Assembly (NCBI GenBank): GCA_963974305.1
Contig: CAXBCS010000005.1
Span: forward strand, 1,537-65,536
Length of the DNA stretch: 64,000 nucleotides
Direction of reading: 5' to 3'
Source of the DNA: an uncultured bacterium
Lineage (GTDB): Bacteria; Bacteroidota; Bacteroidia; Flavobacteriales; Flavobacteriaceae
Shown here: positions 1-64,000 of the stretch, piece by piece
Numbering within the stretch: the first letter of the stretch is position 1
Layout of the letters: every line of letters starts with the position of its first letter
Made by a program: the position numbers and the translations under genes
Notes under the pieces: model-generated
What the model saw: only the letters and a program-made list of their open reading frames with translations
Database searches by the model: none
Told to the model about the DNA's origin: nothing

Positions 1-1
1 A

Positions 2-271
2 GCTATTGGATGCCTAGGTATGCGTGCCTGTGGCTCTAACAATTGTCCGGTTGGCATTGCTACTCAAAAGGAATCTCTCCGTAGCCGATTGATTATTGAC
101 AGTTCAGCTAAGCAATTACACAACTATTTTGATGCCACCAATAATCTCATTAAGGTAGTAGCGAGAGCATGTGGATATGATGATGTAAGCAAATTTAACC
201 ACAACGACTTGTCTACCTTTGACAGGGATCTTCATAAACTAACAGGAATCAATTACGCAGGAGTCTTATGA
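2..271 (+). CDS. FMN-binding glutamate synthase family protein, C-terminal fragment (runs off window start)
   Basis: Frame open from base 2: AIGCLGMRACGSNNCPVGIATQ, the Cys-rich CPxGIATQ Fe-S motif of the glutamate synthase FMN domain. Confidence 0.85.
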   Translation, partial: AIGCLGMRACGSNNCPVGIATQKESLRSRLIIDSSAKQLHNYFDATNNLIKVVARACGYDDVSKFNHNDLSTFDRDLHKLTGINYAGVL

Positions 272-1023
272 TACAAGAAACAGAAACAATCATTCACCTA
301 GCGGCACAATACCTCGCCGCAGCCAATATTAGTTTTGTACCAAAAGAAGAAGACGATAGTCATACAAATTTCGGATTTGATGTGGAGCAATTGCGCTTGC
401 TCTCTCACCCACTTTCGTCTAAAGGAGATCAACTAGCACTTAATTACAAGGACTTTTCATTAGAATGGATCTCTTTTAATGCTCATAACTCTTACCCTTT
501 GGAGGGCAAAACACATGCTCAAGCTCTCGAATGGCTACAGCAAATGTCTTTAACCACTATTGCAAAGCCATATAGGTATAAATTTCACTATGAGTTGCCA
601 TATAGCATTCATAGTGATTACACCTTTCATATTGACAACTCAGCCGACTTAAAAACACTTGCTAATTTGAGAATCCTTACTCAAAAGGGGCTTGAGGAAA
701 TAATAAAGACGTTCCATTTGAAAGACAGCATCAGGATATGGCCGCATCATTTTGACACAGGGATATACGCGCCTTTACCGGAAACTTCAGATGTTATGGT
801 AGGCCTTGGTCTTGCAATTCCAGATACAGTATCCGATGGACATTATTTTTATGCAAGTGGCTATAAAAATGGAAATCAGATGGACCCTACATCTTTCAAT
901 CGGCTATCGGTTGGAAAATGGGTTTCCGACACTTTTAAAGGAGGAGTTTTACCCGCAGAAAACAGTAACCAAGACCAGTTAGTAAAATTCTTTACAGAGG
1001 CGTTAAACCAACTTAAGGATTAA
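268..1023 (+). CDS. hypothetical protein, 251 aa
   Basis: Long ORF overlapping the upstream stop by 4 nt; WPHHFDTG motif; no function recognised. Confidence 0.7.
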   Translation: MIQETETIIHLAAQYLAAANISFVPKEEDDSHTNFGFDVEQLRLLSHPLSSKGDQLALNYKDFSLEWISFNAHNSYPLEGKTHAQALEWLQQMSLTTIAKPYRYKFHYELPYSIHSDYTFHIDNSADLKTLANLRILTQKGLEEIIKTFHLKDSIRIWPHHFDTGIYAPLPETSDVMVGLGLAIPDTVSDGHYFYASGYKNGNQMDPTSFNRLSVGKWVSDTFKGGVLPAENSNQDQLVKFFTEALNQLKD

Positions 1024-1075
1024 GGTGGTTATTTCGTTCTTCTTAGGAAATAGATCGATTACAAAGTAGCCAGTC

Positions 1076-1759
1076 TTAATTGCAAGTTTTAGTCGCTCGC
1101 AACATCTCTCTTTTTCCTGGAGGTCCAGGTAGGCGTTCTACGACAAAACCAACGGCTTGCATTGCTCTACGCACGCTTCCTTTGGCTGCATAGGTTACTA
1201 AAACCCCATTTTCGCGCAAAGCGATATACATCTTTTCAAAAATAGCCTCATCCCATAATTCTGGCTGTACTCTGGCCCCAAAAGCATCAAAATACACGAG
1301 ATCATAAAGACCTATATCAGTGATATTCTCAAAGCGCTCTTGGCGTTTGGTCAATCTATAATCAGTTGTGATTGGATGCTGCTCGCCCCAAGAAAGAGAA
1401 TGCATTTGATTATAATATTGTAAGGCATTGGTTTGTGTAAGTTGGCTCGAATAATCCATCGCCGCAACTTCTTCTTCAGAAACCGGATAGGCTTCAATTC
1501 CTGTATACTCTATTTCTGTATTAAGAGCTTGTGCTTCAAAGAGCGTTAGCAAAGCATTTAATCCAGTCCCGAATCCCATCTCCAAAATTGCTATGGGTTG
1601 GGTCGTAGGCATTTTTGAAACGTAATGTTGTAGTCCCATACCCAAGAAAACATGACGCGCTTCTTGAATGGCGCCATGTTTACTGTGGTATTGCTCATCC
1701 CACTCAGAGATTTGGATCGTTTTCGAACCGTCTCCGGTTGTGATGATTTCACGTTTCAT
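1076..1759 (-). CDS. mnmD: tRNA mnm5s2U34 methyltransferase MnmD
   Basis: TGDGS.T, EQYHS.HGA, LEMGFGTGLN SAM motif, YFDAF..RVQPELW, LPGPPGKREM. Confidence 0.9.
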   Translation of the reverse strand: MKREIITTGDGSKTIQISEWDEQYHSKHGAIQEARHVFLGMGLQHYVSKMPTTQPIAILEMGFGTGLNALLTLFEAQALNTEIEYTGIEAYPVSEEEVAAMDYSSQLTQTNALQYYNQMHSLSWGEQHPITTDYRLTKRQERFENITDIGLYDLVYFDAFGARVQPELWDEAIFEKMYIALRENGVLVTYAAKGSVRRAMQAVGFVVERLPGPPGKREMLRATKTCN

Positions 1760-1776
1760 TAGCTACAATAGTAGTC

Positions 1777-2310
1777 TTAATTAGTCTTAATCAAAACACC
1801 ATCGGCCATAAAGCGGAGTTCGCGTTTTGACTCGGTGATTGCAGCAATTTCTTCAGCAGTTTTTCCTGCATCTTTAGCCATATGCTGTAATTCGTCTACA
1901 GACACTTCCTCAAGATAAGCTTTACCTTCAACGATCGCTTGTCCTTCAGCATCCAAAGGAACGAAGAATCCGTAATCCTTGAATTTTACAAACACCTCTT
2001 CTTCTTGAGCGATATCAAGACGCATCCAACAACCTTTTGATTTACAAACGGCATTAATAGGAGCCTCAAATTTAACTACTGCCGTATCTCCTGGCTTTAA
2101 TTGGGCATACTTCTCATTGATCTCAGCCTGTGTCATTGCGTCTGTTGCAGAGATTTCAGCTCCAAAACTTGCATAATCTTCTTGTGATGAAGCAGTTGTT
2201 TCCTCCGCTTTCGCGAAAGCTACCGCCTCCTCTTTTTTGTTCTCTTGGGTAGACTCTGCACATCCTATCATCATACATCCAGCCAAGGCTACTACTAATA
2301 AAGTCTTCAT
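1777..2310 (-). CDS. DUF4920-like lipoprotein
   Basis: Lipobox MIGC; VCKSKGCWM and FKDYGFFVP motifs; start taken at MKTLLVV. Confidence 0.75.
   Translation of the reverse strand: MKTLLVVALAGCMMIGCAESTQENKKEEAVAFAKAEETTASSQEDYASFGAEISATDAMTQAEINEKYAQLKPGDTAVVKFEAPINAVCKSKGCWMRLDIAQEEEVFVKFKDYGFFVPLDAEGQAIVEGKAYLEEVSVDELQHMAKDAGKTAEEIAAITESKRELRFMADGVLIKTN
2207..2220. repeat. palindrome GCTTTCGCGAAAGC, copy 1
   Basis: Inside the DUF4920 gene, read as AFAKA. Confidence 0.95.
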
Positions 2311-2407
2311 ACTATTTGATTTTAAGTAATTACCTGACAAAATTATGAATTTCTAGACGCTCTCGGGTGTTAAATTCATAAATTTGCAGAGAAATACAGT
2401 TATACCT

Positions 2408-3457
2408 ATGAAAATCACTCAAAGACCTAGTTCGAAGATTGCAGATATCGATTTTAATAACCTCACTTTTGGGAGTGTTTTTACAGATCATATGTTCATA
2501 TGTGATTATGTAGACGGGGCTTGGAAAGAGCCAGAAATTGTGCCTTACGGCCCAATGTCTATCGAACCTAGCGCCAAGGTATTTCATTATGGGCAAGCTG
2601 TTTTTGAAGGAATGAAAGCCTTTAAAGATGAGGCTGGCAAAGTGTGGCTTTTTCGCCCAGAGGACAATTGGGAACGCATCAATAAATCCTCAGAACGTTT
2701 AGCAATGCCTGCCTTTCCTAAAGATTATTTCTTTGAAGGCATGGATCAGCTTTTGAAAATGGATAGCGATTGGATCAAGCCTGGAGACGGTAATGCAATG
2801 TATATCCGCCCCTTTGTGATTGCAACCCAAAATGGAGTTTCAGCTTCTCCTTCAAATAGCTATAGATTTATGATAATCTGTGCTCCTGCACAAGCTTATT
2901 ATTCTGGAGAGGTAAATGTGCTCTTTGCTCAGAAATATAGCCGCGCCGCCGATGGGGGTGTTGGTTTTGCAAAAGCAGCTGGTAATTACGCCGCTCAATT
3001 TTACCCTACAAGCCTAGCAAATGCAAAAGGCTACCAACAAATCGTATGGACAGATGCCAGTACTCATGAATTCCTTGAAGAAGCAGGAACCATGAATGTG
3101 TTTTTCCGTATTGGAGACACTCTTATTACAGCACCAACTAACGATCGCATTCTTGATGGAATCACTCGCAAAAGTATCATCGCCCTCGCCGAAAAAGCTG
3201 GTGTAAACGTTGAAGTTCGCCCAGTACGCGTTTCTGAAATCGTCGCTGCTTCTAATGCAGGCGAATTAAAAGAAATTTTTGGAGCAGGAACTGCTGCGGT
3301 TGTGGTACCCTTTAATTCTTTTGGACATGATGAGAAAGATTATCAACTACCAGCTCAAAATGACGACAGCTATGCACGTCGTTTCAAAAAAGCTCTTAAC
3401 GATATTCAATACAACCGTGCAGAAGATACAATGGGCTGGAGACGTGAAGTTAAGTAA
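2408..3457 (+). CDS. ilvE: branched-chain amino acid aminotransferase
   Basis: FHYGQAVFEGMKA, AKAAGNYAA, EEAGTMN, ILDGITRKS, GAGTAA class IV PLP motifs. Confidence 0.93.
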   Translation: MKITQRPSSKIADIDFNNLTFGSVFTDHMFICDYVDGAWKEPEIVPYGPMSIEPSAKVFHYGQAVFEGMKAFKDEAGKVWLFRPEDNWERINKSSERLAMPAFPKDYFFEGMDQLLKMDSDWIKPGDGNAMYIRPFVIATQNGVSASPSNSYRFMIICAPAQAYYSGEVNVLFAQKYSRAADGGVGFAKAAGNYAAQFYPTSLANAKGYQQIVWTDASTHEFLEEAGTMNVFFRIGDTLITAPTNDRILDGITRKSIIALAEKAGVNVEVRPVRVSEIVAASNAGELKEIFGAGTAAVVVPFNSFGHDEKDYQLPAQNDDSYARRFKKALNDIQYNRAEDTMGWRREVK

Positions 3458-3512
3458 GCTGTAAATAGACAATTTTCCGTAACTTTAGAGGTCTAACAAA
3501 TACCCCATTATC

Positions 3513-4286
3513 ATGCGCGGCGGAAGAAGTTTAAAAATCAGAATACTTATAGGTCTTTGTATTGCAGCCTTTGGCTACTTTCAATATTGTAGTAATAAAG
3601 AAACAAACCCCTATACTGGTACTGTTCAGTCTATTGACATGACTCCTGCTGAAGAAATTCAAATTGGTCAGCAATACGCTCCTGGCATGGCCGAGCAACA
3701 TGGCGGACTATACCCAAATCAAGAATTACAGGCAGAAATTGATCGCATAGGAAATAAACTTGTGCGCAATAGTGTGGCTGCTCAAACTCCTTATGAATAT
3801 GATTTCCATTTGTTGAGAGACGAAGAAACCATCAATGCCTTTGCCTTACCTGGTGGACAAATTTTTATGACCTATGCCCTATTGAGTCGTTTGGAAAACG
3901 AAGATCAAATTGCCGGGGTTCTAGGCCATGAAATTGCACATGTACTCGGAAAACATAGCGCAGAACGTGTCTCTAAAAGCAAAATGTGGCAAACGGTTTC
4001 TATGGGCGCCGAAGTTGGCGGAGGCATGGGACAAGCCGTAGGCTCTATTGGTCAGAATGTATTACTTGGAAATGGTCGAGAAGACGAATTGGAAAGTGAT
4101 CATCTGGGTGTTTTATTTATGATGAATGCTGGGTACGACCCCTATGAGATGATAGGCGTTATGGAAATTTTAAAAGCCGCTGGTGGTCCAAATAGAACCC
4201 CTGAATTTCAAAGTACACATCCAGATCCTGAAAACCGTATGGAACGCATAAAAGAAAGTATCGAAATACATAAAAACGGTGGCTAA
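3513..4286 (+). CDS. M48 family metalloprotease
   Basis: INAFALPGG, GHEIAHV (HExxH), ELESD, STHPDP. Confidence 0.9.
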   Translation: MRGGRSLKIRILIGLCIAAFGYFQYCSNKETNPYTGTVQSIDMTPAEEIQIGQQYAPGMAEQHGGLYPNQELQAEIDRIGNKLVRNSVAAQTPYEYDFHLLRDEETINAFALPGGQIFMTYALLSRLENEDQIAGVLGHEIAHVLGKHSAERVSKSKMWQTVSMGAEVGGGMGQAVGSIGQNVLLGNGREDELESDHLGVLFMMNAGYDPYEMIGVMEILKAAGGPNRTPEFQSTHPDPENRMERIKESIEIHKNGG

Positions 4287-4310
4287 ATCGTTTTCGTTAA
4301 AAGCATCCCT

Positions 4311-4339
4311 AATCCCGCCATCGCGGGATTTTGTTTTTT
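4311..4339 (+). terminator. intrinsic terminator after the M48 gene
   Basis: AATCCCGC-CATC-GCGGGATT followed by a T-rich run. Confidence 0.65.
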
Positions 4340-4366
4340 ATCTTTACAGTACCAAAATACATTACT

Positions 4367-5881
4367 TTGAATAAGAAAACCATCCTAATGATTCTCGATG
4401 GCTGGGGCGTCGCTCCAGACCAAAAAGTATCTGCCGTAGATCAGGCGCAAACCCCTTTTGTCGATAGCCTATATACCAAATATCCACATAGTACTTTACT
4501 CACTCATGGTGGTAACGTTGGGCTTCCAGAAGGTCAAATGGGCAATAGCGAAGTAGGGCATATGAATTTAGGAGCTGGTCGCATTGTGTATCAAGATTTA
4601 GCAAAAATTAATTTGGCAATTAAAAATGACACTTTAAAGGACGAAATAGTATTAAAAGAGGCTTTCGCCTATGCTAAAGCATACAAGAAACCCATTCACT
4701 TGCTAGGCCTCGTTTCTGATGGCGGAGTGCATTCTCATATTGATCATTTGAAGGGTCTTTTATTAGCTGCCGAAGAAGCTGGAATTCCGCAAACGTATAT
4801 TCATGCGTTTACAGACGGTCGGGATGTAGATCCAAAATCAGGTAAGGGTTTTTTGGAGGATGTAGACGCTTTCGCGAAAGCGCACTCGGCACAGCTGGCC
4901 ACAGTCATTGGAAGATATTATGCCATGGACAGAGACAGCCGCTGGGATCGTGTACAAAAAGCTTATGATCTGCTTGTCAATGGAAGCGGTACCTTATCAG
5001 AAGATATTGGTAAAAGCATGCAGGCAAGTTATGAGGCCGATATTACCGATGAGTTTATAGATCCTCTAGTGATGGCAGAAAATGGCAAGCCCATCGCTAC
5101 CATCGCAGAAGGAGATGTTGTAATCTTTTTTAATTTCAGAACTGATCGTGGTCGCGAACTTACACAGATGTTATCGCAAAAGGATTTTCCTGAACAGGGA
5201 ACTAAAAAACTTAATTTGCATTATGTCACATTGACTAATTACGACAACACTTTTGAAGAAGTAAACGTCGTATATGATAAAGATAATTTAGTCGATACTT
5301 TGGGTGAAACTTTGGCGAAAGCCGGAAAAACCCAAATTCGAATCGCAGAAACTGAGAAATACCCACATGTTACCTTCTTCTTTAATGGAGGCCAAGAAAT
5401 TCCATTTGAAGGTGAAAGTCGTCTTTTATGTCCATCTCCAAAAGTGGCAACCTACGACTTACAACCAGAGATGAGCGCCTATGATATAAGAGATAAAATC
5501 ATTCCTGAAATTGAAAAAGGAGAGGTTGATTTTATTTGTTTGAATTTTGCCAATCCGGATATGGTGGGACATACTGGTGATATGAAAGCCGCTATCAAAG
5601 CTTGTGAAGTGGTTGATAGTTGTACAGAATCTATTGTAACGGCTGCTCTTGAACATGAGTATACAATTATCATTATTGCCGACCATGGTAATGCAGAAAC
5701 GATGATCAATCCTGATGGATCACCTAATACGGCCCACACTACCAATCCAGTGCCTATTATTCTTGTCGACCCAGATATTAAAGAAATACGAAATGGAATC
5801 TTAGCCGATGTAGCACCTACTATCCTTGATTTATTAGGTGTTGAGCAGCCAGCAGTCATGGATCGTAAATCTCTGATATAA
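4367..5881 (+). CDS. gpmI: 2,3-bisphosphoglycerate-independent phosphoglycerate mutase
   Basis: ILMILDGWG, GQMGNSEVGH (phospho-Ser), HAFTDGRD, GRYYAMDRD, NPDMVGHTG, ADHGN; TTG start chosen. Confidence 0.96.
   Translation: MNKKTILMILDGWGVAPDQKVSAVDQAQTPFVDSLYTKYPHSTLLTHGGNVGLPEGQMGNSEVGHMNLGAGRIVYQDLAKINLAIKNDTLKDEIVLKEAFAYAKAYKKPIHLLGLVSDGGVHSHIDHLKGLLLAAEEAGIPQTYIHAFTDGRDVDPKSGKGFLEDVDAFAKAHSAQLATVIGRYYAMDRDSRWDRVQKAYDLLVNGSGTLSEDIGKSMQASYEADITDEFIDPLVMAENGKPIATIAEGDVVIFFNFRTDRGRELTQMLSQKDFPEQGTKKLNLHYVTLTNYDNTFEEVNVVYDKDNLVDTLGETLAKAGKTQIRIAETEKYPHVTFFFNGGQEIPFEGESRLLCPSPKVATYDLQPEMSAYDIRDKIIPEIEKGEVDFICLNFANPDMVGHTGDMKAAIKACEVVDSCTESIVTAALEHEYTIIIIADHGNAETMINPDGSPNTAHTTNPVPIILVDPDIKEIRNGILADVAPTILDLLGVEQPAVMDRKSLI
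4867..4882. repeat. palindrome CGCTTTCGCGAAAGCG, copy 2
   Basis: Inside gpmI, read as AFAKA. Confidence 0.95.
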
Positions 5882-6102
5882 AGATGCTACATAAATATAA
5901 ATTCACCTTACTCAAACTTACGGCTTTGCTATGGACCCTTTTTGGTTTTGGTCTTGCCTATACTTCCATTATCAAAGACATTAAATGGATTGCGCTATTA
6001 GGACTAGCTTTTGGTCTTTTTTGGACATTTACGCTATTCAAGTCGTTGAAATTCCAAGGAAGAAATAGATATACTTGTTTTAAAACATTAATATACCCCC
6101 CT

Positions 6103-6696
6103 ATGAAATTAAAAAATTTAGTTGCCTATACTATATGTGTTGCATCTCTTAGTATGTTCTCATGCAAGGAAGAACCTAAAGACTCTACAACTACAGAAAT
6201 AGAAGTTAAAGTTGTTTCTGATTCTATTGAAGATGAAATATTAGATACTTCAGACGACCCAATTTTATTAGGTAAAACCAAGCGTAGCCAATTACACGAT
6301 GAACCCTACTCAAAATGGTTTACACCCACCTATGACGAATATGTTGTTGATACAGCGACGGTAAAAGTTATTGGTAGAAAATTGCGCGATGCACATCTAA
6401 CCATCTTTATGGGCTCCTGGTGTGAGGATAGTCAGCTGCAAATTCCAGCTATGTTTAAGGTTCTTGATCAAGCAGGATTCAACCCAAATCACTATACTTT
6501 AGTGACCGTATCAGAAGAAAAAGACACTCCTAAGGGTTTGGAAAAAGGAAAAAACATCACATTTGTTCCAACTGTTATTGTGAATATGGAGGGCAAGGAA
6601 ATTGGACGAATTGTTGAGTACCCAATTGAAAGTTGGGAAAAAGATTTAGAGAAAATTATAAATGGCGAGCCTTACAAACATGCCTATGAGGAGTAA
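6103..6696 (+). CDS. thioredoxin-like lipoprotein (CxxS)
   Basis: Lipobox SMFSC after MKLKNL; GSWCEDS and FVPT motifs; the ORF track extends 73 codons further upstream in frame. Confidence 0.8.
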   Translation: MKLKNLVAYTICVASLSMFSCKEEPKDSTTTEIEVKVVSDSIEDEILDTSDDPILLGKTKRSQLHDEPYSKWFTPTYDEYVVDTATVKVIGRKLRDAHLTIFMGSWCEDSQLQIPAMFKVLDQAGFNPNHYTLVTVSEEKDTPKGLEKGKNITFVPTVIVNMEGKEIGRIVEYPIESWEKDLEKIINGEPYKHAYEE

Positions 6697-6835
6697 ATTA
6701 TCAAGCTTCAAAAATTAAAACTTCTATATAAAAAAAGAAACGCGGCTTCCATCTCTCCCTTTGGAACAGAAGTCCTTATTACAGAGGGAGATTCACTCAT
6801 GAATCTTTTGTAACTTTGCGCAAAATTTAAAACCA

Positions 6836-7279
6836 TTGGACAAAATAACCATTGCAGTAGATTTTGACGGAACTATCGTTACCAACGCTTATCCAAGCAT
6901 AGGCAAACCGTTACTTTTTGCATTCGAAACCCTCAAAAAGTTACAAAACGAAGGTCATATTCTTATTTTATGGACCTATCGTGAGGGAACAAAACTTGCT
7001 GAAGCTGTTGATTTTTGCGCACAAAATGGATTGACTTTTTATGCGATAAATAAAAGCTACCCTGAAGAGATAATGGCCGATAATATTAGTAGAAAAATAC
7101 ATGCCGATCTTTTTATTGACGATCGCAACATAGGTGGCATGATGGGATGGGGAGAGATTTATCACTTGATAAGTAATGAAAAATCCAATTCTCCAAAGCT
7201 CAATCAAAAAAGAAAAAAAATAGCAAACAAAGGTTTCTTCTCCCGTATTGAGGATCTTTTTAAAGACGAAAATAGTTAG
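6836..7279 (+). CDS. HAD-type phosphatase (BT0820-like)
   Basis: IAVDFDGT motif I, WTYR motif II, FIDDR motif IV. Confidence 0.85.
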   Translation: MDKITIAVDFDGTIVTNAYPSIGKPLLFAFETLKKLQNEGHILILWTYREGTKLAEAVDFCAQNGLTFYAINKSYPEEIMADNISRKIHADLFIDDRNIGGMMGWGEIYHLISNEKSNSPKLNQKRKKIANKGFFSRIEDLFKDENS

Positions 7280-7280
7280 T

Positions 7281-8099
7281 ATGATTATCCAAAAAAGTAG
7301 AGAAGAAATTGAGCTCATGCGCGAAAGTGCATTGATTGTTTCCAAAACCTTGGGAATGCTAGCTGGGGAAGTAAAACCAGGGGTAACCACCCTTTATCTG
7401 GATGGACTTGCTGAAACTTTTATAAGAGATCATGGTGCTATTCCAGGATTTTTAGGCTTATATGATTTTCCAAATACACTTTGTATGAGTCCCAATCAAC
7501 AAGTAGTACATGGTATCCCCAATGATAAACCGTTAGTAGAAGGTGACATTATCTCCATTGACTGTGGTGCTATCAAAAATGAATATTATGGAGACCACGC
7601 CTATACCTTTGAGGTGGGCGAAGTGGCAGCAGACATCAAACAATTACTAGAAGTTACTAAGCAGTCTTTGTACAAAGGAATTGAACAATTTAAACTTGGC
7701 AATCGTGTTGGTGATGTTGGCTATGCCATACAAAAACATGCCGAAGATCACGGCTATGGTGTCGTACGTGAATTAGTTGGTCATGGCCTAGGAAAGACTA
7801 TGCATGAAGATCCTGAAATGCCTAATTACGGGAAACGTGGTCGCGGCAAGAAATTTACAGAAGGTATGGTAGTTGCCATAGAACCTATGATCAATTTAGG
7901 GACTAAAAACATAAAGCAACATGATGATGGGTGGACGATTACTACCCGTGATAATAAAGCAAGTGCGCACTTTGAACACGATGTTGCGATCGTTGATGGA
8001 AAACCAGAATTGCTCTCCACCTTTGCCTATATTTATCAAGCCTTGGGTATAAAAAGTGATGAGGAACTCCCTTTCCGCCAACAAGCCTTGGTCTTATAA
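7281..8099 (+). CDS. map: type I methionyl aminopeptidase
   Basis: VVHGIP, SIDCG, GDHAYT, LVGHG, AIEPM, SAHFEH. Confidence 0.96.
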   Translation: MIIQKSREEIELMRESALIVSKTLGMLAGEVKPGVTTLYLDGLAETFIRDHGAIPGFLGLYDFPNTLCMSPNQQVVHGIPNDKPLVEGDIISIDCGAIKNEYYGDHAYTFEVGEVAADIKQLLEVTKQSLYKGIEQFKLGNRVGDVGYAIQKHAEDHGYGVVRELVGHGLGKTMHEDPEMPNYGKRGRGKKFTEGMVVAIEPMINLGTKNIKQHDDGWTITTRDNKASAHFEHDVAIVDGKPELLSTFAYIYQALGIKSDEELPFRQQALVL

Positions 8100-8102
8100 A
8101 CT

Positions 8103-8867
8103 GTGAAAAATATTTTTAAATTTTTTCTTAATGCGATTCCGCGACCCTTGCTCATACGTTTGAGTTATGTGGTACGACCGGTTTTGGCTTTATTTCTGAA
8201 AGGCAATCGCTATACGGATCCCATTGATGGAAAAAGTTTTCGCAAGTTCTTACCCTATGGCTATGGCGCTCCTCGTGAAAATGTACTCAGCCCCTCTACC
8301 CTTTCTTTAGAACGCCATCGACTATTATGGCTGTGGCTAGAACGGGAAACAGAATTCTTTACAAAGCCTTCCAAGGTTTTACACTTTGCGCCTGAACAAG
8401 CTTTTTATAAGCGCTTTCGTGAAATGAAACATCTAGATTATACTACAACAGATCTCAACTCACCTTTAGCAGATGTTAAAGCAGATATTTGTGATCTGCC
8501 GTTTAAGGACAACGACTATGATATAATCTTCTGTAATCATGTCTTAGAACATATTCCAGATGATGCTAAGGCAATGAGCGAATTGTATAGAGTTCTCAAA
8601 CCGGGAGGTATGGCGATTTTACAAATTCCTCAAGAACTCGATAGAGAAGTCACCTTTGAAGACAATACCATTACAGACCCTACCGAACGTGCAAAAATCT
8701 TTGGTCAGTATGACCACGTACGCGTTTATGGTCGAGATTACTTTAATACCCTTCGCAAGTTTGGATTTATAGTTGATGAAGTGGATTACACCAACCAACT
8801 TTCTAAAGAAGAGGTAGATCGTTACCGACTGGCAAATGGAGAGATATTACCCGTTTGCAAGAAGTAG
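8103..8867 (+). CDS. class I SAM-dependent methyltransferase
   Basis: VLHFAPE, ADICDLPF, CNHVLEHI, RVLKPGG. Confidence 0.88.
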   Translation: MKNIFKFFLNAIPRPLLIRLSYVVRPVLALFLKGNRYTDPIDGKSFRKFLPYGYGAPRENVLSPSTLSLERHRLLWLWLERETEFFTKPSKVLHFAPEQAFYKRFREMKHLDYTTTDLNSPLADVKADICDLPFKDNDYDIIFCNHVLEHIPDDAKAMSELYRVLKPGGMAILQIPQELDREVTFEDNTITDPTERAKIFGQYDHVRVYGRDYFNTLRKFGFIVDEVDYTNQLSKEEVDRYRLANGEILPVCKK

Positions 8868-8929
8868 AATGTTTTAGATTGTATTACATTTAGTTTAAGA
8901 AATTAACTTTCCTAAATAAAACAATTACC

Positions 8930-9442
8930 ATGCGCACCTTCCTCCTTATTCTCTTTGCTGCTTTCCATCTTTCACATATCAACGCGCAGACCTCTGCAGA
9001 GGCCTTACAGAAAGAAATTGATCAAACAGTATGGAAACCTTTCCAACAGGCATTTCAAACGCTAGATGGGGCTGCTCTGAATGCCACTTATGCAGATCAG
9101 GTCCTTCGTATTACTCCTTCTGGTATCGATACCCAAAATAACTTTAAAAAAGGAAACCTTGAACGCTTTGCTCAAAACAAAGCCACTGGTGAAAGTATTA
9201 GCCTTGATTTTTGGTTTGATAGTCGGACGACTCAAGATGAAATCTCTTATGAAGTTGGATTTTACCGTATAGGATTCACCGGAAAATCTGGCAATACCAC
9301 CTATAGTTATGGGCAGTTCCATATCGTGATTCAAAAAATAAATGGGCAATGGAAAATTACTCAAGATTGGGATACTGCTACCTTGAAAGGTGCCCCAATT
9401 AGCGCAAAAGATTTTGAATTACAAGCCCCCAGACAATTCTAA
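8930..9442 (+). CDS. secreted NTF2-like (DUF4440-type) protein
   Basis: Signal peptide; helix then beta strands ending KINGQWKITQDWD, typical of NTF2-like folds. Confidence 0.65.
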   Translation: MRTFLLILFAAFHLSHINAQTSAEALQKEIDQTVWKPFQQAFQTLDGAALNATYADQVLRITPSGIDTQNNFKKGNLERFAQNKATGESISLDFWFDSRTTQDEISYEVGFYRIGFTGKSGNTTYSYGQFHIVIQKINGQWKITQDWDTATLKGAPISAKDFELQAPRQF

Positions 9443-9457
9443 AGTTCGCTCTCTTAT

Positions 9458-9750
9458 ATGAAAACACTCAAAATATTAAATATCATAATTGTTGTGATTT
9501 CAGCAATTCTAACTGTAGGCCTGGTCGCCACTCAGTCCATGGCAGCGCTTCTGTCTATTGCCACGGTATTTTCTTTCTGTACTATGTGGTTTTTCTAGTT
9601 TTTGTGATCATCACTGGCAAATCAGTATTCAGCCAAGGTGTAAAAATTGTCATATGGATCTTGTTCTTAATTCCTCTAATCGCTTTGCTCTTATTCCCAT
9701 ATGAAGTTACTGAGTTTCTAATGCAAGGAGTTCATCTTGACATGAAATAA
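9458..9750 (+). pseudogene. small membrane protein gene with a 1-nt deletion
   Basis: ATG 9458 frame stops at 9596-9598; one extra T in the run at 9569-9572 gives a 97-aa hydrophobic protein ending TAA 9748-9750, abutting the next ATG. Confidence 0.7.
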
Positions 9751-9993
9751 ATGAAATCTAAAACCTTAAAACTAATTTTGTTTGGCTTCCTAGCCCTTAT
9801 TTCTAGTGGTGCTGGGGTGGCATATGGAGTCCAAGTATATGTAGGCATCCATGCATTAGTTGTAACCGATTACAGTGATTATCTATATGGGCGTCTTGGA
9901 CTTCTAACACTAGTTGCTCTTGGAATTGCTGCACTCGCTCTCTGGGTTGGATTTTGGGCCATTCGGAAGTTTAGAAAAGTGCTAAAGAGTTGA
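9751..9993 (+). CDS. small two-TM membrane protein
   Basis: 80 aa, two hydrophobic segments, basic C-terminus. Confidence 0.6.
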   Translation: MKSKTLKLILFGFLALISSGAGVAYGVQVYVGIHALVVTDYSDYLYGRLGLLTLVALGIAALALWVGFWAIRKFRKVLKS

Positions 9994-9998
9994 GAAAT

Positions 9999-11012
9999 TT
10001 ATTTCAGAAGTAATTTTTCAAAACCAGCGGTCACATAGGTTCCCGTTGAATCATTCTCTTTGGCAAATACAAGATAAGCATCAACATCCTTTAGATCAGA
10101 TAATACAGCTTTAGATTTTTCTAAACCCATTGCCATAAAAGCAGTAGCATATGCGTCGGCGGTGGCGCAATCTTTTGCAATTACCGTTGCTCCTAAAACA
10201 TCACTTTTTTCTGCACTCCCCGTCAAAGGATTGATGGTATGCACATACTGTTGTCCCGTTTGCTCATCTACTCTATTTTTTCGATAATTCCCTGAACTCG
10301 CCATTGACAGATTCTCTAAGGCAACGACAGCAACATGACTGCGATTATCTTGTTCAGAGTTGACACTTTCTACACCTACTGTCCAAGCTTTTAAACTACT
10401 TTGATTTTTACCACTTCCGCGAACTTCTCCGCCTAACTCAATTAAGAAATGTTGTAAAGCACGAGATTCTAAATAGACCGCGATTCGATCGATACCATAG
10501 CCTTTAGCTACCGCATTAAAATCGAGGTAGACTTCTGGGAATTTTTTGGAAATCTTGCCGTTTGGCGAAATTGCGATTTTATCCAAACCTACATACTGCA
10601 TCATAGAATCCAAGCGTAGGCTGTCAAAAACGGCAATGGGTTTTGTATCTCCAAAACCATAGGCATTGCGCAAACCTCCAACCGTTGGATCAAAGTAATG
10701 GTACGTCGTTTCATATACCTTTCGCGAAAGCGTAAACACTTCTTTAAACATTTCGTCCACGATCACAGTAGTATTTCCCCTATTGATTTTGGAAATATCA
10801 CTTTGAGGTATGTAGGTAGACATGGATTTATTTACTCTATAAATCACAGAGTCTATTCCTTTTTGAACCACTGCTGCATTCTCTGCTGTACCATAATATT
10901 TAACAGCATAGGCCGTCCCAAAGGCTTCTCCTCGCAGTGTGATTTCATCAACGGTTTCAGGGCCACTACAGCCAATAATAAACAAGCAGATTAGTGAAAG
11001 TAAAAAGCGCAT
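9999..11012 (-). CDS. apbE: FAD:protein FMN transferase ApbE
   Basis: Lipobox IIGC; MSTY...SDIS.IN, FDPTVG, LDFNAVAKGYG, ELGGE, MASSGNYR, INPLTG, ADAYATA. Confidence 0.95.
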   Translation of the reverse strand: MRFLLSLICLFIIGCSGPETVDEITLRGEAFGTAYAVKYYGTAENAAVVQKGIDSVIYRVNKSMSTYIPQSDISKINRGNTTVIVDEMFKEVFTLSRKVYETTYHYFDPTVGGLRNAYGFGDTKPIAVFDSLRLDSMMQYVGLDKIAISPNGKISKKFPEVYLDFNAVAKGYGIDRIAVYLESRALQHFLIELGGEVRGSGKNQSSLKAWTVGVESVNSEQDNRSHVAVVALENLSMASSGNYRKNRVDEQTGQQYVHTINPLTGSAEKSDVLGATVIAKDCATADAYATAFMAMGLEKSKAVLSDLKDVDAYLVFAKENDSTGTYVTAGFEKLLLK

Positions 11013-11014
11013 GA

Positions 11015-11374
11015 TTAGATTTCTTGGAGTCCGTTATAGATAAGCGTATACGGCTCGTCTTTTTCGACTGGATGTTGATAATTATCACCATGACCCAGCC
11101 CCACACCTGCATAAAAGGTACGCGCTTCAAACTTGAGCGCATGCTCTTTCATCTTTAGCATAAAAGGAGTGTCATATAGGTTGGCATCATCTGGAAATGA
11201 TTTAGCACGTACGATTACAAAGTGTAGTTTTTTATCTTTTAAAGCAACAAATTGAGGATCCTTTTTGAGTTTGGAATTGACACCCATAAACTCATATCCT
11301 TGTTCTTCCAATTCCTTCCCAACAATGTTCATTGCGAGATTGTGTAACTCCTGCTCTGTAAGAAATACCGCCAT
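11015..11374 (-). CDS. small conserved protein upstream of apbE; function unknown (family often labelled NQR subunit F but not homologous to true NqrF)
   Basis: 119 aa from ATG 11374; ends 2 nt before apbE; no FAD/NADH/Fe-S motifs. Confidence 0.75.
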   Translation of the reverse strand: MAVFLTEQELHNLAMNIVGKELEEQGYEFMGVNSKLKKDPQFVALKDKKLHFVIVRAKSFPDDANLYDTPFMLKMKEHALKFEARTFYAGVGLGHGDNYQHPVEKDEPYTLIYNGLQEI

Positions 11375-11387
11375 TGAACAAAGATAC

Positions 11388-11396
11388 AAAGGCTAT
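11388..11396. repeat. direct repeat AAAGGCTAT, left edge of the accessory block
   Basis: Identical 9-mer at 20744-20752 covers the nqrF stop codon. Confidence 0.5.
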
Positions 11397-11410
11397 TCTA
11401 AAAATGAAGA

Positions 11411-13408
11411 TTACTTGTTCAATACCTGTTTGAAATAAGCCGCTTTTTGAGTATCTCCAAGCTCGGTATACAAAAGCACGACTTCTTTGCCTAACTCGGT
11501 GTCTGTCGTGTCTAGTAAAAACGCTTTTGCTAGACTATCTGTAGCAATAACTCCTCTATTAATAGCTCCATAAAACTGGGCGACAGTCATCCAATATTGT
11601 TTTTGTTTAGGAATTGCAGGATTGGCAATCGCCATCGTGCTGAAACCTTTTTGTAAGGCGGCATGTGCCGCTGGCTGCTTGACCAAACTTAATAAAAAGG
11701 TATAGGCAGCCTCTAATTGTGGATTCACGACAAGAGCATCTTTAATTGCATCTACTGCTTTTGAGTACTGTTTTATAGCGGCATAACAATAAGCCGAATT
11801 GAGCAACATATCAGTATTTGACCCATCAATTGCTTTTGCCTTTTCAAAGAATCCCAGTGCCGCATTATAGTCTTTATAGTAGGTGTACTGAATCGCACCC
11901 AAATTATTTAAAACATAAGGTTGATGTGCATCAATCTCTAAGGCACGCTCATACAATGCCTGGACTTCTTTTATATGTTCTGTGCCCTTTGGCTCAAGTG
12001 ATCTTATAGGCAAAGTTGTAAACAGTTCATCAGCGAGAAAGGTATGTGCTCTAAAGGAGTTTTGTAAATGTTTGATATCATGACGATATAAGACCAAAGT
12101 ATTTTCCCAGTCGTCATTGCGCTCAATGGTTCGCAAACTATATATCCCAATAATAAAAACAAGACAGCTTAACAATGCAATATTTGCCGTTTGCATAGAA
12201 AATTTCGCTTTCGCGAAAGCGTAGCCACGCCACAACAATATTCCAAGAACCAAAACAAATCCAACAGAGAATATATAAGCAAATCGTTCGGCGACAATGC
12301 CTACCATTGGGTATACTAAATTGACAACAATTGCCATTACACCCAACCATATGACCAAGGCCAAGCCTAATACATCGCGTTTCAAGAATTTAATAATACC
12401 ATAGATCCCTAAAGGAATAAAAATCAAGATCGCCACCCATACTTGCCAATAAGAAAAATCAGCCAAAGGAATCTGACTGTATCCATAATAAAAGGAAAGA
12501 TCTTCTGGAAAAATGAGTAGTTGTAGATATAAGAATGCCGAGTAGCATCCAATACCCACACGAGTTAGAAAACTATCATCAACAAATAACGGATTTTCAA
12601 AAAATTGAAAGGTTCTAAATTCTTCCCCTGGAATGGCCGCTCTTAGGACTAAAACTATCACTAAAGACAGAGTCACCGAACCCACTGCCATTAAAATACG
12701 TTTGCCAGAGGTACTCGTATAGTATAGAAGTACAGGTATCAACCCAAAAAAGGCTAAGGAGCTCATCTTACTTAAGAATGCCAGTAAAGCCAAGGCACCA
12801 ATTCCCCACAAGCGTTTTTTCAAACCTTCCCTTGCAAATCGCACACATTCTATGAGTGCCCATAGCAGGAATACCATCATTAATAATTCGTCTCTACTCT
12901 TAATGTTATTTACGACTTCCGTATGGATAGGATGCACCATAAATAATATGGTAATGATAAGCGGTAATCCAAAGGAATAGCCTTGAAGAACCATGCTCAG
13001 GAGATAGAGTAGTAAAAAACCATTTAAAGCATATAATAGAATATTAATAAGGTGACTAACATTGGCCTCGGTAAGCACATTATTGTCTAGCTTTTCCTGG
13101 GGTTGCTGAGAATCTGGCAAAGCGCCAAAGAGGGATTTTTCTATCGCAAAGGTCGTATGTGTTAATGGGCGATATTCAAAGCGTGTTTCTCCATCATCTG
13201 CATAATAATTGGTAAAAAGTCCGGGGATATTCTCAATACCATCTGCTGTTTTAGGATTTCCATTAGTGACATAATAATCATCCATGCCATATTCATTATC
13301 GATGGCATTGAAATACACTAAAAAAGGGAGTAACAGTACAAAAAGATAGCTCAATTTGCGTTGTCTTGCAGTAAATTTTAAAATCATAAAGAACCTAAAC
13401 TTAGTCAA
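11411..13408 (-). CDS. TMTC-like GT-C glycosyltransferase with C-terminal TPR repeats
   Basis: MDDYY loop, EYRPLT, HPIHTEVVNNIKSRDELL, LSK, VAERFAY, RNDDW, then TPR-like helices; about 11 TM segments; start may be ATG 13387. Confidence 0.85.
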   Translation of the reverse strand: MTKFRFFMILKFTARQRKLSYLFVLLLPFLVYFNAIDNEYGMDDYYVTNGNPKTADGIENIPGLFTNYYADDGETRFEYRPLTHTTFAIEKSLFGALPDSQQPQEKLDNNVLTEANVSHLINILLYALNGFLLLYLLSMVLQGYSFGLPLIITILFMVHPIHTEVVNNIKSRDELLMMVFLLWALIECVRFAREGLKKRLWGIGALALLAFLSKMSSLAFFGLIPVLLYYTSTSGKRILMAVGSVTLSLVIVLVLRAAIPGEEFRTFQFFENPLFVDDSFLTRVGIGCYSAFLYLQLLIFPEDLSFYYGYSQIPLADFSYWQVWVAILIFIPLGIYGIIKFLKRDVLGLALVIWLGVMAIVVNLVYPMVGIVAERFAYIFSVGFVLVLGILLWRGYAFAKAKFSMQTANIALLSCLVFIIGIYSLRTIERNDDWENTLVLYRHDIKHLQNSFRAHTFLADELFTTLPIRSLEPKGTEHIKEVQALYERALEIDAHQPYVLNNLGAIQYTYYKDYNAALGFFEKAKAIDGSNTDMLLNSAYCYAAIKQYSKAVDAIKDALVVNPQLEAAYTFLLSLVKQPAAHAALQKGFSTMAIANPAIPKQKQYWMTVAQFYGAINRGVIATDSLAKAFLLDTTDTELGKEVVLLYTELGDTQKAAYFKQVLNK
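12206..12221. repeat. palindrome CGCTTTCGCGAAAGCG, copy 3
   Basis: Inside the TMTC-like gene, read as AFAKA. Confidence 0.95.
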
Positions 13409-13474
13409 ATATAACCATTCTTAATAAAGAAAAATACAAGCTAAAAAAATGAGTAACACGCAGCAATTAATTAC

Positions 13475-14134
13475 TCAACGTCTCAAATTTAAAGGAATCG
13501 ATGGTAAAATCACTTTATAAATTGTTTCTGGCAAGTCGTTTATTAAAGGAAGATCAACTTCTGAAAAACTGACATTATCCCAACCTAATGGCGTGGTTTC
13601 TTTGGCCGCTCTCATTAGCCCGCGACGAAGTTTTTTAGTATGATTGAGATAATTTTCTTTTTTAAGAAAAAGCCATATTCGATCTTCTTCATGTTCCTCT
13701 TTAAACTGTTTAAAACCAAGATATTCATTAAACCCAATTGCCTTTTGATTGTCTTTGCGCACTTCAATAAATATTTCCTTCATATCCATAAGGTAAAAAT
13801 GGAAATCTAAAACACAAAGTGCTGAGGCTACAGCTGTTCGGGATGCTAAAAACTGTTGATCCCAGATAAAAATACCAGCTTCTATAGTCATCTCTTCGAA
13901 TGAACGAATATTTCCATTGAGCAATCCTACACGTCTTCCCTTTGCTTCTATAACAAAATAATAGTGCATCGCATTATCAATGCTGTCAAACCATTTTTCT
14001 TGATCTGCCTTTGTAATTTCTTTCTGATAAAACATGCGGGTACGTATCGCTGGGCTATTCCGCTCTAGGCGTACCAGTTCTAAGTCGGCTTTTTCCAACC
14101 GCCTTAGGGTCACATTGTATTTTTTAATAATCAT
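13475..14134 (-). CDS. GNAT N-acetyltransferase (PseH/RimJ-like)
   Basis: LRRLEKADLELVR..RN, ITKADQEKWF, V..DN.KAI.F...LGF. Confidence 0.8.
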   Translation of the reverse strand: MIIKKYNVTLRRLEKADLELVRLERNSPAIRTRMFYQKEITKADQEKWFDSIDNAMHYYFVIEAKGRRVGLLNGNIRSFEEMTIEAGIFIWDQQFLASRTAVASALCVLDFHFYLMDMKEIFIEVRKDNQKAIGFNEYLGFKQFKEEHEEDRIWLFLKKENYLNHTKKLRRGLMRAAKETTPLGWDNVSFSEVDLPLINDLPETIYKVILPSIPLNLRR

Positions 14135-15048
14135 AATTCCTTCTGTGCAATGGAGTACATAGGCTTACTGTTTAAAACAATGAAAATATGCTTTATATAA
14201 CCTCCAACAACTCCAAAACATAGTAAAATTAAGCTCGTTGAGAATAGTATGGTCACAATGAGAGCAGTAAAACCACGTACGGGAACATCATAAACAAATC
14301 GAGCAATTACAAAAATAATTCCCGCTAAAAAGCTTAGGGATGATAATAATAAACCACCTAGAGTCATAACTTTCAAAGGCCAGGTACTGTAAAATAAAGT
14401 AGATTTCGCTACCATTCCAAATAGTTTGCCTAAGGAATATCCAGAACGCCCGTTGGGTCTTTTGTAATGAGATACTGTTACAAAGGCAATTTCGTTAGTA
14501 TACCAAAAAAGTACTTCGTCTAAGAAAATAAAATGTCTATTATGCTGAAGCATTTGATCTACAAGGCTCCGTGAAAGCAAACGAAATGACGACCCTTTGT
14601 GTGGTCCACCTTCAAGAAGTTTACTGCCAGAACGGAGAATACTACTTCCCAATTTACGCCAAAAGGAATGCTGTTTCTCGCCAACACCATATACCAGATC
14701 GGTCAGTGTATCCTTCTGTTTTTGAATTAGTTTAGGAATATCTTCAGGTGTATTTTGCAAATCATCATCTATAGATATTACAAAGTCTCCTTTGGCATTT
14801 TGAAATCCACAAAAGGTGGCGCTATGCTGACCATAATTACGCGAAAAGCGGATGAGTTTAACAGTTTCAGGGAACTGCGCTTTTAATAATTGTAAGACTT
14901 GCCAACTACGATCCTCTGAATAATCATCGACAAAAATTACCTCAAAACTACCCTCAAGGTCTGCAAAAGTAGCGTGAATACGAGCGTACAAATCTTCAAG
15001 CGAGACAGCGCTATTATACACCGGAATAACGACAGAATAGAGGATCAT
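14131..15048 (-). CDS. GT2 polyprenol-phosphate glycosyltransferase (ArnC/GtrB-like)
   Basis: SVVIPVYN, VDDYSED, SRNYGQH, IDDDLQN.PEDIP, two C-terminal TM helices. Confidence 0.9.
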   Translation of the reverse strand: MILYSVVIPVYNSAVSLEDLYARIHATFADLEGSFEVIFVDDYSEDRSWQVLQLLKAQFPETVKLIRFSRNYGQHSATFCGFQNAKGDFVISIDDDLQNTPEDIPKLIQKQKDTLTDLVYGVGEKQHSFWRKLGSSILRSGSKLLEGGPHKGSSFRLLSRSLVDQMLQHNRHFIFLDEVLFWYTNEIAFVTVSHYKRPNGRSGYSLGKLFGMVAKSTLFYSTWPLKVMTLGGLLLSSLSFLAGIIFVIARFVYDVPVRGFTALIVTILFSTSLILLCFGVVGGYIKHIFIVLNSKPMYSIAQKEL

Positions 15049-15147
15049 TCGTTTAATATTAGATCTAGACTAGGGTCCATTTTAAAACTAAAATTGTCTC
15101 AAAACAATTACATTTGCAAGTATAAACATTTTTATTGGCACACCTTT

Positions 15148-16272
15148 ATGATCCCATTTAATGTCCCTTTCGCATCTGGAGATGAATTGACACAGATTTC
15201 GGCGGCAATAGCCGATAATAAGCTCTCTGGTAATGGACATTTTACAAAAAAATGTAAAGCCCTTTTCAAAGAAAGGTATGGTTTTGATAATAGCTTTTTA
15301 ACCACGAGTTGCACAGCGGCTATTCAGATGGTTGCAATAGCCATGGACTTAGAAGCTGGAGATGAAATTATACTTCCTTCTTATACCTTTAGTTCTACAC
15401 CAAATCCCTTCTTGATTGCAGGAGCCACAGTAAAATTTGCCGATTCAGAACCTGATCATCCTAACGTTTCTTTAAAGTCTATAGCTTCTCTTATTACCCC
15501 AAAAACAAAGGCTGTCATGGTGGTGCATTATGGCGGATACGCTTGCGATATCATAGGTATCAAGGCATTGTGTGACCAACATGGTTTGCTTTTAATAGAG
15601 GATGCTGCTCAATGCATACAGGGCTTTTACCAAGGGAAACCTTTAGGGAGTTTTGGAGACTTTTCGGTATTTTCTTTTCACGAAACCAAGAATATCCACT
15701 GTGGAGAAGGCGGACTGCTTGTTGTCAACAATCTGGATTATGTAAATAAAGCAGAGACCATTTGGAACTACGGTACAAATAAGAAAGCTTTTTTAAGCGG
15801 GGAAGTCGACAGCTATGAATGGACAGGATTAGGACTTTCATTTTGTCTTTCAGAGATCAATGCTGCTTATTTATACGCCCAATTACAGCATGTTGAAAAA
15901 GTTACACAAACACGAAAATCACTTTGGGAATCCTACTTTCGAGCTTTGAAACCTTTAGAGAAATTAGGGCTACTCAAACTCCCACAAATTAAGGGAGAAG
16001 ATAGCAGTTATCATACCTTTTATGTGTGTACGCTTTCGCGAAAGCGGTATCTCGACCTTCAAAAACATTTACTCACTAATTTTGTTTTGGCTGTACAGCA
16101 CTACTACCCTTTACATGAAAGTGCCTTTGCTAAAGCAGAAGGCCTCAGTGCAGATTTACCCAATGCTAGTTATTTTGGAGATAACCTTCTGCGATTACCA
16201 TTGTATGAAGGCTTAACAACAACTCAAGTTGACCAAATTACCAAGCTTATTTTAGATTTCTACAAAAACTAG
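15148..16272 (+). CDS. DegT/DnrJ family sugar aminotransferase, WecE/RffA-like
   Basis: TTSCTAA, PSYTF.ST.N.F, VHYGGYAC, EDAAQ, FSFHETKN..CGEGG, AAYLYAQL. Confidence 0.88.
   Translation: MIPFNVPFASGDELTQISAAIADNKLSGNGHFTKKCKALFKERYGFDNSFLTTSCTAAIQMVAIAMDLEAGDEIILPSYTFSSTPNPFLIAGATVKFADSEPDHPNVSLKSIASLITPKTKAVMVVHYGGYACDIIGIKALCDQHGLLLIEDAAQCIQGFYQGKPLGSFGDFSVFSFHETKNIHCGEGGLLVVNNLDYVNKAETIWNYGTNKKAFLSGEVDSYEWTGLGLSFCLSEINAAYLYAQLQHVEKVTQTRKSLWESYFRALKPLEKLGLLKLPQIKGEDSSYHTFYVCTLSRKRYLDLQKHLLTNFVLAVQHYYPLHESAFAKAEGLSADLPNASYFGDNLLRLPLYEGLTTTQVDQITKLILDFYKN
16031..16046. repeat. palindrome CGCTTTCGCGAAAGCG, copy 4
   Basis: Inside the WecE-like gene, read as LSRKR. Confidence 0.95.
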
Positions 16273-17015
16273 TTTCCTTTCAAAGCATTGAGAAAGTCGG
16301 GACGTTTATTTCTAGAAACTGGCACCTTATTATTTTCTGAGAGTAGTACATAGCCCTCATTGAGGTAACGTTCTATGTGGTCAAGATTAATGAGATGGGA
16401 TTTATGTACATGATAGAAAAGACTGTGGTCAAGCATTTTTGTAAAATGCCCAATACTACTGGAACTCAGTAACGGTTTTCCATTTTGAATGATAATCTTG
16501 GTATATCCATCTACTCCTTCGCAACGAATAATATCTGCAATGGTGATAAATTCTAGGCCATCTTGTGTAGGCACAACGATTTTCTTTTTCTGAAATGTCT
16601 GTACGCCCATATTGGCGATGAGCTGCTTGTTCTTTTTTAGAGCGTCTTTAGACTCGACATTCTGAATGGCTTTGGAAACCGTTTGAATGAGATCTTCGCG
16701 ATCTAAGGGTTTGACGAGATAACCAATAGCACAATGCCGAATAGCTTCCAAAGCATAAGAATCGAAAGCGGTGGCAAAAATGATTTCAAAATCAGGCGTA
16801 CCCACTTGGGATAGTAGTTCGAAACCATTCATTTCTGGCATTGCAATATCCAAGAATACCAAATCTGGCTTAAGGGATTGGATCAATTCAATCGCTTCAT
16901 GAGGATCTTGTGATTGTGCAATAATCTCCAATTCGGGACAGTACCGCTCTAATTTGCTTTGTAGAATGGCTAATGCCTTAGGTTCATCATCTACTATTAT
17001 TGTCCTAATCTTCAT
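16269..17015 (-). CDS. LytTR-family response regulator
   Basis: IIVDDE, LVFLDIAMP, FATAF, YLVKP receiver; IIRCEG..GYT and VHKSHLINL LytTR domain. Confidence 0.95.
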   Translation of the reverse strand: MKIRTIIVDDEPKALAILQSKLERYCPELEIIAQSQDPHEAIELIQSLKPDLVFLDIAMPEMNGFELLSQVGTPDFEIIFATAFDSYALEAIRHCAIGYLVKPLDREDLIQTVSKAIQNVESKDALKKNKQLIANMGVQTFQKKKIVVPTQDGLEFITIADIIRCEGVDGYTKIIIQNGKPLLSSSSIGHFTKMLDHSLFYHVHKSHLINLDHIERYLNEGYVLLSENNKVPVSRNKRPDFLNALKGN

Positions 17016-17802
17016 GATCTATCATACTATTAAACGTAAGGTGTACTGCTGTCCCTACTGGATTTTGTAATTCCTCAACACTATGTTCAATATGCCATTT
17101 TCCATTATATTCTAATAATTTAAGGCGGTCCTGCAATACAGTAGTCGATCTATTTTCGATGGTCTTTGTGGTTTTCTTAAAAAGCTCTTTGGCAGCCGTA
17201 AGACCTATTCCATCATCAATGACAGAGACTTGGAAGCCATCATCTTCTAGTGCCCTAAACTCAACCTTAATTGTTCCTGATCCTTTTTTGTGAAAGATGC
17301 CATGATTGACGGCATTTTCTACTAAGGGTTGTAATAACATCGAAGGGATTTCTGTGTCATCTTCCAAAGCATCATCAACGGTTATCTCATAATGAAGCCT
17401 ATCTTCAAAACGCAGTTTTTCAATGGATAAATAGTTATCAAGAAGATTCACTTCCTCCTCAAGTGTAATCGTTTGCTTACGCGAAAGTTCAAAAAAGGCT
17501 CTGATCAATTTAGAGAATTTCGAGAGATATTCTTCAGACTGCTCCACTTCATTACGTTGAATATAATATTGAATCGCATTGAGGGAATTATGCACAAAAT
17601 GCGGATTCATTTGTAAGCGTAGCGCCTGAAGTTCTATCGCATGCATTTGTTGTTGGATTGCTAATTTATCTTCATAGTTTTGAGTAATGAGTGAGTTACG
17701 CTTTTTGACAAAAACTGTAAAAACAAAAATAAGAGCAACCACCATTATTGCCAAAACAATCCCTATTCCCACCACTACAATGCCTATTTTTTCATCGGAC
17801 AT
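17005..17802 (-). CDS. LytS/YehU-type histidine kinase, single TM, no own sensor domain
   Basis: LRLQMNPHFVHNSLN H-box, LLQPLVENAVNHG, DDGIG; only one N-terminal TM helix. Confidence 0.93.
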   Translation of the reverse strand: MSDEKIGIVVVGIGIVLAIMVVALIFVFTVFVKKRNSLITQNYEDKLAIQQQMHAIELQALRLQMNPHFVHNSLNAIQYYIQRNEVEQSEEYLSKFSKLIRAFFELSRKQTITLEEEVNLLDNYLSIEKLRFEDRLHYEITVDDALEDDTEIPSMLLQPLVENAVNHGIFHKKGSGTIKVEFRALEDDGFQVSVIDDGIGLTAAKELFKKTTKTIENRSTTVLQDRLKLLEYNGKWHIEHSVEELQNPVGTAVHLTFNSMIDHED

Positions 17803-18398
17803 AACATCGCTTTAATAAAACATGAATACAATACTGCATTTGTAAAAAAGGTGAGGATTAATGAAATCTCACGAGTTATTGATATGTCTAATTTAATCGC
17901 CCATGATAAAGGCAGGTACCCTAAATTAAATATTAGCAGACCAATAGTAATCCAAAATTCCGCTAGTCTTAAAAACTGCACGACTTCATCTGATTTTAAT
18001 AAACGCACATAAAATCTTACCGTGAGATAAAACAGTATTATAGTACCTCCAGTTTGCGCGATTATAAGTGGCTTAGAAATATCTTCAACTATAAAACTTA
18101 TTAATAGCAGGACAAAGTATAGAACAAGAAGTCTGATTACATAAATACGCTTACTAAGCACTTCGTAAAACCACAAAATAAAAAATGAAAACATAAGAAC
18201 ATCAAAAATGGTGTAGAAGATATTGTCAATACGTCTATCATCACTAAAATATGCCCCAGTTTCAATAAGGATTACCATTGCGAAATAATACCCGAAATTC
18301 CTCAGTGATGTCTTACTAATCTGTTTGTATCTATAGATACTAACTAGCAAAGCCGTAATCACTAGAATACGAAACCCTAGAATCGCAAAATCTCCCAT
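17784..18398 (-). CDS. stand-alone 7-TM membrane protein
   Basis: 204 aa with seven hydrophobic segments; FWITIGLLIF..G..P and NAVLY motifs; overlaps the kinase start by 19 nt. Confidence 0.8.
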   Translation of the reverse strand: MGDFAILGFRILVITALLVSIYRYKQISKTSLRNFGYYFAMVILIETGAYFSDDRRIDNIFYTIFDVLMFSFFILWFYEVLSKRIYVIRLLVLYFVLLLISFIVEDISKPLIIAQTGGTIILFYLTVRFYVRLLKSDEVVQFLRLAEFWITIGLLIFNLGYLPLSWAIKLDISITREISLILTFFTNAVLYSCFIKAMLCPMKK

Positions 18399-18418
18399 AA
18401 TTACTAATCTTATATAAG

Positions 18419-18949
18419 TTATGGTCTTCCGTCATATCCTGGTGGAGGTGGCGGCGGTGGATCCTTTTTAGGATCAGTATTACCTAATGGATCCATACGA
18501 TCGTAGTTGGTTGTAGGTAGAAATTCTTCGTTAATCGGCACATATATTGGATCAATTTCTGACTCAGGCTCAACTATTTGAGCAGCTTTAAAAAATACAG
18601 TCGATTTAGGTGTATTTGTATCATCAGGTACTGCAGCAAAATATACAATCATTGCTGTTTTATCAATATTATTCTCTTTTTGATATTCCTTGATTTTGAT
18701 GAGATACTTCTGCAAGTCCTCTATATCAGTAACAACAGCCCCAATATTATCAGCAGATTCATTGGCCGGATATTGACTCTCAAGACCAATATTGATAAAT
18801 TGATGTTGATTTTCTATGAATAATGACTGCATAGAAGCTGCTTCTTCATCAGAAATAATATTCTCAGGATCCCCAGATGGGCAATCACAACAGGAAGTCA
18901 TAAATAGTCCGACTGCGCAGAGCAAGAGTATTCGTTTTAAATTTTTCAT
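18419..18949 (-). CDS. lipoprotein with poly-proline C-terminal tail
   Basis: MKNLKRILLLCAVGLFMTSC lipobox; VYFAA and STVFF core; ends DPKKDPPPPPPPGYDGRP. Confidence 0.8.
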   Translation of the reverse strand: MKNLKRILLLCAVGLFMTSCCDCPSGDPENIISDEEAASMQSLFIENQHQFINIGLESQYPANESADNIGAVVTDIEDLQKYLIKIKEYQKENNIDKTAMIVYFAAVPDDTNTPKSTVFFKAAQIVEPESEIDPIYVPINEEFLPTTNYDRMDPLGNTDPKKDPPPPPPPGYDGRP

Positions 18950-19026
18950 TAGAATGGTTTTAAATGTTAATGTAAAATACAATTAAATAAATTGTTGCAT
19001 TCGTTATATCCCAGTATCACAATAAT

Positions 19027-19539
19027 CTAGGATCTTGTTACTGGCTTAATAATAAGCTTAATTTTTCCTATAACACTAGGATCAAATTTTTCATCTCTTT
19101 TAGAATTTTGATTGGCAACTTCGACTGTGATAACCTTTCCCACGAGTTTTGTGTTTTCATCATTGGATGAATTTTGGTCAAGTTTAGCAGTTGACTTTTT
19201 AGTTGTATCAAGCTTCTGTTGATCGGCTCGATCTTTAAAATTAATACCTGCCTTAATGGAATTATCAACTTTCATATCGGCCACTTTCTTAGAAAAGGGA
19301 ACATCAATATGCGTTTTTAATCGCTTATTTACTTCCGATACCTGATTTTCCAAATCTGAAGAATTTATTTCTTTTTCTAAAGTACCAAATACCAGTGGAA
19401 TCTCAATTTCGGCAGCTTCTATAGCCAATTGGATTTGCGAATGTTCATCAGTTTCAATTTCGTTTTGTAAATAAGTATTAAAGTCAAAACTTTTTAAAAC
19501 TTCATACTGTACCATTGATATAAAATAGGATAATTCCAT
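19027..19539 (-). CDS. hypothetical cytoplasmic protein (N-terminal helix plus terminal beta strands, Trypco/DUF2589-like layout)
   Basis: MELSYFISMVQYEVLKS helix, IQLAIEAAEIEIPL strand, GKIKLIIKP C-terminal strand; family link is a resemblance only. Confidence 0.65.
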   Translation of the reverse strand: MELSYFISMVQYEVLKSFDFNTYLQNEIETDEHSQIQLAIEAAEIEIPLVFGTLEKEINSSDLENQVSEVNKRLKTHIDVPFSKKVADMKVDNSIKAGINFKDRADQQKLDTTKKSTAKLDQNSSNDENTKLVGKVITVEVANQNSKRDEKFDPSVIGKIKLIIKPVTRS

Positions 19540-19558
19540 AAGACAAAATATTTTAAGA

Positions 19559-20386
19559 TTAAACTTCTATTGACGGAAAAGAACTTGTTCTAAAATTGAT
19601 TTTCACTCCTCCAATAATGTCTGCACTCATATTAACTGCAGCAGTCGATTTCTCGTTTACTACCTTGACTCGCACTCGACTCGAAGTATAGCCTCCACTT
19701 ACGTTGGCCCTTCCCCAGCCCCATCGCGCTGAAGCTGATCCTTAAACTCCCCATTTATTGGATTTTGAGTCAATATCATAAGTTCTGCTTTCGGTAAAAT
19801 CAGTTGAATCAATATGAAAAACAAGTTTGGTTTCAACGAGACCATTTGTTATCTCAACCTTTTGCATTCCAAGTTTTAAAATGGTCACGAGCATATTATA
19901 ACTCTCTGATGCAGATTGTGATATTTTTTCAAGTACGAATTTTTGAAGATCCAATTTTGAAATTTTCTTTGCTGAAGTTCCAGTAATTTTTGCTTTCAGA
20001 TCTACTTGATTATTGCCCTCAGCAATAGTTACGTTTTGAAAATGAGATTGCATAGCCTCAATATCTTCGTCTACAAGATTCACATTAGCTCCAGTACCTA
20101 AAGTCAGCCCTAAAACTTCCTCTATGTAATTGTCTAACGAATCCTTATCCTCGGTATTAAGCGCATCAAAGTCGGTTGAACTAATTCCTGTAACCTCCTT
20201 TTGATATTCAATAAGAGGTTTTGAAACTTCGGCTACGAGCTGTGAATAAGCCTTAAGTTGTTCCATAGAAGAATCAACCACAATTTTGTACACGTTCCGT
20301 ACAAGGTCTGAAGTAAAGTCTACAAAGCCAATGTTTTGTACATTTCCAAGTTGTTCCATGGCTTCATCTGCTGATGTATTTGACAT
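19559..20386 (-). pseudogene. 275-codon gene with an internal TAA; helical N-terminus and amphipathic beta-hairpin C-terminus
   Basis: ORF 19742..20386 stops at TAA 19742-19744, but the same frame continues 60 codons (GSASARWGWG...FPSIEV) to TAA 19559-19561, 19 nt before the next ATG. Confidence 0.8.
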
Positions 20387-20683
20387 AATTATTAATTTTA
20401 AAAGTGCCTACTCTATTTAACAGAGGCTTTTCGGCTTCCACCTACATGTATGCTTAATTCTTAAGGGAACATATTCAAGGAAGGAAGTGCCTTAGCACCG
20501 TGAATACAAGAGCAATAGTACTGTAAGAAGGTAAGCCCTACCATAGCCAATTCAGGAAAGGTAGCTTTGAATCTATGAATGGTAAGAGGGAGTAGATAAG
20601 GTTTTTTCTAAAGAAAGGAGATGAATATAATAGGTATGGAATCATTGGAAGGAAGCCAACTTACCCAAATTGTAGCCACAAAA

Positions 20684-20709
20684 AAACCCGATACAGCTGT
20701 ATCGGGTTT
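20684..20709 (-). terminator. nqr operon terminator
   Basis: Perfect palindrome AAACCCGATACAGCTGTATCGGGTTT, with a T run on the minus strand after it. Confidence 0.75.
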
Positions 20710-20710
20710 G

Positions 20711-20724
20711 GCTTTCGCGAAAGC
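20711..20724. repeat. palindrome GCTTTCGCGAAAGC, copy 5
   Basis: Intergenic, between the nqrF stop and its terminator. Confidence 0.95.
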
Positions 20725-20743
20725 GAAATAATAAGAATACTTT

Positions 20744-20752
20744 AAAGGCTAT
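20744..20752. repeat. direct repeat AAAGGCTAT, right edge of the accessory block
   Basis: Contains the nqrF TAG (minus strand). Confidence 0.5.
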
Positions 20753-22056
20753 CCTCCAAAGTCATCAAAGCGAATATGCTCATCTGGAATTCCAAAGTCT
20801 TCTCCCATTTTCTGAACAGCGTTGTTCATTAATGGAGGTCCACAGAAATACAATTCGATATCTTCTGGTGCTTCGTGCTTACTTAGGTATTGGTCAATCA
20901 CTACTTGGTGAATAAAGCCAACAAACCCATCGCCCTCTGCATCGACATTTTCTTTTACTTTCCAGTTGTCTTCTTCCATAGGCTCAGAAAGAGCTAAGTA
21001 AAATTTGAAGTTAGGAAATTCTCTTTCTAAAGAACGGAAGTGCTCCAGATAGAATAATTCACGTTTAGAACGCCCACCATACCAATAGGTAACAGTACGA
21101 CCTGTACGTAAGGTTTTGAATAGGTGATAAAGGTGTGAACGCATAGGTGCCATTCCAGCTCCACCACCAACATAGAGCATTTCTGACTCAGACTCGTTGA
21201 TAAAGAATTCGCCGTAAGGTCCTGAGATAATTACCTTATCCCCTGGCTTCTGTGCGAAAATATATGAAGAAGCAACTCCTGGATTTACATCCATCCATTG
21301 GTTCTTAGCACGATCCCATGGCGGAGTAGCAATACGTACATTCAACATAATCTCTCTTCCTTCTGCAGGGAAAGAGGCCATAGAATAAGCACGTTCTACC
21401 GTTTCATTATTTTTCATCGTCAAAGGCCATAATCCAAATTTATCCCATTCTGCTTGGAATTTATCTGGAGTATCATGCTCTTCTGGATGCGCAGTAATAT
21501 CAATATCTTTAAAGTTAATCTCACATTCTGGAATTTCAATCTGGATATAACCCCCAGCTTTATACCCCATATCTTCAGGAATTTCCACAACAAATTCTTT
21601 AATGAACGATGCAACATTGTAGTTACGTACTACAGTTGCTTCCCATTTCTTAATTCCGAAAACTTCCTCAGGAATGGTAATGTTCATGTCTTGCTTCACC
21701 TTCACTTGGCAAGCCAAACGTGCACCTTGAGCCAATTCTTTACGGCTAAAGTGTGGAGTTTCTGTTGGCAATGCTTCTCCACCTCCAGCAAGGACGTGAC
21801 ACTCACATTGAATACAAGTTCCCCCTCCACCACAAGCAGATGGTAAGAAGATTTTGTAATTTCCAAGAGTTGCAAGTAGGGTACTACCTGAGGCAACTTC
21901 TACTTCTCTTTCTCCATTGATGGTAATCTTTACCGGTCCCGATGGAGATAATTTTTGTTTGGTAAAAAGGAGTATCCCTACCAACAATAAAGTCAGTACT
22001 AAAAAGGCTACAATGGTAGCAATGACAACTCCCGACATACTAGCAGCTAATATCAT
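20749..22056 (-). CDS. nqrF: Na+-translocating NADH:quinone oxidoreductase subunit F
   Basis: SACGGGGTCIQC and RLACQ 2Fe-2S motifs, RAYSMA, GGGAGMAP, YFCGPP, FDDFGG. Confidence 0.97.
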   Translation of the reverse strand: MILAASMSGVVIATIVAFLVLTLLLVGILLFTKQKLSPSGPVKITINGEREVEVASGSTLLATLGNYKIFLPSACGGGGTCIQCECHVLAGGGEALPTETPHFSRKELAQGARLACQVKVKQDMNITIPEEVFGIKKWEATVVRNYNVASFIKEFVVEIPEDMGYKAGGYIQIEIPECEINFKDIDITAHPEEHDTPDKFQAEWDKFGLWPLTMKNNETVERAYSMASFPAEGREIMLNVRIATPPWDRAKNQWMDVNPGVASSYIFAQKPGDKVIISGPYGEFFINESESEMLYVGGGAGMAPMRSHLYHLFKTLRTGRTVTYWYGGRSKRELFYLEHFRSLEREFPNFKFYLALSEPMEEDNWKVKENVDAEGDGFVGFIHQVVIDQYLSKHEAPEDIELYFCGPPLMNNAVQKMGEDFGIPDEHIRFDDFGG

Positions 22057-22058
22057 AA

Positions 22059-22790
22059 TTACTTTTCTATTTCGTTTGTATTATCAACAAGCTGAGTTGT
22101 TGGTGCATCTGTTTCAATAGGCATTACCTGAGCAGTTGGTGTAGTTGTTTCTTCCTCTTCATCGTCTCCACCTGTCAACATTCCTCCAAAACTCATAAAT
22201 CCTATTGCCATTAATCCTGTAATGATAAAAGTGATTCCCAACCCTCTCAAAGGAGCAGGAACATTTGAATAACGGATTTTCTCTCTAATGGCTGCAATAG
22301 CCACAATCGCTAAGAACCATCCAATTCCAGATGAAATTCCATAGTTCAAGGCTAAACCTGCACTTTGGATATCTCTAGATTGCATGAATAATGACCCTCC
22401 AAGAATCGCACAGTTTACCGCGATTAATGGTAAAAAGATCCCCAAAGAGTTATATAGGGAAGGAGAGAATTTCTCTACTACAATTTCTACTAATTGTACC
22501 ATTGTTGCAATGGTCGCAATAAAGAGGATAAAGGATAAGAAACTCAAATCGTAATCGGCGTATTCTGGGCCTAACCACTTTCCTAATGCTCCGTCTCTCA
22601 ATATATATTGATCCAAGTACCAGTTTGCTGGTACAGTTACCGCAAGTACAAAAATTACAGCGGCTCCAAGACCAACAGCTGTACTCACTTTTTTAGATAC
22701 AGCAAGGTAGGAACACATCCCGAGGAATGTGGCAAATACCATGTTATCTATAAAGATGGATTTAAAAAATAATTCAATGTGCTCTAACAT
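22059..22790 (-). CDS. nqrE: Na+-NQR subunit E
   Basis: FLGMCSYLAVS, IAVNCAILG, REKIRYS.VP..L.GLGI; acidic C-terminal tail. Confidence 0.96.
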   Translation of the reverse strand: MLEHIELFFKSIFIDNMVFATFLGMCSYLAVSKKVSTAVGLGAAVIFVLAVTVPANWYLDQYILRDGALGKWLGPEYADYDLSFLSFILFIATIATMVQLVEIVVEKFSPSLYNSLGIFLPLIAVNCAILGGSLFMQSRDIQSAGLALNYGISSGIGWFLAIVAIAAIREKIRYSNVPAPLRGLGITFIITGLMAIGFMSFGGMLTGGDDEEEETTTPTAQVMPIETDAPTTQLVDNTNEIEK

Positions 22791-22859
22791 AATGTATATT
22801 TTGAATGTTTACGCGCTTCGTGGACTTCATCGCAGTTTCGCGAAAGCGTACTTACCATA

Positions 22860-23507
22860 CTAATTTTCTTCTATAAGGGCTGGATTACGTGAACGCTGTA
22901 CCCAGATAATCAATCCAACTACAATCAATGCCATAGGTGATAACAACATAAAACCGTTGTTTTCATAGCCTATACTATACAGTCCCGACTTTTCAATAGG
23001 ATCTCCTAATACTTTAAATCCTAGTAAGGTTCCAGACCCAAGTAATTCTCTAAAGAATCCTACAATGATCAAGATCACACCGTAACCTAAAGAGTTTCCA
23101 ATACCGTCTAAGAATGATTTCCAAGGTCCGTTTGCCAAAGCAAAGGCTTCAAATCGTCCCATAATGATACAGTTGGTGATAATAAGTCCAACAAAGACAG
23201 AAAGCTCTTTACTCAATTCATAAGCATAGGCTTTTAGTACCTGATCTACTACAATTACCAAGGTTGCAACCACGATTAATTGTACGATGATTCTAATTTT
23301 TGAAGGAATCACATTTCGCAACAGCGAGATGACAACGTTACCAATTCCCAATACAAAGAGTACTGAAACTGCCATAACGATAGACGCTTTTAATTGGGCT
23401 GTAATTGCCAAGGCAGAACAGATCCCCAATACTTGAATCGTGATTGGATTATCGTCTGCTAGTGGATCAAGAATTAATCTCTGATCTTTTTTTGATAGTA
23501 ATCCCAT
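22860..23507 (-). CDS. nqrD: Na+-NQR subunit D
   Basis: NPITIQVLGICSALA, VGLIITNCIIMGR.EAFA. Confidence 0.96.
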   Translation of the reverse strand: MGLLSKKDQRLILDPLADDNPITIQVLGICSALAITAQLKASIVMAVSVLFVLGIGNVVISLLRNVIPSKIRIIVQLIVVATLVIVVDQVLKAYAYELSKELSVFVGLIITNCIIMGRFEAFALANGPWKSFLDGIGNSLGYGVILIIVGFFRELLGSGTLLGFKVLGDPIEKSGLYSIGYENNGFMLLSPMALIVVGLIIWVQRSRNPALIEEN

Positions 23508-23509
23508 AA

Positions 23510-24247
23510 TTATTTCAATGTTTTAATATGAGGAACATATGATTTCAATGTGCTTTTGATCATGGCAGTCACTCCGTCTCCGGTAATAGTTGCTCCAGCT
23601 AGCGCATCCACTTCGTTATCGTCTTTGATAAGATTCTTAGGGTCGTTATTTCCTTTGGCTACTGTTACTCCAGCATATTTCTCATTGTTCATGATATATT
23701 CTCCAATGAAATCATCCATAAAGTAACGCTCCTTAATATTAGCCCCAAGACCTGGCGTTTCTCCTTTGTGATCAAAGTATGCGCCTTGAATAACGAGTTC
23801 CTGATCTAAGGCAACATAGCCCCAAATTGCATCCCACAGTCCTTTTCCATACATAGGAACTACGAAGTAAGTTTTCCCATCACGTTCCCCTTTAAACAAA
23901 GGCATTTTACGCTCCTTCTTTGGAAGTTTACTCTGCTTCTTCATATCAACAGTAAATGCCTCATCACTTTCAGTTATCTCTCCATTTTGGATGATATAAC
24001 TGTTTTTGATGTATTTGTCATATTCTGCTTCCACGAGTTCTGTAGGAATAAAGTTCACAGAACCTTCTCCTTCTACGTTTTCGCTTACGCCCATTGCATA
24101 CAGAATATTCTGTTGCTTTTCAAAGCGTTCATTTTCCTTAATCGCTGGCTTCAATCCTGTTGCCAGGGTTGCAAGAACACCACCTACTACAATCACCATG
24201 ATTGTAGCAAATACGATTGTATATACGTTTCCGTCTGTTTTTGCCAT
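23510..24247 (-). CDS. nqrC: Na+-NQR subunit C
   Basis: GKGLWDAI.GY, HKGETPGLG, flavinylation motif LAGATIT. Confidence 0.96.
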   Translation of the reverse strand: MAKTDGNVYTIVFATIMVIVVGGVLATLATGLKPAIKENERFEKQQNILYAMGVSENVEGEGSVNFIPTELVEAEYDKYIKNSYIIQNGEITESDEAFTVDMKKQSKLPKKERKMPLFKGERDGKTYFVVPMYGKGLWDAIWGYVALDQELVIQGAYFDHKGETPGLGANIKERYFMDDFIGEYIMNNEKYAGVTVAKGNNDPKNLIKDDNEVDALAGATITGDGVTAMIKSTLKSYVPHIKTLK

Positions 24248-24249
24248 GA

Positions 24250-25455
24250 TTATGCCGTTTTAACTTTTAGACGTTTCATTCTTCTTTTTACATTTCCTTG
24301 AACCACATAGTGATCAATAGTTGGAGCAAATACGTTCATCAAGAGAATCGCAAGCATCACTCCTTCTGGATATGCTGGGTTGAACACACGAATCATGATC
24401 GAAATAAATCCGGCCAAGAACCCGTAGATCCATTTTCCTTTATTGGTTTGAGATGCCGTTACAGGATCGGTAGCCATAAAGACCATACCAAAAGCAAAGC
24501 CTCCTATAATAAGATGTTGCCAGAATTCTGTGCTCATCAAGCTGTAGAATTTACTGCTTTCAGAAATCCAATCTTGTGCAATTACTCCATTAAATATGAG
24601 ACCCATTGCTAAACCTCCAAGGGCCATAGACAACATGATTCTCCAACTTCCAATCTTAGCAAAGATCAAGAAAAGGCCTCCTAGTAAGATTAGGACGGTT
24701 GAAGTCTCTCCCACAGATCCAGGAATAAGTCCTAAGAACATATCCATGGTATCATAGTCGACAACTTTATTTTGAGCTAGGCTACCTAAGATCGTTTCTC
24801 CAGATATTGCATCTGGCTGACCCGCCATTTCAACAGCTTCAGTAACCCATACTTTATCACCTGACATCCAAGTTGGGTATGCAAAGAATAAGAAGGCACG
24901 AATGGTTAAGGCAGGATTCAAAATATTCATCCCAGTACCTCCAAACACTTCTTTTCCGATAACAACACCGAAGATAACGGCAACAGCCAACATCCATAAT
25001 GGAGTATCAACAGGTACAATTAAAGGAACAAGCATTCCCGTAACTAGGTATCCTTCTTCTACTTCGTGTCCTTTGATAACTGCAAAGATGAACTCAACAA
25101 GAAGTCCAACTCCGTAAGAAACCACAACAAGAGGTAATACTTTCCATGCACCTTTAGAGAAGTTCTGCATACTCCAGAAGTCCCCGCTAAAGAAACTAGA
25201 AACAGCTTCTATTTCACCAGTCGCAACATAGTATTGGTAACCCGCATTAAAAATACCAAAGATCAAACAAGGCACTAAAGCCATGATCACGGTATTCATT
25301 GTACGTTTCAAATCATCGACAGCACGTATATGAGATCCATTGTGTGTAATCTCGTTGGGTGCATATAAGAATGTATGTATGGCATTGAAAGCCGGAGCCA
25401 TCTTTTTGCCTTTATACTTCTCTTTTAGATTGTGTAAATTTTCTTTCAATCCCAT
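24250..25455 (-). CDS. nqrB: Na+-NQR subunit B
   Basis: DLKRTM, GKEVFGGTGMN.LNPAL, DAISGET.L (FMN-Thr), GS.GETS, FMATDPV, YPEGVM. Confidence 0.96.
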   Translation of the reverse strand: MGLKENLHNLKEKYKGKKMAPAFNAIHTFLYAPNEITHNGSHIRAVDDLKRTMNTVIMALVPCLIFGIFNAGYQYYVATGEIEAVSSFFSGDFWSMQNFSKGAWKVLPLVVVSYGVGLLVEFIFAVIKGHEVEEGYLVTGMLVPLIVPVDTPLWMLAVAVIFGVVIGKEVFGGTGMNILNPALTIRAFLFFAYPTWMSGDKVWVTEAVEMAGQPDAISGETILGSLAQNKVVDYDTMDMFLGLIPGSVGETSTVLILLGGLFLIFAKIGSWRIMLSMALGGLAMGLIFNGVIAQDWISESSKFYSLMSTEFWQHLIIGGFAFGMVFMATDPVTASQTNKGKWIYGFLAGFISIMIRVFNPAYPEGVMLAILLMNVFAPTIDHYVVQGNVKRRMKRLKVKTA

Positions 25456-25458
25456 AAT

Positions 25459-26805
25459 CTATCCTATTTCTTTATACATAAGATCCAATCCTTTTCTGAT
25501 AATATCTTGATGTGGTTGTTTAGACACACAAATAAATTCTGTCAACGCAAAATCTTCTGGTGCTACTTCATACATACCAAGTGCTTCCATTTCATCAAGA
25601 TCTTGTACCATGCAGGCTTTCATAATCTGCATAGGGTAGATATCTAAAGGAAAGACTTCTTCGTAATTTCCAGTTACCACAAACGCACGGTGTTCTCCGT
25701 TTGTATTGGTATCAAGATCGTATTTCTTCTTAGGCTGCATCCATGAGAATGTCAAGGCTCTAGAAGGTGATATTTTGTCAAAAACAGGCTTGTTCCATCC
25801 AAATAATTCATAATCGTCTCCTTCTGGAATCGCTACAAATGCATTTGCATAATATCCTAAAGCTCCTTTTGGATCAACCTGAGTACCTGTTAACACATCA
25901 CCAGAGATAAAACGATTATTATCTCCTTCAATACCCGCGTCATATGCAAAGGTTGCAACCTCGGCACCGATTAGAGTCTTGTAATATTTTGGTGCTTTTA
26001 CAGCCGAACCTCCAACAGCGATAATACGCTCTGCCTTGAAGTTTCCTGTAAGCAATAACTCACCTATGATTACCAAATCCTGAGCAGCTATCGTCCAAAC
26101 GACTTCTCCTTTATTGACAGGGTTTGTTTTATTAATCAAGGTTCCTACATTCCCAGCTGGGTGCGGTCCTTTTACAGTGTGCGTCGTTATATTATCTAAT
26201 CCTGATAAAGGTGAAGCAGTAGATCCAATAGAAACGTGAACGCCTCCTTCAGTCAACTTGCTCAAAGCGGTAACTGCAGCTTGAAGTTGAGCTTCTTTAC
26301 CTGTCAAGGTAAAATCAAGATCTCCAGCGAGTGGTGCTGTAGTTAATCCTGAAATGAAAATTGCTTTTGGTGCAACATCTGGCTTAGCAACAACATCATA
26401 AGGACGCTGTTTGATAAAAGGCCAAAGTCCGCTAGACAAAAGTTTTGCCTTCACTTCTTCAGCAGATGCATTCCCGCTTAATTTTCCAAAATCCTTAGTT
26501 CCTCCCTTATGGTCGGCTTCAATCACTATGTCTGTAATAACACGACGTGGGCCGCGTTTTATTTCAGTAAGTGTTCCTGCTACAGGGGAAACAAAGCGAA
26601 TTTGCTCTTGTGATTTTGAGTAGAATAATTCATCACCGGCTTGAAGTTTAGCTCCTTCTTTAACTACCATTTTTGGTATCACCAAGTGAAAATCTGAAGG
26701 TCTGATTGTAATGGTACGCGTTAGTGGGCAGTCAGAAATCACTTTTTCTGCTTCGCCTACTAATCGTATATCAAGACCTTTTTTGATTCTGATGTCTTTT
26801 GACAT
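25459..26805 (-). CDS. nqrA: Na+-NQR subunit A
   Basis: IRIKKGLDI, FVSPVAG, GPHPAGNVG, ISGDVLTG, LCEFICVSK-like C-terminal motif (LTEFICVSK). Confidence 0.96.
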   Translation of the reverse strand: MSKDIRIKKGLDIRLVGEAEKVISDCPLTRTITIRPSDFHLVIPKMVVKEGAKLQAGDELFYSKSQEQIRFVSPVAGTLTEIKRGPRRVITDIVIEADHKGGTKDFGKLSGNASAEEVKAKLLSSGLWPFIKQRPYDVVAKPDVAPKAIFISGLTTAPLAGDLDFTLTGKEAQLQAAVTALSKLTEGGVHVSIGSTASPLSGLDNITTHTVKGPHPAGNVGTLINKTNPVNKGEVVWTIAAQDLVIIGELLLTGNFKAERIIAVGGSAVKAPKYYKTLIGAEVATFAYDAGIEGDNNRFISGDVLTGTQVDPKGALGYYANAFVAIPEGDDYELFGWNKPVFDKISPSRALTFSWMQPKKKYDLDTNTNGEHRAFVVTGNYEEVFPLDIYPMQIMKACMVQDLDEMEALGMYEVAPEDFALTEFICVSKQPHQDIIRKGLDLMYKEIG

Positions 26806-26851
26806 ATGTCAGTAGATTTATGTTATCTAAAATCCCATTATTTTGGGTGCG

Positions 26852-26859
26852 CAAATTTA
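26852..26859 (-). promoter_or_regulatory. Bacteroidetes -7 element (TAAATTTG) for the nqr operon
   Basis: Matches TAnnTTTG, 46 nt upstream of the nqrA ATG. Confidence 0.6.
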
Positions 26860-27025
26860 CAAATTCCTCACCGTATTTTCATAGCTACAAAAACGCTATT
26901 CTATTATTTATAATTATTCTAAATAATAGTCAATTAGCAACCATAGTGACTAGACATTCATTACTTCTGTCCACCGCAATATCTCGGTACGGAATTTGTT
27001 TATATTTGAACATCAATATGTTTTT

Positions 27026-28288
27026 ATGAAAACCCATTACCTTCTTTATACCCTCGCATTCCTTTTGCTAGTCACCACATCTAAGGCACAAGTTGCACAA
27101 GAAATGCCGGCACCTCCCTTTATTAAAACCGTACAATTTAGTGCAGGTGGTAGTCGTCAAGCACAGCTTCCTATCATCCGACTAGGTGCAGGGATTGAAT
27201 TAAGTTTTGATGATATTATTGGTGATGAAGCCGATTATTTTTACAAAATCACGCATCACAACGCCGATTGGACCCCTTCTGACCTCGCTCGATCAGAGTT
27301 TATGGACGGCATGGATAATGTGCGAATTTTAGATTATGAAAACTCTGTAGCCGTACTTCAATTATATACCCATTACCGACTAAGAATCCCGAACAAAAAC
27401 GTACGCCGACTCAAAAAAACGGGTAATTACTTATTGAGTATTTACAATGAAGATCAAGAACTCTTGTTCTCAAGAAAGTTTATGATTTACAGTCCGGCCT
27501 TTGCCGTAGGAGCACAAATTAAACGCTCTCGTGACCTGAGCTTTGTCAATTCTAAACAGGTTGTACGCTTTTTTATTAGCGGTGGAGATGACCCAATAAT
27601 TAATCCAAATAAGAATATCCATACCGTTATCCTTCAAAATAACAATCTAAAAACAGCAATTACAGGTGTTAAACCTCAGTATACCATAGGCAATAAATTA
27701 GAATACCGCTATGATGAAGAAACTTCCTTTTGGGCGGGAAATGAATATTTTGGTTTCGAAAATAAAGACATTCGAGCTGCAACCTCAGCAGTGCAACGTA
27801 TTGAAATGAAAAGTCTATATCACAATTATTTGTACACCAATCCCTCTCGCATTGATCGACCTTACACCTACAATCCCGACATCAACGGTAACTTTCTTAT
27901 TACAACCTTGCAAGGGAGCAACCCAGATTCTGAAGCAGAATATGTTTGGGTGCACTTTTCTTTGTTAGACACTAAAATTAAAGAAGGGCAAGAAATGCAT
28001 GTCTATGGCAATTTCAATAATTATGTCACAGACGCTTCCACAAAGATGAAGTGGAATGAGAAATCAGGACGATACAGTTTGCCAATGCTACTAAAACAAG
28101 GTTTTTACAACTACAAATATGTGATTGTAAACAAGGACGGCAGCATCAATCCTAGTAAACAACCTAGCGGAAATTACTGGCAAACAGAGAATGAATATCA
28201 AATCCTGGTGTATTACAGAGGTCCCGGTGGTCGTTTTGACGAATTGCTAGGATATGGCACAACCAACTCCCGAGACATCACAAATTAA
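27026..28288 (+). CDS. DUF5103 protein (T9SS plug-like)
   Basis: Signal peptide; LSFDD, ITHHNADW, YTHY.L..P, LLKQG.YNY.Y, TENEY; TATATTTG promoter at 27001-27008. Confidence 0.8.
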   Translation: MKTHYLLYTLAFLLLVTTSKAQVAQEMPAPPFIKTVQFSAGGSRQAQLPIIRLGAGIELSFDDIIGDEADYFYKITHHNADWTPSDLARSEFMDGMDNVRILDYENSVAVLQLYTHYRLRIPNKNVRRLKKTGNYLLSIYNEDQELLFSRKFMIYSPAFAVGAQIKRSRDLSFVNSKQVVRFFISGGDDPIINPNKNIHTVILQNNNLKTAITGVKPQYTIGNKLEYRYDEETSFWAGNEYFGFENKDIRAATSAVQRIEMKSLYHNYLYTNPSRIDRPYTYNPDINGNFLITTLQGSNPDSEAEYVWVHFSLLDTKIKEGQEMHVYGNFNNYVTDASTKMKWNEKSGRYSLPMLLKQGFYNYKYVIVNKDGSINPSKQPSGNYWQTENEYQILVYYRGPGGRFDELLGYGTTNSRDITN

Positions 28289-28312
28289 TTCAAATTCTAT
28301 TATATTTATCGG

Positions 28313-29482
28313 ATGAAGGAAACTCCGGTAAAGACAGGCAGTAGGAAAGCTATGCATTTTAGAGGTGCGGAGTGCCTCAACTGTGGCCATCCCTTAGACT
28401 TAACAGATAGGTTTTGTGCATATTGCGGTCAGCTAAATACTACCAAGAGACTGACCATTATTGACTTTTTTAATGAATTTGTCTCAAGTGTTTTCACCTA
28501 TGACTCTCGATTTAGACACACCCTAAAAGACCTCCTTTTTAAACCCGGGACGATTACGCGCTATTATGTCAATGGTAAGCGTTTTCATTATGCAAATCCA
28601 TTTCGCTTTTTTTTAAGCGCCTCCATCTTCTATTTTATTATTCTTGGAATTTTGGCCTTTGTCAACGAAACCAATTTCGATACAAATTCAGGAAATCAAG
28701 GTTTTACTAATGGAAGAATCGTAACAGATTCAATTCCAGAGATCGATCAGATTAATCTCCCGCCCGTTCTAGGAAAAGGAATGGAAGACAAAATCAATGA
28801 AGATATTAAAAAGGCAGTGACTGAATACAATGAGGATACTCGAGAAGCGAGAAAAATAAAGGATTCAATAAGCTCTGAGACAACCTACACCCATATTGCT
28901 GAAAAGGACATAGACTCTATTGGCGGAATAGAATCGCTGGTAGACAAAATAAAATTGTTTAACGATTTCTATCAAACAACCAAAATAACCAATCCCACCC
29001 AAGCATTAGACAGTATGCAGTATGAGCACACTAAAATGAACAAATGGCTCTATGACAAAAATGAAGTCTACGATCGCGTACAGAAAAACCCCGTCCGTTT
29101 TATCCAGTACTTAGCCTCAAAGACGCCGTTTTTCTTATTTTTCTTTGCGCCTATATTTGCCCTTTTCTTCTGGCTCATTTACTCAAAGAAGAAATTTAAT
29201 TATATGGAACATATGGTTTTTATCTTCCATATTTTTAGTTGGGTTTTTGTCATTTTACTCATTTGCCTGCCCATAGATTCCTTACTCCCAACCTCTAATT
29301 TGCTGGCTGGCATAATACTTGGACTCATTGGACCGTTCTACTTCTATAAGGCATTAAGAAATTTTTATAAGCAAAATAGATTCATGACAATAATAAAATT
29401 TGTATTTTTAAATGTTGTGTTTATGATTTCTACATCGCTCTTTGCGCTTGTTTTCTTTGCACTCACAGCAGCTTTCTATTAA
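28313..29482 (+). CDS. DUF3667 domain membrane protein
   Basis: CLNCG...FCAYCGQ zinc ribbon, LLFKPG.IT..Y..GKR...P, C-terminal TMs with EH..F..H. Confidence 0.85.
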   Translation: MKETPVKTGSRKAMHFRGAECLNCGHPLDLTDRFCAYCGQLNTTKRLTIIDFFNEFVSSVFTYDSRFRHTLKDLLFKPGTITRYYVNGKRFHYANPFRFFLSASIFYFIILGILAFVNETNFDTNSGNQGFTNGRIVTDSIPEIDQINLPPVLGKGMEDKINEDIKKAVTEYNEDTREARKIKDSISSETTYTHIAEKDIDSIGGIESLVDKIKLFNDFYQTTKITNPTQALDSMQYEHTKMNKWLYDKNEVYDRVQKNPVRFIQYLASKTPFFLFFFAPIFALFFWLIYSKKKFNYMEHMVFIFHIFSWVFVILLICLPIDSLLPTSNLLAGIILGLIGPFYFYKALRNFYKQNRFMTIIKFVFLNVVFMISTSLFALVFFALTAAFY

Positions 29483-29486
29483 GATT

Positions 29487-29873
29487 ATGGTACAACAGGT
29501 AACTAGAGGCATTAAAATTTCGGTGGAAACAACCTTCGAAGGCACATTTTATAAAAACTATAAAATGCACTACGCCTTTGGATATAAAGTAACTATTGAA
29601 AACCAAAGCAAAGACTCTGTACAACTGATGGCTAGACATTGGAAGATTTACGACTCTTTGAATGATACTGAAACTGTTGCTGGGGAAGGCGTTATTGGCA
29701 AAAAGCCAGTGCTTAAACCCGGTGAATCACATACCTATAGTTCAGGTTGTTTACTTACCTCTCCTTTTGGAGCCATGGAAGGTCATTACCACATGGTAAA
29801 TTTTACGACGACAAAAAAATTTCGCGTTAAAGTTCCAACCTTTAAGCTGAGTGCACCCTTTGCTTTAAATTAA
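29487..29873 (+). CDS. apaG: ApaG family protein
   Basis: F.YKVTIEN, QLMARHW.I, V.GEGVIG..P, SGC.L.SP.G.M.G.Y. Confidence 0.93.
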   Translation: MVQQVTRGIKISVETTFEGTFYKNYKMHYAFGYKVTIENQSKDSVQLMARHWKIYDSLNDTETVAGEGVIGKKPVLKPGESHTYSSGCLLTSPFGAMEGHYHMVNFTTTKKFRVKVPTFKLSAPFALN

Positions 29874-30852
29874 CAGCTGCCCTATTCTCGAGCTCAAGGC
29901 GAAATTGCGATCCATCCTGCTGAATCGTACAATACTCACAGTTAGAGTCGTACACAAACTGGTACGCCTTTAAAGGTTCAAAGCCTTTGGGTAATAGCGT
30001 CATCCCTTCAAAATCTAAGACCCCCATCGCTGTATAACGGCGAACAACCGCACTCTCACTTTTGGAATCCTTTTCTAAATGAAACCATGCACTACTCCCT
30101 GTACCAGACAGAAGCTGTGCTCCTTCTGGCAACTTCACCTGCGTTGAGTTAGCGGTTTCTAGTTTTGGGACTCCTTTATCAAAATAGTTGGTCAAATTTT
30201 CGCGCAAAGCGGAAGAATTATATAATTTAATAGCACCTTGATAAACCTCAAAGACAGAGTCGCTTGCACTTTTCTCTACATTGCCAACAGTACTAGGTGT
30301 GAATTTTTTATTGTGTTTTAAGCGTTTAATAATATGATTTTCCCGTGTAGAGGCCAAAATCGTTTCAGTGACAAACCGAGCACAATTACTACCCTCTTTT
30401 CCAAATGCTTTGTACGGAATACTTCCTAACTCTTGAAGTCGTAGAATATATTCATTAGCCTTCTCATAATTAATAGATTCGCATAAAGAGGCAACGAGTC
30501 GGCCAGAGCCATGAGTTTTATCTGGATGGGCATCTAACCAAATCAAAAACTGATCTAAATTTGAAAGCATCCCTTCATCAGAAATATCTGCACGAAATGG
30601 AACTTCAAGCTCCACATCTGTATTTGCACCTCGCACTCTTCCTTTCCCAGGAGGGGTTATATATCTTCCAAAATCAAAATACTGAGCTTTACCTGTTGCA
30701 TTTTCAATCAATACCAAGGCAGCATGACCCGCTTTTATATGAGTGCGCGTTCCCAAACCAACTAATGGCAAAATTTTACACATTAATTCGTCAGACAACT
30801 TGACAAAAGTGTCTGGAAAAGCAAGGACAATAATTTTACCGTTATACCTCAA
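29842..30852 (-). CDS. DUF6695-like protein, possible permuted papain-like hydrolase
   Basis: AGHAALV followed later by SNCARFV (His before Cys); YFDFGRY motif. Confidence 0.6.
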   Translation of the reverse strand: MRYNGKIIVLAFPDTFVKLSDELMCKILPLVGLGTRTHIKAGHAALVLIENATGKAQYFDFGRYITPPGKGRVRGANTDVELEVPFRADISDEGMLSNLDQFLIWLDAHPDKTHGSGRLVASLCESINYEKANEYILRLQELGSIPYKAFGKEGSNCARFVTETILASTRENHIIKRLKHNKKFTPSTVGNVEKSASDSVFEVYQGAIKLYNSSALRENLTNYFDKGVPKLETANSTQVKLPEGAQLLSGTGSSAWFHLEKDSKSESAVVRRYTAMGVLDFEGMTLLPKGFEPLKAYQFVYDSNCEYCTIQQDGSQFRLELENRAAVNLKQRVHSA

Positions 30853-31564
30853 AGTTTACAAGATCAAATGTTGTTTGGTGCACTTCTCCTTTTTGAAAAT
30901 CATGATAGGTCATGGAACAATAATCAATTGTTTTTTCAACCTGAGTGGTACTCACTGTTTTAAGAAATCCACGATCCATTCGTACATCAACCACTGCATC
31001 TCCATCTCCTGCTGTTGTATGAAACGAAAGCAACTCTTCTGCTTCCCAGTTTGTTGTTTTAGCAAATTCTGCAAACCACACTTGGCGCTTTGCTTTCATC
31101 TTTGCATCATATAACATTGATGATGACCAAATACGCGGACTATCATCTAAAGGTGTGATATGTCTTTTCTTTCCATCCCAAACTAATTCGATAGCGCGCA
31201 TGTGAAAATTCCAGTCGATTGCAATGATTGTAAAGGGTTCAATATTTGAAAAATCAAAGGCTTCAATAGCAGTAAAAACATCTTCAGCCTTGAGCAGTTC
31301 TTTAAGAACGACTCCTCTACTCATGCGATATGTATCGACACGCATATGACTTTCAAATCCACCATTGAGTAAACAAATCAATCTATTGCGATCTGAAATT
31401 CCAATCCAACTCCCTCCTGCAACAGCATCCTTAGGGAATAACATTTTAACCCCCTCAATAGTATAGAAACTAGGTGCCAAAGCAATACGTCCCACAGCCT
31501 CATCGCGATTAGATGTCAATATAAAAGTATTATCAGCTTTGGGTATGTAAGTAACAGTACACAT
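30842..31564 (-). CDS. NRDE/TANGO2 family protein
   Basis: MCT N-terminus, SNRDE, P.D...GGSWIG, LLNG, SRG. Confidence 0.9.
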   Translation of the reverse strand: MCTVTYIPKADNTFILTSNRDEAVGRIALAPSFYTIEGVKMLFPKDAVAGGSWIGISDRNRLICLLNGGFESHMRVDTYRMSRGVVLKELLKAEDVFTAIEAFDFSNIEPFTIIAIDWNFHMRAIELVWDGKKRHITPLDDSPRIWSSSMLYDAKMKAKRQVWFAEFAKTTNWEAEELLSFHTTAGDGDAVVDVRMDRGFLKTVSTTQVEKTIDYCSMTYHDFQKGEVHQTTFDLVNFEV

Positions 31565-31822
31565 AGACATTTAGGTCAAAAAAGTAAGCCGCAACTTACA
31601 AAAATATAATGAAAGTTAGGTTTGCAGCAACCGCATGGCCACTCTATACTATAGTTCAATTCTCATAGAAGCTTAAATCTTCAGGAACTTTTTATATGCA
31701 TTCAAAAGTAGAGGCTAGAATGAGGTTGTCATTTTGTGTACTTGTAAATAGTGTATAGTACCCTTGCAGAAGTGCAAAGTTGAAATGCAATTAACATTCA
31801 CATAATTGCCTTAAGAAATTTG

Positions 31823-31830
31823 TACCTTTG
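31823..31830 (+). promoter_or_regulatory. -7 element (TACCTTTG) for pruA
   Basis: Matches TAnnTTTG, 29 nt before the ATG. Confidence 0.6.
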
Positions 31831-31859
31831 CAGGGCTTAATTAAAAAACAAAAAGTATC

Positions 31860-33488
31860 ATGGGAAAAGGATTTTTTCAAGTACCAATAGCTCTCAACGA
31901 CGAGATCAAATCATATGCACCAGGCTCTCCAGAAAGAGCTGAAGTTGCCGCAGCTTACAAAGCATTATTCAACGCACATACAGACGTACCCATGTTTATT
32001 AACGGGGAAGAGGTACGCACTGGTAATACGCGTACAATGTCACCTCCACATGATCACAAACATATTGTTGGAGAATACCACCTTGCTGAAAAGAAACATG
32101 TTGATGCTGCTATATCAGGAGCATTAAAAGCGCGTACAGAATGGGCAGACCTGCCTTGGGAACAACGTGCTGGTGTCTTCTTAAAAGCTGCCGAGCTTAT
32201 AGCCGGTCCTTACCGAGCAAAAATAAATGCAGCGACTATGATCGCTCAGTCAAAAACGGTTCAACAAGCAGAAATTGATGCTGCCTGTGAATTAATAGAC
32301 TTCTTACGTTTCAATGTTCAGTACATGACGGATATTTATAGCGAACAACCAGAATCTACTTCTGGTGCTTGGAACCGTTTAGAGTACCGCCCATTAGAAG
32401 GGTTTATCTATGCAATTACTCCTTTTAACTTTACTGCAATTGCAGCCAACTTGCCAGCAAGTGCTGCCATGATGGGGAATGTAGTAGTATGGAAGCCTTC
32501 AGATAGCCAAATGCTTTCTGCCAAAATTATTGTAGATATCTTCAGAGAAGCTGGTGTTCCTGATGGCGTTATAAACGTTGTACACGGAGATCCAGTCATG
32601 ATTACCGATACTGTATTAGCAAGCCCAGATTTTTCTGGCTTACACTTTACTGGATCAACAAATGTCTTCAAAGATATCTGGAAGAAAATTGGAATGAACA
32701 TCCATAATTATAAGACCTACCCACGTATCGTTGGAGAAACGGGAGGAAAAGATTTTATTGTTGCACACCCTTCGGCAGATGCCAAGCAAGTAGCTACAGC
32801 AATTTCAAGAGGAGCTTTTGAATTTCAAGGACAGAAATGTAGCGCAGCCAGTCGTGCATACATCCCTGCAAGCATGTGGGCAGATGTAAAAAAATTCGTC
32901 ATAGCCGATGTGAACTCATTTAAAATGGGATCTCCTGAAGATATGAGCAACTATATTACTGCAGTGATTCACGAAGGTTCTTTTGACAAACTTGCCAAGT
33001 TCATTGATCAAGCAAAAGAAGATGCAGATGCTGAAATTATTGTAGGTGGTGGTTATGACAAATCGAAAGGTTATTTCATTGAGCCAACAGTAATCCTTGC
33101 AAAGGATCCTAAGTACACTACAATGTGTACGGAGCTTTTTGGCCCAGTGATGACCATATATGTTTATGAAGACAAAGATTGGTCGGCTACCCTTAAATTG
33201 GTAGATGAAACGAGTGAATATGCGCTTACAGGTGCTATTCTTTCTAGAGACCGCTATGCGATCCAAGAAGCGACTAAAGCCTTACAAAATGCGGCCGGTA
33301 ACTTCTATATCAATGACAAGCCAACAGGTGCAGTTGTAGGACAGCAGCCGTTTGGAGGGGCGAGAGCTTCTGGTACAAACGACAAAGCAGGATCTGCCCT
33401 AAACCTTTTACGTTGGGTTAGTCCGCGTATGATCAAGGAGACTTTTGTAACTCCGGTAGATTACAGATATCCTTATTTAGGAGAATAA
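31860..33488 (+). CDS. pruA: L-glutamate gamma-semialdehyde (P5C) dehydrogenase
   Basis: PFNFTAI, FTGST, GETGGK, FEFQGQKCSA, ELFGP, INDKPTGAVVGQQPFGG. Confidence 0.95.
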   Translation: MGKGFFQVPIALNDEIKSYAPGSPERAEVAAAYKALFNAHTDVPMFINGEEVRTGNTRTMSPPHDHKHIVGEYHLAEKKHVDAAISGALKARTEWADLPWEQRAGVFLKAAELIAGPYRAKINAATMIAQSKTVQQAEIDAACELIDFLRFNVQYMTDIYSEQPESTSGAWNRLEYRPLEGFIYAITPFNFTAIAANLPASAAMMGNVVVWKPSDSQMLSAKIIVDIFREAGVPDGVINVVHGDPVMITDTVLASPDFSGLHFTGSTNVFKDIWKKIGMNIHNYKTYPRIVGETGGKDFIVAHPSADAKQVATAISRGAFEFQGQKCSAASRAYIPASMWADVKKFVIADVNSFKMGSPEDMSNYITAVIHEGSFDKLAKFIDQAKEDADAEIIVGGGYDKSKGYFIEPTVILAKDPKYTTMCTELFGPVMTIYVYEDKDWSATLKLVDETSEYALTGAILSRDRYAIQEATKALQNAAGNFYINDKPTGAVVGQQPFGGARASGTNDKAGSALNLLRWVSPRMIKETFVTPVDYRYPYLGE

Positions 33489-33513
33489 GCTTTCTTAAAC
33501 TAGAACAACAACT

Positions 33514-33542
33514 AAAGGCTGCCGAAAGGTGGCCTTTTTTTA
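33514..33542 (+). terminator. pruA terminator
   Basis: AAAGGCTGCC-GAAA-GGTGGCCTTT plus T run. Confidence 0.75.
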
Positions 33543-33581
33543 TTCTACTCTTTCGCATGCGCAAAATTGCGCAATCCTTTT

Positions 33582-33604
33582 GTCACCCTGAGCCTGTCAA
33601 AGGG
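33582..33604. repeat. REP-like element GTCACCCTGAGCCTGTCAAAGGG
   Basis: Resembles the GTCACCCTGAGCCTGTCGAAGGG-type intergenic repeat I recall from Bacteroidetes; lies between convergent genes. Confidence 0.55.
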
Positions 33605-33704
33605 TATCATTCTAAAACAATTATTAGTTTATTATCGATATCAACTCAAATCATTTAATGAAAGTGATAAATAGCATCATACTCAAAAAAAGGCATAAGT
33701 AGGA

Positions 33705-34493
33705 TTAATCAAAAATCAGTTTGCCGGTATAAAGCTCTTCGACCTCTATGATTTCTGGTCGATTCTTTGAGATGACATCTCCGTTGCTTACAATCTTCCC
33801 TTTGATGGAATTTAAAGGATGTACAATCATGACATTACTTCCTCTGTGAAATACATTGAGTTCGTCAACAAAAAAAGCAGCTCCTTCAAACCTACCTGCA
33901 CCTCCATAAAACCCAATAAGTGCTCGTTCTGCAGTTCCTGAGATAAAGAAATTACTAAAGTTATTAGACACCACTTCCAATCCTCCCACATCAAGATCTA
34001 GTCGGAAATCTGCTATGCGGTATTTAGAATTTTCATTTTCGTCGCTGACTAAGACCAAACTTTCATAGCTCAGCACACCTTCACTAGAAACTTCGTATTG
34101 AGATGCGTTACGGATACGTCTTATATCTGGAGCACTAACATATACAAGTGTTGGCTCACTAGCTTCCAGAAGGTCACAGCGATTTTCATCGATAAGAGTT
34201 AATGTCCCCTCATTTACGGTCACTTCTACTGCATCAATAATAGACTTTGTAGTTACTATTCTAATACTTTGAGGTCCTTCGGCTAGTATCATTTGAATAT
34301 TATCACGAACAATAATTTTATCAAAAAGCCCTACCTCAACAATGCGTTCAGCGACGGTTTCAGAGTCATCAAAACACAAACCAAGATCGCCAGAGTCACA
34401 GCTAGTTCCTAGAAGTAGCATGTAGACTAAAGCAATGTGTATGTAGGTTCCTTTTTTCACGAAAGTGTACTTATAATCGATATCCAATTCCAA
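33705..34493 (-). CDS. head GIN (DUF2807) domain lipoprotein
   Basis: Lipobox LGTSC; V..FDKI.V, L.L.D.N.C, beta-helix-like repeats; probable GTG start at 34460. Confidence 0.75.
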   Translation of the reverse strand: MELDIDYKYTFVKKGTYIHIALVYMLLLGTSCDSGDLGLCFDDSETVAERIVEVGLFDKIIVRDNIQMILAEGPQSIRIVTTKSIIDAVEVTVNEGTLTLIDENRCDLLEASEPTLVYVSAPDIRRIRNASQYEVSSEGVLSYESLVLVSDENENSKYRIADFRLDLDVGGLEVVSNNFSNFFISGTAERALIGFYGGAGRFEGAAFFVDELNVFHRGSNVMIVHPLNSIKGKIVSNGDVISKNRPEIIEVEELYTGKLIFD

Positions 34494-35565
34494 ATTCCAA
34501 TGCCTCCGCCTTAGCAGCGTGTGCTTTTACAGCAACTAGTCCGTAAAAATGATCTCCAAAATAGCGCTTTAGGCCCAAACGGTCATAAATTCTACCTTCA
34601 AAATCAACGGGATAGTAAATATAATAACCAGCATGCAAAAAGATGGCCGTCTGGCTAATACGTAATTCATAGCCAGCAAAAAGCCCAAGCCGCTTTGGAT
34701 CGTCATTCACCGAGATCCCCTCTTCTGGAAATGCAATTGCACGGTATTCGATATATTGTTTCATCGCACCAGACAAGAACAACTCGGCCCCAAACTGTAC
34801 CGTACTTTTATAACTTAAACGTTTATCAGCAAATACTTGTAAACCTACAAAAGCCTTTCGATCCAATCCAATAATATTGTTTTCATTGGCACCTCCTTGA
34901 AGGGTAAGATTCCAACGAATAGGCTCTGAATAATTTGTAGGGTTTTCAGTGAGTTGATACACTGGGGATTCCAGAGGATTATAATTCACTCCAATATTAG
35001 CTGTCAAAATATTATTACTTGTATTGGGGGTTCGCAAACGGCCATTAGAAAAATGCGCCAGTTGCAAGCCAGCCTCAATTCCAAAATCTCCTAAAAGACG
35101 TTCTTTTTTATAAGACAACCCGAGAATTGATGTACTCATTAGATGACTCCCAAAGGCAAGATTTCTAAAATTTGTATCGGCATCATAGGGATTGGTGTTA
35201 TATGCAATTCCTGTTCCCACTGTCAAAGAAAGCTTACGTTTTAAAAAGTAAAAATTGTAGTGTCCGTAGGCTGCCAAATTATTTCCCAGTACTGGGTTGT
35301 CCAGATCTTGATAAAGGAAAGAAAAACCCCAATCAGGATAGTTGTAGCGTTGCTGCCACTCCTTTTCTCCAAAGGTTGGCCGATTATATTGAAGCATGAA
35401 TCCTTGGGTATGCCCTTGAATTAACTGCCCTATATCAGCGTTGTGTTCTAAAATAGGGCCATTGAGATAATTCATAGACCAGCTGCTATTAGTCGGTTCG
35501 CTTTGCGCGAAAGCTGACGCTACCACAAAAAGGCAAATAAGGATATGTACAAAGAGTTGCCGCAC
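34471..35565 (-). CDS. acyloxyacyl hydrolase / PagL-like outer-membrane beta-barrel
   Basis: Signal peptide; YNYPDWG, AHFSNG..R.PN.S.N, C-terminal GIGYRL. Confidence 0.75.
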   Translation of the reverse strand: MRQLFVHILICLFVVASAFAQSEPTNSSWSMNYLNGPILEHNADIGQLIQGHTQGFMLQYNRPTFGEKEWQQRYNYPDWGFSFLYQDLDNPVLGNNLAAYGHYNFYFLKRKLSLTVGTGIAYNTNPYDADTNFRNLAFGSHLMSTSILGLSYKKERLLGDFGIEAGLQLAHFSNGRLRTPNTSNNILTANIGVNYNPLESPVYQLTENPTNYSEPIRWNLTLQGGANENNIIGLDRKAFVGLQVFADKRLSYKSTVQFGAELFLSGAMKQYIEYRAIAFPEEGISVNDDPKRLGLFAGYELRISQTAIFLHAGYYIYYPVDFEGRIYDRLGLKRYFGDHFYGLVAVKAHAAKAEALEFGIGYRL

Positions 35566-35585
35566 TTCGCTAAAATAGTAATTCC

Positions 35586-36548
35586 TTAAAACACTTGAGA
35601 GGCAATCTGTCTAATATTATCCGACTTCCCCATAGAGTAATAATGTAAGACAGGCACACCGGCTGCGATGAGTTCTTTACTCTGAGCAATAGACCACTCA
35701 ATTCCAACCTCCCGAATCGCTTGAGGTGTTTTACATTTTATGACTTCCCGTACTAAGGCATCTGGCATATCAACACTAAAACGTTGGGGGATCATATTCA
35801 ACTGTTTTTTTGTTGCCAGTGGTTTTAAACCAGGAATAATAGGCTTTGTAATTCCCGCTGCTCGGCATTTATCTACAAAGTCAAAATACTTCTGATTGTC
35901 AAAAAACATTTGGGTAACTACATAACATGCCCCAGCTTCTAGTTTCTTTTTCAAGAAATGTATATCACTTTCCATACTAGGGGCTTCAAGATGTTTTTCG
36001 GGATATCCCGCTACTCCAACGCAGAAATCGGTGGTAGAAGAATTAAGTAGATCTTCGTCTAAATATACCCCTTGATTGAGATCCATGATTTGTTCTACTA
36101 GATCTTGGGCATAAACATTCCCATGTTTATTTGCTTTAAAATAGGTCTCACTTTTAACAGCATCCCCACGCAAAGCCATCACATTTTCAATTCCCAGAAA
36201 ATCCATATCGATTAAAAAATTCTCTGTGTCCTCTTTGGTAAAACCACCACAAAGTACATGTGGTACAGCATCTACATCATACTTATTCTGAATAGCGGCA
36301 CATATTCCTACTGTCCCGGGTCTTTTGCGTACCACTTTCTTCTCTAATAATCCATCGGGCCTTTCTTTGTAAATGTATTCTTCTCTATGATAAGTCACAT
36401 CAATAAATGGCGGCTTAAATTCCATCAGCGGATCAATATTTGAAAAGATGGTATCGATATTTTGCCCCTTTAATGGAGGTAAAATCTCAAAAGAAAACTC
36501 GGTTTTCTTATTCTTTTCTGCTTTGGCAATATGTTCTCTTACTTTCAT
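35586..36548 (-). CDS. metF: methylenetetrahydrofolate reductase
   Basis: FSFEILPP, FIDVTYH, PHVLCGG, MALRGD, VAGYPEKH, VVTQMFF, LHYY. Confidence 0.95.
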   Translation of the reverse strand: MKVREHIAKAEKNKKTEFSFEILPPLKGQNIDTIFSNIDPLMEFKPPFIDVTYHREEYIYKERPDGLLEKKVVRKRPGTVGICAAIQNKYDVDAVPHVLCGGFTKEDTENFLIDMDFLGIENVMALRGDAVKSETYFKANKHGNVYAQDLVEQIMDLNQGVYLDEDLLNSSTTDFCVGVAGYPEKHLEAPSMESDIHFLKKKLEAGACYVVTQMFFDNQKYFDFVDKCRAAGITKPIIPGLKPLATKKQLNMIPQRFSVDMPDALVREVIKCKTPQAIREVGIEWSIAQSKELIAAGVPVLHYYSMGKSDNIRQIASQVF

Positions 36549-36560
36549 AATTTTTCTTTT

Positions 36561-36622
36561 CATTCCCGCGAAGGCAGGAATCTCAATCCGTAATCACTTA
36601 TTCCCACGAAGGCGGGAATCTC
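36561..36622. repeat. tandem pair of dRS3-like REP hairpins (ATTCCCGCGAAGGCAGGAATCTC / ATTCCCACGAAGGCGGGAATCTC)
   Basis: Two near-identical ATTCCC-N8-GGGAAT-type units in the metH-metF spacer. Confidence 0.75.
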
Positions 36623-36647
36623 ATTCAAGCTAGTCCTTGTTATTTTA

Positions 36648-39401
36648 CTAATCTGCAATATTCGGTGACAACCATTTTTTCGCTTTCATAAAAGCGATCT
36701 CTTTTCTATTAGCAAAATCCCGTACTTGATCTTCTTTAATCTTACCCAAACCAAAATAACGCGCTTCTGGATGTGCGAAATAATAGCCACTTACGCTGGC
36801 TGCAGGCCACATAGCCAAACTATCTGTCAGAGTAACCCCTATTTCCTTTTCCACTTGAAGTAGCTCCCAGATACTTTCTTTTTCAAGGTGATCTGGACAG
36901 GCGGGATAGCCTGGTGCGGGTCTAATCCCTCTGTACTTTTCTTTTATTAAATCGGTGTTTCCTAATACCTCATCCTTTGCATACCCCCAATGTTTGGTTC
37001 GTACTTCCTTGTGTAAATATTCTGCAAAAGCTTCCGCAAGTCTATCGGCTAAGGCTTTAATCATAATGGAGTTATAATCGTCGAGCTCCTTTTCGAAGGC
37101 TGCTGCCTTTTCTGCAGTACCAAATCCTGTACTTACACAAAATGCCCCAATATAATCTTGTATTCCACTCTCTTTGGGAGCAATAAAATCTGATAATGCG
37201 ATATTAGGTTTCCGTGCTGCTTTTTTGGACTGCTGGCGGAGGGTTCTGAAGGTCTTTGGAGCCCCTATAAGAGAATCATCACCATTAACAGGCGCTCCCT
37301 CTTTGGGAGTCGGGGGGATTACTTCAATATCATCTTGTGCATTGGCATTGGCTTTAAAAAGGCCAAAAACGGCTTTGGCAGTGAGCCAACGTTCGTCAAA
37401 AATCTGCTTCAACATTTCTTGAGCATCTGCAAATAGCTCGGTGGCTTGAGGCCCAACTACAGAATCTTCTAAAATTTCTGGATAGCGACCATGAAGATCC
37501 CAACTTCTAAAAAACGGACTCCAATCAATAAACTCTTCAAGTTTGCGAAGGTCAAAATCGGTGATGGTTTGTACGCCTAATTGAGCAGGTTTATTGATAT
37601 CCTCTGCTTTCCAATCGATATTATATTTATTGGCACGAGCATCTTCAAGACTTAGATACTCTTTGATGCGTTGTCGGGAGTTAAAACTTTCGCGAAAGCG
37701 GGCATACTCTTCTTTGAGTTCGCGTTTATATAGTTTACGCCGACTCTCACATTCTTCTCCTTTATTTTCTTCTAAAAGTAGGTCGCCTACAACAGTTACA
37801 GCACGTGATGCATCATTCACATGGACGACAGCATTTTTGTATTCTGGATCTATTTTCACGGCTGTATGCGCTTTACTGGTCGTTGCTCCACCAATTAGAA
37901 TGGGTATTCTTATGTCTTGGCGTTGCAATTCTTGAGCGAGATATACCATCTCATCTAGGGATGGAGTTATTAATCCACTGAGGCCAATGATATCAACATC
38001 GTTATCAATCGCCGACCGGATTATTTTCTCTGGAGGCACCATAACTCCCAGGTCAATGATCTCATAGTTATTACAAGCAAGCACCACAGAGACTATGTTC
38101 TTTCCAATATCATGAACGTCACCTTTGACAGTAGCCATTAACACTTTTCCAGCAAATCGGTTTCCTCCAGCATTACCTGTTCGCACTTTTTCTTCCTCAA
38201 TAAATGGCAATAAATAGGCCACAGCTTTCTTCATAACGCGAGCACTCTTCACTACCTGCGGAAGAAACATTTTTCCACTTCCAAAAAGATCCCCTACGAC
38301 ATTCATACCCGTCATTAAATGTCCTTCAATGACTTGAATGGGCGCTGAAACCGCCTGCCTTGCCTCTTCAACATCTTCGACGATATAGGCATCTATTCCT
38401 TTGACCAAGGCTCGCGTAATTCGATCCTGAACAGAAGTCTCTCTCCAAGCTTCGGTTGCTTTTTCTGTGATTTCTTTTTGACCCACTGTTTCAGCAAAAT
38501 CTAAAAGACGTTCAGTTGCATCCTCTCTGCGATTAAACATGACATCTTCTACCCGTTCTAGTAAATCAGTAGGAATGTCATCATAAATTTCCAACAAGGC
38601 CGGATTGACAATTCCCATATTCATTCCAGCTTTGATGGCGTGATACAGAAATACCGAATGCATAGCCTCTCGAACGGCATTATTTCCGCGAAAGCTAAAA
38701 GATACATTACTTACACCACCGCTTACACTACAATGGGGAAGGTTAGATCGCACCCAGCGTGTCCCTTCAATAAAGTCAATCGCATTTAACTTATGCTCAT
38801 CCATCCCCGTGGCAACAGGAAAAATATTTAAATCAAAAATGATGTCTTCCGGAGGAAAATGAACAGTATTAACTAGCACATCATAGGATCTCTTTGCAAT
38901 CTCGCAACGTCTCTCATAGGTATCTGCTTGCCCTACCTCATCAAAAGCCATTACGATTACAGCTGCGCCATAACGCTTAATTTTTTTGGCTTGTTCTATA
39001 AAAACGGCTTCTCCTTCCTTTAAACTTATTGAATTTACTACACATTTCCCCTGTACCACTTGAAGTCCCGCTTCAATGATCTCCCATTTTGAACTATCAA
39101 TCATAATAGGAACGCGAGAAATATCGGGTTCGGCGATAACGAGGTTTAGAAAGCGAACCATAGCTTCTTTTCCATCAATAAGGCCATCATCCATATTGAT
39201 ATCGATGATTTGGGCGCCATTCTCTACTTGGTCGCGAGCAACAGTTAGCGCCTCTTCAAACTTCTCCTCCTTTATGAGTCGGAGAAATTTTTTGGAACCT
39301 GCGACATTTGCACGTTCGCCCACATTGATAAAATTACTTTGTGGAGTAATAATGAGGGGTTCTAAGCCTGAAAGCTTCAAATATTTTGGTGAGTTGCTCA
39401 T
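36648..39401 (-). CDS. metH: B12-dependent methionine synthase: pterin-binding, cobalamin-binding and reactivation domains
   Basis: [23 protein letters not shown] cobalamin motif, [19 protein letters not shown]. Confidence 0.96.
37253..37320 (-). repeat. degenerate REP doublet translated inside metH
   Basis: Minus strand ATCCCCCCGACTCCCAAAGAGGGAGC...CTCTTATAGGGGCTCC encodes [21 protein letters not shown]. Confidence 0.55.
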
Positions 39402-40400
39402 TTAAAACTGACAGTTTCTTGGGGTTACATTTTCAACGAGGGCAGCAATTGCCTTTATGTGTTCTGGCTGTGTGCCACAACAACCTCCAATGATATTGAC
39501 AAGGCTTTTATCTATGTATTTTTTGATTTGTGATGCCATTTGCTCTGGTGTTTCGTCATAGGCTCCAAAGGCATTAGGCAAGCCAGCATTGGGATGAGCT
39601 GAAATTCCAAAAGTTGTTCGTGAGGCAATAGCTTCCAAATGCGGTTGTAATTGAGAAGCACCTAGAGCACAATTAAACCCTACTGTAAGTAATGGAATAT
39701 GAGAAATAGAAATCAAAAAAGCTTCAGCGGTTTGCCCAGACAAAGTTCTGCCTGAAGCGTCAGTAATCGTTCCAGAAACCATGACTGGAATGTTAGAATT
39801 GCGCTCTTCTTTCACCTCTTCTATCGCAAACAAGGCTGCTTTAGCATTTAGGGTATCAAAAACCGTTTCTACTAATAAAATATCTACACCGCCATCGATT
39901 AATGCTTCAACTTGTTGCTTATAAGCTAGGCGTAGTTGGTCAAAAGAAACAGCTCGAAAACCTGGATCATTAACATCAGGAGACATACTAGCCGTCTTGT
40001 TTGTTGGCCCAATACTTCCAGCGACAAAACGAGGTTTGTGAGGCTCCCGATCAGTAAAAGATTGGGCAACTTCCTTGGCAATTTTCGCGGAAGCGAAATT
40101 TAACTCATACACCACATCTTCCAATTCATAATCGGCCATGGCGATAACAGTACTTGAGAAGGTATTTGTTTCGATGATATCGGCGCCGGCGGCAAAGTAT
40201 TTACCGTGAATCTCTGCAATGGCCTTAGGCTGAGTGATACTTAATAAATCATTATTCCCCTTAAGCGGAATATGAAAATCGGCAAATCGCTCCCCTCGAA
40301 AGTCTTCTTCGGTAAATTTATAGGCCTGAAGCATGGTCCCCATGGCTCCATCGAGAACCAGGATTCGTTTTGATAATGCTTGTTTTAATTTGTCTGTCAT
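39402..40400 (-). CDS. homocysteine S-methyltransferase domain (N-terminal half of split MetH)
   Basis: LDGAMGT, ETNTF, AGSIGPT, LVET.FDTLN.KAA, GFNCALG, PNAGLPN, GGCCGT. Confidence 0.95.
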   Translation of the reverse strand: MTDKLKQALSKRILVLDGAMGTMLQAYKFTEEDFRGERFADFHIPLKGNNDLLSITQPKAIAEIHGKYFAAGADIIETNTFSSTVIAMADYELEDVVYELNFASAKIAKEVAQSFTDREPHKPRFVAGSIGPTNKTASMSPDVNDPGFRAVSFDQLRLAYKQQVEALIDGGVDILLVETVFDTLNAKAALFAIEEVKEERNSNIPVMVSGTITDASGRTLSGQTAEAFLISISHIPLLTVGFNCALGASQLQPHLEAIASRTTFGISAHPNAGLPNAFGAYDETPEQMASQIKKYIDKSLVNIIGGCCGTQPEHIKAIAALVENVTPRNCQF

Positions 40401-41563
40401 TTGAGAGCTTGTTCAATGTCGTTTAGTATATCCTCTTTATGTTCTAGGCCAACAGAAATTCGAACAAGACCATCTGTAATGCCCACCTCTTTTCTATCCA
40501 ATGGACTCAACCTGGCATGCGTGGTCGATGCGGGATGTGTCACAATGGTCCTGGTGTCTCCAAGGTTTGCTGTAAGTGAACACATTTGGATAGCATCCAA
40601 AAACCTCTTACCACTTTCTAGTCCGCCCTTAATCTCAAAAGCGATTACATTGCCCCCAAGTTTCATTTGTTTTTTGGCTATGAGGTAGTTGGGATGCGAT
40701 TTTAAGAAGGGATAATGTACTTTTATAACACTTTGATGAGCTTCTAAAAATTGGGCTACTTCCATTGCATTTTCACAATGTTTATCAACTCGTACGGCGA
40801 GAGTTTCAAGACTTTTGGAAAGAGTCCATGCATTGAATGGTGATAAAGCCGGACCTGTAATTCGTGCAAACCTATAAACAATGTCTACTAGATCTGCCCT
40901 ACCAACAGTTACACCTCCCATTACCCGACCTTGTCCATCAATCAACTTGGTTGCCGAATGGATCACTAAATCGGCGCCAAATTTTATAGGTTGTTGTAAA
41001 TAAGGAGTAGCAAAACAATTGTCAACAATAAAGATGAGATTATGCTTTCGCGAAAGCGCACCTAACATTTCTAAATCTATAATATCAACTCCTGGATTTG
41101 TTGGAGACTCCACATATAGAATTTTAGTCTCTGGACGGATCAAACCTTCTATTTGATCCAATTGATTGACATTGAAATAGCTATGTGAAATATTCCATTT
41201 GGGAAAATAGTTTGTAAACAAACTGTGTGTATTTCCGAAGATTGCCCTTGCCGAGACCACATGATCCCCACTATCGAGGAGCGCTGCAAAAGTGCTAAAG
41301 ATTGCCGACATACCCGTTGCAAACGCATGGCCGGCTGCCGCACCTTCCCACTGGCACATTTTCGTCACAAACTCGGCGACATTAGGATTCGTATACCGAC
41401 TGTAGATATTGCGTTGTTTTTCTTCGGCGAAAGAGGCTCGCATATCTTCAGAATCATCAAATACAAAGCTAGATGTCAAAAAAATAGGCACCGAGTGCTC
41501 CGCATGTTGAGAGCGTTCAATTTGGGTACGGATAGCTTGGGTTTCTGGTTTTGTTTTGATCAT
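40397..41563 (-). CDS. O-succinylhomoserine sulfhydrylase-like PLP enzyme (MetZ-like)
   Basis: YSRYTNP, ATGMSA, ESPTNP, VDNCFATP, HSATK.IDGQG, NLGD.RT.V.HPASTTH. Confidence 0.8.
   Translation of the reverse strand: MIKTKPETQAIRTQIERSQHAEHSVPIFLTSSFVFDDSEDMRASFAEEKQRNIYSRYTNPNVAEFVTKMCQWEGAAAGHAFATGMSAIFSTFAALLDSGDHVVSARAIFGNTHSLFTNYFPKWNISHSYFNVNQLDQIEGLIRPETKILYVESPTNPGVDIIDLEMLGALSRKHNLIFIVDNCFATPYLQQPIKFGADLVIHSATKLIDGQGRVMGGVTVGRADLVDIVYRFARITGPALSPFNAWTLSKSLETLAVRVDKHCENAMEVAQFLEAHQSVIKVHYPFLKSHPNYLIAKKQMKLGGNVIAFEIKGGLESGKRFLDAIQMCSLTANLGDTRTIVTHPASTTHARLSPLDRKEVGITDGLVRISVGLEHKEDILNDIEQALK
41044..41057. repeat. palindrome GCTTTCGCGAAAGC, copy 6
   Basis: Inside the MetZ-like gene, read as LSRKH. 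Confidence 0.95.
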
Positions 41564-41644
41564 TTTTTTATAAGCTTGGTCGGAATTCATTTTTACCTAA
41601 TTCATTCAATCGATTTAGGAACGTAGAATAGAACCGCTTCTATT

Positions 41645-42745
41645 TTAATTATACGAATGTGCTACTTTCAAAATATCTCCTAATACACCTCTAGCCGTTA
41701 CAACTTTTCCTGCTCCTGCACCTTGAATTACTAATGGCTGTTCTCCATAGGAACGGGAATAAATTTCAAAAACAGCATCGGCTCCTTTAGTTTGACCTAA
41801 AGCTGTTGAGGTCGGTTCTTGGACAAGTTTCACTTCAAAACGCTTCGTTTTCAAATCCAATTCACCTACATGACGCAGCACTTCCCCTTCTCCTAAAGAA
41901 CTTTTACTTTTGGCTAAAACGGCATTTAGTTTTTTGATACTTTCGTGAAATTGCGGCAATGTAGTTTGCCCATTTAATTCTTTAGGGACTAAGGATTGTA
42001 CGCTTACATCTTCAAATTCATGTTTTAATCCTATCTCTCTTCCTAAAATTAACAATTTACGAGCTACATCATTGCCTGATAGGTCTTCACGTACATCTGG
42101 CTCGGTAAGTCCTAAGGCATCTGCTTCCAGCAAGATTTCTGAGAACTCCTTTTCTTCTTTGGAGAAGGTGTTAAACAAATAGCTTAAAGAACCAGAAAAT
42201 ACTCCCCTTATTTTTTGAATCTCTTCCCCACTATTATGCAAATTTTTTATTGTTTCAATGATAGGAAGCCCTGAACCCACATTTGTTTCGTAATGAAACT
42301 GCTTTTTATGAATATCCAATGCCTCTCTTAATTCTGTATAAAAACTGTAGGAGAGGGAGTTGGCTATTTTATTTGCTGTGACTAAATGAAATCCATTTTC
42401 AATAAGGGATATATACTGTTTGACAAAATCCCCGCTTGCAGTCAGGTCTACGGCAATAAATGGTTCGTCAGAAATATATTGTTCTTTCGACTTTAACTTC
42501 TCTTTTTGGGAATAAATATCCTCCATAGTATATGGATAGCTATTTGTATCAAAATCAGTTTTCCAAGTATCACTATCCGTGTGGTCTGAGAATAAAGCTA
42601 ACTTAGAGTTTGCAATAACAAAGACATTTATTTTTGTCGCATTGGAGTTCTTTTTAGAGCGTTCATTATAGCTTGCAATTTGTTTGAGAAGCGTACTTCC
42701 CACGTTACCAATACCAAAAATGGCGAGGTTTAATGTTGTTGACAT
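41645..42745 (-). CDS. stand-alone homoserine dehydrogenase
   Basis: GIGNVG, VTANK, YETNVGSGLP, SGSL.Y, EPD.R.DLSG.DVARK, GAGAG..VTA; no aspartokinase domain. Confidence 0.9.
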   Translation of the reverse strand: MSTTLNLAIFGIGNVGSTLLKQIASYNERSKKNSNATKINVFVIANSKLALFSDHTDSDTWKTDFDTNSYPYTMEDIYSQKEKLKSKEQYISDEPFIAVDLTASGDFVKQYISLIENGFHLVTANKIANSLSYSFYTELREALDIHKKQFHYETNVGSGLPIIETIKNLHNSGEEIQKIRGVFSGSLSYLFNTFSKEEKEFSEILLEADALGLTEPDVREDLSGNDVARKLLILGREIGLKHEFEDVSVQSLVPKELNGQTTLPQFHESIKKLNAVLAKSKSSLGEGEVLRHVGELDLKTKRFEVKLVQEPTSTALGQTKGADAVFEIYSRSYGEQPLVIQGAGAGKVVTARGVLGDILKVAHSYN

Positions 42746-43713
42746 AATATGTTTGAAAAAATGGGTTTAATAATTGCTTCCAATTGTTCATATTCAATAA
42801 GGAAGGCGTCATGTCCATGTATGGATTGAATTTCATGATAACTTGATGGCACCTTTGAGGCTTGCAGCAGTTCATGGGTTTCTTGAATTTCGTTGGCTAA
42901 AAAAAGTCCATCAGAATCTATTGCAACCAAGTGTACTTGACATTGCAAATCTTGAAATACAGCTTCAATATCCTGCTCACCATGAGTGATATCGGCGCTT
43001 CCTAATAGATGATTCATTAGTCTATATGCATGAATCGAAAATCTTTCTTCCAAACGTTTTCCATGATGCAACAGCCAACTTTCAATATTATATAGGCTAC
43101 CATCATCAGATTTACTGCGTTGAAACTTTTCTTTAAAAGAGGCAGGCGTGCGATAAAAGGTCATCGCATGCATACGTGCATCGTGGATAGGTTGGAGTGA
43201 ATTCTGAAGAATTTGTTCTTGTATTCTACATTGAGCTACTACCCAATCTGTCGCTTTCCAATCGGAAGCAATCGGGATGAGATGTTGGACCAATTGCGGC
43301 TGGGAAACTGCGAGTTCCCATGCAATTTGCCCCCCAAGAGAACCACCTATAACTGCAAATAACTTTTCTATTTTTAGTTCTTTTATGATTTCAAATTGCA
43401 ACTGAGCAATGTCTTTATTGGTGAAAGCTTTATACTCTTCAATAAAATGAGCAGCAGCACCTCCATGACCATTGCCAGGAATATCGATAGCGAGTATCGT
43501 AAAAGCATGCGTATCGATTGCCTTAGCAGGACCAATCAATGCATTCCACCAACCGTCATCGCCAGTCACTGAAGAGTTTCCTGTGAGTGCATGATTGACT
43601 AAAACGACTGGAGCCGAATGTATCGGTTCGCCAAACACCTGATAGGTCACCACTAAATCGCAGTGATGACCTATTTGGGTTTGGAAATTTTTTATGGATT
43701 GTGATTTTAGCAT
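42730..43713 (-). CDS. metX: homoserine O-acyltransferase (alpha/beta hydrolase)
   Basis: NHALTGNS, WW..LIG, GGSLGG nucleophile, DSD.LF, HGHDAFL. Confidence 0.88.
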   Translation of the reverse strand: MLKSQSIKNFQTQIGHHCDLVVTYQVFGEPIHSAPVVLVNHALTGNSSVTGDDGWWNALIGPAKAIDTHAFTILAIDIPGNGHGGAAAHFIEEYKAFTNKDIAQLQFEIIKELKIEKLFAVIGGSLGGQIAWELAVSQPQLVQHLIPIASDWKATDWVVAQCRIQEQILQNSLQPIHDARMHAMTFYRTPASFKEKFQRSKSDDGSLYNIESWLLHHGKRLEERFSIHAYRLMNHLLGSADITHGEQDIEAVFQDLQCQVHLVAIDSDGLFLANEIQETHELLQASKVPSSYHEIQSIHGHDAFLIEYEQLEAIIKPIFSNILCQQH

Positions 43714-43724
43714 CTTCTTTTGGA

Positions 43725-45017
43725 TTAGGCTAAAACGGCGCGATCCACTTTGGCGAAAGCCGCAACCAAATCATTTTTTAAATCCTCAATATCCTCTAAA
43801 CCAACTGAAAGTCGGATCAAATCTTGCGTCACTCCTGTCGAAGCTTGAGCATCGGCACTTAATTGCTGATGAGTGGTGCTTGCTGGGTGGATTATCAATG
43901 ATTTACTATCCCCAATATTGGCCAATAGTGAAAACAATTCTGTTTCATTGGCTATTGTTTTGGCACTTTCAAAGCCACCTTTTACTCCAAAAGTTACAAC
44001 GCCGCTTTGTCCTTTAGGCAAGTACACATCAGACAAGTGCTTATAGGCACTACTTTCCAAACCAGGATAATTTACCCAGTCAACTTCTTCTTGTTGTTCT
44101 AGCCATTGTGCTAATGCGAGTGCATTTTGAGAATGTTTTTTAATTCGGATATCTAATGTTTCTAACCCTTGAATAATTTGAAAGGCGTTGAACGGACTAA
44201 GTGCAGCTCCGTGATCGCGTAGACCTTCGATACGCGCTTTGGCTATAAAGGCTGCAGCGCCAAGTACATCGTGATAAACGAGTCCGTGATAGCCTGCAGA
44301 CGGCTCTGTAAATTCAGGAAACTTGCCAGAAGACCAATCAAATGTTCCTGCGTCAATTATGGCTCCACCTAGGGAAGTTCCGTTTCCATTAATGTATTTA
44401 CTAAGGGAGTGAATTACAATATTAGCGCCGTGTTCGATCGGATTTAATAATGCAGGTGTCGCAACTGTGTTGTCTACGATAAGCGGGACTTTGTGCGCTT
44501 TCGCGAAAGCGGAAATACCTTTAATATCAAGAACGTCAAGTTTAGGATTCCCTAAAGACTCAATAAAGAATGCACGGGTATTTTCTTGAGCTGCAATTTC
44601 AAAATTCTTAGGATCTGATGGATCTACAAAGGTTGTTGTAATGCCAAAACGAGGCAGAGTAACACTTAATAAATTGTAGGTGCCTCCATACAAACTGCTT
44701 GAGGCTACAATGTGATCTCCAGAACGGAGTAGAGTGAGCAAAGTAGTATTGATAGCTGCCGCCCCAGAAGCTGTAACAACTGCTGCCAAACCACCCTCAA
44801 TCGCAGCCAATCGTTTTTCTAGAATATCATTGGTAGGATTGTTGAGGCGGGTGTAAATAAATCCCGCTTCGGAAAGATTGAACAAATTGGCCGCATGATC
44901 AGCATCGTTAAATACATAGGCCGTCGATTGATAAATGGGCACTGCTCTTGTTCCTCCGGTAAGTGCTGTGTCGTGTCCTGCATGCAACGCTTGGGTTGCT
45001 AGTTGATGTGTACTCAT
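43725..45017 (-). CDS. metY: O-acetylhomoserine aminocarboxypropyltransferase
   Basis: AVPIYQ, YTRLNNPT, ESLGNP, VDNT.ATP, HSLSK, LANIGD.KSL.IHPASTTH. Confidence 0.9.
   Translation of the reverse strand: MSTHQLATQALHAGHDTALTGGTRAVPIYQSTAYVFNDADHAANLFNLSEAGFIYTRLNNPTNDILEKRLAAIEGGLAAVVTASGAAAINTTLLTLLRSGDHIVASSSLYGGTYNLLSVTLPRFGITTTFVDPSDPKNFEIAAQENTRAFFIESLGNPKLDVLDIKGISAFAKAHKVPLIVDNTVATPALLNPIEHGANIVIHSLSKYINGNGTSLGGAIIDAGTFDWSSGKFPEFTEPSAGYHGLVYHDVLGAAAFIAKARIEGLRDHGAALSPFNAFQIIQGLETLDIRIKKHSQNALALAQWLEQQEEVDWVNYPGLESSAYKHLSDVYLPKGQSGVVTFGVKGGFESAKTIANETELFSLLANIGDSKSLIIHPASTTHQQLSADAQASTGVTQDLIRLSVGLEDIEDLKNDLVAAFAKVDRAVLA
44496..44511. repeat. palindrome CGCTTTCGCGAAAGCG, copy 7
   Basis: Inside metY, read as AFAKA. 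Confidence 0.95.
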
Positions 45018-45160
45018 TTTTCTAATTTTTTGAGTTTAATAATTTCCAATCGCTTCGTGCGAGCGGATTAAATACAAAAGTCAAATACCCCAACATTGGA
45101 GTATCGAAAGAAAAATATTATAAGAATAAACATGGTAAGCACTGAAAGTACTTACTCGCT

Positions 45161-45279
45161 GTTATCTATCTCGACCTCCAAAAATGACTGGTGGTGTGAG
45201 TAGAATGTAGCACCTTCTTTCTAAGTGAAAGGGTTGCTAAGGCTTCAACGGGTCTAATCCCTCTGCCTTTCTTGATAAC
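45161..45279 (-). ncRNA. SAM-I riboswitch upstream of the met operon
   Basis: Minus strand GTTATCAAGAAAGGCAGAGGGATTAGACCCGTTGAAGCCTTAGCAACC...GGTGCT...GATAGATAAC; followed by the GTAAGTAC/GTGCTTAC hairpin. Confidence 0.92.
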
Positions 45280-45518
45280 ATTTCAATAAATCGTTGAACT
45301 TCTTGAGCACAAAGATTGCAATACTTAAAGGACATAACCAAATGAAAACGGAAATATTTTCTAAATAAATGAATAAATACATTATTAACAGAAAATATAT
45401 CTCTCTATTTAAATTTTTATAGTTTTAAAATCAGTTCATTACGAATACCGCATATTCAAGATTTCTTTCAATTGCCAACTCCCCCGTAAAACATTATTGC
45501 CGTAACTAAAAGTTTAAG

Positions 45519-45526
45519 TACCTTTG
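45519..45526 (+). promoter_or_regulatory. -7 element (TACCTTTG) for metK
   Basis: TAnnTTTG immediately before the SAM-II-like motif. Confidence 0.65.
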
Positions 45527-45534
45527 CCTCATAA

Positions 45535-45582
45535 TCGAGGAAAGATTTGACTGATTGCAACCTCTCAAAAAAATGCCTAAAA
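45535..45582 (+). ncRNA. SAM-II-like riboswitch upstream of metK
   Basis: GAGG/CCTC stem enclosing GATTTGAC..TTGCA, then AAATG.CTAAAA, matching the SAM-II pseudoknot layout; complementary GTCAAATC at 45633-45640. Confidence 0.7.
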
Positions 45583-45667
45583 CCAACAACACAACTTTAA
45601 CAGTTCTGTTGTTATGTTTCTACCGCTTGCTCGTCAAATCGACTTTCTCATCAAATTTTTATAGTTA

Positions 45668-46921
45668 ATGGCCTATTTATTTACCTCAGAGAGTGTATCT
45701 GAAGGACACCCCGACAAAGTTGCAGATCAAATTAGTGATGCACTTATTGACAATTTCTTAGCCTTTGATCCAGACAGTAAAGTTGCCTGTGAGACATTGG
45801 TAACCACTGGTCAAGTTTTTCTTGCTGGTGAAGTAAAAAGTAGCGCATATTTAGATGTGCAAAAAATCGCGCGTGAAGCCATTCGTAAGATTGGTTATAC
45901 CAAGGGAGAATATATGTTTGATGCAAATTCGTGTAGCGTCCTTTCGGCGATTCATGAACAATCAGATGATATTAATCGTGGGGTGGATCGTGATACCAAA
46001 GAAGAGCAAGGAGCAGGAGATCAAGGAATGATGTTTGGTTATGCGACCAAAGAGACGGCAGACTACATGCCATTGGCCTTAGATTTATCACATAAGATTC
46101 TTATTGAATTGGCAGATTTACGTCGTGAGAATGATGAAATTACTTATTTACGACCTGATTCAAAAAGTCAAGTAACTATTGAATATAGTGACAATAATGT
46201 ACCTCAACGTATAGATGCGATTGTAATATCTACACAACATGATGGTTTTGATGAGGACGACGTTATGCTTGCCCGTATCCGTCAAGATATAGTGGATATT
46301 CTAATACCAAGATTGGTAGGTAAATTACCACAAAAAGTAGCTGCATTATTTAATGACAGTATTAAATATCACATTAATCCAACAGGAAAATTTGTGATTG
46401 GTGGACCTCATGGAGATACTGGCCTGACAGGACGAAAAATTATTGTTGACACCTATGGTGGAAAAGGAGCCCACGGAGGTGGTGCTTTCTCTGGAAAGGA
46501 TCCATCTAAAGTAGATCGCTCGGCAGCTTATGCTACACGACATATCGCTAAAAATCTTGTTGCTGCTGGTGTAGCCGATGAATTACTTGTACAGGTTTCT
46601 TATGCTATAGGCGTCGTAGAACCAATGGGTATTTTTGTAGATACATATGGAACTTCAAAAGTTGGCTTAACCAATGGAGAAATTGCAGCCAAGGTTACTG
46701 AAATCTTTGATATGCGCCCAGCTGCTATTGAATCTCGCCTAAAATTACGAACTCCAATGTACAGTGAAACTGCTGCATACGGACATATGGGACGTAAAAA
46801 CGAGACAGTAACAAAAACCTTTGAGCGCTTTGACGGAACAACACAAGAAATGTCTGTTGAGTTGTTTACTTGGGAGAAATTAGATTATGTAGATAAAGTA
46901 AAAGCTGCATTTGGCTTGTAA
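45668..46921 (+). CDS. metK: S-adenosylmethionine synthetase
   Basis: [52 protein letters not shown]. Confidence 0.97.
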
Positions 46922-46943
46922 TTATCTTTGATATATAAATTAG

Positions 46944-46974
46944 AAAACCCTGGCCAGATGGTCAGGGTTTTTTT
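46944..46974 (+). terminator. metK terminator (possibly bidirectional)
   Basis: AAAACCCTGGCC-AGAT-GGTCAGGGTTTT plus T run. Confidence 0.75.
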
Positions 46975-47007
46975 ATGGTGTAACGAATAGCGGCACCTTT
47001 TATACTA

Positions 47008-47544
47008 TTATTCAAATACTATACTATCTACCTCAATTTCAAAAGTAGTCGCAGCCTTTGTATTTGAGATCAAACCAAGTCTTATGATTTCTTTGAGGTC
47101 TTCTTTGGACGGATTGCCTGAAATCTCTTCTCCTAAACGATAGGTTTTGAAATCTTCAAGCTGGAGACTCATTGTTTTCCATGCTCCATCTGTAATTGGA
47201 AGATTCACTTTATAATTAGGCCTCCAAAATTGTCTGTATTTATTAAGAGTAAGTCCAAAATCCTGTCCCGTAGACCTATATCTCACCGACACCATTTTGT
47301 AGGACGACAAATCATAGTCTCCGTAGGAAGTTCGCAAAGATGCAAAGCCTCCATTATTTTCTAATGAGACATTACCTTTAAAAATAATACTACTCTCTGT
47401 CATTGATACATCACCTTGAGAACGACCTCCCATAACTCCATCAAGCACAACAAACCAGTCATCGCAGGAATCACAAGTAGTTCCAAAATCAAAAGTCAAA
47501 GACGGCATACTAGTAAACAGAAAGATTAATAAAACATATTTCAT
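47008..47544 (-). CDS. CIA30 family protein
   Basis: VLDGVMGG.S, G.VSLENNGGFAS; start taken at MKYVLL. Confidence 0.85.
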   Translation of the reverse strand: MKYVLLIFLFTSMPSLTFDFGTTCDSCDDWFVVLDGVMGGRSQGDVSMTESSIIFKGNVSLENNGGFASLRTSYGDYDLSSYKMVSVRYRSTGQDFGLTLNKYRQFWRPNYKVNLPITDGAWKTMSLQLEDFKTYRLGEEISGNPSKEDLKEIIRLGLISNTKAATTFEIEVDSIVFE

Positions 47545-47570
47545 AGCGTTTTCCCTTAAAGGTACGCTTT

Positions 47571-47591
47571 CCTGCCTAAAGGACAGGCAGG
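47571..47591. repeat. mini-palindromic element CCTGCCTAAAGGACAGGCAGG inserted in a degenerate GCTTTCGCGAAA site
   Basis: CCTGCCT/AGGCAGG arms; flanks CGCTTT and CGCGAAA rejoin to CGCTTTCGCGAAA. Confidence 0.75.
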
Positions 47592-47624
47592 CGCGAAATT
47601 GCATTCAAATTCATTATCAGAGTT

Positions 47625-48248
47625 TTAACACTGTGCAATCACTCTCATCCTTTTTTTATAATAACGGTCAATAAATATCTGATTGACAAAAAGCATCAAA
47701 AATATGAAGCGAGAAATCCATGGAAATATAAGCGCACAGATAGCCGCAATGATCCAGATAGCTACAACATTAACACCTCTAGCTCGAAACCATTTAAATT
47801 CAAGTTCAGGGAAGACATTGTCTTTATCAATTCGGTAAACGTAGCCCATCATAAGAAGATTTAATACTCCTATCAATGTAAGGTTTAAACAATAGAAGAT
47901 AAAAGGTCCCGCAAGGCCAAAACCATTTACATACATTGCCGTTGAAAATGGCAAGAGTACCATACTTAATAAAAAGAAAATATTAACTCAAAAGAGTTTA
48001 TTGTCAAATTCAGTTACAAACTTCATCAGTCTTAAGTGTCCCAACCAATATAAGGCACTTACTAAAAAACTCACAAGTAGTCCAATAAAGGCAGGGATTC
48101 TATTTGATAGAACTTCACTAAAAGCTGTGGACCCCAATTCTCTCCCAGTGGGAACAGCCACCTCCAGAATAAGTAGTGTTATTACAATAGAAAAAACTGC
48201 ATCACTAAAATTAACGACTCTACTCTTATTATATGTTATTTCTTCCAT
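47625..48248 (-). pseudogene. TMEM175-family (DUF1211) K+ channel with an internal TGA
   Basis: RV.NFSDAVFSI.ITLL.L signature, YW..H; TGA at 47988-47990 in KLF*VNIFFLLSMVLLPFST; the two ORF pieces are in frame. Confidence 0.85.
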
Positions 48249-48287
48249 AGTTCTAATGCACATACAATTAGAAAATGAAGCGCAAAA

Positions 48288-48315
48288 AAAAGCGACGGGT
48301 TGTTGCCGTCGCTTT
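48288..48315 (-). terminator. terminator after the outer-membrane barrel gene
   Basis: AAAGCGACGG...CCGTCGCTTT stem with an A run on the left. Confidence 0.75.
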
Positions 48316-48352
48316 CTGAACTGTAATTTATTTACTTATTAATTTAATAGGA

Positions 48353-51145
48353 CTATAAATTATACTTTACCGTAAACATCACTATTCGAGGTTGTACGAA
48401 ATACTCCGTATTTCGAATAGAAATATCATTTACACTGTTATTACTTATCACATCTACATCAAGTAAATTGGTCGCTTGAACACGAAATTCCCATTTACTA
48501 TCTGGTTTTTGGTAGTATAGATTTGCCTCTAAGAAAGAGTACATATTATCAATTTCAGTTGTATCATCATCATCATCGTAGTTATACAAACTCCAATCGG
48601 CACCAAAGGTGAATCCTTTTAAGAAGTTAATTTCCATGTTGGCAAACGGACGGTTAGTAGTAAACGTTCGGTCGGTTGTGCCATTGTCAGAATTTGTGAT
48701 AGTATGATTGTACCCAATTTCAAAGTTAGGAGCCTCTTTAAAGTTAGTCTCTGCACTTGTTCGGTAATTCTGAGTGATGTTTGTTGTATTTCGATCGGCA
48801 CCGTTAATGATGTTATTCAAGTCGCTGTATGAACCATTGGCGCTAAGATTTAACTTCCATTTTTTAAATCGCTTTGAGAATCTAGCATTCCCGCTAAAAG
48901 TCTCATCGGCAAAGTTGGTGTTGTTTACCACAGTAGTAACCTGATTGATTCCAGAAAAATCTCCAGAAGTTTTAATAGGATCTACACGTTTGGTATAGTT
49001 GATTCCTCCAAACAAACTGGTGAAATTAAACATGCTAAAACTAAAATAATTTAAGCTTGCTGTGTGAAAGATCGCATTTTCAATGTCACGATTTCCTCTA
49101 AAAAGACTATTATAATTACTAAGCAACAATCCCTCAGCAAAATTATTGACATCCGTATATTGAGCGGTCATTTGGTAATTAGCTCGTAAGCTCTTTCCTT
49201 GAGCAAACTCAACAACTGTAAATAAATCGGGAAGTAATTTCCAATCATTCTTCTCTGTGGTACTTCCTAATTGCTCACTTTTGGTGCCATAGTTATGTAA
49301 GGTCAAACCTGGAGTAATTGTAAAGATTCCTGTTTTCACTTTATAATGTAAACCTAAGAACACATCACTAAAATTGAACTTCACATTATTCCCGATAACA
49401 TCTCCTTCTACATTTTCTGTCAACGGATCTTCACTTCCATTTTCTAAAATTTGAAAAAGACTAGAGTCAAAATTTTGAGTACTTAAAGTGGTTCCCAAGG
49501 TGAAATTTAAATTACTTTTATCATTCAAAATGTAGTAATAATCCACTTTGGCATCCAATTTATTACTTTGAACATTCTTGTTTTGATTTAGGTCGTATAA
49601 GCCATTCATACCTATTTGGAAAGGTATTGTACTAACAAACTCAGGGTTATCTGGATCATCAGGCATGGTGTCATCATAATCGTCATTACGCTGAGTAAAA
49701 GGTTCTTCATCTAAACGCGCTCTATAGAATGGATTCTCATCGGCGTATAGGTGTCTAAAAGTTCCAGAGAATATGTTTTTCTCATCAAGGGTGTAATACA
49801 AATTGACATTCTGATTGATTGAAAATGGTTCATTTTCCTTGTTTTGATCAGTGATGTCTTGTTCTATTGCATCGCCATCATCGATTATACTTATACCATT
49901 AGAAAACTCTGTTTGGCTGGATTTCTTAGCAAGAATATCATAATCAAACTGCAAACTTGCACTTGGCTTGTAGACAGAACTAAACTTTACCATTCCTAAT
50001 TGGTTACGTTGATCACTTACCTCATCAAAACCTTGAGTAAATCCTTGGTTAATAAAGGTGTTCAAGGAATTATTAATAAAGTTTGTGCTGTTATCACTAT
50101 ACAAAGCAAAACCACTCACATCCCATTTTGTAGTTGCGGCATAGGTAAAATTGACCGCAGCAAAGTTAGTTTCAATGTCATTAGCCCTGTTATTCTGAGT
50201 CGTCAAAAATCCTAGTCCGCCATCAGAAATATCAAAAGAAGTCCCTCCTCTTTGATTGAAGTTTCTAAAGCCTCCTGTAAAGTTGAAATAATCTCTAAAG
50301 GTAAATGGCACCTCTCCAGTATTGTTAAAATCGGTGATAATATTAATACTTCCTTTGGGACTGTAATAGAACAACTTTGGTTTCACTAGGTATCTAGCCT
50401 TTTCACCGTCTCCCATACCAGCGGTGATTTCTCCAAACCAAAAGTTTTTCTTTCCTTCTTTCAACTTTAAGTTAATCGCAATATTATCCTGATCATTCCC
50501 AAGTCCGCGCATTTGCGACACTTCATTGTAGTTCTTGAGGACCTCTACTTTCTTCAAGGCATCGGCTGGAATGTTTTGAGTCGCAAGTTTGGTATCTCCG
50601 TCAAAGAAATCTTTTCCTTCAATCATCACCTTGGTCACCACTTTTCCTTCTACTTCTATTTGTCCATCGTCATTGACTTCGACGCCTGGAAGTTTTTTAA
50701 GGACATCTCCAAGTTTCCTTTCAGTACCATTGGTAAAACTATCGGTATTATAAACGATTGTATCGCCTTTGATGCTTACAGGCATTTCATATACGAGTTC
50801 TACATCATCTAATTGATTGGGATCGGATTTCAATACAAAATCTCTTTCCATATCCTGAGCATCTTCTGCAACAGTAAGTTCTAGGAGTTCTGATTTTAGG
50901 CCTAGGTAACTAATTTTTAGGTCATAGGTGATTCCTGAAGTAAGTGAGAGTCGGTAACGACCTTGCCCATCTGTAATTCCGTAAGATTCTAGAGTACCTT
51001 CAGCTTTGTTAGATGCAATTACATTTGCAAACTCTAAAGGGCTACCAATACTGTCTTTGATTACACCTCGTAGCTCTATACTTTGCGCAAAAGCTCCTGT
51101 TGACATTGCAAGAAGCAACGCCAAAATTAAATTTCTTACTGTCAT
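48353..51145 (-). CDS. outer-membrane beta-barrel protein with N-terminal carboxypeptidase-regulatory-like domain (TonB-dependent-receptor-like; typical GLPGLI partner)
   Basis: Signal peptide; KGDTIVY, DVLKKLPGVEV, KVMIEGKDFF, QPR..MFTVKYNL C-terminus. Confidence 0.85.
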   Translation of the reverse strand: MTVRNLILALLLAMSTGAFAQSIELRGVIKDSIGSPLEFANVIASNKAEGTLESYGITDGQGRYRLSLTSGITYDLKISYLGLKSELLELTVAEDAQDMERDFVLKSDPNQLDDVELVYEMPVSIKGDTIVYNTDSFTNGTERKLGDVLKKLPGVEVNDDGQIEVEGKVVTKVMIEGKDFFDGDTKLATQNIPADALKKVEVLKNYNEVSQMRGLGNDQDNIAINLKLKEGKKNFWFGEITAGMGDGEKARYLVKPKLFYYSPKGSINIITDFNNTGEVPFTFRDYFNFTGGFRNFNQRGGTSFDISDGGLGFLTTQNNRANDIETNFAAVNFTYAATTKWDVSGFALYSDNSTNFINNSLNTFINQGFTQGFDEVSDQRNQLGMVKFSSVYKPSASLQFDYDILAKKSSQTEFSNGISIIDDGDAIEQDITDQNKENEPFSINQNVNLYYTLDEKNIFSGTFRHLYADENPFYRARLDEEPFTQRNDDYDDTMPDDPDNPEFVSTIPFQIGMNGLYDLNQNKNVQSNKLDAKVDYYYILNDKSNLNFTLGTTLSTQNFDSSLFQILENGSEDPLTENVEGDVIGNNVKFNFSDVFLGLHYKVKTGIFTITPGLTLHNYGTKSEQLGSTTEKNDWKLLPDLFTVVEFAQGKSLRANYQMTAQYTDVNNFAEGLLLSNYNSLFRGNRDIENAIFHTASLNYFSFSMFNFTSLFGGINYTKRVDPIKTSGDFSGINQVTTVVNNTNFADETFSGNARFSKRFKKWKLNLSANGSYSDLNNIINGADRNTTNITQNYRTSAETNFKEAPNFEIGYNHTITNSDNGTTDRTFTTNRPFANMEINFLKGFTFGADWSLYNYDDDDDTTEIDNMYSFLEANLYYQKPDSKWEFRVQATNLLDVDVISNNSVNDISIRNTEYFVQPRIVMFTVKYNL

Positions 51146-51172
51146 TTTGAATTGTTTGATTGGTTGTACACT

Positions 51173-51193
51173 CCTGTCTTCCCGATAAGGCAG
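51173..51193. repeat. degenerate CCTG-type mini-palindrome (CCTGTCTTCCCGATAAGGCAG)
   Basis: Similar arms and length to the 47571 element; intergenic. Confidence 0.4.
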
Positions 51194-51278
51194 AGTAGTG
51201 TTCTCGAGCCGCAGTAATGTGTTTACATATCACCTTAGACTAAGGAACAAAGAGTATATTAAAATATTTTACTAGCTT

Positions 51279-52175
51279 TTAAAAGCGTCTCCCTCCTCTG
51301 TTGTCACCTTTACGACTACCTCCACCAAAGCGATCTGCCATTTCTTTTGCCTTTTCTTCGACAATTTTGAGGTATTCTTCTCGTGTCACTTCTTTTCCTT
51401 TAGAAGGAACTTCAATCACAACTTCTTCTTTAGGATTCAAAACAACCTTTGTACATAAAATGGTTGTATTATTTGTGCTTAACTCCAGAATCAAACCTGG
51501 CAAACCACCAAACTCATCTGGACCATGAGAAGCGGGAATCATAGGTGTATACCAAGCGGTAATCGTTTCTGTTTTTGGCTCTTCAATTTCAATTTCATCC
51601 TCTGTGCTTGCTGTAGCTGAAGAATCTACCTTTTTATCCCTAGCTTTTTGGGCATCACTAGCTCGACGTCCCATACGGCTCCACATATTTTGCTCAATAT
51701 CACGAGTGGCAACAGCCTTAAACGCTGGGTATTGTCCAATCATTTTACTTTCTTTCACCAGCTCCCATTCTAACGAATTAATGGTATCCTTTACAAGAAA
51801 GGTTTTTCCCATCATGTTATTTTCACGTGCATAAGCTTTAGAAGTTGCATTTTTATAAATACCACCTTGCGTAAAACCTCCGCCCCAACGGCCCCCACCT
51901 TGTCCAGGTACAGCTAATTTTTCTTCTTCCTTATAAAAGGATTCTTCATTGGTGAAGCTGAGGGTATATTCCTTCTCTAAGAAATTTTTCATACGCTCCA
52001 TAATTTGCTTTTTACGTTGCTCTGTCATTTGTTGCCCTCCTCTATTAAAACGAGACATGTCCATGGTCGTTTTTGTTTTGTAGGTTGCAACACCCTGAAC
52101 CTTTTGTGCATACATGGGCATTGCCATAAAGCAAATCGCACATAAAATTCCTATTTTTCTTAAAGTCGTTACCAT
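51279..52175 (-). CDS. GLPGLI family protein
   Basis: WEL.KESK.IGQY...KA, AWYTPMIP..HGP..FGGLPGLILEL. Confidence 0.92.
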   Translation of the reverse strand: MVTTLRKIGILCAICFMAMPMYAQKVQGVATYKTKTTMDMSRFNRGGQQMTEQRKKQIMERMKNFLEKEYTLSFTNEESFYKEEEKLAVPGQGGGRWGGGFTQGGIYKNATSKAYARENNMMGKTFLVKDTINSLEWELVKESKMIGQYPAFKAVATRDIEQNMWSRMGRRASDAQKARDKKVDSSATASTEDEIEIEEPKTETITAWYTPMIPASHGPDEFGGLPGLILELSTNNTTILCTKVVLNPKEEVVIEVPSKGKEVTREEYLKIVEEKAKEMADRFGGGSRKGDNRGGRRF

Positions 52176-52280
52176 TATTCTATTGTTAAATGAACTTTCT
52201 AACTCGTTAGACTTTAAAATTACAGTAAAGTTTCACCGACTATAAAATTTTAAGAAGAAATTGTGAATTTGACCACAATA

Positions 52281-53117
52281 TTACCCGCCTATTCTAATGG
52301 TCATAGAGTGATTATCTCCTTTCTTACGACCGTGATCCTGGCGTTCCATCATTTCCCTTGATTTTTCTAAAGAAATTTTATCGTACTCTTCTTGGGTGAC
52401 TTTTTTCCCTTTTTCTGGGATTTCAATTACAATAGGATCTTTAGGGTTTAGGACAACTTTTGTGCACATCATGGACATTTTTCCATCATTTACTTCTAAT
52501 ATAAGACCAGGCAATCCCCAAAATTCATCCGGTCCATGTTGCATAGGAATATCTAAGGTATACCAAGCAGTAATCTCCCGGGTGACCATTTTTGTGGTTG
52601 CTTTTCCTTCTCCATTTATATGTTCAAAGGTTTCAATTTCGTTTTCTTCGGTTAAGGTTGCCTTAAAGCAGGTATATTGCCCAATGTTTTTGGTTTCCTT
52701 TACCAATTGCCAGTTGGGCTTCTTTAGCACATCTTCAATAAGAAACTGCTTCCCCATAAGATCACTTTGAATGGTATAGATCTGATCGGTAATATTATGA
52801 TATCTAATATCTCTATTTCCTGATATCATAATCACCATTCCACTACTCGAAGGCGCTTTTGGCTTGTCTAAATCTGCTGCCTGCTCTTCCCATAATGCTT
52901 CCCCCTTATTAAAAGTGAGATCATATTTACGTTGAAACTGCTTGCGCAATTGTTCTTGAATACTTTTTTGCATTTCACTATTCATTCCTGAGGTGCTGTC
53001 AAGAGTCAGCTCGACATGACGCTGCGTTTGATAGGTAGCTATCCCTTGTAGATTTTGGGCGGTAGCTTTCGCGAAAGCAAAAAGAGTAACCAGAATCGCT
53101 AAAATTAAATTTCTCAT
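52281..53117 (-). CDS. GLPGLI family protein (paralogue of the adjacent gene)
   Basis: WQL.KETK.IGQYTC.KA, AWYTLDIP..HGP..FWGLPGLILEV. Confidence 0.92.
   Translation of the reverse strand: MRNLILAILVTLFAFAKATAQNLQGIATYQTQRHVELTLDSTSGMNSEMQKSIQEQLRKQFQRKYDLTFNKGEALWEEQAADLDKPKAPSSSGMVIMISGNRDIRYHNITDQIYTIQSDLMGKQFLIEDVLKKPNWQLVKETKNIGQYTCFKATLTEENEIETFEHINGEGKATTKMVTREITAWYTLDIPMQHGPDEFWGLPGLILEVNDGKMSMMCTKVVLNPKDPIVIEIPEKGKKVTQEEYDKISLEKSREMMERQDHGRKKGDNHSMTIRIGG
53065..53078. repeat. palindrome GCTTTCGCGAAAGC, copy 8
   Basis: Inside the signal peptide of a GLPGLI gene, read as AFAKA. Confidence 0.95.
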
Positions 53118-53209
53118 GATTAAAGGTGTTAGTTTTTTATGAATTGATGATATAAAATGGATGGTTTACTACTTTGACAAAAGCCAAATTTATAATCAAC
53201 TTTTTTAAA

Positions 53210-53701
53210 TTAGTCTTTTTTAACAATAATTTCTTTTCGTAACTCCCTGGAAAGCTGCGAATTTTCTAAAGTTTTAAGCAAGTCTTGTATTAGATTACTT
53301 TTTTCAAATGCGGTTACAAGTGTTTCCATTTCTTGTTTTACTTCATCCAAATTAATAGCTTCTAACTGCGCCAACTCATCTTTAGAAATCGACAGTTCCA
53401 AGTGTATCTCGGCAGGCTTATGTATAATTGTTAGCTGATCTTTTACAAGTTCAAGAGACTCAATTAAATTTTTGTCTTCTGAAATTTCATGTAAAATTGA
53501 TGAAAGCTCTTTCATTTGTGGTGCATTATCCTTTACTGTTTCCTCTAAAGTTGTATTAAGAACCTTTGACAAATTGATAATAACAGTTTGCAGCTTTTCT
53601 ATTTTTTCTTTTTGCACATCGATGGTAGCAGCGGTCGTTTTTGTTTGTGCAATTGTAATAGAAGTTATACTTAGTAGTAAGCATGTAATTAGAGTTTTCA
53701 T
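53210..53701 (-). CDS. secreted helical hypothetical protein
   Basis: Signal peptide MKTLITCLLLSITSITIA; heptad-like Leu/Glu-rich body. Confidence 0.65.
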   Translation of the reverse strand: MKTLITCLLLSITSITIAQTKTTAATIDVQKEKIEKLQTVIINLSKVLNTTLEETVKDNAPQMKELSSILHEISEDKNLIESLELVKDQLTIIHKPAEIHLELSISKDELAQLEAINLDEVKQEMETLVTAFEKSNLIQDLLKTLENSQLSRELRKEIIVKKD

Positions 53702-53770
53702 AATTGTGTTTTTATATAGTTAGACTTTATTTGAACACTACAAAGATGCATGACCTTTTTTGGAGAATAC

Positions 53771-53800
53771 GTTAACGAGCGTTAACGAGTGTTAATCGAT
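53771..53800. promoter_or_regulatory. three 10-bp direct repeats (GTTAACGAGC GTTAACGAGT GTTAATCGAT), candidate OmpR-family binding site
   Basis: Exact 10-bp period, in the divergent spacer next to an OmpR-type two-component system. Confidence 0.6.
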
Positions 53801-53835
53801 TTGTTTTACAGACCTTTAAGTCACATCTTTGAACC

Positions 53836-55455
53836 ATGCAAGAAAGACATTATAAAACCATTTTATATTTTATAAGCACTGTTATTGTAGTCACCTTAGC
53901 TATTCAGCTCTATTGGAATTATAAAAACTATGAGACTGGAAAAGCACAGCTAGTGCGTGATGTGCAAATAAGTGTAGACACTGCTATTGAAACATATTAT
54001 GCAAATCTAGCCACTCAAAACTCCTATGGTTTTCTAGGCTTAGGAAACCAAAAAGATCAATTCTTCAAATCAGAATCATTGAATGAGCTTGCCAATCATA
54101 TAGATAGTGGAAAGGCGAGATTTAATCAAATAATGATAGAGGACAACATCGATTCTCAAGGATTTTTGAGTGTTCATGGTGGTTCCAAAGTAGAAATTGA
54201 CAGTATTATTGATTCGTATACCTTTACTATAGACACCACCTATTCACAAGTTTTAGAAAAACCAACCTTAGAAAAGGGACGTACCTCTTTCAAAATATCT
54301 GGTTCCAACCAAGAGGCTGTAGACAGTATTTCAAATCGATTACAATCACATTTGGAACTATCAAATTCATCAATAACTACAGATAGTCTAACGCATTTGC
54401 GAGGTACTATGAATCGATTAGGCGCCTTAAATAAGCTAACCACCAAAATTGTTCTCTCCTTCAATCAAGATAAGGTTGACCCTGAACTACTAGACAGCTT
54501 AATAGGAGTAGATCTCAGCCGTAGAAACATGAGTGGAACAGATCATGAACTTTGGTACTCAAATCGAAAAACCGACACCATACCTACGATGGATAAATAT
54601 GCCCTGAGTATACAATCAAACTCAGAGTTATTACCAGTAGACAGTACACTTATAGTAGGATTCAAGAACATTTCGGGAATTGTTTTAAGGCGAAACCTCA
54701 TTGGCATCATTCTTTCCATTATTTTATTATCAGCAGTTATTGGCAGCTTGTTATATCTTCTACATATAATTAGGGAACAAAAACAATTGGCTGAAATCAA
54801 AAATGATTTTATCAGCAATATGACACATGAATTTAAGACCCCTATTGCGACTATTGGTGTAGCACTTGAAAGCATACAACATTTTAACACCTCCAATGAT
54901 CCTGAAAAAACAAAGAAATATGTCGATATGTCATCACAGCAAATTGGCAAATTGAATGTGATGGTAGAAAAATTGTTAGAAACCGCCACCTTAGATCAAA
55001 ACGCGCTTGCGTTAAATAAACAAGAGAGTAATCTTGCCGATTTGATTGCAGGGATTCATCTAAAGTACAGTCAGACCTATGCCGATAAAACCATCAATTT
55101 TTCGAGTAATGCCGATCAAGTATGGGCTACTGTAGATGCATTTCACATTGAAAATGCCATTGATAACATCATTGACAATGCAGTAAAATACGGAGGAGAA
55201 CGTATTGACATTATACTAGAAAAAGCTAAAACAGCCGTTCATATTACCATAAAAGATAGTGGTCATGGATTAACTAAATCTCAGGTATCACAGATATTTG
55301 AAAAGTTCTATCGTGTTCCAAAAGGGAATACACATGATATTAAAGGCTTCGGAATAGGACTTTACTATACAAAAACGATTATCGAGAAGCATGAAGGAAG
55401 TTTGCGTGTAACCACTTCCCCAACTACATTTAATATAACCTTGCCTTATGTCTAA
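53836..55455 (+). CDS. sensor histidine kinase (HisKA)
   Basis: Two TMs around a large periplasmic region; NMTHEFKTP, NIIDNAVKY, DSGHG, FEKFYR, GFGIGL. Confidence 0.94.
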   Translation: MQERHYKTILYFISTVIVVTLAIQLYWNYKNYETGKAQLVRDVQISVDTAIETYYANLATQNSYGFLGLGNQKDQFFKSESLNELANHIDSGKARFNQIMIEDNIDSQGFLSVHGGSKVEIDSIIDSYTFTIDTTYSQVLEKPTLEKGRTSFKISGSNQEAVDSISNRLQSHLELSNSSITTDSLTHLRGTMNRLGALNKLTTKIVLSFNQDKVDPELLDSLIGVDLSRRNMSGTDHELWYSNRKTDTIPTMDKYALSIQSNSELLPVDSTLIVGFKNISGIVLRRNLIGIILSIILLSAVIGSLLYLLHIIREQKQLAEIKNDFISNMTHEFKTPIATIGVALESIQHFNTSNDPEKTKKYVDMSSQQIGKLNVMVEKLLETATLDQNALALNKQESNLADLIAGIHLKYSQTYADKTINFSSNADQVWATVDAFHIENAIDNIIDNAVKYGGERIDIILEKAKTAVHITIKDSGHGLTKSQVSQIFEKFYRVPKGNTHDIKGFGIGLYYTKTIIEKHEGSLRVTTSPTTFNITLPYV

Positions 55456-56146
55456 AATCAAACTCCTCCTAGCCGAAGACGAACCAGCCTTAGGGCAGAT
55501 AGTCAAAGAAAGTCTTGAAACGAGAGACTTTGAAGTGAATTTGTGCGCAGACGGGATGCAAGCAATGGAGCAGTTTCAAAAAGAGGTCCCAGCTTTATTA
55601 ATTTTGGATGTAATGATGCCTAAAATGGATGGGTTTACAGTAGCAAAAGAAATTCGTAAGCTAGATAACACTGTCCCTATTATCTTTTTAACAGCAAAAT
55701 CTCAAACTGCCGATGTGGTGGAAGGCTTTAGTATAGGGGGTAATGATTATTTAAAAAAACCTTTCAGTATTGAAGAATTGATTGCGCGTATCAATAACCT
55801 GCTACATCGAAGTCTAGAACAGAAAATAGCAGAAACCATTGCTATAGGACAATATATTTTTGATTTTCCAAAGCAGCTATTACACTTTCCTGCCAAGAGC
55901 GATGGTGAGAGTCAAAATGACCAAAGTCTAACCCACCGAGAATCACATTTGCTTTTTCATTTATGTAAAAACAAAAATCAAGTGCTAGATCGATCTCTCA
56001 TTTTAAAAAAGTTGTGGGGTGATGATGACTTTTTTAATGGCCGATCCATGGATGTATTTATTACAAAGCTGAGAAAGAAACTCAAAGATGATCCTAATAT
56101 TTCCATTGTAAATGTAAGGGGATATGGCTATAAGCTTATTTGCTAA
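55448..56146 (+). CDS. OmpR/PhoB family response regulator
   Basis: LAEDE, ILDVMMP, FLTAK, DYLKKPF; winged helix RSMDVFITKLRKK, VRGYGY. Confidence 0.95.
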   Translation: MSKIKLLLAEDEPALGQIVKESLETRDFEVNLCADGMQAMEQFQKEVPALLILDVMMPKMDGFTVAKEIRKLDNTVPIIFLTAKSQTADVVEGFSIGGNDYLKKPFSIEELIARINNLLHRSLEQKIAETIAIGQYIFDFPKQLLHFPAKSDGESQNDQSLTHRESHLLFHLCKNKNQVLDRSLILKKLWGDDDFFNGRSMDVFITKLRKKLKDDPNISIVNVRGYGYKLIC

Positions 56147-56230
56147 GCCCGCAAAAGGCGCAGATGTTTCTAGAAAAAGTAAAATAGCTTATAACCACAA
56201 AACGGCAAGATTTTTGTACTTTGGAAGCAG

Positions 56231-57016
56231 ATGAAAACCCAAATCACGCTACTCCTCTTTATACTTAGTTTGTCCGTTTCGGCTCAGTCCGTTATTGTCA
56301 AGCAAATTGCTGAATTCCCATTGGAGGCAGATCGCTTTATTGGTGTCGATGACTATGGTAGTCAGTATTATATTCAAGGAAACACTCTATTTAAAAAGAG
56401 CAAGGATAATACATATCAGTACAGTGCCCTACAGTTAGGATCTTTATCCACTGTTGATATTTTGAACCCTTTAAAAATTACTGCATTTTACCAAGCTTCA
56501 AATACGGCTGTTATTTTAGATAACACCTTATCTGAAATCAAACGAATCTCCTTTTCTAATATTGATAATTTCAGGAATGTAAGTCATGCGACTACGGCCA
56601 ATGATCGGCGTTTATGGATTTACAATATTGACCTACAACAACTTGAAATTTTTGATTATAATACCCAACGCATTATTCAGGCCTCCCGTCCAATTACAAT
56701 ATCACCCGAAGCGATGACCAGCAATTTTAATTTTTGTTGGCTACTTACGCCCTCTTCCATGTCTCGTTTTAATAACTATGGAAGTTTCTTGGAATCTATA
56801 CCGGTTACTGAACTTCAAACGCTTAGGCAATACAATGGATACTTGCTCAGTTGGGATGGTATAGACTTCAAATATAAAAGGCCAAATCAGGTGGAATTCC
56901 AAAAGATAGAAATTCCTAAAATACCCGTAAAACAGTTTTCGTTGAACAATGAAATCCTGTATATTTACGACGGTCGAAAAGTGACCTCTTTTCAACTTAA
57001 ACAAGCTAAAGACTAG
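56231..57016 (+). CDS. secreted hypothetical protein
   Basis: Signal peptide; beta-rich; 5 nt upstream of the deoxynucleoside kinase gene. Confidence 0.65.
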   Translation: MKTQITLLLFILSLSVSAQSVIVKQIAEFPLEADRFIGVDDYGSQYYIQGNTLFKKSKDNTYQYSALQLGSLSTVDILNPLKITAFYQASNTAVILDNTLSEIKRISFSNIDNFRNVSHATTANDRRLWIYNIDLQQLEIFDYNTQRIIQASRPITISPEAMTSNFNFCWLLTPSSMSRFNNYGSFLESIPVTELQTLRQYNGYLLSWDGIDFKYKRPNQVEFQKIEIPKIPVKQFSLNNEILYIYDGRKVTSFQLKQAKD

Positions 57017-57021
57017 TACAC

Positions 57022-57636
57022 ATGCATATCGCCATTGCCGGAAACATTGGGGCGGGTAAAACCACCTTGACGAGACTTCTCGCCAAACATTATAAATGGA
57101 CCCCTCAATATGAAGATGTGGTTGATAATCCCTATCTCGACGATTTTTATAATGCAATGGAGCGTTGGTCATTCAACCTACAAGTGTATTTCTTAAATAG
57201 CCGTTTTCGCCAATTGTTGGAAATTCGTAACAGCAAAAAAAGCATTATTCAGGATAGAACCATTTATGAGGACGCCTTTATTTTCGCACCCAACTTACAT
57301 GCGATGGGTCTTTTAACCAATCGTGATTATAACAATTATAAATCACTTTTCGATTTGATGGAAAGCGTTGTAGATGCTCCAGATATTATGATTTATCTGC
57401 GTAGCTCTATACCGAATTTAGTTTCTCAAATTCACAAGCGAGGAAGAGAGTATGAAAACTCTATAAGTATTGATTACCTCAGCCGCTTAAACGAACGTTA
57501 CGAGGCTTGGATCACGGGTTATGCCAAAGGGAAATTGCTTATCATTGATGTAGACAACATCAACTTTGTAGACAATCCAGAAGATCTTGGTGAAATCATT
57601 AATCGTATTGATGCCGAATTAAACGGTTTGTTTTAG
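57022..57636 (+). CDS. deoxynucleoside kinase
   Basis: GNIGAGKTT P-loop, RWSF.LQ, QDRTIYED, LNERYE. Confidence 0.93.
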   Translation: MHIAIAGNIGAGKTTLTRLLAKHYKWTPQYEDVVDNPYLDDFYNAMERWSFNLQVYFLNSRFRQLLEIRNSKKSIIQDRTIYEDAFIFAPNLHAMGLLTNRDYNNYKSLFDLMESVVDAPDIMIYLRSSIPNLVSQIHKRGREYENSISIDYLSRLNERYEAWITGYAKGKLLIIDVDNINFVDNPEDLGEIINRIDAELNGLF

Positions 57637-58640
57637 GCAAGAAGGCCTATTTTTCTGGCGTGCTCTTCGGCAAAAGCACTTTTTTCAACCAGCACTGCTG
57701 GTGTAGTTCCATATTTTTTAAGGACACCCTCTACGCGAAGCACTCTCTTTTTGTGCTTAACACTGCGTAAATAAACCGCGAGTATTTGTTTGGGGTATTC
57801 TCTTGCGACTTCTAAGTAAATATCAACGTCATGTTCTCCACTATCTCCTATCAACACAAATTTTAAATTAGGGTAGGTTTTAAGAATATTTCGAATTTCG
57901 TGTTGTTTATGAGGTTTCTCAGGTTTGGGAGTTTTCTCAAAAGGCGTTCTAAAATCCCTTAGCAAAATGGGACCTTTGGGAAATTTTGCATTGCGCACAA
58001 AGGCTTCTAAATAATTATAAAGATTCCACGGACTATTACTCACGTAAAAAATAGGATTGGCGGCAGAACCTGATTTTCCGAGATGCAATTTTTGATAGAG
58101 CTCTGGAGCTCCTTCTAAGGAGGTTCGCTTCCCTACTTCCTTGAATAAAGTATTTACAATTACACGCCATTTGAGTAAAGAGGCAACACCCGTATGCAAT
58201 ATAGTATCGTCAATATCGCTAATAACTCCATATTCGGCAGTTTGGGCAGGAATAACCATTTCAAGGGGAAACTTATTCTCTCTCAGAACAACTAAACCTT
58301 TCTTTACATCGTCAAAACTTATAACAATCTGCACCCAGCCTTCCCTATTTTTCAGGCCGTTGAGTCCTTCCACTTTCTCGTCCAATTTAAAATACCCTTC
58401 GGCATCTGTAGTAGTGTAAAAAGTTCGTTCATCAGGAAGAGTCACTCGCAATTTAGCATGGCGCAATTCGTCACTAGCAAATTGCTTATAAGCATTTTTA
58501 AAGGCAGCCAGAAACCCTTTCTTTTTTAAGTTTACTCCTTCATTTTCAAGAGCACGCCCTACGATATATAAGTGATCGGAAGTTCCATAAGTTTGATAAC
58601 CATCAATTTGAATTGGGTCTGCTTTTCTCTTAAAAAACAT
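57633..58640 (-). CDS. App1/DUF2183 family phosphatidate phosphatase-like protein
   Basis: ISDIDDTI, FYVSNSPWN, FP.GP..LRDF, LIGDSGEHD..IY. Confidence 0.88.
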   Translation of the reverse strand: MFFKRKADPIQIDGYQTYGTSDHLYIVGRALENEGVNLKKKGFLAAFKNAYKQFASDELRHAKLRVTLPDERTFYTTTDAEGYFKLDEKVEGLNGLKNREGWVQIVISFDDVKKGLVVLRENKFPLEMVIPAQTAEYGVISDIDDTILHTGVASLLKWRVIVNTLFKEVGKRTSLEGAPELYQKLHLGKSGSAANPIFYVSNSPWNLYNYLEAFVRNAKFPKGPILLRDFRTPFEKTPKPEKPHKQHEIRNILKTYPNLKFVLIGDSGEHDVDIYLEVAREYPKQILAVYLRSVKHKKRVLRVEGVLKKYGTTPAVLVEKSAFAEEHARKIGLLA

Positions 58641-58743
58641 AAAATAAGTTTTTTAATAAAGATACAATTTTGAACCGTTTATTGCGAAATTTTCGCGCCC
58701 GCTTGTAGAGATGGCAAGAAATCTTTCAGAAAAAATCGGCCAT

Positions 58744-58779
58744 AAAAAAAACGCAAACTTCTCAGTTCGCGCTTTTTTT
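58744..58779 (-). terminator. terminator after the membrane PPase gene
   Basis: Imperfect hairpin flanked by A and T runs. Confidence 0.5.
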
Positions 58780-58799
58780 ATTTTAGGTAATACGGAATT

Positions 58800-61310
58800 T
58801 TACTTCCCTTCTTCTACTTCTTCTATTTCGAGAATAACTTCTTTCTTCCCTGCCTTTACCTTAGCGTCAGCTTCTTTCAAAGCTTCTACTTGGGCTTTCA
58901 CTTCTTCCATTGTTCCTTCAAAAACTTTCTCATCAACGGTTTTTTCACCATTAACTGTAGTGGTTGTTGTAACAACAGCTTTTGCGTTCTCACCTTCACC
59001 TGAAGTCATTTTAACCTCCATACGCTTTTCAACATCGGCGGTCGCATCACCTTCTTCTACAACTTTAAAAACCTGTCTTGTTCCATCATCAGCAATAAAA
59101 ACAGCTTCTTTTACTGTTGAGGAAGCAATACCTTCTTCAGCATGCCCTCCTAGAATAGGAGCAATTACCAATCCGATCAAACAGGTAAGCTTAATTAAAA
59201 TGTTCATAGAAGGTCCAGACGTATCTTTAAATGGATCTCCAACTGTATCTCCAGTTACTGCCGCTTTGTGGGCTTCAGAACCTTTATACGTCATCTCACC
59301 GTTAATCATTACACCTGCTTCAAAAGATTTCTTAGCGTTATCCCAAGCACCACCTGCATTGTTTTGGAAGATTGCCCAAAGAACACCACTTACGGTTACT
59401 CCAGCCATATATCCACCAAGCATTTCAGCGATAGCCAATTTATCCATACCAAAAATCATCGGCACAAATGCAATTACTAGTGGAAATCCAATAGTTAAAA
59501 GGCCAGGAAGCATCATTTCTTTCAAGGAAGCCTCTGTAGAAATTGCAACACACTTGTCGTATTCTGGTTTCCCAGTACCTTCCATAATTCCAGGAATCTC
59601 TTTAAACTGACGTCTTACTTCTTCTACCATTTCCATGGCAGCTTTTCCAACTGCATTCATTGCCAAGGCAGAGAATACAACAGGAACCATACCTCCTACA
59701 AATAGCATCGCTAATACAGGGGCTTTAAAAATGTTTATTCCATCAATTCCAGTAAATGTTACATAAGCTGCAAAAAGAGCTAAAGATGTAAGCGCCGCCG
59801 AAGCAATCGCAAATCCTTTCCCTGTTGCTGCTGTTGTATTTCCTACAGAATCTAAGATGTCTGTACGCTCACGTACGATAGGCTCTTGTTCGCTCATCTC
59901 CGCAATACCTCCAGCATTATCAGAAATAGGTCCAAAGGCATCAATCGCCAATTGCATCGCAGTAGTTGCCATCATTGCAGAAGCAGCAAGTGCTACTCCG
60001 TAGAATCCTGCAAACCAATAAGAAGCCCAAATCGCACCAGCAAATAATAATACTGATGGGAAAGTAGAAATCATACCTGTCGCAAGACCTGCAATGATAT
60101 TTGTTCCTGCACCTGTACTAGACTGTTGTACAATTTTCATGATTGGTTTTTTCCCTAATCCAGTATAGTATTCAGTTACTGAAGAAATCACAGCACCAAC
60201 TACCAATCCAACGATAGTAGCTCCAAATACTCTCATTGAAGAAATCTCCTTAAGACCTTCTCCAAAAAATTCCATATTCATCGTTTCCGGAAGCATCCAA
60301 GTACAAAGCCCAAAACAAGCTGCTGCTACTAAAATGATAGACGTCCAGTTTCCAATATTAAGAGCACCCATTACCTGAGACTCTTTTGCATCATTACTTT
60401 TAATTTTAACCAACATCGTACCGATGATCGAAATGATAATTCCAACACCTGCAATTGCCATTGGCAATAAGATTGGACCAATACCTCCAAAGGCATCATC
60501 AATACTTCCGCCCATATCTTTTATCACATAGTTTCCTAAAACCATAGCGGCAAGTACTGTCGCTACATAAGAACCAAATAAATCGGCACCCATACCTGCA
60601 ACATCTCCTACATTATCTCCTACGTTATCTGCAATAGTTGCTGGGTTACGAGGATCATCTTCAGGAATTCCTGCTTCTACTTTCCCTACAAGATCGGCCC
60701 CTACATCGGCAGCCTTAGTATAAATACCACCACCTACACGCGCAAACAAGGCGATAGACTCGGCTCCTAAGGAGAAACCTGCAAGAGTTTCTAATACAAT
60801 AGTCATATCTGCAGTAGATGTCCAAACACCTCCCATAAAGAAGTGGAAGAATCCAATAAAGAAGGCCGTTAAACCTAAAACAGCAAGACCAGCAACTCCA
60901 AGTCCCATTACAGTACCACCTCCAAAAGAGATCTTCAAGGCATCAGGTAAACTTGTTCGTGCAGCTTGTGTTGTTCTAACGTTAGTTTTGGTTGCGATTT
61001 TCATCCCAATATTTCCAGCAAAAGCAGAAAATATTGCTCCAAAAACAAAAGCAATGACAATTAACCAGTGAGTCGTAGGCACTACAAAAGAAACAACGGC
61101 CAACAAAATACTAACTATAACCACAAATATGGCGAGTAATCTATATTCTGCATTTAAAAATGCTAATGCCCCTTCATAGATATGATCAGAAATCTCCTTC
61201 ATCTTTCCATCTCCAGCATCTTGCTTCATTACCCAAGATCTTTTGACTCCCATATAAGCCAAACCTAAAAATGCCATTACAATAGGCATCCAAATCATCA
61301 TTGATTCCAT
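58800..61310 (-). CDS. hppA: K+-dependent membrane pyrophosphatase (HppA family), probably Flavobacterium johnsoniae-type H+ pump, with a C-terminal soluble tail
   Basis: GGGIYTKAADVGADLVGK, DNVGDNVGD, GNTTAA (Ala = K+-dependent), GDTVGDPFKDTSGP; GAES and ADLFGSY variants. Confidence 0.93.
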   Translation of the reverse strand: MESMMIWMPIVMAFLGLAYMGVKRSWVMKQDAGDGKMKEISDHIYEGALAFLNAEYRLLAIFVVIVSILLAVVSFVVPTTHWLIVIAFVFGAIFSAFAGNIGMKIATKTNVRTTQAARTSLPDALKISFGGGTVMGLGVAGLAVLGLTAFFIGFFHFFMGGVWTSTADMTIVLETLAGFSLGAESIALFARVGGGIYTKAADVGADLVGKVEAGIPEDDPRNPATIADNVGDNVGDVAGMGADLFGSYVATVLAAMVLGNYVIKDMGGSIDDAFGGIGPILLPMAIAGVGIIISIIGTMLVKIKSNDAKESQVMGALNIGNWTSIILVAAACFGLCTWMLPETMNMEFFGEGLKEISSMRVFGATIVGLVVGAVISSVTEYYTGLGKKPIMKIVQQSSTGAGTNIIAGLATGMISTFPSVLLFAGAIWASYWFAGFYGVALAASAMMATTAMQLAIDAFGPISDNAGGIAEMSEQEPIVRERTDILDSVGNTTAATGKGFAIASAALTSLALFAAYVTFTGIDGINIFKAPVLAMLFVGGMVPVVFSALAMNAVGKAAMEMVEEVRRQFKEIPGIMEGTGKPEYDKCVAISTEASLKEMMLPGLLTIGFPLVIAFVPMIFGMDKLAIAEMLGGYMAGVTVSGVLWAIFQNNAGGAWDNAKKSFEAGVMINGEMTYKGSEAHKAAVTGDTVGDPFKDTSGPSMNILIKLTCLIGLVIAPILGGHAEEGIASSTVKEAVFIADDGTRQVFKVVEEGDATADVEKRMEVKMTSGEGENAKAVVTTTTTVNGEKTVDEKVFEGTMEEVKAQVEALKEADAKVKAGKKEVILEIEEVEEGK

Positions 61311-61496
61311 ATATTTCTCTTTGTTTTTTGGTTATTTTTAAACAGTCGCTAATGTAACAAAATCAAAGCTAACAACAAAAGCCCCAATCCAGAGGACTGC
61401 GGCTGAGGGCTAACTCATTTATATTGTGAATTTTATACTAGAATTGAAAGCTCAGAATGTGCGATTAACACAGTACCCTAGGCTCTCTAATCAGTA

Positions 61497-62024
61497 TTAG
61501 TAGATGCTTACTTCACTGCGAGGCACATCACTATCTTGATATCGTTCAATACATTTAGCTACAATATCTCTAGCTTCATGTACATCTCCCCATCCACCAA
61601 CGTCTACTTTTTTCTCTTCAAGATCCTTATACACTTGAAAGAAATGTTCGATTTCTTTAATTAAGTGAGGGTTGCAATCAGAAAGATCACCTAACTTACT
61701 CGCTGAAGGATCAGATACAGGTACACAGATTACTTTCTCATCTGGGCCTTTTTCATCTGCCATGTGAAATACACCAATAGGCTTTACTTCAATCACACAT
61801 CCAGGGAAGGTAGGTTCTGTTACCAAAACCAATACATCCAATGGATCTCCATCAAGAGCAAGTGTTTCAGGAATAAAACCGTAATCTGCAGGGTACATCA
61901 TCGATGAGAAAATCATACGATCATAACGTATTTTTTTCAATTCAAAATCATACTCATATTTGTTACGACTTCCCTTAGGAATCTCAACCAATACGTCAAA
62001 TGTTGTTACTTTATCTGCTGTCAT
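61497..62024 (-). CDS. ppa: family I soluble inorganic pyrophosphatase
   Basis: EIPKGSRNKYE, YP.DYGF, DGDPLD, M.DE.G.D.K. Confidence 0.95.
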   Translation of the reverse strand: MTADKVTTFDVLVEIPKGSRNKYEYDFELKKIRYDRMIFSSMMYPADYGFIPETLALDGDPLDVLVLVTEPTFPGCVIEVKPIGVFHMADEKGPDEKVICVPVSDPSASKLGDLSDCNPHLIKEIEHFFQVYKDLEEKKVDVGGWGDVHEARDIVAKCIERYQDSDVPRSEVSIY

Positions 62025-62207
62025 AATATCTTATATTCTAAATCTTCTTCCCAGACCTTCCTTATTAGAAAATCTATAAAACGAAGATTTGATGTCTTAT
62101 TTTTACTTTCGTGGCTCGCCTGCTAGCAGCTAGCAAATTGAGTACTCAACTATTTGAAAATCAAACTGATATAGTCGATTTCACAACCAAACCCCCGTTA
62201 CGGGCTG

Positions 62208-62215
62208 CAAAAATA
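62208..62215 (-). promoter_or_regulatory. -7 element (TATTTTTG) for ppa
   Basis: Matches TAnnTTTG, about 180 nt upstream of the ATG. Confidence 0.5.
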
Positions 62216-62280
62216 CGGTGAAACGACGATTCAGCCAAGGATTAGCATGTTAAGTTTAGGTTAGAAAATCTAAAAGTGAC

Positions 62281-62312
62281 AAAAAATGACCCCTGCTCTC
62301 GCAAAGGTCATT
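62281..62312 (-). terminator. terminator after the DUF5686 gene
   Basis: AATGACC...GGTCATT stem with a T run on the minus strand. Confidence 0.55.
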
Positions 62313-62340
62313 ATATATGTATGGTTTGTGAATTTTACTA

Positions 62341-63999
62341 TTAAAAGTAGAATCCAAAAGAGCCCGTCACTCCGATCTTACGAGCATCAGGCAAACTATT
62401 GTAGTTTCCTCTAAAGTTAACATCTAAGCGGAATACCTTAAAGATGTTTCCAACACCAAAGCTATATTCGTAATACGGCTCCAAGGATGGCGCAATATCA
62501 GAAGGTGTAATAGGGCCTACCATCCCATCTTCAAATAGCAAACTTTCAAAGGCTGGTCTGTTCAAATCTATATTAGCTTGAGATATATTTCCAATCACTC
62601 CTCGAATACCAACAATCTCTCTTAGATTTAATTTCTTTAAGAATGGAATGCGTGAAAAAATTCGTCCTCCAAAATTATGCTCTATTTGTACAGAAGCATA
62701 TTTGTCTGTTGTGAATTCGTAGAAATTTAATTGACTATAGGTATTAAATATTGAGAACAAAGATTGATTTCCTGGAACCGGACTCAATAATGCCAATGGC
62801 ACTTCTCCAAAAGTCTTCCCTACTTCTGTAGACACACTCAGTTGTCCAAATCCACCCACTCGTATTCCTTTCTTAAAGGAAAACTGCAACTTATCGTACT
62901 CAAAATCACTTCCCAATGTCCCTTTTAATCCGCGGGTATAACTTGCAAAAATACTTGGAAACCATTCATTGGCCGTACGACGCTCAACTCCAAATCCTGA
63001 CGTCTTCTTTCCAGGCTCCCAAATGGTCGTAAACACAAGTTCTGCCTGCTTTAAGTCACCCGTTGTAGTGGTTTCTGTAGCATCTGTAAAATAATCCAAA
63101 CTAAAGGTCTCGGATGCCGATGCTAAAGAACGTAAAGATAGATCTGTACGGAACTTCAGATTCCGAACCGGCTCAAATTCTACTGCGACATTGGCCAATT
63201 CAATCGATGTCAACTTATCATTGGTAGCCGTATTCACCAAAGAAGATGAAGCTAAATTCCTTCCTAATACATCTCTTGAAGTGGTAAGACTAGCGCCAAT
63301 CTGCTCCACATCTTTTCGATATCCTCCTGAAATTATCAGTCGGCTTTTCTTATCAAGCAGCCACTTTCCAGAAAGTCCGTATTTGACTTTTTGATCCCTA
63401 AACCCATATGCTAGAAATCCTTCCAAACGCCATAGATCATTCTGACTAAAGTAGGTACGTCCACCAGTTCGAATACGCAATCCTTCTACTTCGTTAAATC
63501 CAAAGGTTGAGAATATAGGTCCGTAATCAAAATTCAAGTCCGTAAACTCATAATATCCCGAAGCCAAGACCGATCCTAAATTGTAAAGGTTTCTAAATTT
63601 CTTAACCGTTTTAAGTGTATCCAGCATCTTATAGACGCCCTTCTCATCATTGCTCAACTTTTCTTGTCTATTCTCATCCCAGAAACTATCATCCCTATTA
63701 TAGACATCCTTATCATAATTGTACACCTCTTTCTTATAGAAGTTAGGATCTATTTTTTTGTCAAATTCATAGTTGTCATATAAGGTAGTACGTTTTCCAT
63801 ACAGCCCTCTTGATTCTTCTTTCTTATTAAATACAAAATCAGACAAAAAGTAATCCCGCTTAAGTAAGAAGGTCGTATCGTTAACGATATCAAACTCCTG
63901 CTCCATATAGATTTCCTTGACCCAGTTAATATTGGCACTTTTAGAAAGCTGCATATTAATTTCCTTAATGGCCCAGGTAGAATCATTAACCCAAAAATC
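62341..63999 (-). CDS. DUF5686-type outer-membrane protein, C-terminal part (runs off window end)
   Basis: Frame open to the window edge; FNEVEG.R.R.GG, PY.E...GV.NIFK.FR.D...R. Confidence 0.8.
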   Translation of the reverse strand, partial: DFWVNDSTWAIKEINMQLSKSANINWVKEIYMEQEFDIVNDTTFLLKRDYFLSDFVFNKKEESRGLYGKRTTLYDNYEFDKKIDPNFYKKEVYNYDKDVYNRDDSFWDENRQEKLSNDEKGVYKMLDTLKTVKKFRNLYNLGSVLASGYYEFTDLNFDYGPIFSTFGFNEVEGLRIRTGGRTYFSQNDLWRLEGFLAYGFRDQKVKYGLSGKWLLDKKSRLIISGGYRKDVEQIGASLTTSRDVLGRNLASSSLVNTATNDKLTSIELANVAVEFEPVRNLKFRTDLSLRSLASASETFSLDYFTDATETTTTGDLKQAELVFTTIWEPGKKTSGFGVERRTANEWFPSIFASYTRGLKGTLGSDFEYDKLQFSFKKGIRVGGFGQLSVSTEVGKTFGEVPLALLSPVPGNQSLFSIFNTYSQLNFYEFTTDKYASVQIEHNFGGRIFSRIPFLKKLNLREIVGIRGVIGNISQANIDLNRPAFESLLFEDGMVGPITPSDIAPSLEPYYEYSFGVGNIFKVFRLDVNFRGNYNSLPDARKIGVTGSFGFYF

Positions 64000-64000
64000 T

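Follow-up and report, generated by a model that had tools for sequence, protein, structure and literature searches.

We analysed a 64,000-nucleotide stretch of a flavobacterial contig (the window), which holds a copy of a widespread, unstudied two-protein cassette for which there is no family name, no literature and no fold, either solved or matching. Its two genes, here called A and B, had been described in an earlier sequence-only reading as an oligomerising β-barrel, either a pore or a tube, with a partner or nucleator. The sequences quoted there were recovered on the minus strand at the positions given with them. The GC content is slightly low at the cassette. The features of the locus are as follows.

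20684..20709, minus strand: terminator-like hairpin (11-bp stem and T run) just past nqrF, which parts the nqr operon from the A-B unit.
20405..20444, minus strand: DUF805b RNA leader (Rfam RF02914; score 42.1 bits, gathering threshold 35.6), 18 nt upstream of the ATG of gene A.
19559..20386, minus strand: gene A, a 275-codon frame of an undescribed family with an in-frame TAA at codon 215 and its final stop at 19559-19561.
19676..19801, minus strand: variable loop of A (residues 196-237), Gly/Ser/Trp-rich and cationic, with pLDDT <50 in both AlphaFold models.
19688-19753, minus strand: the hairpin proposed in the sequence-only reading (W212-Y233), inside the variable loop.
19742-19744, minus strand: the in-frame TAA, codon 215 of gene A, which is CAA (Gln) in four near-identical metagenome alleles.
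19592..19633, minus strand: conserved C-terminal strand of A (residues 252-265, DIIG-V-INF), downstream of the TAA and paired with residues 182-195 in the model.
19027..19539, minus strand: gene B, encoding the 170-aa partner, in which the N-terminal segment and the C-terminus (last motif IGKIKL-IKPV) are conserved and the linker is rich in Lys, Ser and Asn.
16269..18982, minus strand: four-gene signalling module downstream of B (tethered protein, multi-pass membrane protein, sensor-less kinase and LytTR regulator).

Up to its first stop, gene A is an open reading frame of 214 amino acids (19742..20386) with the last residues ...NKWGV, followed by the TAA. The frame stays open for 60 codons past this codon, a part that holds the Ser/Gly/Trp segment and the GGVKINFRTSSFP motif, and the product read through the TAA has 275 residues. 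The repaired protein assumed by the sequence-only reading exists elsewhere, as an intact, 99%-identical 275-aa allele (P0002) found on four metagenome contigs at the same site downstream of nqrF. The window gene differs from these four copies at 4 of 825 nucleotides (99.5% identity), and one of the differences is the C→T change that converts CAA (Gln215) to TAA. The corresponding column is a sense codon in every aligned homologue of gene A. The simplest reading is that the C→T change is recent or that the assembly is in error here. Decoding of the TAA by programmed read-through or recoding, with the full-length protein still produced, would agree with the open frame beyond the stop; we reject it as so improbable as to be negligible, because of the CAA alleles and the sense codon in all aligned homologues, and because TAA serves as an ordinary stop in other genes of the window (translation table 11).

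The source genome carries gene A as a single copy, flagged '1 TAA'. Termination at codon 215 would cost A its conserved C-terminal strands and the greater part of the loop, which would leave the cassette dead in the source genome. Judged from its reading frame, the window copy of gene A is probably non-functional, and its own value is limited accordingly. A single nonsense codon is weak evidence of toxicity, and this one may be an assembly error.

Homologues of A have 260-330 residues, align along their full length and fall into 1264 clusters at 50% identity, from at least five phyla (Bacteroidota, Bacillota, Pseudomonadota, Myxococcota and Acidobacteriota). Among sampled genomes, A is present in 2 of 24 others of the genus and in 5 of 300 of the phylum (2% of the sampled Bacteroidota). 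In every examined locus A is paired with a second subunit, which is encoded 1-38 nt further downstream and is B in some loci and a paralogue of A in others. Gene B starts 19 nt past the final stop of gene A in the window, and 15 loci, spread over Bacteroidota, Alphaproteobacteria and Bacillota, have B as the next gene after A. A paralogue of A takes the place of B in L057, L058, L090-L094 and L014, two or three A paralogues occur in Myxobacteria and Burkholderia, and the paralogue A' of other lineages is devoid of the Gly-rich loop. A and B, proposed as partners in the sequence-only reading, are a real and conserved gene pair. A naturally intact pair is encoded by Aequorivita sublithincola DSM 14238 (Aeqsu_2558 and the gene downstream of it), a harmless marine flavobacterium that can be cultured. 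The conservation pattern of 19 B sequences agrees, as a sequence pattern, with the 'helix plus two terminal strands' described for B. We do not claim B as a paralogue of A, since hhalign of A against B gave weak local matches only, all non-significant.

In one metagenomic protein, a complete A module follows a fused domain of toxin type, a Pfam RIP match that scores exactly at the threshold. Relatives were found neither in phage genomes nor among IMG/VR contigs, and an origin from a phage lysis cassette was dropped for this reason.

Searches of Pfam, NCBIfam, PADLOC and PHROGs with A (both halves, and read through) and with B gave nothing significant. Pfam matched none of 34 and 123 relatives of A and 10 relatives of B significantly; a sub-threshold match of DUF6323 to the N-terminal helix occurred in five A members, and the rest was scattered noise. 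PADLOC, which collects models of anti-phage defence systems, both known and candidate, matched none of the 123 A members. Sequence profile searches of the PDB with A (at two alignment depths) and B were without a match. Foldseek, suggested as a check in the sequence-only reading, returned no match at E ≤ 0.001, either in the PDB (two models of A) or in BFVD. The best PDB match had an E-value of 0.045 and a TM-score <0.3, and the top matches (archaeal primase large subunit and phi29-type lower collar protein; TM <0.3) were taken as noise.

The resemblance to DUF2589 and Trypco domains noted in the sequence-only reading stands as far as the linear layout is concerned and was a sensible lead, as Trypco/Pepco proteins are reported β-barrel pore toxins, but the Pfam models match neither protein. 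The DUF2589 model (PF11655; cut-off 23 bits) found no match by hmmscan in A, B, 123 A relatives or 10 B relatives. Depending on the query, these scans accepted E-values up to 0.01 (the 123 relatives), up to 1 (the two halves of A, the 34 closest A relatives, and B with its 10 relatives) or up to 10 (A read through). In a six-frame translation of the source genome, it matched at E ≤ 10 only an unrelated site on contig 8. The Trypco2 model (PF19631; cut-off 24.2 bits) matched neither A, B nor their relatives, and nothing in the source genome at E ≤ 10. None of 51 B-family proteins has a precomputed Pfam Trypco2 or DUF2589 domain. Alignment of A to 15 DUF2589 proteins from Bacteroidota genomes with hhalign did not extend over the full length; it gave two collinear local matches, both short and non-significant (probabilities of 7% and 45%), one between the N-terminal helices and one between the hairpins. 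The probability against the Trypco2 alignment was below 1%, and A, its C-terminal half, A' and B gave weak local matches only to home-made DUF2589/Trypco2 alignments. Altogether, the profile comparisons with DUF2589 and Trypco2, and of A with B, were collinear and non-significant, with probabilities of 0.2-45%.

The AlphaFold model of A has a pLDDT of 75.7, and its confident part (residues 20-195) is a helical bundle with a small α/β insert. Strand 182-195 pairs with 252-265 to form a long, exposed two-stranded hairpin with an unmodelled tip; residues 196-250 have pLDDT <50 in both models. The proposed pore-former-like segment lies at this tip; the monomer model leaves it unmodelled there and does not place it in a soluble core. 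Such a model is the pattern expected of a segment that would fold only in an oligomer or a membrane. Two parts of A are the most conserved in its family, the N-terminal helix and the module of C-terminal strands; in the latter, G259, V261 and F265 show little or no variation. The conserved N-terminal helix is strongly amphipathic (mu_H 0.60), and A contains long helices. The sequence-only reading was right that both proteins are without a signal peptide. The A family also lacks a membrane helix, its most hydrophobic 19-residue stretch reaching 0.9-1.4 on the Kyte-Doolittle scale (threshold for a membrane helix, 1.6 over 19 residues). B, read from its sequence, has neither signal peptide nor membrane helix; the Kyte-Doolittle scan covered the A family.

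The loop between the conserved modules of A varies in length and sequence and keeps its composition. Over 123 relatives, the loop is richer than the protein N-terminal to it in Gly (14.6% against 6.1%), Ser (18.5% against 6.8%) and Trp (2.1% against 0.2%). Its net charge is +2.5 on average, its length ranges from 25 to 73 residues, and motifs of the form small-xxx-Gly-xxx-small are present in 93 of the 123 loops. The Gly/Ser/aromatic segment noticed in the window is a feature of the whole A family. The amphipathic alternation ascribed to it was significant in the first arm (residues 209-224; mu180 0.56, p about 0.015 against shuffles) and was not significant in the second (residues 226-237; p 0.38).

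Two rival explanations were weighed against these properties. The sequence-only reading had placed the hairpin with those of aerolysin-, MACPF- and gasdermin-type proteins. True homology to these pore formers would be suggested by the Ser/Gly-rich alternating pattern, significant in the first arm, but A matches no fold or family HMM of aerolysin, MACPF-CDC or gasdermin proteins in Pfam, PADLOC or the Foldseek searches of PDB and BFVD. No pore-former family is among the 50 Foldseek PDB matches listed, and the confident part of the model shows other folds than theirs. Kinship at the homology level is effectively refuted, and we consider it very improbable. Alternatively, A-B could be a soluble cytoplasmic complex without a membrane role, and the Gly/Ser segment a flexible, low-complexity linker. 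The low pLDDT, the wide variation of the loop in length and sequence, the lack of significant alternation in the second arm, the absence of a hydrophobic segment and the unrelated housekeeping genes that neighbour many A-B loci are all consistent with this. Passive linkers, however, do not typically keep aromatic and cationic residues or show a tenfold enrichment of Trp, the small-xxx-Gly-xxx-small motifs recur in most loops, and the loop forms the end of a long, conserved hairpin instead of joining domains. We regard the soluble complex as a doubtful but serious alternative.

The surroundings of the cassette differ between lineages. In the window, no terminator was detected between B and the four-gene signalling module. 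The membrane protein of this module has homologues in the kinase/regulator modules that adjoin A-B in L001 (E 2.5e-7) and in L055 (E 0.004), and the same four-gene envelope-signalling module accompanies A-B in three flavobacteria, with different classes of kinase and regulator; in the window, L001 and L055, sensor-less kinases are paired with GerE or LytTR regulators. Elsewhere, a two-component system (L008) or a HAMP kinase (L050) lies near A-B, two LiaF-like proteins and one PspC-LiaI/LiaF-TM protein adjoin it (L045), and an ECF sigma gene with an adjoining probable anti-sigma gene is found nearby (L056). S8 subtilases without a signal peptide adjoin A-B in L056, L050 and L088, which represent three phyla (3 of about 18 loci), and L056 also has one CHAT protease. 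There is no protease near A-B in the window, no trypsin-like or caspase-like protease with a sensor domain beside A-B, and no cell-wall hydrolase beside it in any examined locus. Four loci (L049, L099, L100 and L101) have neither regulator nor protease neighbours. Regulator and protease neighbours thus recur, yet they are optional.

Six further loci, the near-identical L003 and five others from Bacteroidota, likewise have a leader above threshold before A (DUF805b or DUF805 in L001, L003, L051, L052, L055 and L056, the leader of L052 matching the sister model DUF805, RF03081). We dropped DUF805b as a specific regulator of the A family: across 100 genomes from the same bacterial family it stands before many unrelated accessory genes, and it serves many such genes in Bacteroidota as a generic leader. 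The structure of the 300-nt leader region was not above that of shuffled sequence (z 0.16).

The envelope-sensing neighbours raise the possibility that A-B is a protective scaffold that props the damaged membrane under envelope stress, and no lesion-forming effector; its function would parallel that of LiaI-LiaH or PspA, and the adjacent intramembrane-sensing systems would induce it. The LiaF- and PspC-like proteins of L045, the sensor-less kinases of the window, L001 and L055, the two-component system of L008 and the sigma/anti-sigma pair of L056 would all suit such a function, as would the long helices of A and its amphipathic conserved helix. However, neither Pfam nor Foldseek revealed any similarity to PspA/IM30 or to flotillin, a rare and patchy occurrence is unusual for a core stress response, and the signal-less subtilases, the CHAT neighbour and the toxin-type fusion fit a role in conflict better. 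We consider the protective scaffold unlikely.

We tentatively favour the explanation that A-B is a two-subunit, self-assembling, membrane-active effector, Pepco-like in its logic and inactivated in the window, a reading that is plausible and stops short of probable. It draws on the obligate A-B or A-A' pairing in all examined loci, on conservation that concentrates in the N-terminal helix and C-terminal strands and leaves the loop its composition only, and on the exposed hairpin with an unmodelled tip. The absence of signal peptides and membrane helices, as in Pepco and bacterial gasdermins, and the linear layout shared with DUF2589 and Trypco2/Pepco, with its weak collinear profile matches, point the same way. 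So do the envelope-signalling and subtilase/CHAT neighbours, the accessory, patchy distribution together with the slightly low GC and the inactivated copy, and the RIP domain fused to an A module. Several observations run counter to the effector reading: the loop, with one arm alternating significantly, may be merely a disordered Ser/Gly linker, profile comparisons are non-significant, PADLOC models and phage or IMG/VR relatives are missing, regulator and protease neighbours are optional, and the LiaF/PspC neighbours suit a protective role equally well.

For the effector, we infer oligomerisation, membrane action, regulation and proteolytic control as follows. A and B would be the subunits of a self-contained cytoplasmic cassette and assemble into a β-rich hetero-oligomer that acts on the cytoplasmic membrane. 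The body of A would be the helical bundle, formed by the conserved N-terminal amphipathic helix and helix 144-172 and bearing the variable α/β insert, and at its far end the long β-hairpin (182-195 with 252-265) would present the Gly/Ser/Trp-rich, cationic loop at its tip. The conserved strands might drive oligomerisation, and the loops might bind to or insert into the membrane; A-B may form a pore. B, or the loop-less A' in other lineages, would be indispensable as the second subunit, to cap, space or regulate the assembly; the role of 'nucleator' suggested for B is pure inference. Expression would probably be controlled by envelope-sensing regulators, and an intracellular subtilase may process the proteins in some lineages.

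We speculate further that A with B (or A') could represent a class of bacterial two-subunit effectors of membrane lesion or cell death that is both new and widespread, remote kin of DUF2589 and Pepco in one superfamily of helix-plus-Gly-rich-hairpin barrel formers, triggered by envelope-sensing regulators or intracellular subtilases, with the window allele disarmed; taken as a whole, this proposal is improbable. Should A-B act on membranes as an effector of two subunits, the bacterial pore and cell-death effectors (gasdermins, Pepco, EACC1 and holin-like proteins) would gain a new module, and an output of flavobacterial sensor-less kinase systems would gain a function. Should it be a protective scaffold instead, it would represent a new effector of envelope stress.

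Comparison with known systems shows partial likeness to several of them. As in LiaFSR-LiaIH and Psp, A-B is a two-gene output unit without enzymes that adjoins LiaF, PspC and sensor-less kinases with GerE or LytTR regulators; in contrast to these systems, A and B lack similarity to LiaH/PspA or LiaI, and A-B is found also without such neighbours. With DUF2589 (PF11655), A shares the order of N-terminal helix, variable linker, strand, Ser/Gly-rich hairpin and C-terminal strands, and both come with tandem paralogues or small partners. The hallmark motifs IGGPL...AQ and VP-L-T-PIP are, however, missing from A and B, DUF2589 has no central α/β domain, and all examined loci are without a cell-wall hydrolase beside A-B.

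Gasdermin operons carry subtilase or CHAT proteases, and these are also occasional neighbours of A-B. Like bacterial gasdermins, A is a cytoplasmic protein of about 270 residues without a signal peptide and with an accessory, patchy distribution, but the two are not similar in sequence or fold: the body of A is a helical bundle, and A has an obligate second subunit.

Pepco (Trypco1/Trypco2; Trypco2 is PF19631) has been shown experimentally to be a protease-activated β-barrel pore toxin (Evans et al. 2025, bioRxiv 10.1101/2025.11.14.688446). It is characterised by an SDS-stable nonameric or decameric β-barrel and by toxicity after C-terminal cleavage; the protease of the system tested in that paper is trypsin-like and fused to Avs4. 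A-B differs from Pepco in having two subunits, no Trypco2 Pfam match at E ≤ 10 (hhalign <1%) and no evident cleavable C-terminal tail; A has 275 residues with a large helical and α/β body, whereas Pepco has 117, and the proteases beside A-B, in a minority of loci, are subtilases and not trypsin-like. With Pepco, on the other hand, the cassette shares small cytoplasmic proteins that have no signal peptide or membrane helix and an amphipathic helix at the N-terminus, with β-strands and a Gly-rich hairpin after it; serine proteases are sometimes encoded alongside. B in particular repeats the motif order of Trypco2, from an MEL start with a helix through a strand of alternating Glu and hydrophobic residues to a C-terminal strand that ends in L-x-P.

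Gene A is interrupted. Its open reading frame ends after 214 residues at a TAA codon, 60 protein-like codons continue to the final stop of the frame, and the partner gene B lies 19 nt past that stop. The elements of the locus are:

20684-20709: strong terminator-like hairpin closing the upstream nqr operon
20405-20444, minus strand: DUF805b RNA leader (RF02914; scores 42.1 bits, gathering score 35.6)
19742..20386, minus strand: gene A, open reading frame up to the TAA
19559-19561, minus strand: final stop of the A frame
19027..19539, minus strand: gene B, open reading frame of 170 residues
16269-18982: four signalling genes downstream of B

Read through the TAA, A comprises 275 residues, and all segments quoted in the sequence-only reading, which proposed a pore-former-like beta-hairpin, are present in this product. 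An intact protein of 275 residues with 99% identity to it (P0002) is encoded on four metagenome contigs, at the same position after nqrF. The window differs from these copies at 4 of 825 nt, one change converting CAA (Gln215) to TAA. A sense codon fills this column in each of the 33 closer homologues, and the genome itself carries a single copy of A. Recoding of the TAA was rejected, because the metagenome copies read CAA and the homologues have a sense codon. Judged from these alignments, the TAA appears to reflect either a nonsense mutation of recent date or a fault in the assembly. In the predicted truncated protein the Gly-rich loop would be largely missing, along with the C-terminal strands that are best conserved.

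Since the nqr operon is closed by the hairpin and the DUF805b leader precedes A, ending 18 nt before its ATG, A starts its own transcription unit. The promoter presumably lies within the non-coding stretch of ~240 nt between the nqrF terminator and the leader (20445-20683). This stretch looks GC-richer than its surroundings, and its folding is on a par with that of shuffled sequence (z 0.16). The GC content at A-B is slightly low (33.5% versus 38-40%). A search for terminators detected none in the interval from B to the four signalling genes.

A DUF805b or DUF805 leader lies ~20 nt before A in all six independent Bacteroidota A-B loci. Leader positions in the other loci are:

L001 (Aequorivita): 4628-4663 and 5940-5979
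L051: 6941-6976
L052: 732-799
L055: 6941-6980
L056: 4910-4944 and 6948-6982

In L001 and L056 the gene upstream of A has such a leader too; it encodes a vWA-motif protein in L001 and a signal-less S8 peptidase in L056. In a survey of 100 same-family genomes the DUF805b motif precedes many unrelated accessory genes; being generic, it probably does not mark a dedicated regulon, and that idea was dropped. Its presence identifies A as an accessory gene with independent translation. Among the genes behind DUF805b leaders in same-family genomes (L059-L087) are those for a recurrent secreted protein of ~230 residues with an ERG-EFLIFP-G motif and for several short peptides with double-glycine-type leaders, which look like bacteriocin precursors (L064, L074, L078).

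A word-indexed search returned 35 relatives of A (194-343 residues, mostly 267-333), and an exhaustive profile search 1264 representative clusters at E <= 0.001, 113 of them at E <= 1e-30. Named records come from Aequorivita, Flavobacterium, Erythrobacter, Metabacillus, Syntrophomonadaceae, Sorangium, Polyangium, Bryobacteraceae, Thermoanaerobaculia and a Burkholderia megaplasmid. A occurs in 2 of 24 other genomes of the window's genus and in 5 of 300 further Bacteroidota genomes that were sampled. This patchy occurrence, together with records from several phyla, identifies A as an accessory gene spread across phyla. Searches of phage collections yielded none of its relatives. One 585-residue metagenomic protein (P0127) carries a complete A module (326-577) fused behind a toxin-type N-terminal RIP domain, which scores 21 bits, exactly the curated Pfam threshold.

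In every locus examined A is followed by a second subunit. In 15 loci this is a B-type protein of 124-172 residues, encoded within a few nucleotides 3' of A; in the remainder (L057, L058, L090-L094 and L014, the last from the window's own genus) the next gene is a paralogue of A. In myxobacteria the set comprises A, a small gene and a paralogue. The paralogues are devoid of the Gly-rich loop. No other gene is conserved across the loci compared, and A with its second subunit is a self-contained two-subunit cassette. The close spacing of the two genes hints that they are translated in a coupled manner and that their products may join in a stoichiometric complex. The Bacteroidota locus L091 has A, a paralogue (A') and a third, B-like gene (349-816, minus strand; 155 residues), which matches the N-terminus of the B profile (E 3e-4), suggesting that the two types of second subunit may coexist.

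Two neighbour themes recur, envelope-signal transduction and intracellular proteases, and both are optional. Kinase/regulator modules adjoin A-B in Aequorivita and in L055 as well, and each encodes a homologue of the window's 204-residue membrane protein (E 2.5e-7 and E 0.004, respectively); kinase class, regulator class and orientation all differ among the three modules. Elsewhere we find a kinase and regulator near A (L008), an ECF sigma gene adjoining a probable anti-sigma gene (L056), two LiaF-like proteins and one PspC protein (L045), and a HAMP kinase with an ABC-2 permease (L050). Signal-less S8 subtilases are encoded next to or inside the operon at three loci, L056 (Flavobacteriia), L050 (Bacillota) and L088 (Burkholderia). 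A TPR-CHAT protein is a further product of L056, L101 is near an Mrr-type nuclease, L100 is near HicAB, and further A loci have housekeeping genes all round. The Burkholderia operon is:

Burkholderia pyrrocinia megaplasmid NZ_CP091309.1, 393494-410294: operon L088, ten genes, nine annotated as hypothetical

It encodes three A paralogues, each with an N-terminal extension of ~80-125 residues, and the S8 peptidase; alongside lie genes for a patatin-like phospholipase and a cyclase-domain protein of 1151 residues. The whole resembles an enlarged form of the A system set in a defence-like island.

Neither A nor B matches Pfam, NCBIfam, PADLOC, PHROGs or PDB sequence profiles; Pfam gave no match for 123 A relatives or 10 B relatives, and PADLOC none for the 123. 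Sub-threshold matches to Pfam DUF6323 occur in five of the 123 (A3 members; best E 1.2e-5), and in the one member inspected (P0098, E 0.058) the match maps onto the conserved N-terminal helix; a distant relationship to DUF6323 is possible. A has neither a signal peptide nor a membrane helix, and none is apparent from the sequence of B. An AlphaFold model of A, built from the 123-sequence alignment (mean pLDDT 75.7), is confident for residues 20-195:

21-55: long N-terminal helix, followed by a small variable alpha/beta insert
144-172: long helix
182-195: strand

This strand pairs with residues 252-265 to form a long exposed hairpin, and residues 196-250 have pLDDT < 50. Foldseek searches of solved and viral-predicted structures returned nothing at E <= 0.001 or at TM > 0.3. 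Homology to aerolysin, MACPF or gasdermin proteins, which the sequence-only reading had invoked, is effectively excluded, with no Pfam, PADLOC or Foldseek match. The hairpin it described falls within the unmodelled tip, where only the first of the two arms alternates significantly (p about 0.015; second arm, p 0.38).

Across the 123 relatives the loop is 25-73 residues long and not conserved in sequence. It is enriched in Gly (14.6% versus 6.1%), Ser (18.5% versus 6.8%) and, tenfold, Trp; it is poor in acidic residues, Leu and Pro, has a mean net charge of +2.5, and carries small-xxx-Gly-xxx-small motifs in 93 cases. A 182-residue protein behind a DUF805b leader (L083) has N-terminal Ser/Gly-rich alternating strands recalling this loop. 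That A-B is a soluble complex with the loop as a disordered linker seems to us rather unlikely: the Gly, Ser and Trp enrichment and the positive charge are more in keeping with a segment that interacts with membranes or depends on oligomerisation than with a passive linker, although composition proves neither. A protective stress scaffold we consider unlikely. We tentatively favour a two-subunit assembly, inactivated here, in which A and the second subunit would self-assemble and act at the cytoplasmic membrane, controlled by envelope signals or by proteases.

Inspection by eye shows the elements in identical order in A, B, DUF2589 (PF11655) and Trypco2 (PF19631), so that the likeness of layout noted in the sequence-only reading stands, short of family membership. 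The two Pfam models matched neither A nor B at limits up to E <= 10, nor the A-B locus when run against the whole genome at E <= 10. Profile-profile comparison with DUF2589 and Trypco2 proteins collected from Bacteroidota genomes gave only short, collinear, non-significant matches: 7% for the N-terminal helix pair and 45% for the hairpin pair between A and DUF2589, and < 2% both for a strand aligned with that of Trypco2 and, in a comparison of A with B, for their C-termini. The comparison matters because Pepco (Trypco1/2) is reported as a beta-barrel pore former, its stable 9-10-mer barrels becoming toxic pores once an adjacent protease cleaves the C-terminus (bioRxiv 10.1101/2025.11.14.688446).

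Follow-up and report, generated by a model that had tools for sequence, protein, structure and literature searches.

A 21-bp hairpin nested at fixed points of an iterated flavobacterial palindrome: a probable mobile element of minimal size

Within one genus of the Flavobacteriaceae, a short GC-rich hairpin is found inserted at a few fixed points of a second, highly iterated repeat, a 16-bp palindrome. The copy from which this account starts lies in a window, meaning the whole analysed stretch of 64,000 nucleotides, that corresponds to C5:1537-65536 of a draft genome, G000 (3.47 Mb, 38% GC, 101 contigs). At 47565-47598 a direct read of the window gives CGCTTT[CCTGCCTAAAGGACAGGCAGG]CGCGAAA, followed by TTGC. 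The bracketed 21 bases probably represent a small non-coding mobile element that has inserted precisely, and without duplication, into a pre-existing palindrome found throughout the genus, and that would have been moved as a single-stranded DNA hairpin by a protein acting in trans; we place the probability of this reading at roughly 0.7. Comparison between genomes demonstrates, as far as sequence can, a precise, scar-free and site-specific insertion of 21 nt on the 3' side of CGCK, mostly in one orientation, together with lineage-specific bursts and a tolerance in coding sequence that extends to the 21-nt length only. The first-pass annotation had recorded the same string, which was matched exactly when the window was read again, and had claimed that removal of the bracket leaves the first 13 bases of the 16-mer; excision of the 21 bases does indeed yield CGCTTTCGCGAAA. 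The relevant features of the window are as follows.

47011..47544, minus strand: gene for a secreted CIA30-domain protein of 178 aa, downstream of the composite (PF08547, E = 4e-30)
47565..47570, unstranded: left arm, CGCTTT, of the interrupted 16-bp palindrome (relatives have the uninterrupted ACGCTTTCGCGAAAGCGTA)
47571..47591, unstranded: 21-bp GC-rich hairpin insert CCTGCCTAAAGGACAGGCAGG, with a 7-bp stem and the loop AAAGGAC, alpha subfamily
47592..47602, unstranded: right part of the palindrome, CGCGAAA (47592-47598), and the derived arm TTGC replacing GCG (relatives have AAAGCG)
47628..47963, minus strand: ORF of 112 aa, upstream and co-oriented, with no Pfam match
51173..51194, unstranded: old decayed hairpin CCTGTCT-TCCCGATA-AGGCAGA, its flanks eroded to ACACT and GTAGTG
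4867..4882, unstranded: intact 16-mer CGCTTTCGCGAAAGCG, from a motif search
12206..12221, unstranded: intact 16-mer, from the same search
16031..16046, unstranded: intact 16-mer, from the same search
44496..44511, unstranded: intact 16-mer, from the same search
2206, 10717, 20710, 22833, 36681, 37685, 41043, 43746 and 53064: nine 16-mer copies with 1-3 mismatches

The composite of palindrome and hairpin lies in the 80-nt spacer that runs from the stop codon of the 112-aa ORF to the CIA30 gene, and the hairpin ends 26 nt before the CIA30 ATG, which places it upstream of the gene in the 5' leader. The start of the CIA30 gene and its signal peptide are conserved among relatives. Gene order at the locus is identical across six metagenome contigs, and all six (99.7-99.96% identity) have the hairpin unchanged; there is no presence/absence polymorphism at the site among these six near-identical contigs, and the window copy is therefore fixed in the population. 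Current activity of the element at this site is not evident, the six contigs being monomorphic. The rare loop AAAGGAC is common to the window copy and to a sister copy at C56:10608, so that the variant must itself have been copied. The window copy is an old, slightly decayed relic, with changes in both loop and flank, that has become fixed, and its value lies in the system to which it leads.

The target of the insertion is the 16-mer CGCTTTCGCGAAAGCG, of which the window contains 13 copies at up to 3 mismatches against an expectation of 0.04. The genome of G000 harbors 307 exact copies, along with 572 copies of the 10-bp core, and the 16-mer is present in 34 of 34 genomes of the genus, each of which has between 12 and 713 copies. 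Plain, uninterrupted palindromes are found in long ORFs in 371 of 415 cases (89%, compared with 92% for random positions), and 253 of these 371 genic copies lie in the frame that encodes Ala-Phe-Ala-Lys-Ala. The sequences flanking the copies show no conservation, and the palindrome is conserved in place at the orthologous sites aligned. In being mostly genic, in having a preferred frame and in its unconserved flanks, the 16-mer behaves similarly to the cyanobacterial repeat HIP1. A C5 DNA methyltransferase (PF00145) was rejected as an explanation of the 16-mer, since the enzyme is patchily distributed, in 17 of the 34 genomes, whereas the 16-mer is in all 34. Matches to the composite were also returned by a collection scan from Dokdonia sinensis, a Dokdonia MAG, a Tamlana sp. 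and an uncultured Flavobacteriaceae MAG, in keeping with a place for G000 in the Dokdonia genus cluster of the family.

Empty-site orthologues, which the first-pass annotation had named as a check, are found at nine loci including that of the window; relatives have an intact palindrome there, and a target duplication was seen nowhere. The length gap is 21 bp wherever it can be sized exactly, which is at eight of the nine loci; for radA the alignment leaves a difference of 21-24 bp in length. At the window site six relatives (G015, G002, G007, G004, G011 and G024) have the uninterrupted ACGCTTTCGCGAAAGCGTA some 25 nt ahead of the same start codon, and a seventh, G001, has a degenerate palindrome without the hairpin; thus seven relatives are empty and G000 alone is filled. 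Judged from these orthologous sites, the insertion in the window would postdate the split from the nearest sampled species. The other eight loci are listed here.

C53:10091: leuC, empty in G015, G002, G044 and G021
C63:4993: HAD hydrolase, empty in G015, G022, G002 and G019
C12:32221: hisS, empty in G002 and G016
C8:14821: bshC, empty in G015
C23:31926: unnamed 265-aa ORF, empty in G015
C33:31152: class IV aminotransferase (ilvE-like), empty in G015
C25:44979: empty in G015
C30:248: radA, empty in G044 and G006

At the leuC, hisS, C23 and C25 loci the flanks match those of the relatives or depart from them by a single base. In the C63 palindrome, G023, G006 and G048 have a hairpin that differs in sequence from that of G000, while the nearest relative, G015, is empty, and the palindrome of the ilvE-like gene is filled between positions 6 and 7 in G000 and between positions 4 and 5 in G006. 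Different lineages have therefore hit the same orthologous palindrome independently, making the palindrome a hot target. Classification of the insert as a MITE was rejected on the grounds that there is no target-site duplication and that the joined flanks regenerate the 16-mer exactly.

The hairpin belongs to a dispersed family. The pattern CCTGCC-N5-12-GGCAGG occurs once in the window, against 0.01 expected, and CCTGCCT-N7-AGGCAGG has 47 copies in G000 at up to two mismatches, with 0 for the reversed control. At least 38 of the 47 lie inside a recognisable 16-mer and several more in decayed palindromes, which, along with the nine empty sites, upholds the earlier proposal that the palindrome is the insertion target of a very small, non-autonomous and site-specific element. 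Insertion in G000 is found after 16-mer positions 4, 6, 10 and 12 only, with 8, 11, 12 and 7 copies, respectively, and because the target is palindromic these four points reduce to a single rule, whereby CGCT or CGCG, read on the one strand or on the other, immediately precedes the hairpin. Counts of the two types of junction, GCT-hairpin-TTCG (between positions 4 and 5 or 12 and 13) and TTT-hairpin-CGCG (between 6 and 7 or 10 and 11), in five further genomes are given below.

G006: 27 GCT-hairpin-TTCG and 2 TTT-hairpin-CGCG, among 35 perfect hairpins
G021: 12 and 3, among 17 perfect hairpins
G048: 11 and 0, among 13 perfect hairpins
G014: 11 and 0, among 12 perfect hairpins
G250 (a MAG): 0 and 39, among 42 perfect hairpins

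Copies at identical junctions thus number well over 100 across five genomes. The outcome that would have told against the first-pass annotation was a lack of both flank enrichment and empty sites, and both are found: exact GCT-hairpin-TTCG junctions account for 27/35 perfect hairpins in G006 and 11/13 in G048, and TTT-hairpin-CGCG junctions for 39/42 in the MAG. The loop, xCCGGxx, is slightly asymmetric and has a single orientation relative to CGCK in nearly all of the copies tabulated from these five genomes. More than 100 copies of the beta and gamma subfamilies follow this rule of tetranucleotide and orientation, which founder effects could mimic, whereas the alpha subfamily (loop ACCGGAC) is flipped with respect to it; the flipped copies comprise that of the window, about ten in G000, two in G021 and one in G006.

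The element approximates to a 22-bp perfect palindrome minus one base, and it is the loss of this base that allows it to stay in frame. The common hairpin variants have zero stop codons in all six frames. The sequence CCTGTCTGCCGAACAGGCAGG is common to G000 and G006, and the family also includes a perfect 20-mer, CCTGCCTGCCGGCAGGCAGG, with the peptide LPAGRQ. Two palindromes have received double inserts, one at C10:39185-39232, where the pair is in frame within a 488-aa ORF, and one at C10:18941. Among the 34 congeners the number of perfect copies ranges from 0 to 35, and 17 of the 34 have none though all carry the palindrome; at up to two mismatches G006 reaches as many as 81. More widely, 32 of the 201 Flavobacteriaceae genera sampled have the hairpin, with 1-14 copies and a reversed control of 0 in all, and its flanks in those genera are not the 16-mer, which marks the 21-mer as an entity of its own. 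On contig C18, five hairpins fall within 34 kb and the intact palindrome core (TTTCGCGAAA) is absent over 37 kb; among the ORF starts listed for this contig no transposase or nuclease is recognisable. A search of viral contigs gave 37 matches, mostly in contigs of 65-68% GC that are unrelated to the lineage, with one low-GC contig having three copies.

In the mechanism that we favor, the element would travel as single-stranded hairpin DNA, and its movement would be supplied by a trans-acting protein, either an Ssn-like GIY-YIG nuclease or a RAYT-like Y1/HUH transposase. In the lineage of G000 it lands almost only in the 16-mer, with CGCT or CGCG of either strand adjoining its 5' side, and the orientation of the loop is fixed in most subfamilies. 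Three observations fit poorly with simple single-strand transposition. The first is that the TTGC arm, present in 6 of 20 hairpin-bearing copies as opposed to 7% of plain copies (p = 0.0025), has been derived jointly with an alpha hairpin at two loci, those of the window and the ilvE-like gene, where relatives have AAAGCG. The second is the flipped loop of the alpha subfamily, and the third is that no replication-strand polarity is seen: copies near each other in G250 and G006 frequently differ in strand, and a comparison of GC skew with insertion strand in G000 gives 19 to 10, which is not significant. These misfits keep alive a model of conversion or homing, in which a palindrome already carrying the hairpin is copied, and a nicked or broken 16-mer is repaired by way of its short palindrome arms without any transposase. 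Such a model would also be in keeping with the finding of essentially one class of site and orientation per lineage, which could be a founder effect, and with the palindrome apparently having been written into genes by substitution. Nonetheless, we regard conversion as unlikely to be the main route. The same subfamilies appear in both the CGCT and the CGCG contexts, and they recur with unrelated flanks in GIY-YIG cassettes and in other genera, so that on some occasions at least the 21-mer must have moved by itself; moreover, the homology arms would be just 4-12 bp, and the near-invariant flanks of the leuC, hisS, C23 and C25 insertions count against conversion as well.

It could also be argued that the composite is the ancestral state, that plain 16-mers are the products of precise excision or deletion, and that the window copy is a survivor. 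Precise excision does occur in HUH-type elements, and one copy in the window is demonstrably older than the split between G000 and G015. This copy is the decayed relative that the first-pass annotation had placed at 51173-51193 without palindrome flanks; its span is in fact 51173-51194. It measures 22 nt, and its fold in G000 is no better than that of shuffled sequences. The orthologous position in G015, the closest relative, has an intact composite, GTACGCTTT[CCTGCCTACCGTACAGGCAGG]TGCGAAAGG, which identifies 51173-51194 as a true copy of old date, around which the palindrome has eroded in G000. Since this copy is shared with G015 and the window copy is not, insertions have taken place both before and after the two diverged. 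An ancestral composite is very hard to reconcile with the 17 of 34 congeners that have hundreds of palindromes and zero perfect hairpins, with a window site that is empty in seven relatives and filled in G000 alone, and with an orthologous palindrome that holds different hairpin sequences, at different positions, according to lineage. The location of 89% of plain palindromes in ORFs, in a preferred frame, and the retention of the plain palindrome in place by relatives at leuC, hisS, bshC and C23, speak against it as well, and we give it very little credence.

The distribution of the copies with respect to genes bears on whether the composite is instead a functional module under selection, for example a binding site for a protein, a stabilizer of RNA or a terminator, that recurs through use and not through mobility, with the palindrome forming part of the structured element. 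Among 35 strictly defined composites, 14 are coding and 21 non-coding. The coding composites all contain an insert of 21 nt that is in frame (14/14) and adds seven residues, the typical product being AF[LPTGQAG]AKA, and the hosts confirmed by Pfam are an aconitase-family LeuC, HisRS (HisS), a RadA-like protein, a class IV aminotransferase and BshC. The inserts of the non-coding composites are of 21 nt in sixteen cases, of 20 nt in two and of 24 nt in three. Composites are intergenic in 60% of cases as compared with about 11% of plain palindromes, a bias that speaks for a functional module and that also fits purifying selection against most genic insertions. Folding energies, too, speak for such a module, at -17 to -20 kcal/mol for the strong stem-loop of the composites versus -4.3 kcal/mol for the plain 16-mer; the minus-strand (mRNA) fold of the window composite reaches -16.8 kcal/mol (z = -3.15), and this copy is fixed in the population. 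Against this stand the lack of any Rfam match at the window site (46500-52000 searched, E <= 1) and of a U-tract 3' of the stem. The minus strand continues with AAAGCGUACC, and an intrinsic terminator was accordingly rejected. Furthermore, the composites lie on either strand relative to genes, 14 reside in unrelated housekeeping genes as 7-residue inserts, perfect copies vary from 0 to 35 between congeners, and old copies decay. A selected module is consequently a highly improbable explanation for the family, and at the window locus the insert probably has little effect besides providing a stable stem-loop in the leader RNA. That a GC-rich inverted repeat merely happened to fall in a palindrome has nothing but the shortness of the motifs to commend it and can be dismissed in the face of window expectations of 0.01 and 0.04, a reversed control of 0 against 47 copies, and more than 100 identical junctions in five genomes.

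Returning to insertion of a mobile hairpin, we infer that the best physical candidate for the protein is a tiny Ssn-like GIY-YIG nuclease, with a RAYT-like Y1/HUH transposase as the alternative. The hairpin is found beside small genes whose products were assigned to the GIY-YIG family by Pfam PF01541 alone. In G231 two tandem units come after a tRNA-Arg gene, each consisting of an 83-aa GIY-YIG gene with a hairpin 15 nt upstream of its start, and in G055 a hairpin is present on both sides of a 97-aa GIY-YIG gene. Within the genus of G000, at tRNA-Arg (G023, G048) and tRNA-Leu (G010, G049, G019, G045, G023), a 20-bp hairpin lies about 15-40 nt upstream of a homologous GIY-YIG gene; in the tRNA-Leu cassettes it is inside a tRNA 5' fragment. 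G046 has a 22-bp version of the hairpin, further from the GIY-YIG gene. The 20-mer of the cassettes, CCTGTCTGCCGACAGGCAGG, also occurs in G000 as a solo insert in the palindrome. GIY-YIG genes near hairpins in G015, G048 and G021 were rejected as cassettes, the two being at least 780 bp apart with other genes between them. No homologue of the cassette type was found in G000, a draft that shows 24 tRNA genes and from whose assembly tRNA-linked cassettes may be missing. The three small GIY-YIG genes of G000 have a different flanking hairpin, which is SRM/NTS-like (TTCCCGCCTTCGCGGGAA) and is represented about ten times in the genome. The hairpin-richest congeners, G006 and G021, have cassette GIY-YIG homologues that are only 40-42% identical and are without the hairpin.

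The first-pass annotation had looked to a co-distributed HUH/Y1 transposase or nuclease. In G000 a profile search found no Y1_Tnp (PF01797), and tblastn of the genome with the RAYT-like, IS200-like and Y1b proteins of relatives found none, the hemF locus being without an intervening gene. Across the 201 genera of the family, a statistical association links the hairpin to a RAYT-like Y1 gene: the gene is present in 10 of 32 hairpin-bearing genera versus 19 of 169 without (Fisher p = 0.006, kinship ignored), and in 7 of the 12 genera with at least three hairpin copies versus 22 of 189 (p = 3e-4, kinship likewise ignored). A RAYT-like gene of 187 aa stands beside hemF in G021, G006 and G014, which are first, second and fifth by perfect copies among the hairpin-richest congeners, and likewise in G250, the MAG with a burst of copies. 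In relatives (G021, G006 and G250) the RAYT-like genes have their own, different REPIN-like repeats alongside and not the CCTGCCT hairpin. As neither candidate gene was found in the draft of G000, its approximately 47 hairpins have the appearance of relics.

Several known systems resemble this arrangement in part. The closest parallel is SDR5, a 21-nt dispersed repeat of the Nostocaceae that interrupts HIP1 between its third and fourth bases (Elhai et al. 2008, Genome Res 18:1484, via PMC4390886, PMC5861425, PMC13756078). Its presence or absence varies between related genomes, and it has no known enzyme or function (PMC4390886, PMC5861425, PMC13756078). SDR5 shares with the hairpin the property of being a dispersed element of about 21 nt at a precise, fixed point in a highly iterated and mostly genic palindrome. 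The two differ in host, which here is of the Flavobacteriaceae (Bacteroidota), in the palindrome, which is 16 bp long (CGCTTTCGCGAAAGCG) and unrelated to the 8 bp of HIP1 (GCGATCGC), and in having two mirror pairs of insertion points here as opposed to one. The hairpin also differs from SDR5 in having what may be termed a home beside small GIY-YIG genes. It is thus perhaps best viewed as an analogue of SDR5 and not as a member, a likeness drawn from descriptions of SDR5 and not from its sequence.

REP and REPIN sequences, which are associated with RAYT proteins (Bertels and Rainey 2011, PMC3116915), include some that are nested in palindromic targets and some that lie in genes, including repair genes (Di Nocera et al. 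2013, PMC3733652). Like these, the hairpin is a dispersed, species-variable imperfect palindrome in the range of 20-40 bp, and its presence correlates with a RAYT-like gene. REPs are mostly extragenic, and here 21 of the 35 composites are non-coding and 14 are genic and in frame, so that 40% of copies are in-frame coding, which sets the family apart. It also lacks the GTAG/CGTC tag, having in its place 5' flanks of CGCT or CGCG and 3' flanks of TTCG or AAAG, and there is no RAYT in G000, while the RAYT-like genes of relatives sit beside other repeats.

The Ssn enzymes are single-domain GIY-YIG nucleases whose cut, in single-stranded DNA, falls a few bases upstream of the hairpin repeat that they bind (Chenal et al. 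2025, PMC11893778). Their SRM/NTS (dRS3) repeats are, like the present element, short GC-rich dispersed hairpins that also flank a GIY-YIG gene encoding one domain of about 80-100 aa, and in both cases polarity is set by the bases that immediately precede the hairpin on its 5' side. Flanking of such a gene by the hairpin is seen in G231, G055, G023, G048, G010, G049, G019, G045 and G046, and not in G000. The stems differ, being CCTGCCT/AGGCAGG here and ATTCCC-N8-GGGAAT in SRM, and the partner class of Ssn is cd10448, whereas the likeness of the GIY-YIG proteins considered here is by PF01541 only. Ssn is, moreover, known for cutting near its hairpin repeat and not for moving it, and insertion into a second repeat family is undescribed for SRM.

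Elements of the IS200/IS605 group (IS608, ISDra2; PMC6006769) insert in a hairpin-dependent manner and without duplication on the 3' side of a specific tetranucleotide, for the most part in one orientation, and the beta and gamma copies look alike in this respect, the alpha subfamily being flipped. In that group, however, distinct left and right subterminal hairpins are present, whereas here a single hairpin is the whole element, with no cognate TnpA in G000 and no replication-strand polarity.

Palindromic inserts are likewise represented by the Rickettsia palindromic elements, of 100-150 bp, and by the GC clusters and byp-like hairpins of yeast mitochondria. The Rickettsia elements, the GC clusters and the byp-like hairpins share with the present family the property of being GC-rich palindromic inserts that are tolerated in frame in conserved genes of an AT-rich genome. 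To our knowledge, none of these inserts has been reported to target a second iterated palindrome, and the taxa are unrelated. A search of the literature for the palindrome, the hairpin or their nesting in Flavobacteriaceae found no description. What appears to be new here is the site-specific nesting of the hairpin in the palindrome, which parallels SDR5 in HIP1.

Elements of 21 bp with clean empty sites are rare, and they show how short a unit of mobile DNA can be. This family also provides a second, independent case of the arrangement seen in SDR5 and HIP1, which had been described once before. For the host, it demonstrates that essential enzymes such as LeuC, HisS, RadA and BshC tolerate inserts of seven residues at palindrome sites, and in annotation and alignment both repeats should be masked or modelled. 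The case has the advantages of culturable marine flavobacteria, of congeners that range from 0 to around 80 copies, and of two concrete candidate proteins, which makes the question of the enzyme testable by comparative genomics and simple single-stranded DNA biochemistry. It is tempting to suggest, tentatively and with considerable doubt, that the palindrome and the hairpin are two halves of one system, in which a site-specific single-strand nuclease, an Ssn-like GIY-YIG protein or a relative of it, would act on CGCK once the palindrome is extruded and would there paste in hairpins or template them. If this were true, the maintenance of the palindrome and the spread of the hairpin would share one enzyme, and together with SDR5 and HIP1 it would point to a general and hitherto undescribed way in which the palindromes that act as genome signatures work.

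The small GIY-YIG (Ssn-like) genes of the genome under study are associated with a different hairpin. About 10 SRM/NTS-like hairpins of one type occur in that genome, one of them in the window, and hairpins of this set stand on the flanks of the three small GIY-YIG genes (C26:19357, C22:8254 and C1:17249). The 16-mer is not the insertion site of these approximately 10 copies.

Window 36563-36580 (genome C5:38099-38116): SRM/NTS-like hairpin TTCCCGCGAAGGCAGGAA

A RAYT-like Y1 gene occurs in relatives.

G021:C43:59800-61700 (L096), G006:C3 (L098) and G250:C17 (L100): RAYT-like Y1 gene, 173-187 aa

Its neighbours in G021 and G006 are an EI24-like membrane gene on one side and hemF on the other, and in G006 it is read as a single ORF with hemF; in G250 it is found at another location. 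In the genome under study, the EI24-like gene and hemF abut directly, with no RAYT-like gene between them. The RAYT-like genes are bordered by repeats of their own, which in G021 are nested inverted repeats of about 125 nt on both sides (CAGACCTACAAGG...ACCTCGCAGGTC...), with related short motifs on the flanks in G006 and G250. The last of these, MAG MFD03250.bin.3.131 (loci L013-L052), has 42 perfect 21-bp hairpins, 39 of them with the CGCG junction, a palindrome frequently extended to 24 bp (GTTCCGCTTTCGCGAAAGCGGAAC), and four small GIY-YIG genes in tandem (C13:144792-146091).

The hairpin also takes longer and arrayed forms.

Genome C1:95581, C24:15674 and C15:56023: 24-bp relatives, CCCGCC-N12-GGGCAGG
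L056 (G090:C14), L069 (G066:C17) and L172/L193 (viral contigs): hairpin arrays or tandem-repeat copies

The 24-bp relatives, non-coding in all three cases, are inserted in the palindrome at 10|11 or 11|12. In other genera the hairpin forms head-to-tail or back-to-back arrays and also occurs within a 253-bp tandem repeat, and the low-GC, 35-kb IMG/VR contig UViG_3300044606_000228 holds three copies.

Across C18:1-37000 there are no intact palindrome cores, where about 6 are expected, and no transposase-like ORF among those listed; the four hairpins there each sit in a strongly decayed palindrome, with one more shortly past the end of the stretch, at 40069. In leuC, G046 (L074) has an unrelated 27-bp Ser/Thr-coding insert at the point where the genome under study has the hairpin, while the insert in G001 (L075) measures 18 bp and lies upstream by a few codons. 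The LeuC loop concerned is a general indel hotspot.

One arm of the 16-mer varies together with the hairpin.

Window 47599-47602; genome C33:31180 and C4:115276: AAATTGC arm variant, replacing AAAGCG

The variant accompanies alpha-type hairpins (the subfamily of the window copy) and is present in 6 of 20 hairpin-bearing copies of the palindrome, as against 7% of plain copies. Because it is the derived state at two loci whose relatives are empty, it suggests that flanking bases were co-converted along with the alpha-type hairpin.
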